From Candidatus Dormiibacterota bacterium (GTDB lineage: Bacteria > Chloroflexota > Dormibacteria > Aeolococcales > Bog-877): 54,899 bases of DNA. The stretch covers positions 1 through 54,899 of the forward strand of contig JBAUWA010000111.1 of the NCBI GenBank assembly GCA_049583555.1, read 5' to 3'. The notes under the pieces are model-generated. The model searched no databases. It worked only from the letters and a program-made list of their open reading frames with translations, and was not told the origin of the DNA. The translations under genes were made by a program, and so were the position numbers. Positions 1 to 54,899 of this stretch are shown here, piece by piece (position 1 is the stretch's first letter; each line of letters starts with the position of its first letter).

Positions 1-50
1 ACCAGGTCGGTGCACCCAGTCCGCGATCGGACCTGCGCGACAATCCGCAA

Positions 51-683
51 ATGGCCCTGCAGCGCGCCTTCTACGGCATCTCCTACCGACTGGGGCGTCT
101 GCCCTGGGACACCGGAATCTCCCCTCCCGAATTGGTGGAGGTGGTCGAGGGGCCGGACGCCCTAGCGCCGGGTCGGGCTCTTGACCTCGGCTGTGGCACC
201 GGAACCAACGCTGTGTATATGGCGCGCCATGGTTGGAAGACAACCGGCGTCGATTTCGTTCCTGCCGCTATTGCTCGTGCACGACAGCGGGCGCAAACAG
301 AGGGTATGGATGCGGTATTCGTAGCTGGAGACGTTGCCAGACTCAGTGATCTGGGGATTGCGGGGCCCTTTGACTTGGTGCTGGATATCGGCTGCTTCCA
401 CGGGATTCCGGAGGCGCTTCGGTCAGCCTATGGAGATCAAGTTGGCCAGGTGACTGCACCCGGTGCGACGCTCCTGATGTTCGCCTTCGGCCAGCCTGCT
501 CGCCGCTGGCCACCGATAGGGTTCTTGGGAGCCACCGAAGCCGACTTGATCACCCACCTGGGCCATGCGTTTGAGCTGGTGCACGTCCGTCACGGTGAAG
601 AATCCCGTCCTGGGCTACAGCGGCTCCCAACCTGGTATCGCATGGTCCGCCGTTCGGCCGAAGTGCCAACCATGGCGCGGTAG
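51..683 (+). CDS. class I SAM-dependent methyltransferase
   Basis: ATG-start 210-aa ORF. SAM-binding motif I LDLGCGTGTNAVYMARHG followed by GVDFVP, typical of small Rossmann-fold methyltransferases. Confidence 0.8.
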   Translation: MALQRAFYGISYRLGRLPWDTGISPPELVEVVEGPDALAPGRALDLGCGTGTNAVYMARHGWKTTGVDFVPAAIARARQRAQTEGMDAVFVAGDVARLSDLGIAGPFDLVLDIGCFHGIPEALRSAYGDQVGQVTAPGATLLMFAFGQPARRWPPIGFLGATEADLITHLGHAFELVHVRHGEESRPGLQRLPTWYRMVRRSAEVPTMAR

Positions 684-697
684 GGAGCTGCGGCGAG

Positions 698-1783
698 ATG
701 CGGAGCCCGGTTGAGGGAGATGGAGGAGCGACCGATTCTCGGGCTGCTGCTTGGTCGGCGGCGCTGGCGTTCGTATTGGGGTCGGAAGAGCCGGCTGTGA
801 GGGCTCTGGCGCGGCGAGATCTGCTCGGCGACGACCCACCTGAGAACCAGGAAGACGTTCTACGGGGCTCTAAGGTCACTGCCCTGCTGACTGGTCAAGA
901 TCCGGCTTCTTTCCGGCCCGGGCGAGGATGGCGGGGCTGGCCGGGTGCGCAGTTCGGGTTCGGAGTCCATCCCTACTCGAAGTGGACCGGTGCCCACTGG
1001 CGCCTCCTCTCGTTGGTCGAGCTGGGAGTTCCAGCGCACGAGCCGCGTGCACTTGGTGGCGCCGAGCAGGTCCTCGGATGGCTCGCGAGGCCTGAGAGGA
1101 TCGAGCGTGTTCCTGTCGTAGGCGGACTAGCTCGACGCTGTGCCTCCATGGAAGGTAATGCTGTGGCGGTTTGCTGCCGGCTGGGCTTGGCCGACGATGA
1201 CCGGGTCAGGCTTCTCGCTGACTCGCTACAGAAGTGGCAATGGCCCGACGGCGGGTGGAACTGCGACCTAAGGGCAACCGGACGGCGCTCGTCGTTCCAT
1301 GAGTCCCTGGCTCCAGCATGGGGACTCCACGAGTACGCCGTGGCCACCGGTGACGAACGTGCCAAGGCGGCCGCAAGGCGGGCCGCGGATCTCTTCCTCT
1401 CACATCGTCTCTTTCGATCGCTCTCCGACGGTAGGCCGATCAAGTCGGGCTGGCTCGTCCCGCACTACCCACCCTATTGGCACTACGACATCCTCCAGGG
1501 CCTCGTCATCTTGGTGCGGATGGGGCATGCCCGCGACGGCCGCCTTCAAGACGCGCTGCAGTTGCTTGAGCGACTTCAATCGGCGGACGGCACTTGGAGT
1601 CCGGGAGGACGGTGGTGGCAAGTAGCTAGGGCCTGTAGCGACGCTACCCGGAGCTCTAAGGTTCGTGCTGTCGAGGTGGTGGATTGGGGGCGCTCGGGAG
1701 CCAACGAGATGATCACCCTGAATGCGATGCGAGTGCTCAGGGCGACCGGTAGGGAGCCGCCCGGCGTGACTCTCGCGGCTTGA
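698..1783 (+). CDS. prenyltransferase/squalene-oxidase-repeat (alpha/alpha toroid) family protein, function unknown
   Basis: 361-aa ORF. Motifs WQWPDGGWNC and SADGTWSPGGRWW resemble the QxxDGGW repeats of terpenoid cyclase/prenyltransferase folds. Confidence 0.55.
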   Translation: MRSPVEGDGGATDSRAAAWSAALAFVLGSEEPAVRALARRDLLGDDPPENQEDVLRGSKVTALLTGQDPASFRPGRGWRGWPGAQFGFGVHPYSKWTGAHWRLLSLVELGVPAHEPRALGGAEQVLGWLARPERIERVPVVGGLARRCASMEGNAVAVCCRLGLADDDRVRLLADSLQKWQWPDGGWNCDLRATGRRSSFHESLAPAWGLHEYAVATGDERAKAAARRAADLFLSHRLFRSLSDGRPIKSGWLVPHYPPYWHYDILQGLVILVRMGHARDGRLQDALQLLERLQSADGTWSPGGRWWQVARACSDATRSSKVRAVEVVDWGRSGANEMITLNAMRVLRATGREPPGVTLAA

Positions 1784-1798
1784 TTTGCCATGTGCGAC

Positions 1799-1828
1799 TG
1801 GCGTCGGGACACGGATTCAAACCGTGAA
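1799..1828 (-). repeat. degenerate copy of the tRNA-Asn 3' end (CCA, 3' acceptor strand, T-arm)
   Basis: tggcgtcgggacacggattcaaaccgtgaa versus 2658-2687 tggctccggagcacggattcgaaccgtgaa. 25 of 30 positions are identical by manual alignment, in the same orientation. Confidence 0.6.
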
Positions 1829-1873
1829 TAGTGTGCTGCCTGGGCAGCATTCCAGGCGCCTAGATACGCTAGA

Positions 1874-2641
1874 TCACGCGCGTGACTCGGGCTCGGCCCG
1901 AGACGATCCGTGAATGCCCCCACCACTCGGTCTGGTCCAGGGCAAGGCCCAGTCACCTGATCCGTCGGGCAGTGGCCGCCCTATCAGCCAGTGGTGCCCG
2001 AAGGGGTCAGCCAACCTTCCCTGACGCAGTCCGAATGACTGGTTCGCTACCGGCGCGACGCTGACTGCGCCGCGCGCGATTGCACGCTCGAAGAGGCGGT
2101 CGGGATCTGCGACCAGCAGGTTGATCCTCACAGAGGTGCTGAGCAGGGCCGGAGGCGGGAGATTCGCGGACCCCGGTACTTCATCGGCGACTCTGAACCG
2201 CGCATCGCCAATTGCCATTTCGGCAACAATTCTGCCGTCAGGATACGTGTTCCGATAGATCTCCACCGCCTCAAACGCCGCCGTGTAGAAGACCACCGCT
2301 TGTGTCGCATTGCTGACCGTTAGGACCGGTGTGATGGTGATGGGAAATGCATCCCCGGCAGGCAGTGTCGCTGACTCATCGTCGCGAGGAAGTGCGGTGT
2401 CGAGATCGAGTGACCGCAACGCGTCCACCGCTAACTCCCAGCGGCCCTCACCACAAACCCCGCTCAATCCCGCTTGTTCATACGCATCCAGCGCTGCCCG
2501 CAGACACGCTTCGCGAATGGCCTCTACCAACCGAAGCCGCTCCGGCCCGGGTGGCGTCACCGGCTCATCGGCTCGCTTGATCATCACTCCATCGGCCAAC
2601 GCACCGTGAACAGGCTTGGGGTCGGGGCACGATCGGATCAT
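1874..2641 (-). CDS. VOC (glyoxalase/PhnB-like) family protein with N-terminal extension
   Basis: C-terminal half (ITPVLTVSNATQAVVFYTAAFEA...DPFGHHWLIG) is VOC/PhnB-like. The longest ORF start (2671) would overlap tRNA-Asn, so the internal ATG at 2641 is preferred. Start uncertain. Confidence 0.7.
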   Translation of the reverse strand: MIRSCPDPKPVHGALADGVMIKRADEPVTPPGPERLRLVEAIREACLRAALDAYEQAGLSGVCGEGRWELAVDALRSLDLDTALPRDDESATLPAGDAFPITITPVLTVSNATQAVVFYTAAFEAVEIYRNTYPDGRIVAEMAIGDARFRVADEVPGSANLPPPALLSTSVRINLLVADPDRLFERAIARGAVSVAPVANQSFGLRQGRLADPFGHHWLIGRPLPDGSGDWALPWTRPSGGGIHGSSRAEPESRA

Positions 2642-2657
2642 CTCGCACTTTGGAACT

Positions 2658-2732
2658 TGGCTCCGGAGCACGGATTCGAACCGTGAACCTTGCGGTTAAC
2701 AGCCGCCTGCTCTACCGTTGAGCTACTCCGGA
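2658..2732 (-). tRNA. tRNA-Asn (anticodon GTT), CCA encoded
   Basis: Manual cloverleaf: acceptor TCCGGAG/CTCCGGA, D-arm GCTC..GAGC, anticodon stem GGCGG/CCGCA with loop CTGTTAA, T-arm CACGG-TTCGAAT-CCGTG, then G-CCA. Confidence 0.9.
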
Positions 2733-2829
2733 TCGCCGACCAGCAGTTTAGCGGTGACCTCAACCGCGATCTGAGGCCGCTTCAGCCTCGTCGGCGGAGC
2801 CAGCGGAAGGGCTCGGGGCGCTTAGTTGG

Positions 2830-3927
<1,098 letters not shown>

Positions 3928-3940
3928 GGTCTTGACCAAC

Positions 3941-5740
3941 CTATGCCTCCATACCGCCGCCACGGCGCAGCCCGTCGATCTGTCGCTGCTTGCGGTCCAA
4001 CTCGGCGGCCAGCTGAGGCCCCTCGCCTTCCCGGTGATGGCCCAGCTGGGCCATCTGGCGGCGCAGCCCCGCCGCGTCATTCTCCAAACTCTCGATCCGA
4101 ATCCGCCTCACGTAGTCTCCCAAGGACCGCTGCCGCCGAACGCTTCCGGCGTCCTGGTCGAGTTCGGGGAAGTCGCCCTTGGGGAGCTCATCCAGACGCT
4201 GGCGCAGCTCCGGGGAGATGTCAGCTGGGTTGAGCCTTTCCGGGGCCACCTCGACCATGGCCTGGTATAGCTCGCCGTGGCCGGGATCGAGAAAATCATC
4301 CCGCCTGAGCTGATATTGATCTCGAACCTCCGCAATCGACTGGGGGCTATGCCAGAGCATCCCCAGCAAATGGGCAGAGGCTCCCATTGCAATCTGCCCA
4401 CTGCCTGCGCCGCTCAAACCTGCTCCCGTCAACTTGGTCTGCTGTCCCGAACCACTGCGCTCCACATCCTCCAGGATTCGAGATGCGGCTACGCCCAGTC
4501 GGCGTCCGACTCTCTCTGCATATAAAGCGCGGATGCTGGCCTCAGGGATACGGCCCAGGATTCGCATGGCTCGTTTCAGTGCCTCCTGGCCTTGGCCTCC
4601 AGCCTGCGGCGAGGCGTCGCGGAGGGCCTGGTCGACCAGAACCTCCCAGGCCGGGGGAGCGCTCTCGACCAACTGACGCAGGGAGTCGGGATCGCGGCGG
4701 GCCAGATCGTCCGGGTCCTGGCCTTCGGGCAGAGTGAGTAGCCGACAGCTCATCCCGGCCCTGGCCACCAGCCCCACCGCCACCCCGGCCGCGCGCTGGC
4801 CAGCGGCGTCGCCGTCGAAGCAGAGCACCACCTCATCAGCGAAGCGGCGGATGAGCCGGACCTGGGCGTCGGTGAGGGCGGTACCAGAGGTCGAGACCGC
4901 GGTACCGATGCCGACCCGGTGAGCTCCGATTACGTCGAAGTAGCCCTCCATCAGCACTGCTCGTCGCTCCTTGTGGATCGCTTCTCGAGCCAGGTCCAGG
5001 CCGAAGAGGACGCTGGACTTGTCGAAAAGCGGGGTGGCCCGGGTGTTCAGGTACTTGGGGGTGTCTTCCCCCAGCGCCCGTCCGCCGAATCCGACCGGTC
5101 GGCCCTGCTCATCTCGGATGGGAACAACCAGGCGATGGCGGAAGAAGTCGGTAAGCCGGCCTCGATCAGTACGGGCCAGGCCGGAAGCGGTGATGTCGAC
5201 TGGGTCGGCGGCCCGGCGGCGCAGGAAGCGCACCAGGTTGTCCGGGGTGGTTCCCAGCGGTGCGTACCCCAACTTGAAACGAGCTCGTTCGACCTCGGTC
5301 ACCCCGCGCGAGGCGAGGAAGCTTCGCCCCTGTTCGCCGGCCGGGCTGTTGACCAGGACGTGGTGATAGAAGTCGACCGCCAGTTGGTTCAGCCGAAGCA
5401 GGGCCTCGCGCTGCTTGCGACGCCGAAGCTCGGCCGGACTCGGAGGCTTGTCCTGGCTGAGGTCGACTCCCGCTCTGGGGGCCAGCGCTTCGAGTGCTCC
5501 CCGGAAGTCGGTGTGCTCGATCATCTCGATGAATCGGAAGAGGTCGCCGCCCTCGTGGCAGCCATGGCAGTTCCAGAGCTGCTTCTCCGGACTCACGTAG
5601 AACGACGCCGTGTGCTCGGTGTGGAACGGACAAAGCCCCTTCCACTCGCGCCCCGCCCTCGTCAACCGGACGTAGCCCCCGATGACGTCCACGATGTTGA
5701 GCCGGGACTTGATCTCCTCGGACGCGCGCTCGCTACTCAA
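3941..5740 (-). CDS. dnaG: DNA primase
   Basis: 599 aa with a TTG start. Zinc-finger [36 protein letters not shown] region (EGYFDVI, DGDAAG). Classic dnaG-rpoD order. Confidence 0.93.
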
Positions 5741-5917
5741 CTTGCCAGGCCAAGGTCACTGCCCCGGCCATCCCCCTCAGCTGAACCCGGTGGGCAGGTC
5801 ATCCACCCTCATCTTCCTACCCAGAACCTGGAGATCGGAGCGCCGCCGCCACAGGAGCGGGTCGATGCGCAGAGCTACAGCTGGGCGGCGGCAGCTGTCA
5901 CCTCAGAACTTGGGGTA

Positions 5918-7093
5918 CTAGCGCCGAAAGATGCCGAGTCCACGGCCCTTGGGGGCCGGCCCCTCCTCGCGCAGACGGTTGCGGAGAGCCATGACCTCCT
6001 GCTCTCGTTCCGCTAGCTGCGCCGCCGTTGACTTGCGGGTGTTATCGAGTTCCTGGCGCAAGTCGCGGACTTGGCGCAACCGCCGCTCCAGCTCAGCCTC
6101 GAAGCGGAGCCTCTGCTCGGCTTGGATGCGCTGCTCCAGAGCGCGCTCCCAGCGCTCGAAGAGCCCCGCCACCAGCTCGCGGGCGTCGATCGAGTTGATC
6201 GCCAGGGCGCTCTCCGGGCCCTGCGCCGCAGCCAGCGCCGACGGCCGGGGCACCTCCACCAGTTGGGGCCCGCCTAGGACATCGCTGGTCATAGGAGCAT
6301 CGATCTCAAGTGCCTCGACGGTATCGACCATGGCGACGGCGTCCACGTCGTCGACAATGGCCTCTAACTGCTCCTCGTCCTCGTCGTCGCTGCCGAAGGG
6401 CGCTGCCTCCTCGTCGTCCTCGTCTTCAACCGAGGCCCTCTGGCTGCTGAAGGATTCAGGCGTGATCGGCGGGGGAGGGATCGGGTAGTCGGTGCCGGCC
6501 TCGGTCTCCAGCGGGAAGTAGGAATCAGTTCCTGCCGGGTTGTAGTCGGTGGGTCCGGGAGCGGGAGGCGCTGACGCGGCGCCCACCTCGAGGGGCTCGT
6601 CCTCCCACGCCTCAGGGTCCTGACGCCAGACCGGCTCCGCTGGGGACGTCCCCTCCGGTGGGGATGGTTCACTTTCTGCGCTGGGGCCCCAAGGAGCCCT
6701 GGGCGGAGTGGCGGCGGTCGCGGAGTCATCCTCGGCCCCCGGCTCCCAGGGCGCGTTAGCCTGGGGAGGACTCGGTGCAGGTTGGTCTTCCGGGGCGCTC
6801 CACATCTCGTCGTACTCGGTGTCCCGCACTGCCCAACCCCGGGCGGGGCCCTCCTGACTCACCGGCTGACCGGCGGGTTCTTCGGCGGTGAAGTCCTCTG
6901 GGGTTGGGAACGGCGTCGATTCGGCCGGCTGGGTGACACCGATCTCGACGGCGCTGATGCGCATCTCGAGCTTGCCGCCGATCTCGACCCAGTGGACGGG
7001 AATGTCTCCCGACTCGATTCGGCGCTGGATCATCTCAAGGGGCACGGCAAGCTGGGCGGCCACCTCGTCGACCGTTAGGTAGTCGTCAGGCAT
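5918..7093 (-). CDS. HTH (excisionase/MerR-type) protein with long acidic Pro-rich region and C-terminal coiled coil
   Basis: 391 aa. N-terminus LTVDEVAAQLAVPLEMIQRRIESGDIP is HTH_17-like. The middle ~230 aa are D/E/P-rich low complexity. The C-terminus RIQAEQRLRFEAELERRLRQVRDLRQELD is heptad-like. Confidence 0.6.
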   Translation of the reverse strand: MPDDYLTVDEVAAQLAVPLEMIQRRIESGDIPVHWVEIGGKLEMRISAVEIGVTQPAESTPFPTPEDFTAEEPAGQPVSQEGPARGWAVRDTEYDEMWSAPEDQPAPSPPQANAPWEPGAEDDSATAATPPRAPWGPSAESEPSPPEGTSPAEPVWRQDPEAWEDEPLEVGAASAPPAPGPTDYNPAGTDSYFPLETEAGTDYPIPPPPITPESFSSQRASVEDEDDEEAAPFGSDDEDEEQLEAIVDDVDAVAMVDTVEALEIDAPMTSDVLGGPQLVEVPRPSALAAAQGPESALAINSIDARELVAGLFERWERALEQRIQAEQRLRFEAELERRLRQVRDLRQELDNTRKSTAAQLAEREQEVMALRNRLREEGPAPKGRGLGIFRR

Positions 7094-7715
7094 CTGGGTC
7101 TCCTCCGGTGCTGCGATGTAGCGCTCCTCGGCGAGGGTGACTCTGCGACGCCGCCGAACCCAGGGCGCCAGGGACGACGGTGCTACTCACCTCGCTCAGA
7201 GCGCGTTGCCAGAACAAGGGCGATGCCGCGGCAATTCCGAACAAGGCGCTGAGCAGCACCACCGCATCCACACTGTCGCGACCTTGCTTGCTCCAGTAGT
7301 CGTCCTCAAGGTGCAACCAGAGGGCGAACTCGTCGTAAGTCAGGGCCACCCCGGCTCCGTACAGAGGTGCCATGCGCCGGCGCCAGCTCAGGTCCGTTTG
7401 CAGCAGGCCGGCATAACCGCATCCGGTGAGGGCCAGGATGCCCCACACCATGTGATGTATGTGCAGGGGCTGCTTCCCCGGCTTGTCACTGCCTCCGCCG
7501 AGCACGATGTTGCCCAGGGGCAGCCAGTGATTGCGGATCCCGTGGGTGATTAGCCGAACCGTGCCGAAGGTGGCCAGGAAGGCGGTGAGCACCCGCATGT
7601 TGACGTCCTCGTCAGGCCGTTCCTGTGCGGTCTCGCGGTACCGCCTTGCGATCCGTCCCGGAAGTGAGAGCAGGCTGCGGATCTCGCCCGTCCGGGCGGG
7701 CTGCACTTCGCTCAT
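7086..7715 (-). CDS. hypothetical integral membrane protein
   Basis: ORF 7086-7802. An internal ATG at 7715 (MSEVQPAR...) is preferred. Several hydrophobic spans (VLTAFLATFGTV, MVWGILALTGCGYAGLL, VVLLSALFGIAAASPLF). 8-nt overlap with the downstream HTH gene. Confidence 0.5.
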   Translation of the reverse strand: MSEVQPARTGEIRSLLSLPGRIARRYRETAQERPDEDVNMRVLTAFLATFGTVRLITHGIRNHWLPLGNIVLGGGSDKPGKQPLHIHHMVWGILALTGCGYAGLLQTDLSWRRRMAPLYGAGVALTYDEFALWLHLEDDYWSKQGRDSVDAVVLLSALFGIAAASPLFWQRALSEVSSTVVPGALGSAASQSHPRRGALHRSTGGDPDA

Positions 7716-8011
7716 CGGGGCATCGTACCGGTGTTTGGGGTCGGATGGCCGTCTAAATACTCGAACGTTGAACGAAGGTGTTGCGTGTAACAGTTCAAAC
7801 ACGGGCTCTGGATCGCCGCAACGGGACTTGCCGCCAAACTTGGGTCGAAGTCTAGCGCCGACCGACTGACTCTGCTGACGTGCGCCCCGGGTGTCGGCCG
7901 ATGCACGAGTCCCTGCGACGGTCCGGTCATCCTAATTTAGAGGAGGTTGGCGAGCGTGACGAGGTTCTAAAGGCAGGCGCTGTCGCTGCTCGGCTGGATT
8001 AGCATCGGTTC

Positions 8012-8881
8012 GTGCTGAGCTCATTTCGCATCTTCACTGCTGCCGCCATCGCCGGCGTGATCGCGTTGATCGGCCTTGGGGTACCCACCGTCTTGGCCCG
8101 TCAGGGGACTGGGACTCATCCCGGCGCTGCCGGCATAGTCCAGTCAGTTGATGGCTCCAGCACAGCTGGCAGCTGCGGCAGTTCGAGTGGAACCGGCTTC
8201 ACCGTGAAGCCGTGGAAGACTTCTTCCCCGACTTGGACCGTGGTGGTCGGCAGCGGCACCACCTTCTATGAGGTGGGCACCGGCTCTGCATCCTTTGCCG
8301 ACCTCTGCGTCGGGGACTGGGCGGGGGCCTACGGCACCACCTCGGGCACCACGGTAACCGCCACCAAGGTCTGGTTCTCCCCACCGGGGGTCTCCGGCCG
8401 GGTCGAGTCCGTCAACGGCGTCAGCAGCACTGGCTCGTGCGGTAGCAGCGGGGCCACTGGCAGCTTCACCCTGGGCTGGCAGAAGGGGACGACGTGGACG
8501 ATCGACGTGACCGGGGCCACCAAATTCACTGAGCACAACAGCGGGTCAGCGTCGTTCGCCAACCTTTGCGTCGGGGACTGGGCGAGCGCCAGGGGTACCA
8601 AGACGGGCACCACGCTTGCCGCCAATTCGGTGGTGCTCAGGGGCACTGGGTCCTCTCGAACTCCCAGCCTCTGGCCCGCGAGCGGCCACCCACAGTGGAC
8701 CAAGCATCAAGGTTCGGCCAGCGTCCAGTTCCCGTCCAGCAGTGGCAGGAACTGGCAGGGCGCCTCGAATGGCGCCAGCGCCGACAGTCAAGTGAGGTCT
8801 GGCGGCGGGGGATGGGGACATGGTCCGGGATCGCACGGACCACCCGGCGGATCCGGTTGGGGGGCCGCCGGCCCCGGGTAG
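8012..8881 (+). CDS. secreted protein with two tandem DUF5666-like repeats and Gly-rich tail
   Basis: GTG start. Signal-like N-terminus FTAAAIAGVIALIGLGVPTVLA. Two ~80-aa repeats (V[QE]SV[DN]G.S..GSCGSS...GSASFA[DN]LCVGDWA). C-terminal GGGGWGHGPGSHGPPGGSGWG. Confidence 0.65.
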   Translation: MLSSFRIFTAAAIAGVIALIGLGVPTVLARQGTGTHPGAAGIVQSVDGSSTAGSCGSSSGTGFTVKPWKTSSPTWTVVVGSGTTFYEVGTGSASFADLCVGDWAGAYGTTSGTTVTATKVWFSPPGVSGRVESVNGVSSTGSCGSSGATGSFTLGWQKGTTWTIDVTGATKFTEHNSGSASFANLCVGDWASARGTKTGTTLAANSVVLRGTGSSRTPSLWPASGHPQWTKHQGSASVQFPSSSGRNWQGASNGASADSQVRSGGGGWGHGPGSHGPPGGSGWGAAGPG

Positions 8882-9014
8882 CGGTCAGCTCAGGCAACAG
8901 CAGAGGGGCAATGGGGCCGGGCCCGGAGGCCCGACCCCGCGAGAGGGGGCCGAGACCGGATAGCGCCTCGGGCGAGGCCGAGCCGCGGGGAGGGCACTGC
9001 CACTAGCTGGCAGC

Positions 9015-9506
9015 TCAGGTATCGGAATCGGATTCCAGTTCCGACTTGATCTGGGGCAGGCTCTCGACGACATGGGTGGCCCAACGTCGGCCCACCGAGC
9101 TCGACGTAGCATCGGCCGCGGCGTCCAAGAAGTCGGCTTGGACGGTCACAGTTGTGGCGCCCGCCTCAGTGGGGGTGAGCCGGAACCTGGCCGTGGGCCG
9201 TCCCGGGAGAGAGGTCGCTTCGACCCCTAGGGTTATCGGACTGTGGAACTGGACTATGCGGTAGACGACCGACTTGCGTCCCAACAGTGAGCTGACTGTC
9301 TTCTGCGAGTAGGTGGCGCCAACACCGCCCTCGTAGCCAATCGGGGCGGACTGCATAACCCAGGTCATCCACCGTGGGGCATTGGTGCCGTCCGCGAGGA
9401 ACTCGAACACCTCGTCGATGGGCCTAGCTATCGTGACCACTGCCTCTGCGTAGGGCAAACAGAGCGTCTCCAAATCCGCGTGGGTGGCGATCGCAGAGTG
9501 ATCCAT
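9015..9506 (-). CDS. SRPBCC (polyketide cyclase/dehydrase-like) family protein
   Basis: IARPIDEVFEFLADGTNAPRWMTW is typical of SRPBCC/START-like proteins. ATG 9506 is preferred over the 9560 ORF start. Confidence 0.7.
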   Translation of the reverse strand: MDHSAIATHADLETLCLPYAEAVVTIARPIDEVFEFLADGTNAPRWMTWVMQSAPIGYEGGVGATYSQKTVSSLLGRKSVVYRIVQFHSPITLGVEATSLPGRPTARFRLTPTEAGATTVTVQADFLDAAADATSSSVGRRWATHVVESLPQIKSELESDSDT

Positions 9507-9577
9507 CCCGGCGATACGCCGATGGTACGCACACGTGCCGAGGCGCGCTCGAGTGGGCAAGATCAGAAACTGGGGAA

Positions 9578-9626
9578 TTGACGAGTTTTTGACGTCTCCC
9601 TTTTAGCTGTTGACGTCGTGTTGATT
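9578..9626 (+). promoter_or_regulatory. four helically phased TTGACG-type direct repeats upstream of kdp operon (candidate KdpE boxes / promoter)
   Basis: TTGACG at 9578, 9589 and 9610, and TTGATT at 9621, giving spacings of 11, 21 and 11 bp. A TANNNT-like TAACCT at 9637-9642 follows. The intergenic region is AT-rich. Confidence 0.45.
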
Positions 9627-9648
9627 GGGTCAGCGCTAACCTCGAGAC

Positions 9649-9732
9649 ATGCTCGACGTCATATGCGTCCTATTGGTGATCTTTGGGACCGCCATGCTCT
9701 GTCTAATGATTGAAGCCATGGACAGGATCTAA
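9649..9732 (+). CDS. 27-aa hydrophobic micro-ORF upstream of kdpF (KdpF-like?)
   Basis: ATG 9649 to TAA 9730-9732 encodes MLDVICVLLVIFGTAMLCLMIEAMDRI. The stop overlaps the kdpF ATG (TAATG). It was not in the ORF track because it is under 60 aa. Confidence 0.4.
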   Translation: MLDVICVLLVIFGTAMLCLMIEAMDRI

Positions 9733-9821
9733 TGGACCTCGCAGATATCCTTCTTTTGATCGTCTCCACGGCGACCTTCGTCTACCTGGTATACGCCATG
9801 ATTCGGCCAGAGCGGTTCTGA
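9732..9821 (+). CDS. kdpF: K+-transporting ATPase subunit F
   Basis: 29 aa: MDLADILLLIVSTATFVYLVYAMIRPERF, with the characteristic C-terminal ...RPE[RK]F. AGGA lies 6 nt upstream. The stop overlaps the kdpA ATG (ATGA-type junction). Confidence 0.85.
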   Translation: MDLADILLLIVSTATFVYLVYAMIRPERF

Positions 9822-11521
9822 TGGACTTCTGGCTGACACTGCTCCTGCTAGTAGCCATCTTGGCGTTGGCTTGGCGATTCCTCGGCTCGTACATGGCCGA
9901 CGTGTACACCGGGAAGAGCCATTGGATGGCCTGGCTGGAGCTCCCCATTTACCGCGCGCTGGGTGTAGATCCCGCCTCTGAGCAGACTTGGAAGCGCTAC
10001 GCCACTGCAACCGTAATCTTCGCGGCTGTCTGTGTGCTTGCGGTCTATGCAATCGAGCGTATTCAAGGATCGCTTCCGCTCAATCCCCAGCACCTCACCG
10101 CTGTTTCGCCATTCTTGTCCCTCAACACGGCGGTCTCCTTCATGACCAACACCAACTGGCAGAACTACTCGGGTGAGTCGACAATGTCGTATTTCACTCA
10201 GATGGGTGCTCTGACGGTCCAACAATTCATTAGCGCTGCCGTAGGCATTCAGATCGCTATCGTCCTAGTTCGCGGCTTCGTACGTCGAGAGTCGCCGACG
10301 ATCGGAAACTTCTGGGTTGATCTGGTGCGCGGCATTCTGTACATCCTGCTACCGATCGCAGCCGTGATGTCAATCGTTTTCGTATCCCAGGGGGCGGTGG
10401 AGACGCTGGGTGGGCCCGCCCACATCAAGGACGTCCTGAACCACGTGTCACAGGTGATTGCGGTGGGGCCTGTCGCTTCTATGTCTGTGATCAAGCAGCT
10501 GGGGAACAACGGAGGAGGGTTCTTCAACGCCAACAGCGCTGACCCATTCGAAAATCCCACCGCGCTCACCAATTTGCTAGAGATCGCGCTGCTCTTGGCG
10601 ATCCCGTTCGCCCTCACCTACACCTTCGGCAAGATGGTCGGCAACATCCGCCAGGGGGTGGCGCTGCTGGTGACCATGATCGTTCTATTCGCCGGCTGTC
10701 TTGCCCTTGGCGTGGGCGGAGAGACCCAAGCCAACCCGGCGCTCACCGCCGCTGGCGTGAGCGCCCAGCAGCAATCGGGCGGGAACATGGAGGGTAAAGA
10801 GACCCGGTTCGGACCAGCTTCTTCCGCTCTTTTCGACATCTCCTCGACCGTGACCTCCACGGGCTCCGTGGACGGATCTAATGATTCATATACTGCGATC
10901 GGCGGCGCGGGTTTGCTGACCGGGATGATGCTGGGCGAGGTTGAACCGGGCGGGAGTGGGAGCGGACTCTACACCATGCTCCTGTTCGCGATCATCGCCA
11001 TGTTCCTCGGGGGCCTGATGGTCGGAAGAACACCGGAATACCTCGGTAAGAAGCTGCAGTCGCGAGAGATGAAGCTGGCATCGATTGGAGTCCTAATGAT
11101 GCCTGTAGTCGTACTGGCGTTCACGGCGCTAGCGGTGGCGGTCCCGGCGGGGTTGAGTTCGGTGTTCAACCACGGGCCTCACGGCTTCTCCGAGGTTCTG
11201 TACGCGTACGTCTCTCAGAGCAACAACAACGGCTCCGCCTTCGCAGGTCTCGACGGGAACACCACGTTCTACAACCTCACCGGGGCGGCCGCGATGATCC
11301 TAGGACGCATCGGCATCATGATTCCGGCGCTCGCCTTGGCCGGTGCCTTGGCCGCCAAGAAGTACGTCCCGGACACGGCGGGCACAATGCGCTCCGACAC
11401 CCCAGTTTTTGTCGGGTTGCTGGTGGGGACAGTGGTTCTGGTCGGTGGCTTGACATTCCTGCCAGCGCTCGCCTTGGGACCCATCGCTGAGGCATTGGTC
11501 CATCACGGAGTGTTTTTCTAA
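9821..11521 (+). CDS. kdpA: potassium-transporting ATPase subunit A
   Basis: 566 aa from ATG 9821 ([10 protein letters not shown]...). Multi-TM protein with KdpA selectivity-filter-like motifs ([33 protein letters not shown]). Confidence 0.93.
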
Positions 11522-13647
11522 TGAGCACCATCGGCATGACCCTGCCCGGTGATGGATCCGGCACGCCCGCAGAGACCTCGACGGCTCACGGAGACGATGG
11601 CTCGACCCCGTCGGGAGTCGGACCCGGCGGAAGAGGTCGTCGCCAGCTGCCTTGGATGACGCGCGGGATCCTGGCCCATGCGATTCTCGACTCTTTTGCG
11701 AAGCTGGACCCACGGGTCCAGGTTAAAAACCCGGTGATGTTCGTGGTCCTTTTGGGGACCGTCATCACTCTGATCGAATCGATCTTCCATCCGTCGGTGT
11801 TCGACTGGGCGGTCACGGTGACACTCTTCGTCACGGTTCTGTTCGCCAATTTTGCGGAGGCGACCGCTGAAGGACGAGGCCGAGCTCAGGCCGAAACCCT
11901 TCGTCGCATGCGCTCCGACACGAGGGCTCGGCGTCTCTGTGATGACGGATCTGAAGAGTTAGTTTTGGCAGCGTCATTGAAGCGCGGGGACCGGGTTGTT
12001 TGTGAGGCAGGAGACATCGTCCCCTCCGACGGAGATGTCATTGAGGGGGTGGCGTCGATCGATGAGTCGGCCATTACCGGCGAGTCGGCGCCTGTGATTC
12101 GAGAGAGTGGAGGTGACCGCTCCGCGGTGACCGGCGGCACCAAGGTCCTGTCCGATCGAATCGTGGTGAGGATTACTGCCGAGCCTGGTCATACGTTCTT
12201 GGATCGCATGATTCAGCTGGTAGAGGGGGCCGACCGCCAGAAGACGCCGAACGAACTGGCCCTCACCATCCTTTTGGCGGCCTTGACCATCATCTTCGTC
12301 CCGGTCTGTGTGGCATTAGCTCCCTTCGCCGGCTACGCCCACGGGCAGGTTTCGGTGGTGATTCTGATCGCACTGCTGGTGTGTCTCATCCCCACCACGA
12401 TCGGCGCTTTGCTCTCTGCCATCGGTATTGCCGGAATGGATCGTCTGGTGCAGCGAAATGTGCTGGCGATGAGCGGTAGGGCGGTGGAAGCAGCCGGCGA
12501 TGTCAGCACCCTGCTGCTGGATAAGACTGGCACCATCACCCTGGGCAACCGGATGGCCGCCACCTTCACCCCCATCGGAGGTGTTACCGAGCGCGATCTC
12601 GCCGACGCCGCCCAGCTGGCATCGCTTGCGGACGATACCCCCGAGGGACGCTCAATCGTGGTCTTGGCCAAAGAGAAGTTCGGAATCCGCGGCCGTGAGC
12701 TGGGCGCATCGCACCAGATCATTCCTTTCAGTGCTGCTACTCGGATGTCTGGCCTCGATATCGAAGGTCGACAGATTCGTAAGGGTGCTGGGGAAGCCGT
12801 ACGAAATTGGGTCAAGGAGCAGGGCGGGAGCATCCCCGACGAGTTGGGCCCGATCGTGGAGCGCCTGTCCCGGGCGGGCTCAACTCCGCTGGTGGTGGCG
12901 GACGGGCCCCGCGTCCTCGGGGTAGTCGAGCTTCGCGACGTCGTCAAATCTGGCATCCGAGCACGCTTTGATGAACTGCGCGCCATGGGGATCCGCACCG
13001 TGATGGTGACCGGTGACAACCCGCTCACCGCCGCCACCATCGCCGCTGAGGCTGGTGTCGACGACTTCCTAGCCGAGGCGACGCCAGAGGCCAAGATGGC
13101 GCTGATCCGCAAGGAGCAGGAGGGAGGTCGCATGGTCGCCATGGCGGGAGATGGGACCAACGACGCCCCCGCACTGGCCCAAGCCGATGTTGGAGTCGCT
13201 ATGAATACCGGCACCATGGCGGCGAAGGAGGCCGGCAACATGGTCGACCTCGATTCCAACCCTACCAAGCTCATTCAAGTTGTGGAGATTGGTAAGCAGT
13301 TACTGATAACTCGTGGTGCCCTGACCACGTTTTCCATTGCCAACGACGTCGCCAAGTACTTCGCCATCATCCCCGCGCTCTTCGTGGCGACATACCCGCA
13401 GCTGAAGGCTCTCAACATCCTGCAGCTGCATAGCCCGCACACGGCTGTGCTCTCGGCGGTGATCTTCAACGCCCTGGTGATCGTGGCGTTGATCCCCTTG
13501 GCGTTGCGGGGAGTGCGTTATCGGCCCACAACCGCGACCGCGCTACTGCGGCGCAACCTTTTGATCTATGGAGTCGGTGGGGTCCTCTCCCCATTCCTCT
13601 TCATCAAATTGATCGATCTGGCGTTGACAGCCATGAGGGTGTCCTGA
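11521..13647 (+). CDS. kdpB: potassium-transporting ATPase subunit B (P-type ATPase)
   Basis: DKTGTIT phosphorylation motif, [31 protein letters not shown] near the N-terminus. ATG overlaps the kdpA stop (TAATG). About 45 aa of N-terminal extension, and the alternative ATG at 11656 cannot be excluded. Confidence 0.93.
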
Positions 13648-14201
13648 TGCTGCTCCACCTGCGCCGTTCGATCATCGCCATCGTCATCATCACTGTGCTC
13701 TGCGGATTTATCTACCCCGTGGTAGAGACGGGCCTGTCCCAGTGGTGGTTCTCTCATGAGGCGAATGGATCCCTCACAGCCAAAGGCTCTACTCTGGTCG
13801 GCCAACAGTGGAAGGGACCAGACTGGTTCCAGGGACGCCCGGATGCGGACGATCCCCTGGCGACCGGCTCGGCCAACCTGGGTCCAACCTCGAAGGAGCT
13901 CGTGGCCGCGGTCCGTGCGCAACTCAAAGCCGATGCGGCACTGGGGATCAAGAACCCGCCGGCGGACTTGGTTACCACCTCCGGCAGCGGGGTTGACCCT
14001 GACATCTCACCAGCCGCGGCGCTGGTGCAGGTCAATGCCGTGGCTAGTGCGCGAGGTCTTTCCCCGGCGGCGGTGCGCAAGCTGGTGTTCCAAGTGGAGC
14101 AGGGTCCCTACCTGGGGTTCCTAGGTGCGGCGACCGTCAATGTCCTCGAGCTCAACGAGGCGTTGGCCAAGCTGGTAGCAAGGAGCAATTCCGGGGGCTG
14201 A
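13647..14201 (+). CDS. kdpC: potassium-transporting ATPase subunit C
   Basis: 184 aa. Single N-terminal TM, then GSxL[IV]GQ and SGSG[VL]DP[DH]ISP motifs. ATGA overlap with kdpB. Confidence 0.9.
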   Translation: MLLHLRRSIIAIVIITVLCGFIYPVVETGLSQWWFSHEANGSLTAKGSTLVGQQWKGPDWFQGRPDADDPLATGSANLGPTSKELVAAVRAQLKADAALGIKNPPADLVTTSGSGVDPDISPAAALVQVNAVASARGLSPAAVRKLVFQVEQGPYLGFLGAATVNVLELNEALAKLVARSNSGG

Positions 14202-14296
14202 GGAGCTAGAAGGACTTGGGCGTTCTCAGTTACTTCGTCCGTCCGCTCCCTAGGTCACGGTCGGCCTCGAGATCCAGTACACCACAGACCCCCGCG

Positions 14297-14764
14297 ATGA
14301 GGCCGGGCAAAAGAGGCAGGATCGTCGTCGGGGTCGACGGTTCAGAGCCTAGCCAGCGCGCGCTTGAGTGGGCCGCCCACGAGGCCGTGCTGCGTCAGGC
14401 GAACCTCAGAGTCGTCCATGCAGTGCAGCTCTACGTAAGAACCTTGGGCCTGCCCACGTCGCCACGCCTGTTCTCCGCTGACGTCCGTTATCCCGGTGAT
14501 CTACTCGAGGCCGGGCGCGACTTGCTCGACGCGGAAATTGCGCGACTCGGCCTGAAAGACAAAGCGGTCGAGGTCAGCAGCGAACTGGTTCGCTACCCTC
14601 CGGCTGCGGCGCTGGTCGAGGAGAGCAAGCTAGCCGAACTCTTGGTACTTGGCTCGCGGCGACGCCGGGTCTTGCCACGACTAATCCGCGCATCGGTACC
14701 CGAGCAGTGCGCTAAGGCCGCCCACTGTCCGGTTGTCGTGGTCGGCGCGCGGGCAGAGATGTGA
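14297..14764 (+). CDS. universal stress protein (UspA family)
   Basis: IVVGVDGSEPSQRALEWAAHEA ... LLVLGSRRR ... SVPEQCAKAAHCPVVVV. ATG 14297 is preferred over TTG 14216. Same strand, directly after kdpC. Confidence 0.8.
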   Translation: MRPGKRGRIVVGVDGSEPSQRALEWAAHEAVLRQANLRVVHAVQLYVRTLGLPTSPRLFSADVRYPGDLLEAGRDLLDAEIARLGLKDKAVEVSSELVRYPPAAALVEESKLAELLVLGSRRRRVLPRLIRASVPEQCAKAAHCPVVVVGARAEM

Positions 14765-14798
14765 CTACGGGACACGCTGAGGGGTTGACCCCTGCTCC

Positions 14799-15476
14799 TC
14801 AATCCCCCGGCGGCCTCAGCTCGTAGCCGATACCAGGATGGGTGACCAGGAACTCCCCGTGCTCAACTCCAAGCTTGCGGCGGATGCGATTGGCGTAGAC
14901 GCGAAGGTAGTGTGCGTCGGCACCGTAGCGCCCTCCCCAAACATGCGAGAGCAGCAGTTCCCGAGTCACCACTCGTCCAACGTTTCGCGCTAAGTACGCC
15001 AACATCTCGTACTCGGTGGCGGTCAGCGCGATCCGACGCCCAGCCATGGTCGCGGTGTGCGCGGCCAAGTCCATGGCGAGTGGTCCCACGGTCAGCTCCG
15101 GTCCACCGGCCTGCTCACGCCGATGTCGGAGCGCAACCCGAATCCGCGCCTCCAACTCCCCCATGCCAAAGGGCTTGGTGATGAAGTCATCAGCGCCGGC
15201 GTCCAAGGCCGCGACCTTGCGGTCCTCCTCACCGTGCGCCGAGAGGATCAGGATGGGAACGTCGCTCCAACCTCGGAGTTGCTGGCACACCTCAACCCCG
15301 TCCATGTCGGGCAGCCGTAGGTCGAGGAGCACGACCTCGGGACGGTGCCGCACCGCCTCGGCCAGCCCGTCGGCTCCGGTACGCGCGGTGAAGAGTTCGT
15401 AGCCTCGCGCCCGCAGCCCGATGCCGAGGGCGCGGAGGATCGCCGATTCATCGTCGATAAGCAGAATGCTGGGCAC
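14799..15476 (-). CDS. kdpE: OmpR-family response regulator KdpE
   Basis: GTG start. Receiver domain (ILLIDDE..., VVLLDLRLPDMDG, KPF) plus winged-helix output (LTATEYEMLAYLARN..., YLRVYANRIRRKL). Lies 10 nt after the kinase ORF. Confidence 0.88.
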   Translation of the reverse strand: MPSILLIDDESAILRALGIGLRARGYELFTARTGADGLAEAVRHRPEVVLLDLRLPDMDGVEVCQQLRGWSDVPILILSAHGEEDRKVAALDAGADDFITKPFGMGELEARIRVALRHRREQAGGPELTVGPLAMDLAAHTATMAGRRIALTATEYEMLAYLARNVGRVVTRELLLSHVWGGRYGADAHYLRVYANRIRRKLGVEHGEFLVTHPGIGYELRPPGD

Positions 15477-15486
15477 GGGTCGGAGG

Positions 15487-16962
15487 CTATGCGGCTGGCA
15501 ACACGATGTCCAGCTGCAGCCCTCCCTCTGGGCCGGAACGGGCGCTGATCTTGCCTCCTGTGGCTTCGATGAATGCCTTGCAGATCACCAGCCCGACCCC
15601 ACTCGGCTCCGGCGGACGTGACTCCCCCCGGGTCTCGGGGACCGGGCTGAAGGCGGTCGCCAGTCGCTCGGCGCTTAGACCAGGCCCCTGGTCCACCACC
15701 TCAAGCTCCACCAGTCCGGCCTGATGTCGAGCTCGGATGGCGATCGGGGTCTGGTTGGGGGTGTAGCGAGCGGCATTCTCCAGCAGGTTGACCAGTACCC
15801 GGACGACCAAGGCTCGATCGACGCTGACCATCAGCTGGCCGTCGACCTCCACGGCTACGGGACGGTCCTCGAGCCGACCCTGCATCTCCTCCAAGGCTTC
15901 GTCGACCAGCTCACGAAGGACCGTGGGTGTTCTGACCAGGCGTCGCATTCCGGCCTCGATCCGATACATGTCGAGCAGATTCTTGACCATCCTGGTGAGG
16001 CGATCGGTCTCTTCCTCGGCGGTGAATAGGAGCTCGCCGCGATCGGCCTGGGAGAGCGCGACCGAAGGGTCAGCCAGATCTGATAGAGCCGCCTTGATCG
16101 AAGCCAGGGGTGTGCGCAGGTCGTGGGCTACCGAGGCCAGCAGGGCTCGCCTCCAGCTGTCAACTTCCCCCAGAACCCGACTCTGTAGCGCCTGTTCGCG
16201 CAGCTGAGCCCGCTCCACCGCGAGGGCGGCGTGGTTGGCGTAAGTGGTCAGCAGCTGCTGGTCGGTGGCGGAAAGCGGGGGGCCGACCAGCATCAGTACC
16301 CCTACCGGCCGCTCGGCGGTCGCCAGGGGAAGGGCCCGCAGGCCTCCTAAATCCGCCAGCGCCAGCGGTGTCGAGGCTGTTCCCGCGCGGAGGCCGCCGG
16401 TGAGGACCTCCTCGGGCAGAGGGTCGCCGGCTTGGGCGGCGACAGTCAGCTGCTCTCCCAGCGGGAGTAGCAGTGCGGCCGAGCTCAGGCGGAACTCCAA
16501 GCGGACGGTACTGACCACGGTCGAGAGGAGTTCCTGGAGGGGCTTGTCTCCGATCAGGAGGTCGGTCACTTCAAGCAGGTGTCGAGCATCGTCAGCCCGG
16601 CGACGGGCCTGCGCCCGGGCGAGCTGGAGCGCTGACACCACCCGGGCAACGATCAGCATCACCACCACGTAGACGCCCAGCGTCAGCCAATCGCGGTAGC
16701 CGGACACGGCGAGCGTCCCGTAGGGTCGGATGAAGAGAAAGTCGTAGCAAAGGAAGCCCACCGCGATCGCCAGTACGCCCGCGGACCAACCCCCGATTGC
16801 TACTCCAACGACTACCGGGATGATCAAGATCAAGCCAGTGGTGCTGGGTCCCAGGTGAGCGCGAGCGGGGAGCATCAGCGCGGCTAGGACCGCTATCGCC
16901 ACCACCGCCGCCGTCGACCCAGTCAGCCATCTTCGACGGCGCCAGTTCCGGAGATCAGCCAA
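15487..16962 (-). CDS. kdpD: KdpD sensor kinase, C-terminal part (4-TM DUF4118 + GAF-like + HisKA + HATPase)
   Basis: TTG start. TM block (...FLCYDFLFIRPYGTLAVSGYRDWLTL...), H-box SVAHDLRTPLASIKAA, N/G boxes (LLENAARYTP, DQGPGL, GVGLVICKAF). Confidence 0.85.
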   Translation of the reverse strand: MADLRNWRRRRWLTGSTAAVVAIAVLAALMLPARAHLGPSTTGLILIIPVVVGVAIGGWSAGVLAIAVGFLCYDFLFIRPYGTLAVSGYRDWLTLGVYVVVMLIVARVVSALQLARAQARRRADDARHLLEVTDLLIGDKPLQELLSTVVSTVRLEFRLSSAALLLPLGEQLTVAAQAGDPLPEEVLTGGLRAGTASTPLALADLGGLRALPLATAERPVGVLMLVGPPLSATDQQLLTTYANHAALAVERAQLREQALQSRVLGEVDSWRRALLASVAHDLRTPLASIKAALSDLADPSVALSQADRGELLFTAEEETDRLTRMVKNLLDMYRIEAGMRRLVRTPTVLRELVDEALEEMQGRLEDRPVAVEVDGQLMVSVDRALVVRVLVNLLENAARYTPNQTPIAIRARHQAGLVELEVVDQGPGLSAERLATAFSPVPETRGESRPPEPSGVGLVICKAFIEATGGKISARSGPEGGLQLDIVLPAA

Positions 16963-18145
16963 CGTCGGCGCCGCCTTCGTTGGCGTGGCCCTTGATCCGG
17001 GGAACCGGCGAGGCGGAGATGATGTGGATATCCAATCCGGCGGGTACGGCCTGCTTCAGGAGATGCTTGAGGACGCCGCCGCGGCCCAGTCCCCACCGGT
17101 GATCGCGATCAGAGCCCACCACCAACTGGGTGATGTTGTGGGCTCGGGCGAAAGCTATAAGGGTGGTCGCCACGTCGTCGCCACGCAGCGTCGACCACTC
17201 GCCGCCTAGGGAGATGGTGAGGGTTTTCAGCTCCTCCAAGCCAGCTTGGTCGGAGGAGTGGCCGGACTCGGCGGCGATCACGTGCACCACGTGGAGATCG
17301 CCCTTGGCTCGGGCGGCGATCCGAGCGGCTCGGCGCAGTACCCGATCGCTGCCAGGCGAGACCGAGGAGCCGACCAGGATGTGCTCGCCAGTCTCGACGG
17401 GAGGCGAAGACGCCGCCTCGACTTCGCGCAACAGCACCTCCTCGGTCTCGTCGGCCACGAACCGCAGGGCCAACTCCCGCAGGATGGTGAGGTTGTGGGT
17501 GGTGAAGAAGTTGGTGAGGGCCGCCGGCACCTTCTCGGGCGGGTAGACGTTGCCGTGAACGATCCTCCGCCGGAGTTGCTCGGGTGAGGAGTCGACCAGC
17601 TCGGTCTGATCGGCTCGGCGAACCACCCAGTCCGGCACCCGCTCTCTGACCGCGGTACCGGTCATTGCCTCGATACTCTCGGCGAGGCTCTCCAGGTGCT
17701 GGATGTTGACCGTGGTGATGACGTTGATCCCGTTCTCGAGGATCTCCAGCACGTCCTCCCAGCGCTTGGCGTGCCGGCCGCTGTTGGGGACGTTGGTATG
17801 GGCCAGCTCATCGATCAGCGCGAGCTGCGGCCGCCTGGCCAGGACAGCGTCGAGATCCATCTCCTCGAAGGCCGCCCCGCGATACTCGATCCGCTTGCGC
17901 GGCACCACCTCCAGGTCCTTCAGGGCCTCGGCCGTGTGGGGCCGGCCGTGGGTCTCGACGAAGCCCACCACCACGTCTCGGCCCCGCTCCCGCCGGCGCC
18001 AACCCTCGTCGAGCATCGCCACCGTTTTGCCAACCCCGGCGGCGGCCCCTAGGTAGATGCGGAACTTGCCGGGGGGCGCGACCAAGGTCTCGCTGGTTTC
18101 TGCCGTGGTCTGATCGCTGGGGATGACGTCCTCGTCGCTGGCCAT
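16955..18145 (-). CDS. kdpD: KdpD N-terminal sensor part (KdpD_N P-loop-like domain + Usp domain) as separate ORF
   Basis: FRIYLGAAAGVGKTVAMLDEG, LIDELAHTN, VNIQHLESL are KdpD N-terminal signatures. A Usp-like region follows (ILVGSSVSPGSDRVLRRAARIA...ITQLVVG). The stop overlaps the next ORF start by 8 nt (TTGGCTGA). Confidence 0.85.
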   Translation of the reverse strand: MASDEDVIPSDQTTAETSETLVAPPGKFRIYLGAAAGVGKTVAMLDEGWRRRERGRDVVVGFVETHGRPHTAEALKDLEVVPRKRIEYRGAAFEEMDLDAVLARRPQLALIDELAHTNVPNSGRHAKRWEDVLEILENGINVITTVNIQHLESLAESIEAMTGTAVRERVPDWVVRRADQTELVDSSPEQLRRRIVHGNVYPPEKVPAALTNFFTTHNLTILRELALRFVADETEEVLLREVEAASSPPVETGEHILVGSSVSPGSDRVLRRAARIAARAKGDLHVVHVIAAESGHSSDQAGLEELKTLTISLGGEWSTLRGDDVATTLIAFARAHNITQLVVGSDRDHRWGLGRGGVLKHLLKQAVPAGLDIHIISASPVPRIKGHANEGGADVG

Positions 18146-18447
18146 GACCTCAGACTAAACCCATAGATTCACCCGTAGCCCATAGCTCGGGTCCGCCATC
18201 CGGGAACTGGGCTTCGAAAGTCTCGAACCTGAGTCGCAGGACCTAGCTCGAGCCTTCCTTCTAGCGAGCGCGTCTGCCGCCAAGACCGGCTGGTACGATT
18301 CCGCCGGAGAGCCGGGAAGTCTGGTCGGCACATCGTGCGCTAGCGAAATGGAGCCGACTTGGATATGCGCGTTGATTGCCCGACCGATGCCGTCTACTGC
18401 TCGGGCTGGCACCGTCGCCGTGAACGGCGACACCGGTTTGATGCGCG

Positions 18448-19449
18448 ATGGCTGTAGGTATCGCCCTAGTTGCGTTTGTGGGTGGCGCGGCCGTCAGCGT
18501 CGGTAGCAGCTGGCTTCTGATTTCCCGAGTCGAACGGGTGGCCGAGTGGATTGGGTTGTCGGAGGCATTGCTTGGTCTGCTGGCCGCGTTGGCGGCTGAT
18601 CCCGCCAACATAGCCGCTGCCATTGCGGGTCTGGCCAGCCACCAGCGAGCTCTCGGTGGCGGCGTGGTGATCGGCTCCAACATCTTCAACCTGGCCGCGC
18701 TAATCGGCCTGGGGGCGGTGATCGCGGGTCGGATCGAACTCCATCGCAAGGTTGTGGCACTGAGTGGAGCCGTCGGTCTGTGGGTTGCGATCGTGTGTTT
18801 CGCAACCGTGGTCGGGCTCACCAATCCGGCCCTCGGGTTGGGCCTGGTACTGGTAGTGCTGCTGCCTTACGTCCTCCTATTGGGAATGCACGGTGCGGTA
18901 CTGCAGCGGCTGAGGTTGCCGCGCCGATGGGCGCAGTGGCTGACGTCGGCGGTGAGCGAGGAGGAGCAAGAACTCGAGCTTGCACTTCGCCCTCAGCGCG
19001 GCAGTAAGCGAGACGTCGTGGTGGCACTGCCGGTATTGATTCTTGTCATCCTCGCCACTGTGACTATGGAACGAGGCGGAGCAGCGCTAGGTCAGCAGTG
19101 GGGAGTTTCCGAACTCGTGGTAGGTGGGCTGGTCCTGGCTGCTGTCACCAGTCTGCCCCCGGCGGTGGCGGCGGTCACCCTGGCCGCCAAGGGACGGGGA
19201 GCGGCAGCGCTGAGCACGGCGCTAACCAGCAACACCCTCAACGTGACCGCTGGGCTCTTGATTCCCACCGTGGTACTGGGAATCGGCCGGCCATCCGGCT
19301 CCGAACTCCTGGTCGCAGGCTGGTATGTGGGTCTAACCGCACTCACCCTTGGGCTTGCCTATGCTGGTCGCGGCCTTGGCCGCTGGGCCGGATCGGCGAT
19401 CATGGGCGCGTACCTCGCATTCGCGGCAGCACTGCTGATCGCCTCATGA
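18448..19449 (+). CDS. CaCA-family cation/Ca2+ exchanger (YrbG-like sodium:calcium antiporter)
   Basis: Two alpha-repeat signatures, GSNIFNLAALIGLGAV and TSLPPAVAAVTLAAKG...SNTLNVTAGL. About 10 TM spans. Confidence 0.8.
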   Translation: MAVGIALVAFVGGAAVSVGSSWLLISRVERVAEWIGLSEALLGLLAALAADPANIAAAIAGLASHQRALGGGVVIGSNIFNLAALIGLGAVIAGRIELHRKVVALSGAVGLWVAIVCFATVVGLTNPALGLGLVLVVLLPYVLLLGMHGAVLQRLRLPRRWAQWLTSAVSEEEQELELALRPQRGSKRDVVVALPVLILVILATVTMERGGAALGQQWGVSELVVGGLVLAAVTSLPPAVAAVTLAAKGRGAAALSTALTSNTLNVTAGLLIPTVVLGIGRPSGSELLVAGWYVGLTALTLGLAYAGRGLGRWAGSAIMGAYLAFAAALLIAS

Positions 19450-19515
19450 ATGGTGGTACTGGCCAACGCAAACTCAAGAGCGAAATGACGGGGCGCGCCG
19501 GGGGGACAGCGAGTA

Positions 19516-20493
19516 CTACCCGCTGTCCCCCCGGTGGCCGACCGAAGGTTCATCCGCGATGTCCTGAGACGCAACACCTCGGTAGGCCCCAATGAAGCCC
19601 TGCCGCCAGCTGGGATAGCGCAAGGTCCACCCAAGCTCAAGTTTCGCCTTCGCGTTCGACGCGCCACGTGCCTCGGACATCATGGTCACTCCATCTCCAC
19701 CGGCGATGAGCCGCGCGAGCCAGAAAGGAACGCGACGAGGCGACTTGGCGCCAATCGCATTCGCTAGCACAGGAAGCCATTCCCGCGCCGGAGCCGGTTG
19801 ATCGTCGACGATGTTGTAGACGCCCGGTCCTTCGTGTTCGAGCGCCAGCATCGTCGCCGCCGCGGCGTCGTCTAGATGGATCCAGGAGATAACGCCACTG
19901 CCGTCGCCGATGATCGGGAAATACCGTCGGCGCACGAGCTTGACCAGTTGATCGTTCTGGGCGCCGTAGAAGCTGCCATAGCGCAACGCGACCCCTCCTG
20001 CGGCGGTGACAGCCTCATCGAGGTGGCGCATCGCGCCGTTGGTCTGACGCGTCGATGCGGGCGGATCGGGGTCGAGGTGATCGTCCTCGGTCTTGACCGG
20101 GCCGCCCTCCCGCGCGTACCGATAGTTGGCGAAACTCTGCGCTACGAACCGGCGCACGCCCGCATCGCGGCCGGCAGTCAGGAGCGCGTCAGTGCCCTCG
20201 GTCCGAAGCCGGTTGGTGGGCGCGAAGGTGCGGTCGAGTTTCCTTCCGAAGCGTGCAGTCGCCAGGGCCGTGGCCTGGTGGATGATCGCCTCGGGTTTGG
20301 CTCTCAGCACGGCCGCGCGGACGGCTTCGACGTCCAGCAGGTCGAGCGCGATCGCCTCCACTCCGAGGGACTGCAAGCGCTCACGGTTCCTCGGCGATCG
20401 GAAGGTCCCGAACACCTCATGTCCTCCCTGGACAAGTAGGGGGACCAGCCGGGTGCCGATGGCACCGCTCGCTCCAGCCACGAAAACTCGCAC
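19516..20493 (-). CDS. NAD(P)-dependent epimerase/dehydratase (extended SDR)
   Basis: VFVAGASGAIGTRLVPLLVQGGHEVFG glycine-rich NAD motif. The start is set at GTG 20493, which has AAGGAG 6 nt upstream. The longest ORF start is 20526. Confidence 0.8.
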   Translation of the reverse strand: MRVFVAGASGAIGTRLVPLLVQGGHEVFGTFRSPRNRERLQSLGVEAIALDLLDVEAVRAAVLRAKPEAIIHQATALATARFGRKLDRTFAPTNRLRTEGTDALLTAGRDAGVRRFVAQSFANYRYAREGGPVKTEDDHLDPDPPASTRQTNGAMRHLDEAVTAAGGVALRYGSFYGAQNDQLVKLVRRRYFPIIGDGSGVISWIHLDDAAAATMLALEHEGPGVYNIVDDQPAPAREWLPVLANAIGAKSPRRVPFWLARLIAGGDGVTMMSEARGASNAKAKLELGWTLRYPSWRQGFIGAYRGVASQDIADEPSVGHRGDSG

Positions 20494-20555
20494 CGTGATC
20501 TCCTTGAGGTTCCTCTTGCCCGTCACATCGGCCCCCTGTGGCGGGTCAACTCTCT

Positions 20556-20582
20556 GACACTTAGGACCCGAGGATTGTGACC
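20556..20582 (-). promoter_or_regulatory. candidate ECF41-type promoter for the epimerase gene
   Basis: The minus strand reads GGTCACA-N16-TGTC. The recalled ECF41 target consensus is TGTCACA-N16-CGTC. Located about 60 nt upstream of the epimerase start. Confidence 0.45.
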
Positions 20583-20584
20583 TG

Positions 20585-21466
20585 ATGGACGACCAGCAGT
20601 GGTTGGCGGATCGCTTCGAGCAGCACCGAACCCACCTACGGTCGGTCGCATACAGAATGCTGGGCTCGCTCCCGGAGGCTGACGACGCGGTTCAGGACGC
20701 CTGGCTGCGCCTCAGCCGATCTGACGCGGGTGAGATCGAGAACCTGGGCGGATGGTTGACAACCGTCGTCGCGCGCGTGTGCCTGAACATGCTGCGTGCC
20801 CGCACCAGTCGACGCGAGGAATCCTTCGCCAATCGTCTGCCGGACCCAGTTATCAGCGCGGATGGTGAGCTTGCCCCAGAGGACCAGGCCTTGCTGGCCG
20901 ACTCTGTCGGCCTCGCGCTCCTCGTCGTGCTAGACACCCTGACGCCGGCCGAGCGGTTGGCGTTCGTGCTCCACGACGTATTCGGGTTTTCGTTCCAGGA
21001 GATCGCCCCGATGGTGGATCGAAGCCCTGCGGCGACGCGGCAACTCGCGAGCCGGGGACGGCGTCGCGTGAAAGTGGCCCGCTTACCGTCTCCCGATCCC
21101 GATCGCGCACGGCAACGAGCGGTGGTCGATGCCTTCTTTGCAGCTGCGCGTGCTGCCGATTTCGACGGACTGGTGGCTGTGCTCCATCCCGACGTTGTGC
21201 TGCGAGCGGACTTTGGCGAAAAAAACCGCGGCGCCACGCGGGAGATTCGTGGCGTCGCAGCGGTTGCCCAGCAGGCGCGCTCGGTACCGGGTTCTGAGCT
21301 CCACCCCGTGTTGGTAAATGGGGCGCCTGGGGTTGTGGTCACCGTACGCGGACGACCGTTCGCCATCATGGGATTCACCGTCTCGGGCGGTATGATCGTG
21401 GAGATTGACGCTATCGGCGACCCCGTGCGTGTCCGCCGGGTTGCTGCAGCATTCCTCCCACCCTGA
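20585..21466 (+). CDS. ECF sigma factor with fused C-terminal SnoaL-like domain (ECF41 / SigJ-like)
   Basis: Sigma-2 (DDAVQDAWLRL, WLTTVVARVCLNMLR), linker RLPDP (compare WLPEP), sigma-4 (ERLAFVLHDVFGFSFQEIAPMV), and a ~110-aa extension with DFGEKNRG and IGDPVRV (compare DGGGK / NPDKL). Confidence 0.8.
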   Translation: MDDQQWLADRFEQHRTHLRSVAYRMLGSLPEADDAVQDAWLRLSRSDAGEIENLGGWLTTVVARVCLNMLRARTSRREESFANRLPDPVISADGELAPEDQALLADSVGLALLVVLDTLTPAERLAFVLHDVFGFSFQEIAPMVDRSPAATRQLASRGRRRVKVARLPSPDPDRARQRAVVDAFFAAARAADFDGLVAVLHPDVVLRADFGEKNRGATREIRGVAAVAQQARSVPGSELHPVLVNGAPGVVVTVRGRPFAIMGFTVSGGMIVEIDAIGDPVRVRRVAAAFLPP

Positions 21467-21537
21467 CACCCCTCCCGCCCGGAACTGGCGCGGGTCGCCG
21501 CAGGGCGAATCGTCTGCAAAGCCCTGCTGACAGGCAG

Positions 21538-21666
21538 GTGCGCTTCTTGGCGGGGGACGGCACGCTAATCCGCGAACTCACCCTCGACCCCAGCCGGAAT
21601 TACCAGCCCCAACAGCCCCCTCAAATCGGGCACTATGACCTGCGACAGACGGGGACCATGACCTGA
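21538..21666 (+). pseudogene. 3'-terminal remnant of a transposase/integrase-core gene
   Basis: An isolated 42-codon frame VRFLAGDGTLIRELTLDPSRNYQPQQ...* resembles the conserved C-terminal tail (..G.L.REL.LDP.R.YQP) of actinobacterial IS481/IS3-type transposases. No upstream catalytic region is present. It abuts the tRNA-Ser 3' end. Confidence 0.4.
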
Positions 21667-21676
21667 GACATCACAT

Positions 21677-21769
21677 TGGCGGGAAGGGAGGGATTCGAAC
21701 CCTCGGACGAGGTTAACCCCCGTCACCCGCTTAGCAGGCGGGCGCTTTCGGCCACTCAGCCACCTCCCC
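21677..21769 (-). tRNA. tRNA-Ser (anticodon GCT), CCA encoded
   Basis: Acceptor GGGGAGG/CCTTCCC, anticodon stem CCCGC/GCGGG with loop CTGCTAA, long variable arm (TGACGGGGGTTAACCTCGTCC), T-arm GAGGG-TTCGAAT-CCCTC. Confidence 0.88.
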
Positions 21770-21798
21770 GTGAGGTCAGCGCTCGAGTATAGGTGTCG

Positions 21799-22368
21799 TT
21801 ATTGGGCCGTCCCGAGCCCAAGATCGGCGGCGATAGGGGCCAGGCCGGCCACCACTAGCTCGACCAGCTCCTCGACCTCGATACCCAACTCCTCGCTACC
21901 GAGGGCGATGTCCTCACGGAGCACGCTCCGCGCGAAGGCCTTGTCCTTGAGCTTCTTGCGGACCGAGGAACTCTTGACGGCGCTTACCTCGCGACCCGGC
22001 TGGACCATCGCCACCGCGATGACGAATCCGGTGAGTTCGTCCAGGGCGAAGAGCCAGCGCGCCATGTCGGTGGCACGCGGAACGCCGCTGAAAGTTGCGT
22101 GACCCTGAATTGCCAGCACCACCTCCTCCGGATATCCGGCAGCCTCCAGCACCGGTCGGCCCCAGAAGGGGTGCTGGTCTGGATGGGCCTCGTAGTCGAA
22201 GTCGTGGAGAAGCCCGGTGATGGCCCAGAGCTCTTCATCGGCAGAGTTGCGGCGGGCAGCCTGTCGCATTACCGCCTCCAGGGCCAGCCCGTGCCGACGC
22301 AGGCTATCGGTCTTGGTGTGCTCCTGTAGCAGCGCGAGGGCGTCGTCTCGGGAGGGCACGTAGAACAT
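21799..22368 (-). CDS. HD-domain metal-dependent phosphohydrolase
   Basis: Start at ATG 22368 (MFYVPSRDD...). GLLHDFDYEAHPD is an HD motif. The upstream part of ORF 21799-22767 is Arg/Pro-rich and not coding-like. Confidence 0.75.
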   Translation of the reverse strand: MFYVPSRDDALALLQEHTKTDSLRRHGLALEAVMRQAARRNSADEELWAITGLLHDFDYEAHPDQHPFWGRPVLEAAGYPEEVVLAIQGHATFSGVPRATDMARWLFALDELTGFVIAVAMVQPGREVSAVKSSSVRKKLKDKAFARSVLREDIALGSEELGIEVEELVELVVAGLAPIAADLGLGTAQ

Positions 22369-22431
22369 CCTCCCATCCGTCGCAGGTACCGCACAACTTC
22401 GGCGCGGGCTGATACGGTCCCGGGCGTCCCC

Positions 22432-23691
22432 TTGAGCAATCTCTATTCGCCCGACCAAGACCGACTCTGGCGCCAGCTGATGGAGCTGGCCGAGTTCCGC
22501 GAGCCGGACCAACCGGGGTGGACCCGGCGGGTTTTCTCGGAGCCGTACATGCGGTCTCGGGCCTGGACGAGGGATCTGATGGCGAGCGCCGGCCTCGACG
22601 TCCAGACCGACGCGGTGGGCAACCTGCTCGGCCGCCTCCCGGGCGAGAGAGCCGAGCTGCCCCAGCTCGTGATCGGCTCGCACACCGACACCGTCGCTGG
22701 GGCCGGCCGCTTCGACGGGATGGTGGGGGTGGTGGCCGCAGTCGAGGTGGCCCGACTTCTGTCCCAAGCCAGGCGGCGGCTCAGGCGTTCACTCTTGGTC
22801 GTCGACTTCCTAGGCGAGGAGCCCAACCGATTTGGGATCAGTTGCGTCGGCAGCGCCGCCGTCGCCGGCGAGCTGGGCGCGCATCAGCTCAACCTCATCG
22901 ATGACCGGGGCGAGACGCTGGCCGCCGCGTTGGTGGGAATCGATGCCCGCCCAGGCGACCTAGCAGAAGTACTGTGGCCCGCTACACGACTGCACGGCTA
23001 TCTCGAGCTCCATATTGAGCAGGGCGCCCAGCTGGAGCGAGCGGGGATCCGGCTGGGGGTGGTGACCTCGATCGCCGGCATCCATCGGGGCGTGGTCACT
23101 CTACTGGGCCGTCCGGACCACGCGGGCACGGCTGCCATGAGTGACCGCCGCGACGCGCTTGCCGCTGCCGCCGAGGTGGTTCTGCTGGTGGAGCGCCTGG
23201 CCAGCGAGTCCGCGGCGGGTGGGGAGGGGGTCGGGACGGTGGGGCGCCTCGATATCACACCGGGTGCCCCAAACGTCGTTCCGGGAACGGCCTCCGTCTG
23301 GGTGGAGTTCCGCAGCGCTCAGCCCCAGTGGCTGGAGGACCGGCACCAAGCCCTCGAGTCCGGGGTGCGTGAGGAAGCCTCGCGACGGCAGCTCCAGGTG
23401 GAGCTCGAGTGGGTTTCCGAGGGCAGTCCGGTCGCCTGCGGCCCCGGTCCTCGCCAGGCGATCGTCGAAGCGATCGAGGAACTCGGTCACCCATATCTGG
23501 AGCTGCCTTCCGGAGCCAGCCACGACGCGGCTCTCCTGGCTCGCATATGCCCGATGGGGATGATCTTCATTCCCTCGCGCGACGGCCGCAGTCACTGTCC
23601 AGAAGAGTGGAGTGATCCAGAAGATGTAGCGCTGGGGGCAGAGGCGTTGTTGGCCGCCGTTCTCCGACTAGACCTGGCCGACAGTCTCTGA
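22432..23691 (+). CDS. M20-family Zn-dependent amidohydrolase (allantoate amidohydrolase / N-carbamoyl-L-amino-acid hydrolase type)
   Basis: VIGSHTDTVAGAGRFDGMVGVVAAVEV and the C-terminal SGASHDAA...IFIPSRDGRSHCPEEW are signatures of the AmaB/AllC group. TTG start. Confidence 0.8.
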   Translation: MSNLYSPDQDRLWRQLMELAEFREPDQPGWTRRVFSEPYMRSRAWTRDLMASAGLDVQTDAVGNLLGRLPGERAELPQLVIGSHTDTVAGAGRFDGMVGVVAAVEVARLLSQARRRLRRSLLVVDFLGEEPNRFGISCVGSAAVAGELGAHQLNLIDDRGETLAAALVGIDARPGDLAEVLWPATRLHGYLELHIEQGAQLERAGIRLGVVTSIAGIHRGVVTLLGRPDHAGTAAMSDRRDALAAAAEVVLLVERLASESAAGGEGVGTVGRLDITPGAPNVVPGTASVWVEFRSAQPQWLEDRHQALESGVREEASRRQLQVELEWVSEGSPVACGPGPRQAIVEAIEELGHPYLELPSGASHDAALLARICPMGMIFIPSRDGRSHCPEEWSDPEDVALGAEALLAAVLRLDLADSL

Positions 23692-24114
23692 CGGAGCACC
23701 CATCCTCAGTCCCACCTTGAGCAGGCGGCGGCTGCCTTCCTCGAGCATCCACTGGAGCGCCTCCCCGGTCGCCGCCCCGGCCATCGCGAACCGGCTGGCG
23801 AGCAGCTCCAGATGGTGCTCAGCCTCCTCCCAGCCCACCTCGAGCACCACGCCCTCCTGAGCCGCCGTGGTTCCCGGGATCCGCAAGCGCACCCAGGGGT
23901 CCTGGCGCCAGCGCTCAGCCTTCAGCGAGATCGTGGGAGTAAGCAGGTAGACGTATCCCGGGGGGATGACAGCGAACCACATGCGCACGGTGCCCCGTCC
24001 CCCCGGGTCCCGAGAGCTGACCAAGAGCTCCTCCTGGTCGGTGAGCTGTTCCAGAAACGCCGGAGGAAGCGGTCTGAGCTGCAGGTCAGCGGCTCCCCCC
24101 TCCTCAGCAGGCAC
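23668..24114 (-). CDS. hypothetical protein (possibly PPOX/split-barrel-like)
   Basis: 148-aa ORF with a GTG start. VRMWFAVIPPGYVYLLTPTISLKAERWRQDPWVRLRI is reminiscent of pyridoxamine-phosphate-oxidase-like barrels. This is a weak call. Confidence 0.4.
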   Translation of the reverse strand: MPAEEGGAADLQLRPLPPAFLEQLTDQEELLVSSRDPGGRGTVRMWFAVIPPGYVYLLTPTISLKAERWRQDPWVRLRIPGTTAAQEGVVLEVGWEEAEHHLELLASRFAMAGAATGEALQWMLEEGSRRLLKVGLRMGAPSETVGQV

Positions 24115-24883
24115 TGCAGGCGAAGACCTCGGTCCGATAAGGAAGGGCGATGCGCTGTCCGGGCCGATCCTGGTAACTGTTGGCTAGCTCCAACACCTGT
24201 TGGCGCAGGCGTGCCTGTTCCGGCTCGGGTGAGCTGGCCACGAAGCTGAGCGACAGGACCCGGTCAACCAACTGTTCGGGGCTGGCTGACTGCTGGTGGG
24301 GGAAAGCGCGGGACTCGATGGGACCGAAGAGGGCACTGTTCTCCAATTGCCTCCGCCACTCTCCCGTGGAGTGGTCTGGACTCCCCTGGTACATGGGGTC
24401 GACCATCCTCTGTACGTCTCGCCACAGTCGGGAGCGGGCATCCCGGCGATTCCAGACCAGTCCCAGTCGGCCCCACGGGCGGAGGATCCGGTGAATCTCA
24501 CGCAGCGACGGCTGATCAGCGAACCAGTGGAAGGCCTGACCGGCTGTGACCGCGTCCACCGTCCCAGAGGCGAGGGTGGTCCTGGCCGCTGTGGCTGAGA
24601 CCACGTCCACCCCGGCCACCGCCCGTCGCAGCTCGATAGCCATCTCCTCGACCGGCTCGATGGCGATCAGTCGCGACCCATAGGGGACCAGCTGACGGGT
24701 CAGCTTGCCGGTCCCGGCGCCGATGTCGACCACTACCTTGCCGGGCGCGAGGCCGAGGTGGGAGGCTAGCCATCCCACCGCCGAGGGTGGGTAGTCGGGA
24801 CGCCCCCGCTCGTAGGCCGCAGCTGCTCGCGCGAAGCCGGCCTGAGCTTCGGGGTGGATCGACATCACCGCGATCCTAGCCAC
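24104..24883 (-). CDS. class I SAM-dependent methyltransferase
   Basis: VVDIGAGTGKLTRQL motif I and ...AFHWF motif. GTG 24883 or ATG 24865 are possible starts. Confidence 0.8.
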   Translation of the reverse strand: MARIAVMSIHPEAQAGFARAAAAYERGRPDYPPSAVGWLASHLGLAPGKVVVDIGAGTGKLTRQLVPYGSRLIAIEPVEEMAIELRRAVAGVDVVSATAARTTLASGTVDAVTAGQAFHWFADQPSLREIHRILRPWGRLGLVWNRRDARSRLWRDVQRMVDPMYQGSPDHSTGEWRRQLENSALFGPIESRAFPHQQSASPEQLVDRVLSLSFVASSPEPEQARLRQQVLELANSYQDRPGQRIALPYRTEVFACSAC

Positions 24884-24923
24884 TTGACGACCAAGCTGGA
24901 GATGCCGATGCCATGCGGGTGGA

Positions 24924-25001
24924 TGGCGACCCCGAGCGGATTCGAACCGCCGATCTCCACCTTGACAGGGTGGCGTGTTAGGCCAGCTACACCACGGGGC
25001 C
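24924..25001 (-). tRNA. tRNA-Asp (anticodon GTC), CCA encoded
   Basis: Acceptor GGCCCCG/CGGGGTC, anticodon stem CCACC/GGTGG with loop CTGTCAA, T-arm GGCGG-TTCGAAT-CCGCT. Confidence 0.9.
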
Positions 25002-25173
25002 CGGGGCGGGCCGGCGAGTCGCCGCCGGTCTGCGCCACCCCCGAAAGGGCTGGCCGATTATACGTCCGGGTTCGCCGCAGACTGGCTCCTGGAGCGAGAT
25101 CCGGCGTTCTTGCGGCTCGCTAAGATGTCGAGGCTCTTTCGGATGGGGCTGGGTCGGCTGGAGGATCGCCTGG

Positions 25174-25953
25174 TTGAAGATCGCAGTCTTGGTCAAGCAG
25201 ATCCCTGACCCCTCCGGCGTCGGCAAGCTCGATCCCCAGACCCACCTCCTGGTCAGAGATCAGGGTGAGCTAGTGCTGGACCCAGGTGACTCCTATGGGG
25301 TCGAGGCCGCCTTGGAGGTCGCCGGAGCCGGTGACAACCAGGTGGTGGCGATCTCGATGGGGCCGGAGGGCGCGGTCGATGTCATTCGCAAAGCCATGGC
25401 GATGGGCGCCGCCGAGGGCGTTCTGATCAGTGATCAGCGGCTCCACGGTTCCGACGCTTTGGCCACGGCCCGGGTTCTGGCGGCAGCGGTCGCGAGGGTC
25501 CAGCCCGACCTGCTGATCGCTTGCACGGAGTCGACCGACGGCTACACCGGGATTGTCCCGGCCGCCATCGCCGAGCTGCTGGGCTGGCCCTCGCTCACCT
25601 TCGCCAAGCAGTTGGAAGTCACCGGCACCAAAGTGCGGATCCAACGCCAGACTCCCGAGGGCCACGACGTGGTCGAGGCGGACCTGCCAGCCGTGGTCAC
25701 GGTCACCGGTGGCATCAATGAGCCTCGGTATCCCACCCTCAAGGGGATCGTGGCCTCGAGGAGCCGTCCCCTGGAGCAACCATCCCTGGAGGACCTCGGC
25801 ATCGGCCCAGCCACGGTGGGCCGAGACGGCTCGGCCCAACAGATCGTCAAGGTCGAACCGGCGCCCCAGCGAGAGGGTGGCGAGGTGATCGAGGACGATG
25901 GCAGCGGCGCCCAGCGCATCGCCGACTACCTGGCCGAGCTCAAGGTGATCTGA
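25174..25953 (+). CDS. etfB: electron transfer flavoprotein beta subunit
   Basis: MKIAVLVKQIPDP... is the canonical EtfB/FixA N-terminus. 259 aa, TTG start. Confidence 0.9.
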   Translation: MKIAVLVKQIPDPSGVGKLDPQTHLLVRDQGELVLDPGDSYGVEAALEVAGAGDNQVVAISMGPEGAVDVIRKAMAMGAAEGVLISDQRLHGSDALATARVLAAAVARVQPDLLIACTESTDGYTGIVPAAIAELLGWPSLTFAKQLEVTGTKVRIQRQTPEGHDVVEADLPAVVTVTGGINEPRYPTLKGIVASRSRPLEQPSLEDLGIGPATVGRDGSAQQIVKVEPAPQREGGEVIEDDGSGAQRIADYLAELKVI

Positions 25954-25955
25954 GG

Positions 25956-26921
25956 GTGGCCAGGATCTTCGTCTATGTGGAGCTCTCGGGCTCCGAGCTC
26001 AGCCCGGTCTCCCAAGAGGTGCTGACCAAGGCACGCCAACTCGGAGACGTCGAGGCGGTGATCCTGGACCCCGACGCTGCTGGTGCGACCGAGGCGGTGG
26101 CGAGATTCGGTGCCAAGACCGTCTATGTGGGCGCCAACAAGGCCTACCGGGAATTCGTGGCTCAACCGGCGGCGGCGGCCCTGGCGACTCTGGTTGAAGA
26201 GCATCATCCTGACCTGATCCTCTTCGGGGCCACCTACGACGCCCGCGACATCTGCGCCCGCGCCAGCGCAAAACTGGGGCTGACGGTGGTGGCCAATGCC
26301 ACCGACGTGGAAGCTCGGGCCGGAGGGTTCGCAGCCGCGTCTTCGATCTTCGGAGGCACTCAGAACGTCCTCACCGAGCTCAGCGGCCCCAGCCCCTGCG
26401 TTCTGATGCGGCCCAAGTCGGTCGCGGCAGAGCCCGCTCCGGGCGGCTCGCCCAAGGTGGTCGAGGTGCCTCTGCCCCAGGAGGCGGCTCGCGGCGCCCG
26501 CCGTGTGGAGTCGGTGGTGGCGCCAGCCAGCGGTCCGACTCTGGAGGAGGCCAAGGTGGTGGTCAGCGGAGGCCGCGGGCTCCAAGATCCGGCCAACTTC
26601 GAGCTCCTGGAGAAGCTGGCGGCACTGCTCCACGGCGCCGTAGGAGCCAGCCGAGCCGTGGTCGACGCTGGCTGGGTGCCCTACGCACGTCAGGTGGGCC
26701 AGACCGGGAAGACGGTCAAGCCGGACCTATATCTTGCCTGCGGAATCAGCGGAGCCATGCAGCACACGGTGGGGATGAAGGGGGCCAAGCACATCGTTGC
26801 CATCAACCGGGACCGCGACGCGCCGATCTTCAGGATCTGCGACCTGGGCGTGGTCGGGGATGCCCTCAAGATCCTCCCTGCTCTGATCGCTGAGCTGGAG
26901 AGCCGCGGAGTAGCGGGTTGA
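25956..26921 (+). CDS. etfA: electron transfer flavoprotein alpha subunit
   Basis: C-terminal FAD-binding signature GASRAVVDAGWVPYARQVGQTGKTVKPDLYLACGISGAMQH. Lies 2 nt after etfB. Confidence 0.9.
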   Translation: MARIFVYVELSGSELSPVSQEVLTKARQLGDVEAVILDPDAAGATEAVARFGAKTVYVGANKAYREFVAQPAAAALATLVEEHHPDLILFGATYDARDICARASAKLGLTVVANATDVEARAGGFAAASSIFGGTQNVLTELSGPSPCVLMRPKSVAAEPAPGGSPKVVEVPLPQEAARGARRVESVVAPASGPTLEEAKVVVSGGRGLQDPANFELLEKLAALLHGAVGASRAVVDAGWVPYARQVGQTGKTVKPDLYLACGISGAMQHTVGMKGAKHIVAINRDRDAPIFRICDLGVVGDALKILPALIAELESRGVAG

Positions 26922-26958
26922 GAGCTGGCCGGCAAACCCCAACTATGGTCATGACCCG

Positions 26959-28293
26959 GTGACCGGCTCCGGCCTACTTGCCCTTCAGGCCGCCGACGGC
27001 GCCACCGTGACACTGGAACGCTATCCGATCCTGCTGGGTCGGAGCATGCCCGGCGGCACGGTGCCAGATGTCGACGTCAGCCACCTCGACCCCGACGAGG
27101 CGGTCGACAACCGCCACTGCGAGTTGAACCGGGTCCCGACCGGGATTGACGTCCACGACCTGGGGGGCGTCAGCGGGACTTGGGTGAACGGGCGCCGGCT
27201 GGCGCCGGGGGGTCGCGCCCTGTTGGAGGTGGACGGCACCATCCGGGTGGCGGGGGTGATGATGACCCTGGTTGAGGCGGCCGGGTCGTCACTGCCAGAG
27301 CTGGCCTCGATCCGGCCGGTGCCGGCAGCATCCCCGCCGTCTACCTGGCTCGAGAGTCGGCCGATCGGAGGAGTACCCCCGCCACCGTCGGCTGGACCCG
27401 CTGCCCTCGGCGAGGAGCCGGCCCCGGCGCGGCCCCGACCCTCCGAACTAGACCTAAGTGGAGCTCCAGTGATCGCCCGCGAGGCTCTAGAGCGGGGTGC
27501 GGAGGTGGTTCGGATCAGGTCTGGTTCGCCGCTGGAGGTGCTCAGCGATGAACGCTGGGAAGCGCAAGGCCGGCAGCTCTCCCGATCCGCGGCCTCGGAG
27601 GCGGTTGCGACTGCCCGGCGTGCTCTGGCGCTCCCAGAAGAAGCGACCAGCGGCGAGGGCCACTCGGGCGATGTCTGGCTCGAGTTCCTGGTACCTCCCC
27701 TCACCGACCGACCCTATTTGGCAGTCCGAGTCGCTGCGCGGGTGCCGGCGGAGTTGGAGCGGGGGGAGCTGGACACCGCTCTCCAAGCCGTCAAGGATGG
27801 CGACGCACTGTTGGTGGTTGGCCCCTGGCCGGAACCCGCCCTGGCAGCCCTGGCCGCAGGCTACGAGACGGGCTTCGCCAGCACTCGGGTGCTCAGCTTT
27901 GAGGGCGCCGGGTGGTGGGTGCCGCCGGGTTGGCCCGTCCTCGATCGGGACCAGGAAGGCGCTCTCGAGGAAGCGCTGACTTCGGGCGACCTTTTCCTCG
28001 ACCAACCCCCCGTAGTCGTCGTCGAGGCGCTGCTCAGGGCCATCCCCCGCCCCGGCGGCGGCACCGTCCTGGCCTTGCGAGGGCACTCCCTGATAGCCGG
28101 GCTGGAGCTGATCGCCAGGCAGGTCGACCCCTCGCAGCTGACCACCCCCAGTATCTGGCAGCGGGAGGAGGTGGCAAGGCTCTTTCCCCGCGCGCTCACC
28201 TGGCAGGCCAAGGGCTGGCGCTTCTGCGACGTCGGAGTCGACGGCCAGGGTCGCTGGTCGGCAGGGCTGTCGGCATTGGGAGGGAAGAGCTAG
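26959..28293 (+). CDS. FHA-domain protein with C-terminal degenerate PilT/GspE-like ATPase-core domain
   Basis: FHA signature (ILLGRS, NRHCEL, GVSGTWVNGRRL, IRVAGVMM), a Pro-rich linker, then a region colinear with secretion-ATPase motifs that lacks the catalytic residues (LLVVGPWPEPALAALA in place of Walker A). Confidence 0.6.
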   Translation: MTGSGLLALQAADGATVTLERYPILLGRSMPGGTVPDVDVSHLDPDEAVDNRHCELNRVPTGIDVHDLGGVSGTWVNGRRLAPGGRALLEVDGTIRVAGVMMTLVEAAGSSLPELASIRPVPAASPPSTWLESRPIGGVPPPPSAGPAALGEEPAPARPRPSELDLSGAPVIAREALERGAEVVRIRSGSPLEVLSDERWEAQGRQLSRSAASEAVATARRALALPEEATSGEGHSGDVWLEFLVPPLTDRPYLAVRVAARVPAELERGELDTALQAVKDGDALLVVGPWPEPALAALAAGYETGFASTRVLSFEGAGWWVPPGWPVLDRDQEGALEEALTSGDLFLDQPPVVVVEALLRAIPRPGGGTVLALRGHSLIAGLELIARQVDPSQLTTPSIWQREEVARLFPRALTWQAKGWRFCDVGVDGQGRWSAGLSALGGKS

Positions 28294-28295
28294 CT

Positions 28296-28463
28296 GTGGC
28301 CAGCGGTCTGCCCTCTCCCACGTCTGGGCCCTCGGTCACCAGTTATCTGGCGCTGGCACTGCTGGTGGCGGTGGTGCTGCTGCTGGTGGTGGTGACGGTG
28401 AATCCGGGGCTTCTGGGTCACCTTGACGGGTTGCGCCAGATGCTGGGGCTGCGCCGGGGCTGA
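28296..28463 (+). CDS. small single-pass membrane protein (55 aa)
   Basis: GTG 28296 lies 2 nt after the FHA gene stop. Encodes VASGLPSPTSGPSVTSYLALALLVAVVLLLVVVTVNPGLLGHLDGLRQMLGLRRG. High GC3. Only part of a longer track ORF in that frame. Confidence 0.4.
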   Translation: MASGLPSPTSGPSVTSYLALALLVAVVLLLVVVTVNPGLLGHLDGLRQMLGLRRG

Positions 28464-28495
28464 ACACAGAGCGGCGATGCGTTCACAATTGCGCC

Positions 28496-29101
28496 ATGCC
28501 GGTGCTGCTGCTGAACGCCTCGCTGCAACCTCTCAACGTCATCAGTCGACGTCGTCTGGTGGTGCTCCTGACCAAGGAGCGGGTTGCCTTCTTCGACGAC
28601 GCGGTTGAGCGGATGGTCGTCGAGGAGCTGGCCCAGCGCCGGCTCGGCGATGGTGTCATCGTGGTCCGGCTGCTGCGCAACATCATGGTGCCGCGGCGGA
28701 TGCTGCGTCCCAATCGCCGCAACCTGCTGCTGCGCGATGAGCACTGCTGCCAGTACTGCGGGGTGCGTGCCGCCCCTGCCGAGCTCACCATCGACCACGT
28801 GATTCCGGTTTCGCGCGGGGGGAATCCCGGTAGCTGGGAGAACCAGGTTGTCGCGTGCAAGCGCTGCAATGGGCGCAAGGCCAACCATCTCCCCGGCGAG
28901 GTACACCTGCGTCTGCGCCGTCCCCCGCGTCCGGTGGTGCAGGAGTACGCCCACCTGCTCTTCCTCCGCTACCCGGAGGTACGCAGCGCCTACGAGGACT
29001 TGGTGCGCTCGGTACTGCCCCACGGCGGAGGTGCCTCCGCCAGCCATCTGGGGGTGCGCGCCGAGGCGGTGGTCTCGGGTCTGGGCGCTGCCCAGATCTA
29101 G
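28496..29101 (+). CDS. HNH endonuclease (COG1403/McrA-like)
   Basis: CCQYCG...LTIDHVIPVSRGGNPGSWENQVVACKRCNGRKANH gives CxxC...DH...N...CxxC...H. N-terminal VLLLNASLQPLNVIS domain is typical of this family. Confidence 0.85.
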   Translation: MPVLLLNASLQPLNVISRRRLVVLLTKERVAFFDDAVERMVVEELAQRRLGDGVIVVRLLRNIMVPRRMLRPNRRNLLLRDEHCCQYCGVRAAPAELTIDHVIPVSRGGNPGSWENQVVACKRCNGRKANHLPGEVHLRLRRPPRPVVQEYAHLLFLRYPEVRSAYEDLVRSVLPHGGGASASHLGVRAEAVVSGLGAAQI

Positions 29102-29117
29102 GCGCCGGCCGGAGCCT

Positions 29118-29870
29118 TCAGTCCAGTTCCTGGGGCAGGTGTAGGGGAGGCTCCGGCAAGTACCTCGCCGCGGCCACGCCGGATTGGTCGATTCGGTCGA
29201 CCAGCTCCGAGGCGATGGCCATCGACCGGTGCAGTCCCCCAGTGCAGCCCACCGCCACCCGGAGCACCGAGCGGCGTTGCGCCTGGTAGAGCGGGACCAG
29301 GCGCAGCATCATCGGTAGGAACTGACCCAGCAGCTCCTGGGCGCCTGGCTGGGCCATTACGTACTCACGCACCATAGGGTCGGTGCCGGGCCGCTCCCGC
29401 ATCTCGGCAATCCAGTAGGGGCTGTCGAGGAAGCGGGTGTCGACGACCCAGTCGGCCTCGTGGGGGATGCCATCTCGGAAGGCGAAGGTGAAGCAGTCCA
29501 CCCTTAGCAGGTCGCGGTCACGCCAATCGTCCAGTAGCTGCCGGAGATAGGCCAAGGTGCTCTTGTCGAGCCCCAAGAGATGCCGGTGGGGCCGCCGGTC
29601 CGGCGGCCGAAAGCCGGGCCCTCTGGGGACGCCGATCTCAACCAGCCAGTAGCGGATTCCCTCCCGGTCTAGGGCGGCGACCCAGGTGTCTCCCAGGCGC
29701 TCGCTCACAACCAGAGCCAGATCGGGATCTGACTGCAGCCGGGCACGGACGCGCGCGGCGGGGTCGGATCCGGTCAGCTCTTCGCCGGGCAACTGGTAGC
29801 CAACCTTGGTGGCGAGAGTCTCCAGCTGGTCCCGGAAACGGTCCTCGCAAAGAATCACGACCAATGACAC
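29118..29870 (-). CDS. RapZ (YvcJ)-like protein with degenerate P-loop
   Basis: The C-terminal half matches RapZ (FRDGIPHEADWVVDTRFLDSPYW, VAVGCTGGLHRSMAIASEL). The N-terminus LVVILCEDRFRDQLETL replaces the GxSGxGKS Walker A. GTG 29870 with a GGAGA RBS is preferred over ATG 29984. Confidence 0.7.
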   Translation of the reverse strand: MSLVVILCEDRFRDQLETLATKVGYQLPGEELTGSDPAARVRARLQSDPDLALVVSERLGDTWVAALDREGIRYWLVEIGVPRGPGFRPPDRRPHRHLLGLDKSTLAYLRQLLDDWRDRDLLRVDCFTFAFRDGIPHEADWVVDTRFLDSPYWIAEMRERPGTDPMVREYVMAQPGAQELLGQFLPMMLRLVPLYQAQRRSVLRVAVGCTGGLHRSMAIASELVDRIDQSGVAAARYLPEPPLHLPQELD

Positions 29871-30154
29871 GGTGCTGGTCTCCGGTGGGAGGCCCTGGCG
29901 ATCGACCAAAGCCCATCTTGAGTGCGGCGGGCCCTTCCCAACCCTCCGAGCTGCGGATGCATCTTCGCACGGATGCCAAGTCAAATGGTGAGGGGAGAAC
30001 AGATTCCCAGCAGACTCTCAGTGCTGCGTGTGGCTCGCGGCGCGCTGATGGGTCCCGACCCGACCTCTCAAAAACCGGCCTTTTCCGCCTGCCGACCAGC
30101 GGGCCGCTGATCTCAGTCCCACCACGACCGGAGCCTGGCCCGACGTGTCCCGGA

Positions 30155-30916
30155 CTATTCGTACCAGCTGGGAGACTTGCGCACGGTCCTCCATTGGTCA
30201 GCGTCATGGCCATAAAAAAGCTGAGCTTTCAGGTCTTTGGCTCGGTCCAGGAGCTCCAAGGCGCTCTGCCTCGCCAGAGTGGGATCAGCGTGTCCCTCCC
30301 AGATGTCGTGCTTGACGTTGTCCTCTTCGTAGATGGCATCGCCGCAGAGCATCAGGTTCTGGCCGCTGTCAAGCCTGACCAGAACCGATTGGTGCCCGGG
30401 CGCGTGCCCTGGTGTCGGAAACACTGTAATTCCATCTCCCAGATCGGTTTCGCCATCCAGAAGCTGGTAGTCGAGTCCCTCCAGCCGCCAGTACTGGTTG
30501 GGGAATGAGGGATTGTCGAGGGCCGCGTCGTACTGCGAGCGCTGCACGTAAAAGGTGGCGCCGGGGAACGCGTCGTTGTTGCCGGCATGGTCGAAATGCA
30601 AGTGGGTATTGATGACGTCAGTCACGTCGGCACCGCGCAGGCCTAGAGCGGCGAGTCTGTAGTCGACGGTGTCCTCGGTTCGCATCACCGGCCGCAGCAA
30701 TTCGGCGAACTCGGTGCCGCGCCAGGTGCGGTCCGGATCCTCGATGTGGCTGCGGTGGATACCGGTGTCAATCAGTACTCGCCGTCCCGCGTCGGTGATG
30801 ACGAGGTAGCCGACGATCGGGATGTGGATGCGAACACCGTCGCCGAAGCCCGGGGACAGCACCCTTCCCTTGTCGCAACAGGCCTCGCCCAGCCAGAGCG
30901 GATACAACCGCTTCAT
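30155..30916 (-). CDS. MBL-fold metallo-hydrolase (AHL-lactonase-like)
   Basis: NTHLHFDHAGNN (HxHxDH), PTPGHAPGH, and GD...YGHD motifs. Confidence 0.8.
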   Translation of the reverse strand: MKRLYPLWLGEACCDKGRVLSPGFGDGVRIHIPIVGYLVITDAGRRVLIDTGIHRSHIEDPDRTWRGTEFAELLRPVMRTEDTVDYRLAALGLRGADVTDVINTHLHFDHAGNNDAFPGATFYVQRSQYDAALDNPSFPNQYWRLEGLDYQLLDGETDLGDGITVFPTPGHAPGHQSVLVRLDSGQNLMLCGDAIYEEDNVKHDIWEGHADPTLARQSALELLDRAKDLKAQLFYGHDADQWRTVRKSPSWYE

Positions 30917-31066
30917 CTTGGTTTCCCCCTCCGACTGCTGCCGACCAGCTAATCCTAAGGGCTCATCCGAGGTGAACCAGATCCCGCGAGTCCACCACGG
31001 TCTCGCCCGAGCGGGTGGGATGACCGATCTAGAGGCAGCGGCACTGCGCCCTAGTGAGCCGAGGCG

Positions 31067-31483
31067 CTAACTCATGCCGTGACGTTGAGTGAAGCTGAAC
31101 CAGTTGCCGGAGTTGTCCCTGAGGATCGCCTCTATTCCATAGGGGCGCTCGGTGGGTGGCTGGATGAACTCCACCCCCCGGGCGACGAGCGCCTCGTAGT
31201 CGCCACGGCAGTCGCTGGTGGAGAGGACTCCGGGGCTGAGAGCACCCTTGGCCACCAGCGCCCGAACCTGCTGGGCGGCCTCAGCGTCAAGCATTGAGTG
31301 GTTCGGATCCATCAACACCAGCTCTTGACCGGAGCTGCCCGGGGGTTTCACCGTGAGCCAACGCATCCCGTTTTCCATGGTGACGTCGTTGGTCGCCTCA
31401 CAGCCCAGCTGCTTGGTGTAAAAGTCCTTGGCTGCGTCCTGGTCCAAGACCCACACCGAGACGATCGAGATGTCCTTGATCAT
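31067..31483 (-). CDS. VOC/glyoxalase family protein
   Basis: 138 aa from ATG 31483, with AAGGAG 5 nt upstream. VSVWVLDQDAAKDFYTKQLG is typical of VOC proteins. Confidence 0.75.
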   Translation of the reverse strand: MIKDISIVSVWVLDQDAAKDFYTKQLGCEATNDVTMENGMRWLTVKPPGSSGQELVLMDPNHSMLDAEAAQQVRALVAKGALSPGVLSTSDCRGDYEALVARGVEFIQPPTERPYGIEAILRDNSGNWFSFTQRHGMS

Positions 31484-31527
31484 GCCCACTCCTTCTCCAC
31501 TTAGATCGGGTCAATTCGCGGCGAATC

Positions 31528-32028
31528 CTAGGCGCTGCCAGGATCGCTTGGCTTCTCCCAAATTGCGGGTCTCAGCGGATCGCATGCGCCGTGACCAGGA
31601 GCGCCGGCGCTGGGCAATCCGCTCTGCCACATCAGAACAAAGCATGCCGGGATGAGGGCGGCGCCTCCACGCCGGGCGGCCTCCTGACGGTATTGAGTAG
31701 GAGATAGACCGACAATGCCGGTGAAGCGGCTGCTGAAGCTGCCAAGGCTACTGAACCCCACCCGCAAGCAGATCTCAGTGACGGTTAGGTCGGATGTGCG
31801 CAGCAATTCACGTGCACGCTCTATCCGCCTTCGACTGCGGTATTGCCCCGGAGTCTCTCCGTAGCTGTGCTTGAAGGCTCGAATGAATCGACTGGTGGTG
31901 TATCCAGCGAGGGTTGCTATGGTTGAGACTCTGGTATCGCTTCCGTAATAGCGGTCGATCCGATCGCGGGCTCGCCGCAGCTTCTGTAGGGCAACCTCAT
32001 CTTGACGCCTGCACAGCGTTTTCCCCAT
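31528..32028 (-). CDS. AraC-family HTH transcriptional regulator
   Basis: Double HTH: IATLAGYTTSRFIRAFKHSYGETPGQY and VTEICLRVGFSSLGSFSSRFTGIVGLSPTQY. Lies directly upstream of the VOC gene. Confidence 0.85.
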   Translation of the reverse strand: MGKTLCRRQDEVALQKLRRARDRIDRYYGSDTRVSTIATLAGYTTSRFIRAFKHSYGETPGQYRSRRRIERARELLRTSDLTVTEICLRVGFSSLGSFSSRFTGIVGLSPTQYRQEAARRGGAALIPACFVLMWQSGLPSAGAPGHGACDPLRPAIWEKPSDPGSA

Positions 32029-32155
32029 CTTCTTGAGTACTTATGATCGAGCTAGGTCGCTCTGTTGATGCCTGAGCCGCCCGGGCATGGCAACATCTCG
32101 GTGCCAGTGTTGACGACGTCCAAGCCAGGAGCGGTACCGGCGGGTGGTAGTTGCG

Positions 32156-32665
32156 TCAACCGGCCTCGGTTTCTTCCGCGCTCATCGCCTGGCGGAGCAG
32201 GATCAGCCGGCAGTGGGCGTGGCTCAGCAGATGAGCCCCGGTCTCACCCAGGGTGAATTCCCCGAATCTTGGCTTGATTCCCAGCCCCACCACGATCAGA
32301 TCGGCCTCCCAGCGGCGAGCTTCGTCCACTATCGCCGGGCCGGCTTCACGAGCTTGCAGAATCGTGGTCTGGATGTGAGCGCCGAGCTCAGCAGCCACCG
32401 CCTCCATCTCGGCCAGGATCTCCTCCGAGTGCCCCAGCTCGTCCCCTAGGCTGGCTGCGAGGGGGAGATTTCGGGCCACCTCCAAAACGGTGATCACCAG
32501 GATGTCGGCCTTGGCCGGCCGAGCCAACCGGCAAGCGGCTCTTAGAGCATCCTTGTCGATCGGGGCTCCCCGGGCGGGTACAGCGATCCGTCTCGGCCAG
32601 AGAATGCCGGTGTGCCCGACGGTGGTGGCCTCAGATGAACGCGACCGGAAGAACTTGGAGGCCAT
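32156..32665 (-). CDS. universal stress protein
   Basis: ILVITVLEV..., ADLIVVGLGIKPRFGEFTLGETGAHLLSHAHCRLILL (Usp ATP-binding-type C-terminus). ATG 32665 or TTG 32674 are possible starts. Confidence 0.75.
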   Translation of the reverse strand: MASKFFRSRSSEATTVGHTGILWPRRIAVPARGAPIDKDALRAACRLARPAKADILVITVLEVARNLPLAASLGDELGHSEEILAEMEAVAAELGAHIQTTILQAREAGPAIVDEARRWEADLIVVGLGIKPRFGEFTLGETGAHLLSHAHCRLILLRQAMSAEETEAG

Positions 32666-32858
32666 TGCCGGCAATTGTCGCCTCTGCGAAGCCCTTGAGT
32701 CGCAACGCCCCCCTCAAGGCAACCCCGGAGGCGGCCCGAACCAAGAAGGGACCGGCGAGCGGTTGGTCCGCCGCGACCTAGCCTCAGCCGGAATCTGACA
32801 GCGCGGCTCCGCCGGTGGGTGGGAGGGCAGGCTCGGGGGCGGGGATATACTCGCGCCC

Positions 32859-33320
32859 GTGCGGGCTGTGATCGTGGGATGCGGGCGGGTAGGATCGACG
32901 CTGGCCAAGGATCTGGCTCGAGACGGCCACGAAGTCGCCGTGGTGGACGTCTCGCGTGGCGCCTTCGACAGGCTCGGCAAGGACTTCCCGGGGAAGTTGG
33001 TTCTGGGAAGCGGGATTGACCAGGAGGTGCTGGAGCAGGCCGGCGCCGACAAGGCCGACTGCTTCATCTCCGTTACCAACGGCGACAACCGCAACATCAT
33101 GTCGGCCCAGGTGGCCAAGGAAATCTTCAACATTCCGAGGGTGATGACCCGGATTTACGATCCCATCAGGGAGCGGGTCTACCGCGAGACAGGCCTCTAC
33201 ACCTACTGCCCCACCGTGATGGGGGCGGCGATCGCACGCACCTTCTTCGACGCGGGTCCGGAGGAGGCCGACCGCGCCCGTCATTCGGTGGCTGCCTCGG
33301 GGGCGTCCGGGGGTGCCTGA
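32859..33320 (+). CDS. trkA: TrkA-type RCK_N (NAD-binding) protein, short form
   Basis: GTG start. MRAVIVGCGRVGSTLAKDLARDGHEVAVVD Rossmann motif. Only 153 aa, with no recognisable RCK_C lobe. Confidence 0.8.
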   Translation: MRAVIVGCGRVGSTLAKDLARDGHEVAVVDVSRGAFDRLGKDFPGKLVLGSGIDQEVLEQAGADKADCFISVTNGDNRNIMSAQVAKEIFNIPRVMTRIYDPIRERVYRETGLYTYCPTVMGAAIARTFFDAGPEEADRARHSVAASGASGGA

Positions 33321-33996
33321 CCGGCTCACCTACGTAATCGTCGTCGGAGCCGGCAAGGTCGGCTTCTACCTGAGCCGGCACTTGCTCGAGGCTGGTTACG
33401 AAGTGGCGTTAATCGAGAAGGATCACGCTCGGGCGTCGCTGGTCGCGGCGCAACTAGGGAGCTGCTCTGTCCTGGTGGGCGACGGAGACGAGACAGCGTT
33501 CCTCGCCACCAGCGGGATAGAGCGGGCCGACGTGGTCGCCGCCGTCACCGGCGACGACGAGGACAATCTGGTCGCTTGTCAACTGGCGAAGCGTCAATTC
33601 CGAGTTCCCCGGACCGTTGCCAGAGTAAACAATCCCCGCAACGTCCAGTTGTTCCATCAGTTGGGAGTGGATGTGGCGGTATCCGCCACCGACCTGATCC
33701 TGGGAGTGATCGAGACCGGTCTGGCGGGCCATGGGGATTTTCTGCAAATGCCCATCAGCGGCAGCGAGTCATCTGTTGTCAGAGTCACCATCCCGGTTGG
33801 CCCGGCTGTCGGTCGTCAGGTCGGAGAGATCCCCGAGCTGGATCAGGAACGGATCCTGCTGCTCGTGCGGGATGGACACGAGTTGCCTCAAGACACGCCA
33901 CTTCAGGCGGGCGATCAGATCGTGATGTTCACCCCGCGCCCCGCCTCGGACTTCATGCTGGAGGAACCGGTCGAGTTGTCGCCTGCGGCTCGCTGA
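33313..33996 (+). CDS. trkA: TrkA-type K+ uptake regulatory protein (RCK_N + RCK_C)
   Basis: VIVVGAGKVGFYLSRHLLEAGYEVALIEKD plus C-terminal RCK_C-like VVRVTIPVGPAVGRQVGEI...GDQIVMF. 8-nt overlap with the previous trkA. Confidence 0.85.
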   Translation: MPDRLTYVIVVGAGKVGFYLSRHLLEAGYEVALIEKDHARASLVAAQLGSCSVLVGDGDETAFLATSGIERADVVAAVTGDDEDNLVACQLAKRQFRVPRTVARVNNPRNVQLFHQLGVDVAVSATDLILGVIETGLAGHGDFLQMPISGSESSVVRVTIPVGPAVGRQVGEIPELDQERILLLVRDGHELPQDTPLQAGDQIVMFTPRPASDFMLEEPVELSPAAR

Positions 33997-34135
33997 GCCC
34001 CGACGCCGTCCTCGCCCCGCAGCTCTCATCGCCCAGCCCAGGCCCGCGGCTGACGACCGCAGGGGAGGCGGTCGATGACCGATAGCCCGCCCAGCTAAAG
34101 TCAGCCCCACTGCCAGCCGCTAATCCAGCCCAGAT

Positions 34136-36754
34136 TTGAGTAACGAGGGATCAACTCCAGAACCACCCCGGCCCCGACGTGACGGCGACGGATCTCCGCC
34201 CCGGCCGCGTCAGGGAGAAGACCTCGAGCGCAAGGTCACCCAAAGAGGCCAGCTAGCTGGGAACCGTTATGTGGTCATCGAGCGGCTGGACGACTTCCGC
34301 CGCAGCCGCCGCGGCATGCTGGTCGCCACCGCTCACGCCGATCTGCCCCAAGGCGGCCTAGCCAGGTTCCAATACCTGGTCAAGCGGGTGCTGCTCGGGC
34401 CACGGCTGCCCACCTCGGCGATGGAAGGCGAGCGGCTCCCAATCTACAAGGCCCTGCCCACGCTGGCCTCCGACCCTCTGTCGTCGGTCGCGTACGGCCC
34501 CGAGGCCGGACTCACTGTGCTGGCGATGGCTGGCGTCGGGGCGCTGGTGTTCGAGTTGCCGATCGCCATCGCCATCGCCGCGCTGATGACGCTGGTGGTG
34601 ATCTCCTATCGCCAGCTCGTCATCGCCCGACAAGCCGACGGGGGCTCCTACGCCGTGGCCCGCGACTATCTGGGCCAATGGCCGGCCATGGTCGCGGCCG
34701 CAGCCCTGCTCATCGACTACGTCCTGACCGTGGCGGTGAGCATCTCCTCGGGAGCGGACGCCCTGACCTCTGCCTTCCCGGTGCTGCTGGCGATCCGACT
34801 TCCGCTGGCACTGGCCCTGGTTCTGGTCCTCTCCGCCGGCAATCTGCGGGGCGTGCGCGAAGCCGGCAACTTCTTCTCTCTGCCGACCTACTTCTTCATA
34901 GTCGCCATCCTGGCCCTAATCGTCTTCGGCCTGGTCAAGGGACTGACCGGCGGTGCCCACCATGCCATCGGGGTCTACCCGCCCATCCCTAACGTGACCG
35001 CAGTACTAACCCCGTTCCTGGTGCTGACCGCGTTCGCCTCGGGATGCTCCTCCATGACTGGGATCGAGGCGGTCTCCAACAGTGTTCGGAGCTTCAGGGA
35101 TCCACCCGGCGACAACGCCGGCAAAACCCTGGTCCTCCTAGGCATCCTGCTGGTGGTGCTCTTCATGGGCGTCACCGTCCTGGACATTGTCTTCGGGGTC
35201 GAGCCCAAGCCAGGCGGCAGCCCCACCGTGCTCGCCCAGATCGCCGCCGACACATTCAGCGGCCCGGGTCACTTTTTCTTCTACATCATCCAGTTCACTA
35301 CCACCATGGTGCTGATCCTGGCGGCCAATGCCAGCTTCAACGGTTTCCCCCGCCTCTGCGCCTTCCTGGCCCGTGACGACCGGCTACCTCACCGCTTTGG
35401 TGCCTTCGGGGATCGACTGGTCTACTCAGCCGCGATTCTCTTCCTCACCTTCGTGGCGATAGTGGTGATGGTCGCCTTCAACGCCAACACCGACCGACTC
35501 ATCAACCTCTACGCGATTGGTGTTTTCACGGCCTTCACCCTGGCTCAATCAGCGTTAGTCCGCTACCAGTTGAAGCGCCGTATCGGGCACTGGCGTCGCA
35601 ACGTCTTCGTCAACGGACTGGGCGCCACGGCCACGGCTTTGGTGGACGTGATCGTCCTGGTTGTCAAGTTCCGCCTGGGCGCCTGGGTGGTAACCATCAT
35701 CATTCCTCTGCTAATCCTTCTCTTTTGGTTTGTGGGACGGCACTACGTCGACATCCGTCGCCGGATTCGGAGCGCCGCGGTTGGCGACGGAGCGGTGGAG
35801 CTCTACAAGACGGTGGTCCCGGTGCGACAGTTGGACCGACCCACGCGCCAGGCTCTGGCTTACGCCGCCGCCTTGGGCCGCGACATCGTCGCCGTAAACG
35901 TCACCGGCCAGCCATCAGCTGCGGCGGAAATCTTTGACCTGATCAAGGCCGCGTCGTCGAGATCTGGTGGGGGTCTCGTCAATGTCGAGATCGAAACGCT
36001 GGAGCTGCGCCGCAGTCGACGCGAGTTCTTGAGACTGATCGACCGTCTCTCCCGCGAGGCCCGCCCGCGGGTGGTTACGGTGATGGTCCCTGACACGGTG
36101 ACCAGCGCCGGGACGCTTGGCCTTCTGCGCCATCCCCGCAATCTTCTGCTGAAATGGGCTCTGCAGAGCCGGAGCGTGGTCGTGGTGAGCTTCCCCACCA
36201 ACCCAGAGGGCGGACTAGCCGACGAGGAGATCGGCAGGGCCACCCGGAGGGTTGCCATCGTGCCCGTCTCAGGCTTGGACGTGCTGGCAGCGCGGGCGCT
36301 CAAGTACGCTCAAGCGATTGCCGACGAAGTGGTGGCGGTCCATGTTGCCACCGGACAGCCGGGAGATGCCGCGCGGAAGCCTGAGGCCGTCCCTGGTGAG
36401 CTCAAGCGCGACGACCCGGGCGGCCTGCCCGACGACGAAGCCAGGCATCTGGCCGCCGACTGGGACCGCTGGGTTGGCCAGCAGCTCGGGTGGGACCAAG
36501 AGCGGCCCCGACCCCAGCTGGTGACCTTGGTCTCGCCCTATCGGACCGTGGTCCAGCCCGTGCTCCGTTATTTGGCCATCTACCGCCAGCAAAATCCCGG
36601 GGCGCTGTGCACGGTGGTGCTCCCGGAACTGATCACCAGGCACTGGTGGAATCAGCTGCTTCACAATCACCGTGCCTTTCACATCAAGACGGCGCTGCTG
36701 GGCCGCTCCGATTTCGCCGTCGCCGACGTCACCTACGATCTCTCCCGGGCCTGA
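34136..36754 (+). CDS. APC-superfamily K+ transporter homolog (KimA/YdaO-like) with enlarged cytosolic C-terminus
   Basis: LASDPLSSVAYGPEAG, LIDYVLTVAVSISSGADALTSAFP, FASGCSSMTGIEAVSN, LAANASFNGFPRL, and C-terminal VLPELITRHWWNQLLHNHRAF match my recollection of B. subtilis KimA. The start is uncertain: TTG 34136, GTG 34271 and ATG 34316 are candidates, and GC3 is low before about 34270. Confidence 0.75.
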   Translation: MSNEGSTPEPPRPRRDGDGSPPRPRQGEDLERKVTQRGQLAGNRYVVIERLDDFRRSRRGMLVATAHADLPQGGLARFQYLVKRVLLGPRLPTSAMEGERLPIYKALPTLASDPLSSVAYGPEAGLTVLAMAGVGALVFELPIAIAIAALMTLVVISYRQLVIARQADGGSYAVARDYLGQWPAMVAAAALLIDYVLTVAVSISSGADALTSAFPVLLAIRLPLALALVLVLSAGNLRGVREAGNFFSLPTYFFIVAILALIVFGLVKGLTGGAHHAIGVYPPIPNVTAVLTPFLVLTAFASGCSSMTGIEAVSNSVRSFRDPPGDNAGKTLVLLGILLVVLFMGVTVLDIVFGVEPKPGGSPTVLAQIAADTFSGPGHFFFYIIQFTTTMVLILAANASFNGFPRLCAFLARDDRLPHRFGAFGDRLVYSAAILFLTFVAIVVMVAFNANTDRLINLYAIGVFTAFTLAQSALVRYQLKRRIGHWRRNVFVNGLGATATALVDVIVLVVKFRLGAWVVTIIIPLLILLFWFVGRHYVDIRRRIRSAAVGDGAVELYKTVVPVRQLDRPTRQALAYAAALGRDIVAVNVTGQPSAAAEIFDLIKAASSRSGGGLVNVEIETLELRRSRREFLRLIDRLSREARPRVVTVMVPDTVTSAGTLGLLRHPRNLLLKWALQSRSVVVVSFPTNPEGGLADEEIGRATRRVAIVPVSGLDVLAARALKYAQAIADEVVAVHVATGQPGDAARKPEAVPGELKRDDPGGLPDDEARHLAADWDRWVGQQLGWDQERPRPQLVTLVSPYRTVVQPVLRYLAIYRQQNPGALCTVVLPELITRHWWNQLLHNHRAFHIKTALLGRSDFAVADVTYDLSRA

Positions 36755-36780
36755 GATCCCGGCGCCACCGGCGCTGGGTG

Positions 36781-37230
36781 TCAATCGATTGTGCTGGCCA
36801 TGACCCCGATCAGAACGCAAGGCTCGGACCCGCTGGTACGCCAGCCGTGGACTGTGTTTCGTTGCACTACGCAATCACCGGTGCTCATCTCAACTTCGCC
36901 GGTCTCCAGTATCAGAGTCACTGATCCGGAGACCACGGTGATGCAGTCCACGGAGTCGGTGGTGTGGAAGCCGATGGTGGTGTTGGCCGGAATGGTGCAT
37001 CGGCGGAACAGCGCGGAAGCGGGGGCGATGTCTGCACCGGGATGATCGGGAAGGACCAGCTGACCGTCCACAACCGCCGGCACCGTCATCGACCAGAGGT
37101 CGTCGAGCACGTATTCGGGCGTCACTTCGGTGTCCGCTGTCAGGCTGTCGCTGGTCACTTGCGACCGCCCGTCCGCATCAACGCCCGTCACTATTCGTCG
37201 CAGCGGCCGGTAGTAGTCTGGCGTGGTCAT
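36781..37230 (-). CDS. cupin-domain protein
   Basis: 149 aa. G.H.H-type beta-barrel region (TIGFHTTDSVDCITVVSG...GDCVVQRNTVHGW). Confidence 0.65.
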   Translation of the reverse strand: MTTPDYYRPLRRIVTGVDADGRSQVTSDSLTADTEVTPEYVLDDLWSMTVPAVVDGQLVLPDHPGADIAPASALFRRCTIPANTTIGFHTTDSVDCITVVSGSVTLILETGEVEMSTGDCVVQRNTVHGWRTSGSEPCVLIGVMASTID

Positions 37231-37279
37231 CTATCCTCCGTTTGCGCGCCGCGGACCAGCGTGCCCAACCTAGCAGCGC

Positions 37280-37891
37280 TCAAGCTGCTGCTAGGGCCAA
37301 ACGCTCCGCAGTCTTGGCGCATTCGCTTTCGATCTTGTCGCTCCCGCGGAACCGTCTCGCTATCCGCGCTACCTCGCGTCCCAAGTTATCCAGTGATTCA
37401 CGCACCGCCGGGTCGGTGAGGTTTCCCTCGACGTCGAAGGCTTTGCTGGCTGGGCCCACGGTGACGACCAAGGGGACAGCGAAAGCCCGCAGGGCCCGCA
37501 CCGAGAACTCCATGGTGTTCACCGCCTGTAGACCGTGGACGCCCCCCGCAGTGGCGACCAGACCGATGACTTGATCAGACAGGAACGGCGGGTCGTTGTC
37601 ACTAAGGAGGTGCAGCCAGTCGAGGGCGTTCTTGAACGCCCCGCTGACCGTGCCCTGGTAGAGGGGACTGCTCCAGACCATCGCGTCGGCGGTGCTAGCC
37701 GCGTCCAGGAGGCGTCTGGCGTCTCCGGGGACCGAGGTCTCCGTCGGCACGTAGAGCGGAAGTTGCAACTCGCGAAGATCCAAGAGGTCGGTTTCAGCGC
37801 CGGACTCGCGGGCTCCCGCTAGCGCAGCCTGCAGGGCGGCGAGGCTGCGCGATGGCGCGGCCAGAGAGCCACCCAGACCGACAACCTTCAT
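37280..37891 (-). CDS. NAD(P)H-dependent FMN reductase family oxidoreductase
   Basis: MKVVGLGGSLAAPSRS..., SPLYQGTVSGAFKNALDWL are flavodoxin-like FMN-reductase motifs. Confidence 0.8.
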   Translation of the reverse strand: MKVVGLGGSLAAPSRSLAALQAALAGARESGAETDLLDLRELQLPLYVPTETSVPGDARRLLDAASTADAMVWSSPLYQGTVSGAFKNALDWLHLLSDNDPPFLSDQVIGLVATAGGVHGLQAVNTMEFSVRALRAFAVPLVVTVGPASKAFDVEGNLTDPAVRESLDNLGREVARIARRFRGSDKIESECAKTAERLALAAA

Positions 37892-38038
37892 CAGCCTCCC
37901 CTCACCCGTGGTGGACGAAAATTCTCAGCAGCCTAGGTGCCGCTATCGGCAGTTTACAAGGCGCCGCCGCAACACTCTCCGGTCTGGACTCGCGCCCTGG
38001 GTCACTGCGGTGACTCTCATGGTCGCTCCCATATCGTT

Positions 38039-38542
38039 ATGCCGTTCGGATCGATAACTGCCGGGGCGAGGAACTCTGGAGGATACAAAGTGCGCTGGAC
38101 GGGGCCAAACGGATACTGGGCAAGCGATGATCGCGAGTTGATCGACGTTGCATGGGTTCACGCATGGCTCAGCCGCGAGGCGTACTGGGCTCAGGGTCGA
38201 TCCTTTGAGTCGGTCGCCAAGTCGATCAAGCACTCATTGGTGGTGGGCCTCTACTCGAGGGACGGAGCCCAGGTCGGATTCGCTAGGTTCGTCACCGACT
38301 GCGCGACTTTTGGGTGGTTGTGCGACGTCTTCGTGGACTCCAAGCACTCTGGCTCAGGCCTAGGCACCTTCCTGGTGGAGACAGCCATCACCCACCCGGA
38401 GGTGGCCACCACTCGCCAGGTCCTCTCCGCCGTCCCCGGTCGCACCTTTTACGCCCGCCAGGGCTTTGCTCCGCTGGGCCGACCGGAGCGCTGGATGGAG
38501 CGACTGCCTGTCGCACCGATGACACCGTCGAAACCTGCATGA
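38039..38542 (+). CDS. GNAT-family N-acetyltransferase
   Basis: VGFARFVTDCATFGWLCDVFVDSKHSGSGLGTFLVE (motif A Q/RxxGxG/A-like). ATG 38039 is preferred over the 37937 ORF start. Confidence 0.7.
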   Translation: MPFGSITAGARNSGGYKVRWTGPNGYWASDDRELIDVAWVHAWLSREAYWAQGRSFESVAKSIKHSLVVGLYSRDGAQVGFARFVTDCATFGWLCDVFVDSKHSGSGLGTFLVETAITHPEVATTRQVLSAVPGRTFYARQGFAPLGRPERWMERLPVAPMTPSKPA

Positions 38543-38981
38543 CGCCGTTGATCACGTTCCACCAACGTTGGGTGGGCGGCTGCACAGCGTGGCACTGAGT
38601 GACCCTGGGGCCGCGGCGGCGAGCGAGCAGTCATCGAGGCGCACCACTGCCGATACCGAGCGCACCGGCACCGCCGGCGCCCCGACCGGAGCCTCAGCGA
38701 GGAATACCTCCCCGGGGAATGACGCCGCCGCCGCCCGCCGCGATCATGCTGGAGCGGGATCGCCCGGATATGGGCCGCGATGACGCCAATGTCCAGAAAC
38801 GCGCCGCTTTGAGGCCATCTAAGAGCTGCTGAGTCTTCCGCATCACTCGCGGTACCCCGAGGAAACGGACTATGACCGAGCACTCTTGGCTACCGCAGCC
38901 GCGACGCTACCGGAAGTGCGGCAGGTTGTGGTCGCGAGGAGGGCTTTTGCTTATAGTTGCGCCGTGCCGGACTATCGGCCG

Positions 38982-39479
38982 ATGGTGGTCCACCTCAGCA
39001 CGGAGCGGCTGCTGCTGCGGCCTTGGGCCGAGTCCGACGTCGACGAGTACCGAGCGCTAATTACGGAACGGGGGAACGGCGATCCAAGCGTCGCGAACAT
39101 CCGGGAACGCATCGCGACCCAGCTCGCTGCGACTGCACGGACCGGGCTCGCGTTGCTTCCCATCTGCCGCCGCCTCGAGGGCGACTTCATCGGATATTGC
39201 GGACTGTTCGTCCGCCGCACCTCTATCGACGAGCCTGAGATCGCGTACGAGCTATTGCAACGTGCCCAGGGACGCGGCTATGCGACTGAGGCGGCTCGTG
39301 CGGTGCTAGTCGCTGCAAGCGCGACTGGGCGGACGCGGCTCTGGGCAACGGTAGGCAGTTGGAACACGCCGTCGTTGCGCGTCCTCGAGAAGCTTGGGTT
39401 CGAACTCGATCGTGTCACGACGGAAGACGACGCAGGCGAGGTGGTTTGGCTTACGCGAGAGATAGGCCGCGCGCTGTAG
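38982..39479 (+). CDS. GNAT-family N-acetyltransferase (RimJ/RimL-like)
   Basis: LSTERLLLRPWAESDVDEY..., ...GRGYATEAARAVL.... ATG 38982 is preferred. Confidence 0.75.
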   Translation: MVVHLSTERLLLRPWAESDVDEYRALITERGNGDPSVANIRERIATQLAATARTGLALLPICRRLEGDFIGYCGLFVRRTSIDEPEIAYELLQRAQGRGYATEAARAVLVAASATGRTRLWATVGSWNTPSLRVLEKLGFELDRVTTEDDAGEVVWLTREIGRAL

Positions 39480-39559
39480 GGCCGAAGGCTGCCTCCAAGG
39501 CGGCCATCAGAGCAGCGGAGCCCGCTGGGGCTGGGGTCTAGCAGCTTCGGTCGCTGGGC

Positions 39560-40099
39560 TCAAGCGGATGGCGAGCGGCGTGGCACGCGGGGCCACCAGG
39601 CTGGCACTTGCTTGCAGTAGGCCTCGAACTCAGCCCCATAGCGCTTTCGCATCGTCCATTCCTCCCAAAAGCGGACGAAGGCGACCAGGAAAACGATGAG
39701 CGCGACCAGATAGATGAACAGCACTGGCCTTCCCAGGAAAAGCGCCTCACCTACGATTGCGAAGATGAAGCCCACGTATAGAGGGTTGCGGACGTACCTG
39801 TAGGGTCCACCTACCATCACATTCCTTGAAGTCGGCGGGTAGGTGGGAAACGGTGTCCCTCTCCCCTCGGTGACAAAGTTCACAAACGTCCAAATCGTCA
39901 CAATCCCGCCTGCCACGATCGAGACGAGGCCGATGGCCCTCACCGCCGAGGGATACGGTGCACCGGGCTGCCAGTGGGTGATGAGCCAGGGGATCAGCAC
40001 GGGGATCACCCCAGGACCGAGCGGGAAGGCCAACGCTGTGCCTATCGCGGCGTTCAGTGTGGACACCGGATTGCTCTGCGCCGATCCCTGATTGCCCAC
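39560..40099 (-). CDS. isoprenylcysteine carboxyl methyltransferase (ICMT)/phospholipid methyltransferase family membrane protein
   Basis: GPYRYVRNPLYVGFIFAIVGEALFLG signature, 4-5 TM spans, GTG start. Confidence 0.8.
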   Translation of the reverse strand: MGNQGSAQSNPVSTLNAAIGTALAFPLGPGVIPVLIPWLITHWQPGAPYPSAVRAIGLVSIVAGGIVTIWTFVNFVTEGRGTPFPTYPPTSRNVMVGGPYRYVRNPLYVGFIFAIVGEALFLGRPVLFIYLVALIVFLVAFVRFWEEWTMRKRYGAEFEAYCKQVPAWWPRVPRRSPSA

Positions 40100-40182
40100 C
40101 TCTGACCTCCTTGCATTCGCGACCGGGGTCGGAGTCTAGTCTGGTCGCGCACTCCGTCGCTCAAGCTCCGTAGGGGTGAGCT

Positions 40183-40315
40183 TCAGGCTCGCCGGAGGGC
40201 CTCGTCCATCGTCCGAGCTCGGGGATGACGTGGCTGTAGGTGTTGAGGGTCATCGAGATCTGGCTGTGGCCGAGGATTTCCATGACCACCCGCGCCGGCA
40301 CTCCCTGAGCCAGTG
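40183..40315 (-). pseudogene. tyrosine-recombinase (phage integrase) 3'-end remnant, frameshifted
   Basis: The minus strand reads LAQGVPARVVMEILGHSQISMTLNTYSHVIPELG, then shifts frame to ..MDEALRRA*. There is no upstream catalytic core. Shares a 25-nt exact match with 44295-44319. Confidence 0.7.
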
Positions 40316-40474
40316 GCAGTCGGGATCGAGCGGCACAAGATCGATATCGTGATGGCCTTTAGCAGGCGAGAGGGCATTCAGCTCCTCTGCCCAACCTCCG
40401 AAGACAACCACGGCGAAGCCAGCGCCTTCTACCTGCTTGACTACCCCTCGGAGAAGCCGAAGACTGTTGGCCAC
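40316..40474 (-). pseudogene. 5' fragment of a nucleotidyltransferase-fold gene, truncated at the integrase stub
   Basis: From GTG 40474: ANSLRLLRGVVKQVEGAGFAVVVFGGWAEELNALSPAKGHHDIDLVPLDPD (GG[WS]...hDxD pattern). The reading frame then runs into the integrase remnant. Confidence 0.4.
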
Positions 40475-40567
40475 CGTGCCGATTCTGGGCTCCCTGCGCC
40501 CGCGGTCGCCAACGCTTACCACCGAACCCCGCCGGGCGCTCAGTCGAGCTGACGTAGCCTTCCTTCG

Positions 40568-41059
40568 ATGGCAAAGGTGTTGGTCACCGGGATGTCCGGA
40601 ACAGGCAAGTCCACGGCCTTGGAGGTCCTGAGATCTCTGGGCCATCGAACCGTTGATACCGACAGCGACGAGTGGAGTCGCTGGGTCACACTCTCCGACG
40701 GATCGCGGGACTGGATATGGCGGGAAGACTCGATGGCTGCACTGCTCGCCGGACACAGCCAAGGCAGCCTCTTCGTAGCCGGCTGTAAGAGCAACCAAGG
40801 CGAGTTCTACTCTGCGTTCGACCACATCGTGCTGCTCAGCGCTCCGGTCGAGGTGCTCCTCGCCAGGATCGAGGCACGTACCAGCAACCCATATGGGAAG
40901 AGCCCGGCCGAGCGGGAGCGGATCCTGCAACACCTAGCACTCATCGAGCCCCAGCTCAGGGCGACCGCTACAGTCGAGATCGACGCCTCGGCCCCGATCT
41001 CTGAAGTAGTTCGCCAGCTTGAACAACTTGCGTCGGCCAACCAAATCCGGGGCTCGTAG
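40568..41059 (+). CDS. small P-loop kinase-like AAA ATPase
   Basis: MAKVLVTGMSGTGKSTALEVL Walker A. 163 aa, adenylate/shikimate-kinase-like size. Confidence 0.7.
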   Translation: MAKVLVTGMSGTGKSTALEVLRSLGHRTVDTDSDEWSRWVTLSDGSRDWIWREDSMAALLAGHSQGSLFVAGCKSNQGEFYSAFDHIVLLSAPVEVLLARIEARTSNPYGKSPAERERILQHLALIEPQLRATATVEIDASAPISEVVRQLEQLASANQIRGS

Positions 41060-41078
41060 TCGCCGCTCTCGGTCGGCG

Positions 41079-41144
41079 TTAGACCTCGACCTTGCCTCCG
41101 GGCAGCGCCATCTTCCGGGCGACCGCTTGCTGGACCTGCCGCGT
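41079..41144 (-). repeat. truncated second copy of the 3' end of the HTH gene at 43333-43614
   Basis: 57/66 nt identical to 43333-43398 by manual alignment. Encodes TRQVQQAVARKMALPGGKVEV*, preceded by an in-frame TAG. Confidence 0.75.
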
Positions 41145-41195
41145 CTAGTAGTTGAGCGCCGCTGAGGACAGCCCCCAAAAGGCGATCCGGGGCAT

Positions 41196-42761
41196 TTACT
41201 GGCCGCCAAGGGAGTACGCGATGATCTCGCCGTGAGGTTTTTTCTTAGACGTCTGCGCACCTGCACCGATGATAAGCATGTTCTGAGTCACGGCTGGGAA
41301 GGAATTGATCCCCGCCGGCGTCTTCGTTGACCAGAGAATCGCCCCGCTCGTTGTCGAGAGCGCGTAGATCGTACCGAAGAAATCGGAAGTGAACAAGACA
41401 TTGTTGGCGATTGTCGCCCCGCCAGAGTCAAAGCTCTTGAAAGGCTGCGTCCACTCGATTGCGCCGTCGACCGCATTGACGGCAGCGACTCCGCCGGTTT
41501 CCGATTTGCTTGCTCCGGTTGGACCTGTCGCTTTTCCCTTGAAGCACCAGTCGATCCAGGGCACGTAGAGCGTGCTGCCGGTCTCGGCCATTGGAGTCAG
41601 GACTCCGCCCAGTGACCCCGGACAGTAAGTAACAGGCTTGGCCGGGAAGTTCCCGTATTCGTTTTGGTTGTGCTTCCCGATATTGAGCGTCCAGATCCGG
41701 GCGCCGGTTTCGGCGTTGAAGGCAATGACCTTGCCTGACTTTCCGGCACCGGTCACAACTTCGGTCTCGACGCCGTCGATGTCCTGGGTGGTGATGATCG
41801 GGGGGTCTTGGAAGTCGTAGTCTCGGATGTCGTGCGGCGTCACCTGCTGGTACCAGAGCAGCTTGCCGGTGTTGCCATTCAACGCTAGGAGCGAGTCGGT
41901 GTAGAGGTTGGGTCCAGGGCGGCTCTTGGCGTTGGGATCTGACTTTGTGGGGTAGACGGGAGACGGGTTCCCTGTTCCTAGGAAGACTCGTCCGCTGCTG
42001 TCAACCGCCGCCGGGTACCAGACCCCTCCTCCGCCGTTGACTTTCGGATCGCCCCAGAGCTTGCTGCCATCCTGGATGGTCGAAAAGCTCCAGATGATGC
42101 TGCCCGTCTGCGCGCTGAGTGCGTAGATGATTCCGTAAGCGCCGCCGGTGTAGTACGACGTTGCGGTCCCGGGGATAGTGGAGATCAGGACCTTGCCGTC
42201 ATAGACCGTCGGGGCCATGTCGATGCCCTCACTGCTCCTGCTGATCAGCTTGCGGATCCAGACCTGCTTGCCGGTCATCGGATTGAGGGCGAACACTGAG
42301 CTTTCAGTAGCGCCAAAGAGCAGTCCGTAGCCGATGGCCACCCCATTTGGACCACCGGAAGGCGTCTCCGAGTCGTACTTGTGCTCCCAGACCAATCTCC
42401 CGCTGTTCTCGTTTAGGGCAAATACATCGGAATCAGTATTCTCGAAGTACACGTAGCCGTCCACCACGATCGGATTCGAAGCGAACGCACCGAATTCACC
42501 GTCATAGGTGAGCTTGAAAGTCCACTTCTGCTTGAGCGTCGCAACGTTGGTGGCGTTGATGTCGGTTGAGAGGTCCGCGCGAGAATTGGAGAGGTCGTAG
42601 TTGTGCGCAGGCCAGCCGGTGGCGGCGTTCGCGGCTACCTCCGGCGGCGCCAAGGGGGTCGGCGACGGACTCGCATTGGCAGCGCCGGACAAGAAGACAG
42701 CAGCACCCAGCACTAGGCCCATGGGACCAAGGTGCTGCAGGCTCCAGGCTCGACTTCGCAT
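41196..42761 (-). CDS. secreted PQQ-like beta-propeller protein (quinoprotein dehydrogenase family-like)
   Basis: Signal peptide MRSRAWSLQHLGPMGLVLGAAVFLSGAANA. N-terminus WPAHNYDLSNSRADLSTDINATNVATLKQKW...PIVVDGYVYFENTDSDVFALNENSGRLVW resembles the start of PQQ dehydrogenases. Repeated propeller blades follow. Visibly more A/T than flanking genes. Confidence 0.7.
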   Translation of the reverse strand: MRSRAWSLQHLGPMGLVLGAAVFLSGAANASPSPTPLAPPEVAANAATGWPAHNYDLSNSRADLSTDINATNVATLKQKWTFKLTYDGEFGAFASNPIVVDGYVYFENTDSDVFALNENSGRLVWEHKYDSETPSGGPNGVAIGYGLLFGATESSVFALNPMTGKQVWIRKLISRSSEGIDMAPTVYDGKVLISTIPGTATSYYTGGAYGIIYALSAQTGSIIWSFSTIQDGSKLWGDPKVNGGGGVWYPAAVDSSGRVFLGTGNPSPVYPTKSDPNAKSRPGPNLYTDSLLALNGNTGKLLWYQQVTPHDIRDYDFQDPPIITTQDIDGVETEVVTGAGKSGKVIAFNAETGARIWTLNIGKHNQNEYGNFPAKPVTYCPGSLGGVLTPMAETGSTLYVPWIDWCFKGKATGPTGASKSETGGVAAVNAVDGAIEWTQPFKSFDSGGATIANNVLFTSDFFGTIYALSTTSGAILWSTKTPAGINSFPAVTQNMLIIGAGAQTSKKKPHGEIIAYSLGGQ

Positions 42762-42806
42762 GGGTCCAAATCTTAATAGCTGTGATCTGGATGGGTCGCC
42801 CATCTA

Positions 42807-43310
42807 CTAGCGGCCGGTCGTCTGGGGTGCGCTCCCGTCCTTCGCCCTCGCTCCTGCAAGCCAGATTCGTAGCCTCGCCAGTTGTTCGTCGTGGCGCGCC
42901 TTGATCAGGGTGCTGCGTGGGTTAACCGGCGAGCCTGAGTACCGTTCGGTCGCCGCGATCACCACGGAGGATCCATCCGTCAGAAGAACGTGGATGGCTC
43001 GCCCCTGATACTCGAATCGAGCCGGAGCGAGCCGGAAGTCTGCTACCGATTCGCTGGGGATCGTTCGCTTCGAGAAGAAATTGCGCACGATGAGCGCGCC
43101 TCTTGTGCTTCGGACCCCGACCCTGCTCCAGCGCCAGGCCATCGCCGTGAAGAGCCCCGCGGCGACCACAGAGATCAGCAGTTCCGCGAGAGCGCCATGC
43201 GTGGCGGCCTCGATCGCGGAGAAGACCGCCCCGAGTGCGAGGACGGAAAACCATCCGACGGAGAAGGTCCGAAAGGGCTGAGGGATCCGGAAGTCGATTT
43301 CAGCGTCCAA
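42807..43310 (-). CDS. membrane protein with bacterial PH-like domain
   Basis: Two TM spans, then GVRSTRGALIVRNFFSKRTIPSESVADFRL (bPH-like). The start is uncertain. The longest ORF (TTG 43376) overlaps the upstream gene tail, so TTG 43310 was chosen. Confidence 0.5.
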   Translation of the reverse strand: MDAEIDFRIPQPFRTFSVGWFSVLALGAVFSAIEAATHGALAELLISVVAAGLFTAMAWRWSRVGVRSTRGALIVRNFFSKRTIPSESVADFRLAPARFEYQGRAIHVLLTDGSSVVIAATERYSGSPVNPRSTLIKARHDEQLARLRIWLAGARAKDGSAPQTTGR

Positions 43311-43332
43311 GGCTGTGAATGGTAGGAGGACG

Positions 43333-43614
43333 CTAGACCTCAACCTTGCCCCCGGGTAGCGCCATCTTCCGGGCAATCGCTTGCTGAACTTGTCGCGTGT
43401 ACAACTCCAGCAGCTGGTTCCTCCTATCGAACCGCACCAGCTCGTAGGCGGCCCCCACTATGGTCCAGTTCAGGTGCCGTAGTTGTCGCCTCACCTTCAC
43501 GACCTCCTCGACGCTGATCCCCAGGGCCAGCGCGATCTCCTGCTGCGTGGCACCTCGGCGACTGAGCAGCTCCAGGGGATGGAACGCGGTCTTCGGGGCT
43601 GGCCGGGGAGGCAT
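43333..43614 (-). CDS. small HTH protein of element origin (function unknown)
   Basis: From ATG 43614: ...LLSRRGATQQEIALALGISVEEVVKVRRQL... (HTH), ending TRQVQQAIARKMALPGGKVEV*. It could start further upstream, up to about 43734. Its tail is duplicated at 41079-41144. Confidence 0.45.
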   Translation of the reverse strand: MPPRPAPKTAFHPLELLSRRGATQQEIALALGISVEEVVKVRRQLRHLNWTIVGAAYELVRFDRRNQLLELYTRQVQQAIARKMALPGGKVEV

Positions 43615-43818
43615 GGGAGGCACATCGTATCGAACATTCGTTCCCTCTCGCGGTGTAGGAGGGGGCACCACCGCCAGCGGCTTGAGATCAGGCCGAGTGA
43701 AGAGCTCGGCGGCTACTACCGTGCCGTAGACGACGGCGCAGGCGGGACCGGCGCTCTGCGACCGAACATTCTGTAATGTTGGGCGAGTACCAATTGCAGA
43801 CCGGGGGAGGTAGCGAAA

Positions 43819-44208
43819 GTGGCACACCCGAATGTTGATCTGCTTCGTCGCACCGATGACGCCGTGGCGAAGGGTGATTTTGAGACCTACTTCGCTGGAT
43901 ACACCGATGACGTCGTTTTCCACATGGGAGGCGATAACAAGCTGACGGGTGACTACCGGGGGCTTGAGCAGGTCAAGCAGCTCCTGGTTCGGTTCATGGA
44001 GGCTGGCGGTGAGTTGGCCATCGACACCCACGCCTACCTCGCCGATGATGATCACGGGGCGGCGCTGGTGCGCTTGAACCTCAAGCGAGACGGCAAGACC
44101 TTCGCGACAAACGAGGCCTTCGTCTATCACTTCCGCGACGGGAAGATCTCCGAGGTTTGGTACCAGCCGTTCGATCAGGCGGGCGTGGACGCCTGGATGG
44201 GGAAGTAG
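43819..44208 (+). CDS. SnoaL-like / NTF2-fold protein
   Basis: 129 aa, GTG start. NVDLLRRTDDAVAKGDFETYFAGYTDDVVFHMGG...FRDGKISEVW is typical of the ketosteroid-isomerase-like fold. Confidence 0.7.
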   Translation: MAHPNVDLLRRTDDAVAKGDFETYFAGYTDDVVFHMGGDNKLTGDYRGLEQVKQLLVRFMEAGGELAIDTHAYLADDDHGAALVRLNLKRDGKTFATNEAFVYHFRDGKISEVWYQPFDQAGVDAWMGK

Positions 44209-44235
44209 CCGCGCCAGTAGTCCCCTGACTCCAGG

Positions 44236-44320
44236 TCAGGCGGAGTGGAGGGCGGCGTCCATCGCCTTAGCGGCGTCGCCCAGCAGAGCCTGGCGACGTG
44301 GCTGTAGGTGTTGAGGGTCC
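44236..44320 (-). pseudogene. second tyrosine-recombinase 3'-end remnant
   Basis: The minus strand reads TLNTYSHV.., then (shifted frame) ..ALLGDAAKAMDAALHSA*. A 25-nt exact match (gacgtggctgtaggtgttgagggtc) to 40227-40251. No upstream integrase body. Confidence 0.65.
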
Positions 44321-44687
44321 GCTTTGTACCTAGGAGGTAGGTGGTCGCAGACGGAGGAGTACCTTGCAGTGGTGCTAGCCAGACTCCGGACCGTGCCGGG
44401 ACTTCTGTTGCTGCTGGCGACCGCGGTGGTGGCTGTGTTGGTTGCCATCCTGCTGGTGGGAGTCAATCCGCTTCAGATAAAGTGCCTGAAGCGCATCGAC
44501 CACACGACGATTCGTGTGCTTGGTGTCTCAACGACTGCCCAAGTAGTTGTCCAGTGCCGGAGTGGTTTCAAACCCCCCGTGGTTCCCTGGCGAAGGCCGC
44601 CAACTGTGCCTATTTACTGTGCCTTAGCCGGTGCAACGTAGTGCAATTTAGGGACAGCCCGGGGGATCTGCTGAGATCAATCGCGGG

Positions 44688-44761
44688 TCGGCCCGGTGAG
44701 ATTTGAACTCACGACCTGGGCTTTATAAGAACCCCGCTCTAACCAGCTGAGCTACGGGCCG
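44688..44761 (-). tRNA. tRNA-Ile (anticodon TAT), no encoded CCA
   Basis: Clean 74-nt cloverleaf: acceptor CGGCCCG/CGGGCCG, D-arm GCTC-AGCTGGTTA-GAGC, anticodon stem GGGTT/AGCCC, loop C-T-TAT-A-A, variable arm AGGTC, T-arm GTGAG-TTCAAAT-CTCAC, A73. The downstream bases are CCC, not CCA. Confidence 0.8.
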
Positions 44762-44805
44762 TGCTGCGAAGGATAGTCGCTCCAGTCGGTCATCCCTAGA
44801 AGGGC

Positions 44806-47214
44806 TCAGACCACCAGGTTGACCTGCCGGTCCGGAACCACGAAGACTCGCTTGACGGTAGCGCCGTCCAGCCACTGCCGAATCCTAGGCAACGCCAGCG
44901 CCTGGTGCTCAAGCTCGTCGGCCCCGGTGCCGGCCGGGACCGTGATCTGGTCGCGTTTCTTGCCGTTGATACAAACCACCACCACAACCTGCTCGTTGGT
45001 TATCAGTGACTCGTCGGCAACCGGCCATGGTTGCTGGTGTACCGAGTAAGTTCCGCCAAGTCGCTCCCACAGTTCTTCAGCAAGATGCGGGCAGTAGGGG
45101 GCCAGCAACGGCGCCAACGTCTCCAGGGCAACCCGAGGAACCGGGCCCTGGTGCCCACGCAGCTGCTTGACAAAGATCATCATCGCCGCGATCGCGGTGT
45201 TGTACTTGAGCTCGGGAGTATCGATGGTGACCTGACGAATGCAGCGATGGCGTGCCCGAGCCAGCTCGCGCGGCTCGGTGGAGTCTGCGCCCGCGTCGGG
45301 TACCCGGTCGAGCAACCGCAGAACTTGGTTCAGAAAACGAGACGGACCGTTTATCCCTGTGTCGATGAAGTTGCCACTGTCTTGATAGGGGCCCAAATAG
45401 AGCAGATAGAGTCGAAAGGCATCAGCCCCGAAACGGTCAATGTACTCATCAGGAACCACCACGTTGCCACGGGATTTAGACATCTTGGCGCCGTCCATCA
45501 CCAGCATGCCGTGAGCCCGGAAGCGGGTGAACGGTTCATCAAAGTCGAGGTACCCCAACTGCTTTAGAGCCATGCACACAAACCGCGAGTAGAGAAGATG
45601 CAGCACAGCGTGTTCGTTGCCGCCGTCGTAGTAGTCGACAGGCAACCACTTCTTGGTGAGCTCTCGATCGAAGGCTACGTCGTCTCGAGTGGCTGAGGGA
45701 TAGCGCAGGTAATACCAAGCGCTGTCCAGAAAGGTGTCGGAGACATCGGTGTCACGCTGTGCAGGTCCGTGGCAGATTGGGCAGGTGGTGTTGAGGAAGT
45801 CGGGGTCACGAGCTAGGGGCGACTCGCCGGTGCCCAGAGGCCGGAAGTCGGCGATGTAGGGCAGCAAGACCGGGAGCTGGTCCTCTGGGACCGGGACTAC
45901 CCCGTCTCGAGGGCAGTGAATCGCCGGGATCGGCGGCCCCCAGTAACGCTGGCGTGAGATGCCCCAGTCACGCAGCTTGTAGCTGACGTAGGGCTGGCCC
46001 AAGCCCTCCTCGACCAGCGCCGCGGTGATAACCTCGCGGGCCGGATCCGGCGCGGCCAGCCCGTCGAACTGTCCGCTATTGATCAGCACCCCGGAGCCGG
46101 CGTGGCTGCCCTCGCCCTCTCCGCCCGAGACCACTCTCACCTCGGGAAGTTGTCGTGCCAGGGCGAAGGCGTGGTCGCGCGGGTCGTGGCCCGGCACCGC
46201 CATGATCGCTCCGGTGCCGTACCCGGAGAGGACGTAATCAGCGCTGAAGAGGGGCACGGGGCGGCCGGTGAGCGGATGTCGGGCATCTCGGCCGAGCGCC
46301 ACCCCCCGGGTCGAGTTCTCGTCGCCGCGTTGGCCAGCGATGCGGCGCCGCGCTGCCTCGGCAACGAACTCAGCCACCTCGGAGCGCCGCTCAGGTGCGC
46401 TCAGCTCGAGCGTGCGCGGGTGATCCGGTGCCAGCACCATGAAGGTGGCGCCGAAGATGGTGTCGGGCCTGGTTGAGAACACTCTCAGCGGGTCAGTACC
46501 TCCGACTGGGAAGTCGATCAGAGCTCCCTGGCTTCGTCCAATCCAGTGGCGTTGGAGCAGTTTGGTGCTCTCCGACCAGTCCAGCTGGTCCAGGTTGGCG
46601 AGCAGGTGCTCGGTGAAAGCGGTAATGCGCAAAAACCACTGCTCCAGCTCTCGCTCCACGACCACCGCACCGCAGCGTTCGCAGGTGCCATCCGCCAATA
46701 CCTGCTCGTCGGCGAGCACGGTCAGATCCTGCGGACACCACTTGACGTTGCGGCGGTCCCGGTACGCGAAGCCACCCTTCCAGAGGGTGACGAACAGCCA
46801 CTGAGTCCATCTGTAGTAGGCGGGATCGGTGGTGTCCACCGTTTTGCTCCAGTCGAACTGGGCCCCCAGTCTCTCCAGCTGACCGCGAAACCTGGCCACA
46901 TTGGCTGCGATCAGTTCGGTGGGATGCTTGTCCATCCTCAGCGCGAAGTTCTCGCTGTGGATGCCGAAGGCATCGAATCCAATCGGCTCGAAAACGTCGA
47001 AACCCTGCATGCGCTGAAAACGGCCGTGGGCGTCCGCTCCTGAGAAGGCGAACATGTTGCCGACGTGCAGCCCCTCGGCAGACGGATAGGGGAACATCAT
47101 CAGGTTGTAATAGGGATTCCGGGCGTGCTCCAGGTCCACCTGATTGAGCCCGGACTCGCGCCAGCGGGACTGCCACTTGGCCTCGATGGCGTGGTGATCG
47201 TAATCAGAAGCCAT
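44806..47214 (-). CDS. leuS: leucine--tRNA ligase
   Basis: 802 aa from ATG 47214 (MASDYDHHAIEAKWQ...). MFPYPSAEGLHVGN (HIGH region), TRPDTIFGATFMVLAPDHP (editing domain entry), KMSKSRGN. The upstream 110 codons of the ORF are not coding-like. Confidence 0.92.
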   Translation of the reverse strand: MASDYDHHAIEAKWQSRWRESGLNQVDLEHARNPYYNLMMFPYPSAEGLHVGNMFAFSGADAHGRFQRMQGFDVFEPIGFDAFGIHSENFALRMDKHPTELIAANVARFRGQLERLGAQFDWSKTVDTTDPAYYRWTQWLFVTLWKGGFAYRDRRNVKWCPQDLTVLADEQVLADGTCERCGAVVVERELEQWFLRITAFTEHLLANLDQLDWSESTKLLQRHWIGRSQGALIDFPVGGTDPLRVFSTRPDTIFGATFMVLAPDHPRTLELSAPERRSEVAEFVAEAARRRIAGQRGDENSTRGVALGRDARHPLTGRPVPLFSADYVLSGYGTGAIMAVPGHDPRDHAFALARQLPEVRVVSGGEGEGSHAGSGVLINSGQFDGLAAPDPAREVITAALVEEGLGQPYVSYKLRDWGISRQRYWGPPIPAIHCPRDGVVPVPEDQLPVLLPYIADFRPLGTGESPLARDPDFLNTTCPICHGPAQRDTDVSDTFLDSAWYYLRYPSATRDDVAFDRELTKKWLPVDYYDGGNEHAVLHLLYSRFVCMALKQLGYLDFDEPFTRFRAHGMLVMDGAKMSKSRGNVVVPDEYIDRFGADAFRLYLLYLGPYQDSGNFIDTGINGPSRFLNQVLRLLDRVPDAGADSTEPRELARARHRCIRQVTIDTPELKYNTAIAAMMIFVKQLRGHQGPVPRVALETLAPLLAPYCPHLAEELWERLGGTYSVHQQPWPVADESLITNEQVVVVVCINGKKRDQITVPAGTGADELEHQALALPRIRQWLDGATVKRVFVVPDRQVNLVV

Positions 47215-47335
47215 GGGTGGTCGTTGATGATACCGACCCCTATCGGGTGATCTCAGGCGGTCGCATATACTCCGGCCCGGTACGGCTCCCGGGACGGACT
47301 CGGGTAAGCGACTTTGGCGATAGCGAGGAGACGAA

Positions 47336-47989
47336 TTGGCGGAGACACAGCTGCCGGCAGAGAAAACGGCTGCCCGCAAGGGCAAGCCGCGCCTGCGAGC
47401 AGGCCGCAACCTCAAGGAACGCCACAATTTCATCGGCTTCCATGGCCACGGCCTGCTGGCGCTGATCTTTTTCGCGATCCTTGCACTGTCGGTTTTGGGG
47501 GTCGGGCTTGGCGTCGCCTCTGTCACCATCTTCTCGATCGGCAAGCCCGCAGCCAGACACGCCGCGGTCGGTACCTCCCCAAGCTCCTCGCCCTCGGCGA
47601 GCGCCCTGGTCGGTCACCCCATCGACGGCACCATCGTCGGGATCTCCCTCGGTGAGAACCAGATCGCCATCCAGCCGGCCGGCGAGCAACCGGTCCTGGC
47701 CACCATCACCGCCACGTCGGCGATCACCCGCGCGGGCGCACCCTCCTCACTGGGGCTCCTCATTCCCGGAGACGCGGTCATCGTCACCTTCGGCGCCGGT
47801 CCCAAGGGGACTCTGATCGTGGTGACCCTCGACGACATAGTCACGGTGGCGGGCAACCAGCCCAGCGGGCCCCTGACCCCTCTGCCTGGTGTCACCCCGA
47901 CCCCGACTCCTACCCCGAGCCCGACCCCGCCACCAACCCCGACCCCGACGCCAACCGGCGGCGGTCCGATCCCGGTGCCGAGTCCCTAG
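47336..47989 (+). CDS. membrane-anchored hypothetical protein with Pro/Thr-rich tail
   Basis: Basic N-terminus, one TM (LLALIFFAILALSVLGVGLGVASV), a beta-rich domain, and C-terminal TPTPTPTPSPTPPPTPTPTPT. Confidence 0.55.
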   Translation: MAETQLPAEKTAARKGKPRLRAGRNLKERHNFIGFHGHGLLALIFFAILALSVLGVGLGVASVTIFSIGKPAARHAAVGTSPSSSPSASALVGHPIDGTIVGISLGENQIAIQPAGEQPVLATITATSAITRAGAPSSLGLLIPGDAVIVTFGAGPKGTLIVVTLDDIVTVAGNQPSGPLTPLPGVTPTPTPTPSPTPPPTPTPTPTGGGPIPVPSP

Positions 47990-48004
47990 CCCGACCGCTG
48001 ACTC

Positions 48005-48694
48005 TCAGAGCGTGGCAACCACCCGGGGCAGCTCGATCCCTCTTCTCGCCAGGACCGCGAAGGGCGCCTCGGCCGAAGCTCGGGCGACCTCCTCCAGGGC
48101 CAATCCACTGCCCTCCAGCAGCTTCTGGGCCCGGTCTGCGGTCAACAGGCTCTCGGGTCGATGGGCGTCGGAGTCGAGCACCAGAGAGGCGCCGACCTTG
48201 AGGGCCACCTGGGCGACGTGGCCGTTGGTGAGCCCGTGCAGGCCGGCGGCGCTGATCTCGAGATGGACCTGGTGAGACTGAGCCTGCTCGGCGGCCTCAA
48301 GTGAGATCAAACCCGGGTGGCCCAGGATGTCTACATCGGAGCATCGGCTGGCCGCCAGGTTGAGTCCAGGCTGGGGGAAGTCGCCCAGGGTCTCCCCGTG
48401 AACCACCACCAGCTGCGCACCTAGAGAGCGGGCCCTGGCCGCAACCTTAGCCAGCCGCTCAGGTGGGACCCGGGTGACCTCAACGGCGGGGACGGCGGCG
48501 ATGCCCAGCTCATCAGTCACCTGGAGACAGGCGGCCACGATCTCGGGGACCCGGTGCTCGACGGTGCCCTCGTCGACGTGGTCGCTGCAGACGTAGGCGG
48601 CGTAGCCGTTCTGTTGACAGCGCCTGGCCATCACCATCGGGCCCGCATGGCCGTCAGAGATAGTCGTATGAGTGTGAAAGTCGAAGAGCGGCAC
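48005..48694 (-). CDS. PHP-domain phosphoesterase (histidinol-phosphatase-like)
   Basis: MPLFDFHTHTTISDGH N-terminal PHP motif, later VVHGE and DSDAH motifs. Confidence 0.8.
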   Translation of the reverse strand: MPLFDFHTHTTISDGHAGPMVMARRCQQNGYAAYVCSDHVDEGTVEHRVPEIVAACLQVTDELGIAAVPAVEVTRVPPERLAKVAARARSLGAQLVVVHGETLGDFPQPGLNLAASRCSDVDILGHPGLISLEAAEQAQSHQVHLEISAAGLHGLTNGHVAQVALKVGASLVLDSDAHRPESLLTADRAQKLLEGSGLALEEVARASAEAPFAVLARRGIELPRVVATL

Positions 48695-48746
48695 CTGCCC
48701 AGCTTATGGGAAGGTCTGCGCCAACTGACGCTGACCCGAAGCGGCT

Positions 48747-49709
48747 TCAGGCAGCTGGCGGGTGGGGAGGTGTGGCCGCCAGTCGCAGAAGCACTCCATC
48801 GCGCAGTCCCCGCTCCGTGACCACCAGTTCCTCGGCCTGGAAGTGCTCAAGCAAGCCTCGAAGCACCAGAACCCCACCCGCCATGAGCCGGGAGCGGGCC
48901 GGGCTGAGCCCGGTGCGCATCGCCAGCTCGGCGCTGGAGTGAACCATGGCCAGCCCCACGGCACGCTCGACGGCCTCTCGGTCGAGGGTGGTCCAGGCTT
49001 CGTGGTCCCCCTCCCCACGGAGTGAGTCGGCGGAATCCACGAAGGGGCGCCAGATGCCCAGCAGCACCGGTAGGTTGGCGGCGGTTCCCCCGGTGGCGAT
49101 CAAGACTCCCGCTATAGCGGGTGCCGGGGCCTCCTCCAGGACCATCGAGATCCTGGTCTCGGCATCCACCCGCTGGCGCTCGCTGGGGGGATCGTCAGCC
49201 CGGGTGATCTGGAGGATCCGATCCGAGCCCAGCTTGAGGCTGACCCCATCCTTGGGGCGGCTGCCGGTGCCGTGAACTATCTCCGTGCTGCCCCCGCCGA
49301 CGTCGATGACCGTCGCGGGAGCATCGGCGGCAACGTAAAAGGAGGTCCCGCCCAGGTAGCTGAGGCGCGCCTCAGCCTCGCCCGTCAGGATCCGAAGCTG
49401 CTCGCGGGTGCGCTCCCGGATCTGGTCGCGGAGTACGGGGCCGTCAGCGGCGTTGCGGATCGCCTCGGTGCCTACCACTCCCACCCGCTCGGCGCCGTCC
49501 TGGCGAGCCTGCTCGACTAGGTTGCTGACCAGTTCGGCGGTTTGATGGAGCAGTTCGGGACCAAGTTCGCGGGTCGCCGCCACCCGGCGTCCCAGGGCCA
49601 GCAGCCGGACAGCATGACGGCGCTCGCTGGTTCCCTCGTCGCTAACGGTTGCGACCAGGAGGTGAACGGTGTTGGAGCCGACATCGAGAGCTGCCAGGCG
49701 TCGCTTCAG
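48747..49709 (-). CDS. Ppx/GppA-family phosphatase (start codon non-canonical or gene damaged)
   Basis: DVGGGSTEIV and GTEAIRNA motifs. The conserved phosphate-1 motif LAALDVGSNTVHLLVA lies upstream of the first GTG (49583). The only in-frame candidates after the TGA at 49716-49718 are CTG 49709 and CTG 49697. Confidence 0.7.
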   Translation of the reverse strand: MKRRLAALDVGSNTVHLLVATVSDEGTSERRHAVRLLALGRRVAATRELGPELLHQTAELVSNLVEQARQDGAERVGVVGTEAIRNAADGPVLRDQIRERTREQLRILTGEAEARLSYLGGTSFYVAADAPATVIDVGGGSTEIVHGTGSRPKDGVSLKLGSDRILQITRADDPPSERQRVDAETRISMVLEEAPAPAIAGVLIATGGTAANLPVLLGIWRPFVDSADSLRGEGDHEAWTTLDREAVERAVGLAMVHSSAELAMRTGLSPARSRLMAGGVLVLRGLLEHFQAEELVVTERGLRDGVLLRLAATPPHPPAA

Positions 49710-50041
49710 AGTTCCTCATCCTCGTCTTCGGTGGGCTCGAGCCGGACCAGCACATTGCCGGTACCGTCAAGGCGCACGTCGAAGTGCTTCACGAAGATGG
49801 CGTCCGAGATCGGGGAGATGCCGGTTCGGACGTCATAGGTCTCGCCGTCGAGAGGGCAGGTGACGATGTGGCCCCGCAGTTGTCCCTCCCCGATCGAGCC
49901 TCCGCTGGCGCAGGAATTCTCGAGTGCGTGGAAGACGCCGTCGACGTTGAAAACCGCCACCTCGACGCCATCGGCGTCGATCACCCGCCCGGTTCCCTGG
50001 GGGATGTCGGCTACTTTGCAGACCGGGGCGAAGCCAGCCAC
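49706..50041 (-). CDS. Rieske-fold ferredoxin-like protein lacking the two His ligands
   Basis: 111 aa. FAPVCKVADIPQG..., ENSCASGGSIGEG...IVTCPLDGETYDVRTG is colinear with CxH...CxxH Rieske motifs, but H is replaced by S and by D. Confidence 0.7.
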   Translation of the reverse strand: MAGFAPVCKVADIPQGTGRVIDADGVEVAVFNVDGVFHALENSCASGGSIGEGQLRGHIVTCPLDGETYDVRTGISPISDAIFVKHFDVRLDGTGNVLVRLEPTEDEDEEL

Positions 50042-50239
50042 CGCCGCGATTATGCCGAAGTGTGGTCGGGTCAGCGCTGCGCGACAAGATCGCGACCCGA
50101 CGTAGGGTCAGCGCATACCCGGGCTGTAAGGAGTCTCCCCCCGATTACGATTCCGGCATCCGGCTCCGCTGCAGGACCTGCCAGAGCGCAAGAGCGCTCA
50201 GCCCGCCTCGGCGTCAATCACCCAACCGGTTTAGGCCCT

Positions 50240-50686
50240 ATGAATGATCGCCCAGAACCTCGCGGAGACCGATTCGACCACCCGACGAAGTCTCGTTTGG
50301 GTCGCCGGATGGCCCGCTTCAACCGGCTGGTGACCAACCACCTGACCGTGCGTTTCGCTGGGAGCTTGCCCAACTTCGGGATCATGGTGCACACCGGACG
50401 GCGATCGGGCAAGCAGTATCGGACTCCGGTCAATGTCTTCCCAACAACGGATGGCTTTCGGGTCGCGCTGACATACGGGAGCGACTCCCAGTGGGTGCGC
50501 AACGTGATCGCCGCAGGCGAGGCTCGCCTCATCACGAGACGAAGGGAATACCGCCTGGCCCACCCCGAGTTCGTTCATGACCCACGCCGCCGCGGCGTTC
50601 CACTGCCGATGCGCTTGATGCTCAGGTTGGTCGGAGTCGCGGACTTCCTCAGCCTCCGCGTGGCTAACCAGTCGACGGGCGGGTGA
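50240..50686 (+). CDS. deazaflavin (F420)-dependent nitroreductase family protein (DUF385/Ddn-like)
   Basis: 148 aa from ATG 50240. FNRLVTNHLTVRFAGSLPNFGIMVHTGRRSGKQYRTPVNVF is characteristic. Upstream of 50240 the ORF frame (from 49649) is not interpreted as coding. Confidence 0.75.
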   Translation: MNDRPEPRGDRFDHPTKSRLGRRMARFNRLVTNHLTVRFAGSLPNFGIMVHTGRRSGKQYRTPVNVFPTTDGFRVALTYGSDSQWVRNVIAAGEARLITRRREYRLAHPEFVHDPRRRGVPLPMRLMLRLVGVADFLSLRVANQSTGG

Positions 50687-50731
50687 TACCGCCGCCGTCT
50701 GCTGACCCCGCGGCCCCCGGCCGCAGGCCGG

Positions 50732-50944
50732 TCACAGGTGGTCGGCGGCTCGCTTGCGGCCGACCAGAAAGTACGCGATCGACCAACCGGTATTCACCGC
50801 GCTTGCCAGCCGCCATAGGCGCTTGCTGCCGCGAACCTGAGCTGGCGTCCGGCGCCGAAGCGATCTCCATGTGAGGGCTGTCACCGCCAGGTGTACAGCA
50901 AAGATGGATGCGAGGAGGGCAGGGCTGGGGCGGCGTCGGTCCAC
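50732..50944 (-). CDS. small membrane protein (PLDc_N-like)
   Basis: 70 aa, GTG start, two hydrophobic spans. The WR...KRLWRL...GWSIAYFLVGRKR pattern resembles cardiolipin-synthase N-terminal-domain proteins. Confidence 0.5.
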   Translation of the reverse strand: MDRRRPSPALLASIFAVHLAVTALTWRSLRRRTPAQVRGSKRLWRLASAVNTGWSIAYFLVGRKRAADHL

Positions 50945-50996
50945 TAGCTGATTATCCCAGCCGACAAATCCGTGACCGAAGGTTGATCGACCAGGG

Positions 50997-52205
50997 CTAG
51001 TGCACGGATCGCCGTGGTTCCGGCTGGCGGCCTAACGCGCCGCGGATCTCACCAATGACGTGCCGATCTCGCTCCTGATCGAGGGCGCCGGCTAGCGCAG
51101 CCAGCCCGGGATTCCCTCCCAGTTGGCCCAGCGCCCAGGCGCTGGCCCCCCGCACCAGCGGCGAACGATCCTCGCGCAGGGCTCTGGCCAGAGCGGGCAC
51201 GGCGGAGCGGTCGCCGGCGTTACCCAGAGCTATCGCGGCGTTGCGAGCCAAGCGCTCGCGGCCGCTGCGGTACATGGTGGTGGAGCGGAACCGCGCCTGG
51301 AATCCCTGTTCGGACAGAGACAGCAGCTCGATCAGGTCTGGAAAGGGCACCGGACCGCTCCGGCTCGACGACGGGCCGACCGGGACGGGTTGAGGTCCGA
51401 GCCGGGCATTGATCGGACAGGCCTCCTGGCAGAGGTCACAGCCGAACACCCACCCGCCCATGAGGGAGCGCATCTGCTCGGGGATCGGCCCCTGATGCTC
51501 GATAGTCAGGTAGCTGATGCATCGTGGTGCGTCTATGACACCGGGAGCGACCAAGGCGCCGGTCGGACAGCTGGGCAGGCAGGTCCGACAGCTGCCACAG
51601 CTCTTCTGGGAGGGCCGATCCTGGCCCAGCTCCAGGCTCAGAACCAGCGACGCCAGGAGCACGTACGAGCCCCCCTGGGAGGTGATCAGCTGGGTGTGCT
51701 TCCCGCAGAAGCCCACCCCGGCGCGCTCAGCGATGGCCCGATCCAGAGCGCGGCCGTGATCCACGAACCGGTGCCAGCGCAACCCCGGATTTCGCCGCGA
51801 CAGGCTCGCGACCAGGCTGTGCAGGGCTCGATCCAGCCGTCGGTGGTAGTCCTCCCCCAGAGCGTATGCCGCAATGCGGCCCCGAGGCCGCCCCGGCCTG
51901 GCAGCTGGCTGAGGGGGAGGAGCGAGGGCGGCCACTGCGGGCCGGTAGGGATATGTCAGAGCCACCAGGCTGCGGCCCCAGGGGAACCGCCTGCCCAGGT
52001 CGGCGGCCTGGGTGATCCGCTCCTCGGTGTACCAGGGCATTCCCGCCAGGCGGCCTGCGGCCAGGGCCTGGCGAGCCCGGTCGGCGGCCTCATCGAAAGG
52101 AGCGAGATCGGTGACCCCGACCTCGGCGAAGCCCTGACGCCGCGCCTCAACCTCCAGCAGGCGACGGGTCTTCAGGGTGTCCACTCGAGCCGTAGCGAGG
52201 ACCAT
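50997..52205 (-). CDS. queG: tRNA epoxyqueuosine(34) reductase
   Basis: CGSCRTCLPSCPTGAL, CISYLTIE, FGCDLCQEACPIN (4Fe-4S motifs) and C-terminal HEAT-like repeats (AAIALGNAGDRSAVPALARAL). ATG 52205 is preferred. Confidence 0.85.
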   Translation of the reverse strand: MVLATARVDTLKTRRLLEVEARRQGFAEVGVTDLAPFDEAADRARQALAAGRLAGMPWYTEERITQAADLGRRFPWGRSLVALTYPYRPAVAALAPPPQPAARPGRPRGRIAAYALGEDYHRRLDRALHSLVASLSRRNPGLRWHRFVDHGRALDRAIAERAGVGFCGKHTQLITSQGGSYVLLASLVLSLELGQDRPSQKSCGSCRTCLPSCPTGALVAPGVIDAPRCISYLTIEHQGPIPEQMRSLMGGWVFGCDLCQEACPINARLGPQPVPVGPSSSRSGPVPFPDLIELLSLSEQGFQARFRSTTMYRSGRERLARNAAIALGNAGDRSAVPALARALREDRSPLVRGASAWALGQLGGNPGLAALAGALDQERDRHVIGEIRGALGRQPEPRRSVH

Positions 52206-52249
52206 GGACGACGCCACCCGGGCATTGTGCGGCCCCGCTTTGCCATGAT

Positions 52250-52483
52250 TTGGCGGTGACTGACTCCGAGTTGACCGCGCGGGTGCGCGGCGTGGTCGCC
52301 TCCGGGCCCGCAAGTGACAGCCTGTTGGTCACCCAACCACGACCCGGAGAGGTGGTGATCCAAGCCCACCCCAGCTCCAATTACGTGGTGGTCCTCACCC
52401 CCGGGGTCCGGGCGGTGGTGGAGTCCGCTCTGCGACGATGGATCCCGGACCTGCGCCAGGTCCGCTTCGACCCCCATCACTGA
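52250..52483 (+). CDS. hypothetical small protein
   Basis: 77-aa ORF with a TTG start, divergent from queG. High GC3. No recognisable motif. Confidence 0.35.
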   Translation: MAVTDSELTARVRGVVASGPASDSLLVTQPRPGEVVIQAHPSSNYVVVLTPGVRAVVESALRRWIPDLRQVRFDPHH

Positions 52484-52569
52484 CCTGTCCGGGCTCCCCA
52501 GGAAAGGGGGCAAAAATGGGCGACGGGAGTGACCGGTATCCCGAGCCGAGAACTTAGGAGAGCGTGAGC

Positions 52570-54090
52570 ATGCAGGCCAAGCCCAGCGATACCGCGATCA
52601 CCGCCATAACCGCCGATGCCCTGGTGGTCCCCTACTTCCAAGCCGAGCCTTTGGGTCCGGCGGCGGTCGCCGTCGATCAGGCGTTGGAAGGCATCCTCAG
52701 CCAGATGCGGGCCGACCACGAGGCGACGGGCAAGTTCCCCGAGAGGACTGTGGTCCCCACCATGGGCAGGCTACCCACCCCCAGGGTCGTCTTTCTGGGC
52801 CTGGGACGTCCCCAAGAGCTGGATGGCTACCGGCTTCGGAACGCGCTCCAGTTCACGGTGCGTCAGATCCGCCGCTTCTGTCCCCGCCTGGCGCTTCTAG
52901 TCGACCCAGGACTGGCCGCGGAGCTGGCGGCGCAGGACCCCCTTCAGGGGGAGACCCTGGCCGTCTGCCGAGCAATTGCCGAGGGGGTGGCGCTGGGCAA
53001 CTACCACCTGGGCCAACTCAAGACTGGAGAGGACGCTAGCGCCATCGAAGAGCTGGAGGTAGTGGGGCTGGGGACGGCATCGGGAATAGGTGATGCCCTC
53101 AGCGAGGGGGTCGAGATGGGGGAGGTGACCAACCGGGCTCGGATGCTGCAGTGGCAGCCCAGCAATGAGCTCACCCCAACTCGGTTGGCGGCCGAGGCCG
53201 AACGGGTGGCCAAAGAAGGCAAGTTGGAGTTCGAAGTGCTGGAGCGTGCGGACATGGAGAAGCTGGGAATGGGTGCTCTCCTAGCGGTCGCCAGAGGCTC
53301 CCATGAGCCCCCCAAGCTGGTCTGTCTGCGCTATCGGCCCAAGGTCAAGTCCAATTCCAAGAAGGTGCTGGCTCTGGTCGGCAAGGGAATCACCTTCGAC
53401 ACCGGCGGCATCTCCCTCAAGCCCAACGCCGGGATGGTCGATATGAAGGCAGACATGAGCGGGGCTGCCGCAGTCATCGAGACCATGACCCTTGTCGCCA
53501 GGATGCAGGCCCCGATCGAGGTCCTGGCGATCGCCGCAATCACAGAGAACATGCCCGGTGGCGGTGCCATCAAGCCCGGGGACGTGGTCACGGCCATGAA
53601 CGGCAAGACGATCGAGATCAACAACACTGACGCCGAGGGTCGCCTCGTTTTGGCGGACGCGCTAGGTTATGCCGCCAAGCGCGGTGCTTCCCACTTGGTC
53701 GACGTGGCGACCCTGACCGGATCGGCGGTGGTCGCCATGGGGCGCGTCGTGACCGCGGCAATGGGTACCAGTCCGCTGCTCATGGAGCAGCTGCGCCGTG
53801 CCGGCGCATTGGCGGGGGAGAGGATCTCCGAGCTTCCGTTGAATCCCGAGTACAACATTGCCCTGATCACCGACATCGCCGATATGCACAACACCTCGGG
53901 GACCGGGGACGCCGGCTCAATCTATGCCGCGGTCTTCCTGCGCGAGTTCACCAACGACCTACCCTGGGTTCACCTCGACATCGCCGGCACCGCCTACCAC
54001 ACCGCCGACCTGCTGGGGCGGCTGGTGCCCAAGGGCCCCTCGGGGGTGATGACCCGAACCCTGGCCCACCTCCCGTTCCAGATGCTCTAG
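52570..54090 (+). CDS. pepA: leucyl aminopeptidase (M17)
   Basis: VGKGITFDTGGISLKP, NTDAEGRLVLADAL, DVATLTG motifs. ATG 52570 has AGGAG 9 nt upstream. GTG 52564 is also possible. Confidence 0.9.
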   Translation: MQAKPSDTAITAITADALVVPYFQAEPLGPAAVAVDQALEGILSQMRADHEATGKFPERTVVPTMGRLPTPRVVFLGLGRPQELDGYRLRNALQFTVRQIRRFCPRLALLVDPGLAAELAAQDPLQGETLAVCRAIAEGVALGNYHLGQLKTGEDASAIEELEVVGLGTASGIGDALSEGVEMGEVTNRARMLQWQPSNELTPTRLAAEAERVAKEGKLEFEVLERADMEKLGMGALLAVARGSHEPPKLVCLRYRPKVKSNSKKVLALVGKGITFDTGGISLKPNAGMVDMKADMSGAAAVIETMTLVARMQAPIEVLAIAAITENMPGGGAIKPGDVVTAMNGKTIEINNTDAEGRLVLADALGYAAKRGASHLVDVATLTGSAVVAMGRVVTAAMGTSPLLMEQLRRAGALAGERISELPLNPEYNIALITDIADMHNTSGTGDAGSIYAAVFLREFTNDLPWVHLDIAGTAYHTADLLGRLVPKGPSGVMTRTLAHLPFQML

Positions 54091-54899
54091 CTGGTCTCGT
54101 CCACCAGCTCGAAAAGCGGGGGATCACCGAGCCCCAAGCGCCTTACCCTCCCTTCCTGTTCCAGTTTGAGCAGGTGAGCTAGGACCGTCCCTGACGCCAT
54201 GCCCAACACCGCGGCGGGATAGGTGGCGTAGAGCCGGGCTACCAGTTGGTCGGGGCCGCTAGGCCCCAACCCCAGCTGGTCCAGGATCTGGGCCTCCCGC
54301 TGCAATCGGTGGGCGATCAGCTCCCTGATGGCGACCGCGGCGTCCTCGATGGGCTCGCCGTGACCCGGGAGAAGCCGGAGTGGTCGCAATTCCATGACCC
54401 GCTCGAGGGAGGCGAGGTAGGCCACCATCTCGCCATCCGGAGGTAACACCAGGCTGGTCGTTCCCTCCAGCACGTGGTCGCCGGTGAAGAGTACCCGGGC
54501 TGACTGGTCGAAGAAGCAGAGGTGATCCGAGGCGTGACCCGGAGTGTGGATCGCGATCAGTTCGAAAACACCGACCAAGAGCCGGTCGCCGTCGTGGAGC
54601 GGCAGGTCGGAAGCCTGGTCGGCGCGGCGGAAATGAACCGCCAGGGGAGCCCCGGTCAGCTCACATAGTCGGGCGGCGCCATCGAGATGGTCGCTGTGAT
54701 GATGGGTGCAAGCGACAGCGACCACACGGCCCTGTCGTCTGGCGGTCTCCGCCACCCTGAGCAGATGGGACTCATCGGCCGGTCCAGGGTCGATGACGAT
54801 GGTCTCCCCCTGGCCGTAAATCCAGGTGTTGGTGCCGGATCCGGTGAGGGGGCCGGGGTTGGGCGCCCTCACCAGCAGGATCTCGGCCCTCTCAGTCAC
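54087..54899 (-). CDS. MBL-fold metallo-hydrolase (5' end at or beyond window edge)
   Basis: ACTHHHSDHLDG (HxHxDH) and HTPGHASDH. The ORF runs to the last base of the window (GTG at 54899), so it may be N-terminally incomplete. Confidence 0.75.
   Translation of the reverse strand: MTERAEILLVRAPNPGPLTGSGTNTWIYGQGETIVIDPGPADESHLLRVAETARRQGRVVAVACTHHHSDHLDGAARLCELTGAPLAVHFRRADQASDLPLHDGDRLLVGVFELIAIHTPGHASDHLCFFDQSARVLFTGDHVLEGTTSLVLPPDGEMVAYLASLERVMELRPLRLLPGHGEPIEDAAVAIRELIAHRLQREAQILDQLGLGPSGPDQLVARLYATYPAAVLGMASGTVLAHLLKLEQEGRVRRLGLGDPPLFELVDETS

Follow-up and report, generated by a model that had tools for sequence, protein, structure and literature searches.

FHA-X, a 444-residue protein of Dormibacterota that existing annotation describes merely as an "FHA domain-containing protein", appears to be an ancient, vertically inherited pseudo-ATPase acting as a non-catalytic, membrane-tethered scaffold or adaptor, a reading to which we assign a probability of roughly 80%. 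Its gene lies in the 54,899-nt stretch of DNA analyzed here (the 55-kb window) exactly where a preliminary description of this DNA had placed it, and its N-terminal FHA domain, disordered linker, and C-terminal module of ca. 280 aa are listed below with the neighboring genes and the basis of each assignment.

25174..26921, + strand: etfB-etfA (Pfam ETF and ETF_alpha), separated from FHA-X by a 37-nt gap
26959..28293, + strand: FHA-X coding sequence, 444 aa (ORF list; GTG start, TAG stop)
26959..27282, + strand: FHA domain with atypical pocket, residues 1-108 (Pfam, AF2, PDB FHA alignments)
27283..27435, + strand: disordered proline-rich linker, residues 109-159 (pLDDT <50; proline count)
27436..27744, + strand: N2-like (PAS-like) domain, residues 160-262 (AF2, Foldseek span, hhalign register, dN/dS)
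27745..28272, + strand: RecA-like core, catalytic motifs absent, residues 263-438 (AF2 element order, dN/dS)
27805..27843, + strand: vestigial Walker A, residues 283-295, with strand ALLVVG, then PWPE, then a helix (motif scan, AF2, hhalign)
28045..28089, + strand: vestigial His box, P363-R364-x-x-G367-G368-T369 ... S377 (invariant columns)
28296..28463, + strand: micro-protein gene, 55 aa (GTG start 2 nt past the FHA-X stop)
28484-28489, + strand: CACAAT hexamer, 6-7 nt before the HNH ATG
28496-29101, + strand: HNH nuclease gene (Pfam HNH)

FHA-X is carried by ca. 40 GTDB species genomes, which are uncultured Dormibacterota MAGs, and its ORF is intact at 420 to 486 aa in ca. 40 independent species assemblies. 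Full-length identity among 70 orthologs ranges from 38% to 99%; the alignment and all motif and column counts given here refer to 52 aligned orthologs, which share invariant residues of their own. When a profile of the C-terminal module was compared exhaustively with 1.84 billion representatives, its 15 hits were confined to the FHA-X family, and no active relative bearing a Walker A motif was found among the profile matches. The most divergent members, P0072 and P0073, likewise lack the ATPase motifs, and the one match outside the family, P0076, is a spurious TPR protein. A seemingly natural deletion of the C-terminal module at one locus (L046) is explained by a scaffold gap of 100 N in the assembly.

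The kinship of the C-terminal module with PilT/VirB11-class ATPases is visible in predicted structure only. The AF2 model of the whole protein reaches a pLDDT of 83.7 and that of the module alone a pLDDT of 90.6 with a pTM of 0.86, and these two independent runs agree with each other. For both models, the top 50 Foldseek matches in the PDB are without exception PilT/VirB11-class ATPases (E-values of 1.5e-11 to 4e-8, with 1.5e-11 and 2.1e-11 as the best per model; probability 1.00; alignments of 270 to 355 columns), among them PINA, CpaF/TadA, DotB, PilT, FlaI, and HP0525. By E-value the best match is PINA (5F4H) and by TMq it is apo CpaF (9e24_A, 0.61, the maximum), with 0.59 for FlaI and HP0525; since E-values and TM-scores are similar for PINA, CpaF, DotB, PilT, and FlaI, no subfamily of origin stands out. 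These models thus support a two-domain fold of the PilT/VirB11 class, significantly similar to known structures, as the preliminary description had proposed in calling this part a PilT/GspE-like core. The profile comparison suggested there succeeded for the FHA domain (PF00498) and failed for the ATPase domain: PF00437 (T2SSE) gave no match at E<=10 in any of the 52 members, no significant T2SSE match emerged from Pfam, NCBIfam, or a PDB phmmer search with the protein, and none from PDB sequences compared with the family profile. Comparison of the family with T2SSE profiles by hhalign was non-significant as well (E=0.32-0.68), the targets being three E. coli proteins and a set of 123 sequences that is dominated by gamma-proteobacterial GspE and less diverse than intended.

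Within the N2-like domain, R220, L223, G234, and G237 are invariant and D238 is kept in 51 of 52 orthologs, and the position of the arginine in the GspE "QDGR" motif is occupied by His, Tyr, or Thr; the hhalign register, non-significant at E=0.32, places GAEVVRI opposite ASDIHIE and SGEGH opposite PQDGR. The RecA-like core follows with the elements beta-loop-alpha / beta / alpha-beta / alpha-beta-alpha in an order collinear with GspE. Unconstrained, the hhalign path to a GspE/PilT/PilB profile is collinear over 261 columns (E=0.32). The residue-level map of the motifs combines this non-significant alignment with the succession of secondary-structure elements and does not derive from structural superposition.

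All strings quoted in the preliminary description are present in the protein, and in this alignment (E=0.32) LLVVGPWPEPALAALA, RVLSFEGAGWW, DLFLDQPPVVVVEAL, and GGTVLALRGHSL are indeed aligned with Walker A, the Asp box, Walker B, and the His box, respectively, supporting the claim that every catalytic motif is substituted. Compared to GPTGSGKS/T, the vestigial P-loop is three residues shorter and has neither the Lys nor the Ser/Thr, reading G-P/R-W/R-P-E across the family. The pattern [AG]xxxxGK[ST] occurs in none of the 52 orthologs, nor does the GxxGxGK[ST] that would have pointed to local decay or sequencing error, and the sole GKS of the window protein sits in its disordered tail (residues 442-444). 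In the Asp box and in Walker B with its catalytic Glu, the aligned positions are variable (315: G/A/T/Q and others) or Pro-Pro (P350-P351). The most conserved part of the dead core is the patch at the former His box, where the region aligned to GspE TGHLVLSTLHTNS reads G-G-T-V-L-A-L-x-x-x-S and the conserved His is absent. With P-loop, acidic residues, catalytic Glu, His-box His, and N-domain Arg all lost, FHA-X is, judging from sequence and models, devoid of canonical ATP binding or hydrolysis. Evolutionary constraint is nonetheless evident throughout, with dN/dS of 0.05-0.10 for the FHA domain, 0.07-0.25 for the N2 part, and 0.09-0.33 for the RecA-like part. Walker A is thus missing family-wide from a core under purifying selection, which answers a question that the preliminary description had raised, and such constraint on a dead core points to a pseudo-ATPase that is old and maintained by selection, not to a gene in decay.

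The FHA module reported at the N-terminus (ILLGRS, NRHCEL, GVSGTWVNGRRL) is genuine. Pfam PF00498 matches residues 25-96 with 31.2 bits (cutoff 20.7) and is found in 52/52 aligned orthologs, and the domain is modeled by AF2 as a beta-sandwich with a pLDDT of ca. 90. PF16697 (Yop-YscD_cpl) stays below threshold in all 52 members (best E 7.7e-5; 22.3 bits vs. a cutoff of 33.2). In FHA domains, the phosphothreonine-peptide site is formed by the hallmark residues G69, R70, S85, H88, and N107 (Rad53 FHA1 numbering). Assigned from PDB FHA alignments, the pocket of FHA-X has G27, R28, and H53 invariant, and N51 is kept in 32 of 52 orthologs. The position of S85, the phosphate-binding Ser of SxxH, is taken by D50 and is Asp or Glu in 50 of 52 orthologs (D45/E5/A2), and that of N107, the Asn of NGT, by S72 (Ser in 42 of 52), so that two of the five hallmarks are substituted family-wide. 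Because the phosphate-binding Ser is replaced by an acidic residue, client binding probably does not depend on phosphorylation or follows a non-canonical mode. The preliminary description had seen a pseudo-ATPase scaffold coupled to phosphothreonine recognition; the dead ATPase core holds up, and the phosphothreonine part is doubtful. This degenerate pocket, recognized from sequence, goes beyond that earlier observation. The only FHA matches that GTDB genomes gave outside the family were cNMP-binding-FHA proteins adjoining recG and an FHA protein adjoining PP2C (L049-L051), with no FHA-CpaF among them. The linker, described earlier as proline-rich, indeed contains 14 prolines in 51 residues (27%) and is predicted to be disordered; it carries the motif VPPPPSA at residues 139-145, and its columns W130, P140, P142, P143, and S144 are invariant.

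Directly downstream follows a single-pass micro-protein with the layout MASG-LPSPTSGPSVTSY, TM helix, and GHLDGLRQMLGLRRG, in which LPxPTSGPSV..Y is nearly invariant across ca. 30 species. Its C-terminal tail, GHLxGLRxALGLRR, is basic and predicted to be cytoplasmic, which by the positive-inside rule would put the PTSGPS motif on the non-cytoplasmic side. All 52 micro-protein clusters come from Dormibacterota-type MAGs, the same taxonomic range as that of FHA-X. In ca. 30 species the micro-protein starts 0 to 2 codons from the FHA-X stop with a varying relative frame (0, +1, or +2); this difference among species and the start codon that is always present speak against a programmed frameshift or readthrough fusing the two proteins. 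Such a coupled, phylum-restricted micro-protein, as read from the genomes, is likewise new compared to the preliminary description. That the micro-protein is a Flp/Fap type IVb pilin has no statistical support: it has no Pfam Flp_Fap match, and its motif G-PSVT-[SA]-Y lacks the Glu of G/XXXXEY.

The order etfB-etfA-FHA-X-micro-HNH is fixed in ca. 40 species, with etfB-etfA directly upstream of FHA-X in 40/40 loci and HNH next after the micro-protein in all 35 loci that reach that far. No promoter-like or terminator-like site was found between etfA and FHA-X, and etfB-etfA and FHA-X possibly share one transcript. The HNH gene is preceded by CACAAT in 13/13 loci examined and probably has its own leaderless promoter. 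A defense system composed of FHA-X, micro-protein, and HNH nuclease was considered and discarded, as PADLOC is silent on the first two, returns only generic HNH matches (PtuB-like, Cas9-HNH) for the nuclease, and the latter apparently has a promoter of its own. The neighbors of FHA-X (etfBA, HNH, rapZ-like) form no coherent pathway, and their constant order may be a matter of core-genome synteny preserved where rearrangements are slow, and not of function. Given that FHA-X and its micro-protein occupy a fixed housekeeping neighborhood in every Dormibacterota genome recovered, they probably belong to the core cell biology of this uncultured soil phylum, which is abundant worldwide. As stated in the preliminary description, there are no pil, tad, or gsp genes in the 55-kb window, where Ser/Thr kinases, PP2C phosphatases, T2SSE ATPases, platform proteins, pilins, and prepilin peptidases are equally lacking. 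Within 6 to 8 kb of FHA-X at ca. 45 related loci, no pil/tad/gsp, Ser/Thr kinase, or PP2C genes were found, and no T2SSE ATPase in 600 kb total from ca. 45 genomes, so that the kinase partners whose search had been suggested did not turn up in the window or these flanks.

As ancestor of FHA-X we favor a motor ATPase of the PilT/VirB11 class that had the "class III" layout of CpaF (FHA, disordered linker, N-domain, RecA-like domain) and that would have retained its two-domain fold while P-loop, Asp-box and Walker-B acids, catalytic Glu, His-box His, and N-domain Arg were lost, turning it into a non-catalytic oligomeric scaffold or adaptor. The micro-protein would be made along with it by termination-reinitiation coupling, and its basic tail may tether FHA-X to the membrane in the way that platform proteins dock active PilT-like motors. 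On its flexible linker with the conserved W...VPPPPSA, the FHA domain would recruit a client, and the PRxxGGT...S patch may represent a retained interaction or ligand site.

This patch is also the starting point of a different reading that we regard as unlikely, in which FHA-X would still bind a ligand or even be catalytic and serve as a receptor or switch using its vestigial cleft non-canonically. Lined by the invariant residues P363-R364, G367-G368-T369, S377, and G281, the cleft could accommodate a nucleotide, second messenger, or phospho-ligand: conservation of the dead core is strongest just where His-box residues touch the gamma-phosphate in active relatives, the cluster of Gly-Gly-Thr, Arg, and Ser is chemically fit for phosphate binding, and dN/dS of the core is low. 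Yet such a protein would be without precedent, its P-loop is three residues shorter and lacks Lys and Ser/Thr, its Mg-coordinating and catalytic acidic positions are Pro-Pro or variable, and the divergent P0072 and P0073 do without PRxxGGT. Somewhat less probable still is a role of FHA-X as regulator of a real Tad or type IV pilus or another PilT-class machine whose genes lie elsewhere in the genome. It would join an active ATPase in mixed or stacked rings or compete for its platform, analogous to the regulation of kinases by pseudokinases. Although the two-domain fold and FHA-IDR layout are shared with class III CpaF and selection acts in FHA-X on both the N2 and the RecA-like domain, from which protomers of this fold form their interfaces, the absence of ATPase, platform, pilin, or prepilin peptidase genes from the window and of T2SSE ATPases from the related flanks speaks against it.

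Similarly doubtful to us is that FHA-X is a canonical phosphothreonine reader of a Hanks-type kinase encoded elsewhere, with the dead ATPase as regulated output module. Its FHA profile is above threshold in all members, three hallmarks are invariant, N51 is often kept, and invariant Thr/Ser-Pro motifs are present in linker (PPPPSA) and micro-protein (PTSGPS). However, an acidic side chain beside the phosphate, as found in 50/52 orthologs, would be unfavorable, the Asn position is mostly Ser, no kinase or phosphatase gene lies in window or flanks, and the PTSGPS motif would face the non-cytoplasmic side, with its Thr being Ser in some species. We further see only a slim chance that FHA-X and micro-protein are a fossil Tad/Flp pilus pair (FHA-bearing CpaF motor and Flp prepilin) that outlasted the loss of the remaining machine and of all catalysis and was kept across the phylum as a novel membrane signaling or scaffolding module, in which the PRxxGGT...S patch would now possibly be a ligand sensor. 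The micro-protein shows an invariant Gly, four residues, [S/A]-Tyr, and a hydrophobic helix, matching the register of Flp G/XXXXEY exactly, and hhalign aligns it to real Flp in register (SG|ATAIEY) at E=0.12; with the micro-protein HMM, real Flp ranks 139 and 156 of 2002, no better than shuffled controls. A decaying pseudogene, sequencing or assembly artefact, or AlphaFold hallucination, finally, is effectively refuted by conservation and selection. While all sequence tests for T2SSE homology fail and the apparent truncated copy at L046 was an assembly gap, this notion is incompatible with an intact ORF in ca. 40 assemblies at an overall dN/dS of 0.13-0.26, with two agreeing AF2 runs (pLDDT up to 90.6, pTM 0.86) whose top 50 Foldseek matches belong to one superfamily, and with an unconstrained hhalign path that is collinear over 261 columns in the expected motif register.

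Type IV pili, type II and type IV secretion, archaella, and competence systems all run on PilT/VirB11-class ATPases as their universal motors, and these are normally treated as obligate enzymes. With the whole fold under purifying selection and every catalytic motif gone, FHA-X would clearly count as a pseudo-enzyme of the class, implying that this fold can be selected for a use other than catalysis, e.g., scaffolding a ring, binding a platform, or sensing a ligand. FHA-X would also expose a blind spot of annotation, given that the C-terminal module was missed by Pfam, NCBIfam, and HMM-HMM comparison and revealed by structure prediction. The double degeneracy of FHA pocket and ATPase site together with the tight translational coupling gives rise to concrete, testable hypotheses. 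In line with the preliminary description, which knew of no characterized example, a limited literature search returned nothing relevant on a characterized inactive PilT-class homolog or on pili or FHA biology of Dormibacterota.

Among known systems, the cytoplasmic domain of YscD/PrgH in type III secretion is a phospho-independent, FHA-like scaffold of a secretion machine. It shares with FHA-X the FHA fold and a non-canonical pocket and scaffolds protein-protein contacts in a machine at the membrane, but YscD/PrgH are membrane-anchored ring components with periplasmic domains and no fusion to an ATPase fold, and there is no type III secretion system around FHA-X. EccC/EssC contain degenerate ATPase domains, and FHA domains also occur in them (PMC4925161). 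In both cases an NTPase fold would have been retained, once catalysis was lost, to serve in assembly or regulation, and FHA is combined with ATPase-like domains in what is, or for FHA-X would be, a membrane-associated system; EssC/EccC, however, are of the FtsK/SpoIIIE class with at least one active domain and encoded in T7SS loci, whereas FHA-X is PilT-class by its predicted fold, fully dead, and not part of a secretion locus. PilT, PilB, PilU, GspE/EpsE, DotB, HP0525, FlaI, and PINA have the same two-domain fold and element order as modeled for FHA-X, and PINA, an archaeal PilT-like helicase, illustrates that this fold is not limited to secretion. Unlike FHA-X, which fails PF00437 and lacks every motif, these members of the class are active NTPases with all four motifs.

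The closest parallel in layout is class III CpaF/TadA, an active Tad motor with FHA domain and disordered linker that is mostly betaproteobacterial, exemplified by Achromobacter xylosoxidans E3HIW0, and arranged as FHA, IDR, three-helix bundle, NTD, and ATPase domain (PMC12019362). CpaF, an active hexamer, carries all four ATPase motifs (Walker A, Asp box, Walker B, and His box), and its gene sits in tad loci together with those of TadB/C, Flp, and TadV, whereas FHA-X lacks these motifs and has no tad genes nearby, shows only one short helix (residues 171-178) where CpaF has the three-helix bundle, has a pocket without the canonical Ser and Asn, and bears no detectable sequence similarity to CpaF, so that CpaF is one candidate among the subfamilies for its descent. 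CpaF structures (8rkd, 8rjf, and 9e24 with TMq 0.61) are among the best structural matches of the FHA-X models, and both proteins have the common order of FHA, disordered linker, N2/PAS-like domain, and RecA-like domain. The combination of FHA, disordered linker, and ATPase is already known from active class III CpaF, and it is the dead version that is new.

FHA-X was found at the coordinates and with the length given in the preliminary description, and an AlphaFold2 model of the whole protein, run with the family alignment (mean pLDDT 83.7), divides it into three parts:

26959-28293, + strand: FHA-X gene, GTG start, 444 aa, TAG stop at 28291-28293
Residues 1-108: beta-sandwich, confidently modelled
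Residues 109-157: disordered segment, pLDDT < 50
Residues 160-438: two-domain module, confidently modelled

Pfam recognizes a single domain, FHA, at residues 25-96 (31.2 bits versus a cutoff of 20.7) and does so in 52/52 aligned orthologs, while proline makes up 27% of the disordered segment; the FHA module and the Pro-rich linker proposed earlier thus both stand. Searching the full model against the PDB with Foldseek returned PilT/VirB11-class ATPases as all of the top 50 matches (PINA [5F4H, E 1.5e-11], DotB, TadA/CpaF, PilT, PilU, FlaI, HP0525/VirB11, PilB, and PilF), with alignments over 270-350 columns that cover both the N2-like domain (N2 being the PAS-like N-domain of this fold) and the RecA-like domain. 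A second AlphaFold2 model of the C-terminal module alone (pLDDT 90.6, pTM 0.86) gave an identical list, with query-normalised TM-scores of up to 0.61 (apo CpaF 9E24) and 0.59 (FlaI, HP0525), though neither Foldseek nor TM-scores against the PDB picked out any single PilT/VirB11 subfamily as origin. The PilT/GspE-like core suggested previously is supported by the predicted structure but by no sequence method: Pfam, NCBIfam, and PDB phmmer searches with the single protein, the family profile against PDB sequences, and hhalign of the family against E. coli YggR/HofB/GspE all revealed no similarity to T2SSE (PF00437, the secretion/pilus ATPase family), Pfam T2SSE matched none of the 52 members, and hhalign against a 123-sequence T2SSE alignment reached only E = 0.32, which is no detection. 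FHA-X is a clean example of homology detectable from structure only and may surprise specialists in secretion ATPases and pseudo-enzymes.

At low stringency, this same hhalign path is collinear with GspE over 261 columns and places each element where the preliminary description had proposed it.

Register of FHA-X and GspE on the hhalign path (E = 0.32)
N2 strand: FHA-X GAEVVRI; GspE ASDIHIE
N2 hairpin: FHA-X SGEGH; GspE PQDGR
Walker A: FHA-X ALLVVGPWPE---PALAAL; GspE IILVTGPTGSGKSTTLYAI
Asp box: FHA-X VLSFEGAGWW; GspE ILTVEDPVEY
Walker B: FHA-X GDLFL--DQPP; GspE DPDVVMVGEIRD
His box: FHA-X GGGTVL-ALRGHS; GspE LTGHLVLSTLHTNS

The order of elements in the AlphaFold2 model (strand 283-288, short loop, helix 292-301, strand 310-313, and helix 335-341, followed by strand 345-348, helix 352-361, strand 369-374, and helix 378-389) agrees with this register, and the residue-level mapping drawn from the two is well supported, not proven. 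The sequence [AG]xxxxGK[ST] is absent from 52/52 orthologs, none of which thus has an intact P-loop, and relative to active enzymes the loop lacks three residues. Pro-Pro stands at the position of the catalytic Glu (P350 in 46/52, P351 in 40/52), T369 and one variable residue at those of the His-box histidines, and H, Y, or T at that of the N2 "DGR" arginine. An exhaustive HMMER search with the C-terminal profile among 1.84 billion representative proteins found 15 matches, of which 14 are family members or fragments and the remaining one, a TPR protein, is spurious. The most divergent of them, P0072 and P0073, keep the FHA-X architecture and likewise lack the motifs, so that the reported loss of all four catalytic motifs holds family-wide.

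The nearest database relative (99% identical) comes from a Candidatus Dormibacterota MAG, and some 70 clusters of orthologs, 38-99% identical and nearly all 420-457 aa long, derive from Dormibacterota- or Dormibacteria-labelled MAGs; with one genome scanned per GTDB species, about 40 species-level genomes of this uncultured lineage carry the gene. A few SMAG records bear odd automatic names (see the record titles of loci L012, L017, L030, and L048), and several are labelled Micrarchaeia, Nanopelagicaceae, or Acidiferrales, probably wrongly. MAG SMAG_U14063, with two different copies on separate contigs (L030 and L040; 49% and 68% identical to the query), looks like a mixed bin. A truncated 147-aa version (locus L046, 6001-6560, JAKBTP010000126.1) is only apparent, produced by a scaffold gap of 100 N within the gene, past which the usual C-terminus and the downstream micro-protein are present.

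Nei-Gojobori dN/dS over 11 close ortholog pairs was 0.05-0.10 for the FHA domain, 0.14-0.52 for the linker, 0.07-0.25 for the N2-like domain, and 0.09-0.33 for the RecA-like domain; the protein, with its Walker A lost, is under purifying selection. Residues R220, L223, G234, G237, G281, W325, P363, R364, G367, G368, and S377 are invariant and particular to the family, D238 and T369 are each found in 51/52, and the densest invariant cluster, PRxxGGT...S, lies at the former His box. An artefact or decay, as the missing motifs might otherwise be read, is effectively excluded: FHA-X is an old, maintained pseudo-ATPase, not a gene in decay or the product of a sequencing error. In the linker (window 27283-27435, residues 109-159), W130 and V-P-P-P-P-S-A (139-145) are invariant, on both of which the preliminary description was silent; since these columns persist in a disordered segment, they probably mark a short linear motif for docking or modification.

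Directly downstream of FHA-X lies a gene for a single-pass membrane micro-protein:

28296-28463, + strand: micro-protein gene, GTG start 2 nt past the FHA-X stop, 55 codons

Its product reads MASGLPSPTSGPSVTSY, a hydrophobic helix of ca. 20 residues, and then NPGLLGHLDGLRQMLGLRRG. About 30 species have this ORF after FHA-X, and L-P-x-P-T-S-G-P-S-V-x-x-Y hardly varies, not even where FHA-X is at about 40% identity. In every case its start codon overlaps the FHA-X stop or stands 0-2 codons away, while the relative frame varies among species; this is compatible with termination-reinitiation coupling and rules out programmed recoding as the link between the two. A profile search found 52 clusters, every one from Dormibacterota-type MAGs, so that the distribution matches that of FHA-X. 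By the positive-inside rule, the basic C-terminal tail would be cytoplasmic and the invariant N-terminal motif would face outward. The LPxPTSG motif, helix, and Arg-rich tail, practically the whole 55-aa protein, superficially resemble an LPXTG-type sorting signal and also Flp prepilin, and profiles support neither. Compared with real Flp pilins from Phyllobacterium plasmids, G-PSVT-[S/A]-Y and the hydrophobic helix fall in exact register with the prepilin G/XXXXEY, but the Glu is missing, Pfam Flp_Fap does not match, hhalign gives E = 0.12, and real Flp scores no better than shuffled sequences against the micro-protein HMM; that the pair is a fossil Tad module appears improbable.

Gene order is fixed in all contigs long enough: HD-domain gene, M20 peptidase, methyltransferase (-), etfB, etfA, FHA-X, micro-protein, HNH nuclease, and RapZ-C-domain gene (-). 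The etfA to FHA-X gap is 37 nt, and a scan of its + strand, itself weak evidence, showed no promoter-like or terminator-like site.

28484-28489: CACAAT hexamer, 6-7 nt before the HNH ATG
28496-29101: HNH nuclease gene
29118-29984, - strand: RapZ-like gene, RapZ C-terminal domain only (Pfam PapZ_C; NCBIfam RapZ positions 148-267 of 278)
16955-18145, - strand: KdpD sensor and Usp protein
15487-16962, - strand: DUF4118-GAF-HisKA-HATPase protein

The hexamer, invariant in 13/13 Dormibacterota loci examined, resembles a -10 box and probably serves as one for a leaderless mRNA, so HNH likely has a transcription unit to itself; the HNH protein is unusually conserved (73-94% identity versus 38-81% for FHA-X). 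The ca. 120 N-terminal residues of the RapZ-like neighbour lack a Walker A and have VSLVVILCEDRFRDQ at the place of the Walker A of canonical RapZ; the neighbour is another P-loop protein whose P-loop is gone, immediately beside the pseudo-ATPase, and related genomes conserve it as a PapZ_C-only gene of ca. 250 aa. KdpD is split into two overlapping adjacent ORFs (15487-18145, -) next to kdpE and kdpABC, likewise in locus L001. The remaining window genes are housekeeping (rpoD, dnaG, kdpABC, kdpDE, leuS, ppx, and others), and PADLOC detected no defence-system signature in FHA-X or the micro-protein.

We consider it likely, at a probability of roughly 0.8, that FHA-X is an ancient PilT/VirB11-class pseudo-ATPase acting non-catalytically. 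It would serve as a scaffold or adaptor, with the surfaces through which a PilT-class motor assembles still in place, and would be tied to the membrane by the co-translated micro-protein in the role that platform proteins have for active motors; this membrane-tethered picture specifically is more tentative. At the former His box, the conserved patch may have survived as a binding site, and as a rival reading we considered that the vestigial site might bind a ligand non-canonically. Another rival, regulation of an active motor, would place that motor elsewhere in the genome: as previously stated, no pilus or secretion gene lies in the window, nor does a T2SSE ATPase, which tblastn and motif scans also failed to find in 600 kb of related loci.

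Our main disagreement with the preliminary description, whose FHA-fused dead PilT-class core is supported, concerns phospho-threonine recognition. In each of two independent alignments, with the solved FHA domains of Rv1747 and of a GGDEF-FHA protein, the Ser of SxxH that binds the phosphate falls at D50 (Asp in 45, Glu in 5, and Ala in 2 of 52 orthologs) and the Asn of the NGT loop at S72 (Ser in 42, Gly in 6, otherwise other residues). A genuine pThr reader would be in keeping with the three of five hallmark residues that are kept (G27, R28, and H53, all invariant), but the two replaced are the phosphate- and peptide-backbone-contacting ones, one by an acidic residue, which makes canonical binding doubtful as judged from the alignments. 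No Hanks kinase or PP2C lies in the window, and the tblastn and motif scans of the 600 kb of related loci likewise turned up no kinase or PP2C. In the scaffold reading, a client would be engaged through this atypical FHA domain together with the conserved motif in the linker, and canonical pThr recognition would probably play no part.

The order of FHA domain, disordered linker, N-domain, and ATPase domain is known for active "class III" CpaF orthologs (PMC12019362) and is common to FHA-X, which probably works like such a protein and probably descends from one. Operationally, FHA-X is outside the T2SSE family because the profile, the four motifs, the genomic association, and the three-helix bundle are all missing. 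A limited full-text search of the literature, which is no proof, found no description of a catalytically dead PilT-class protein. What is new is that an FHA-bearing motor of the PilT/CpaF class has a dead, phylum-restricted derivative, and that this derivative has a micro-protein as its dedicated partner.
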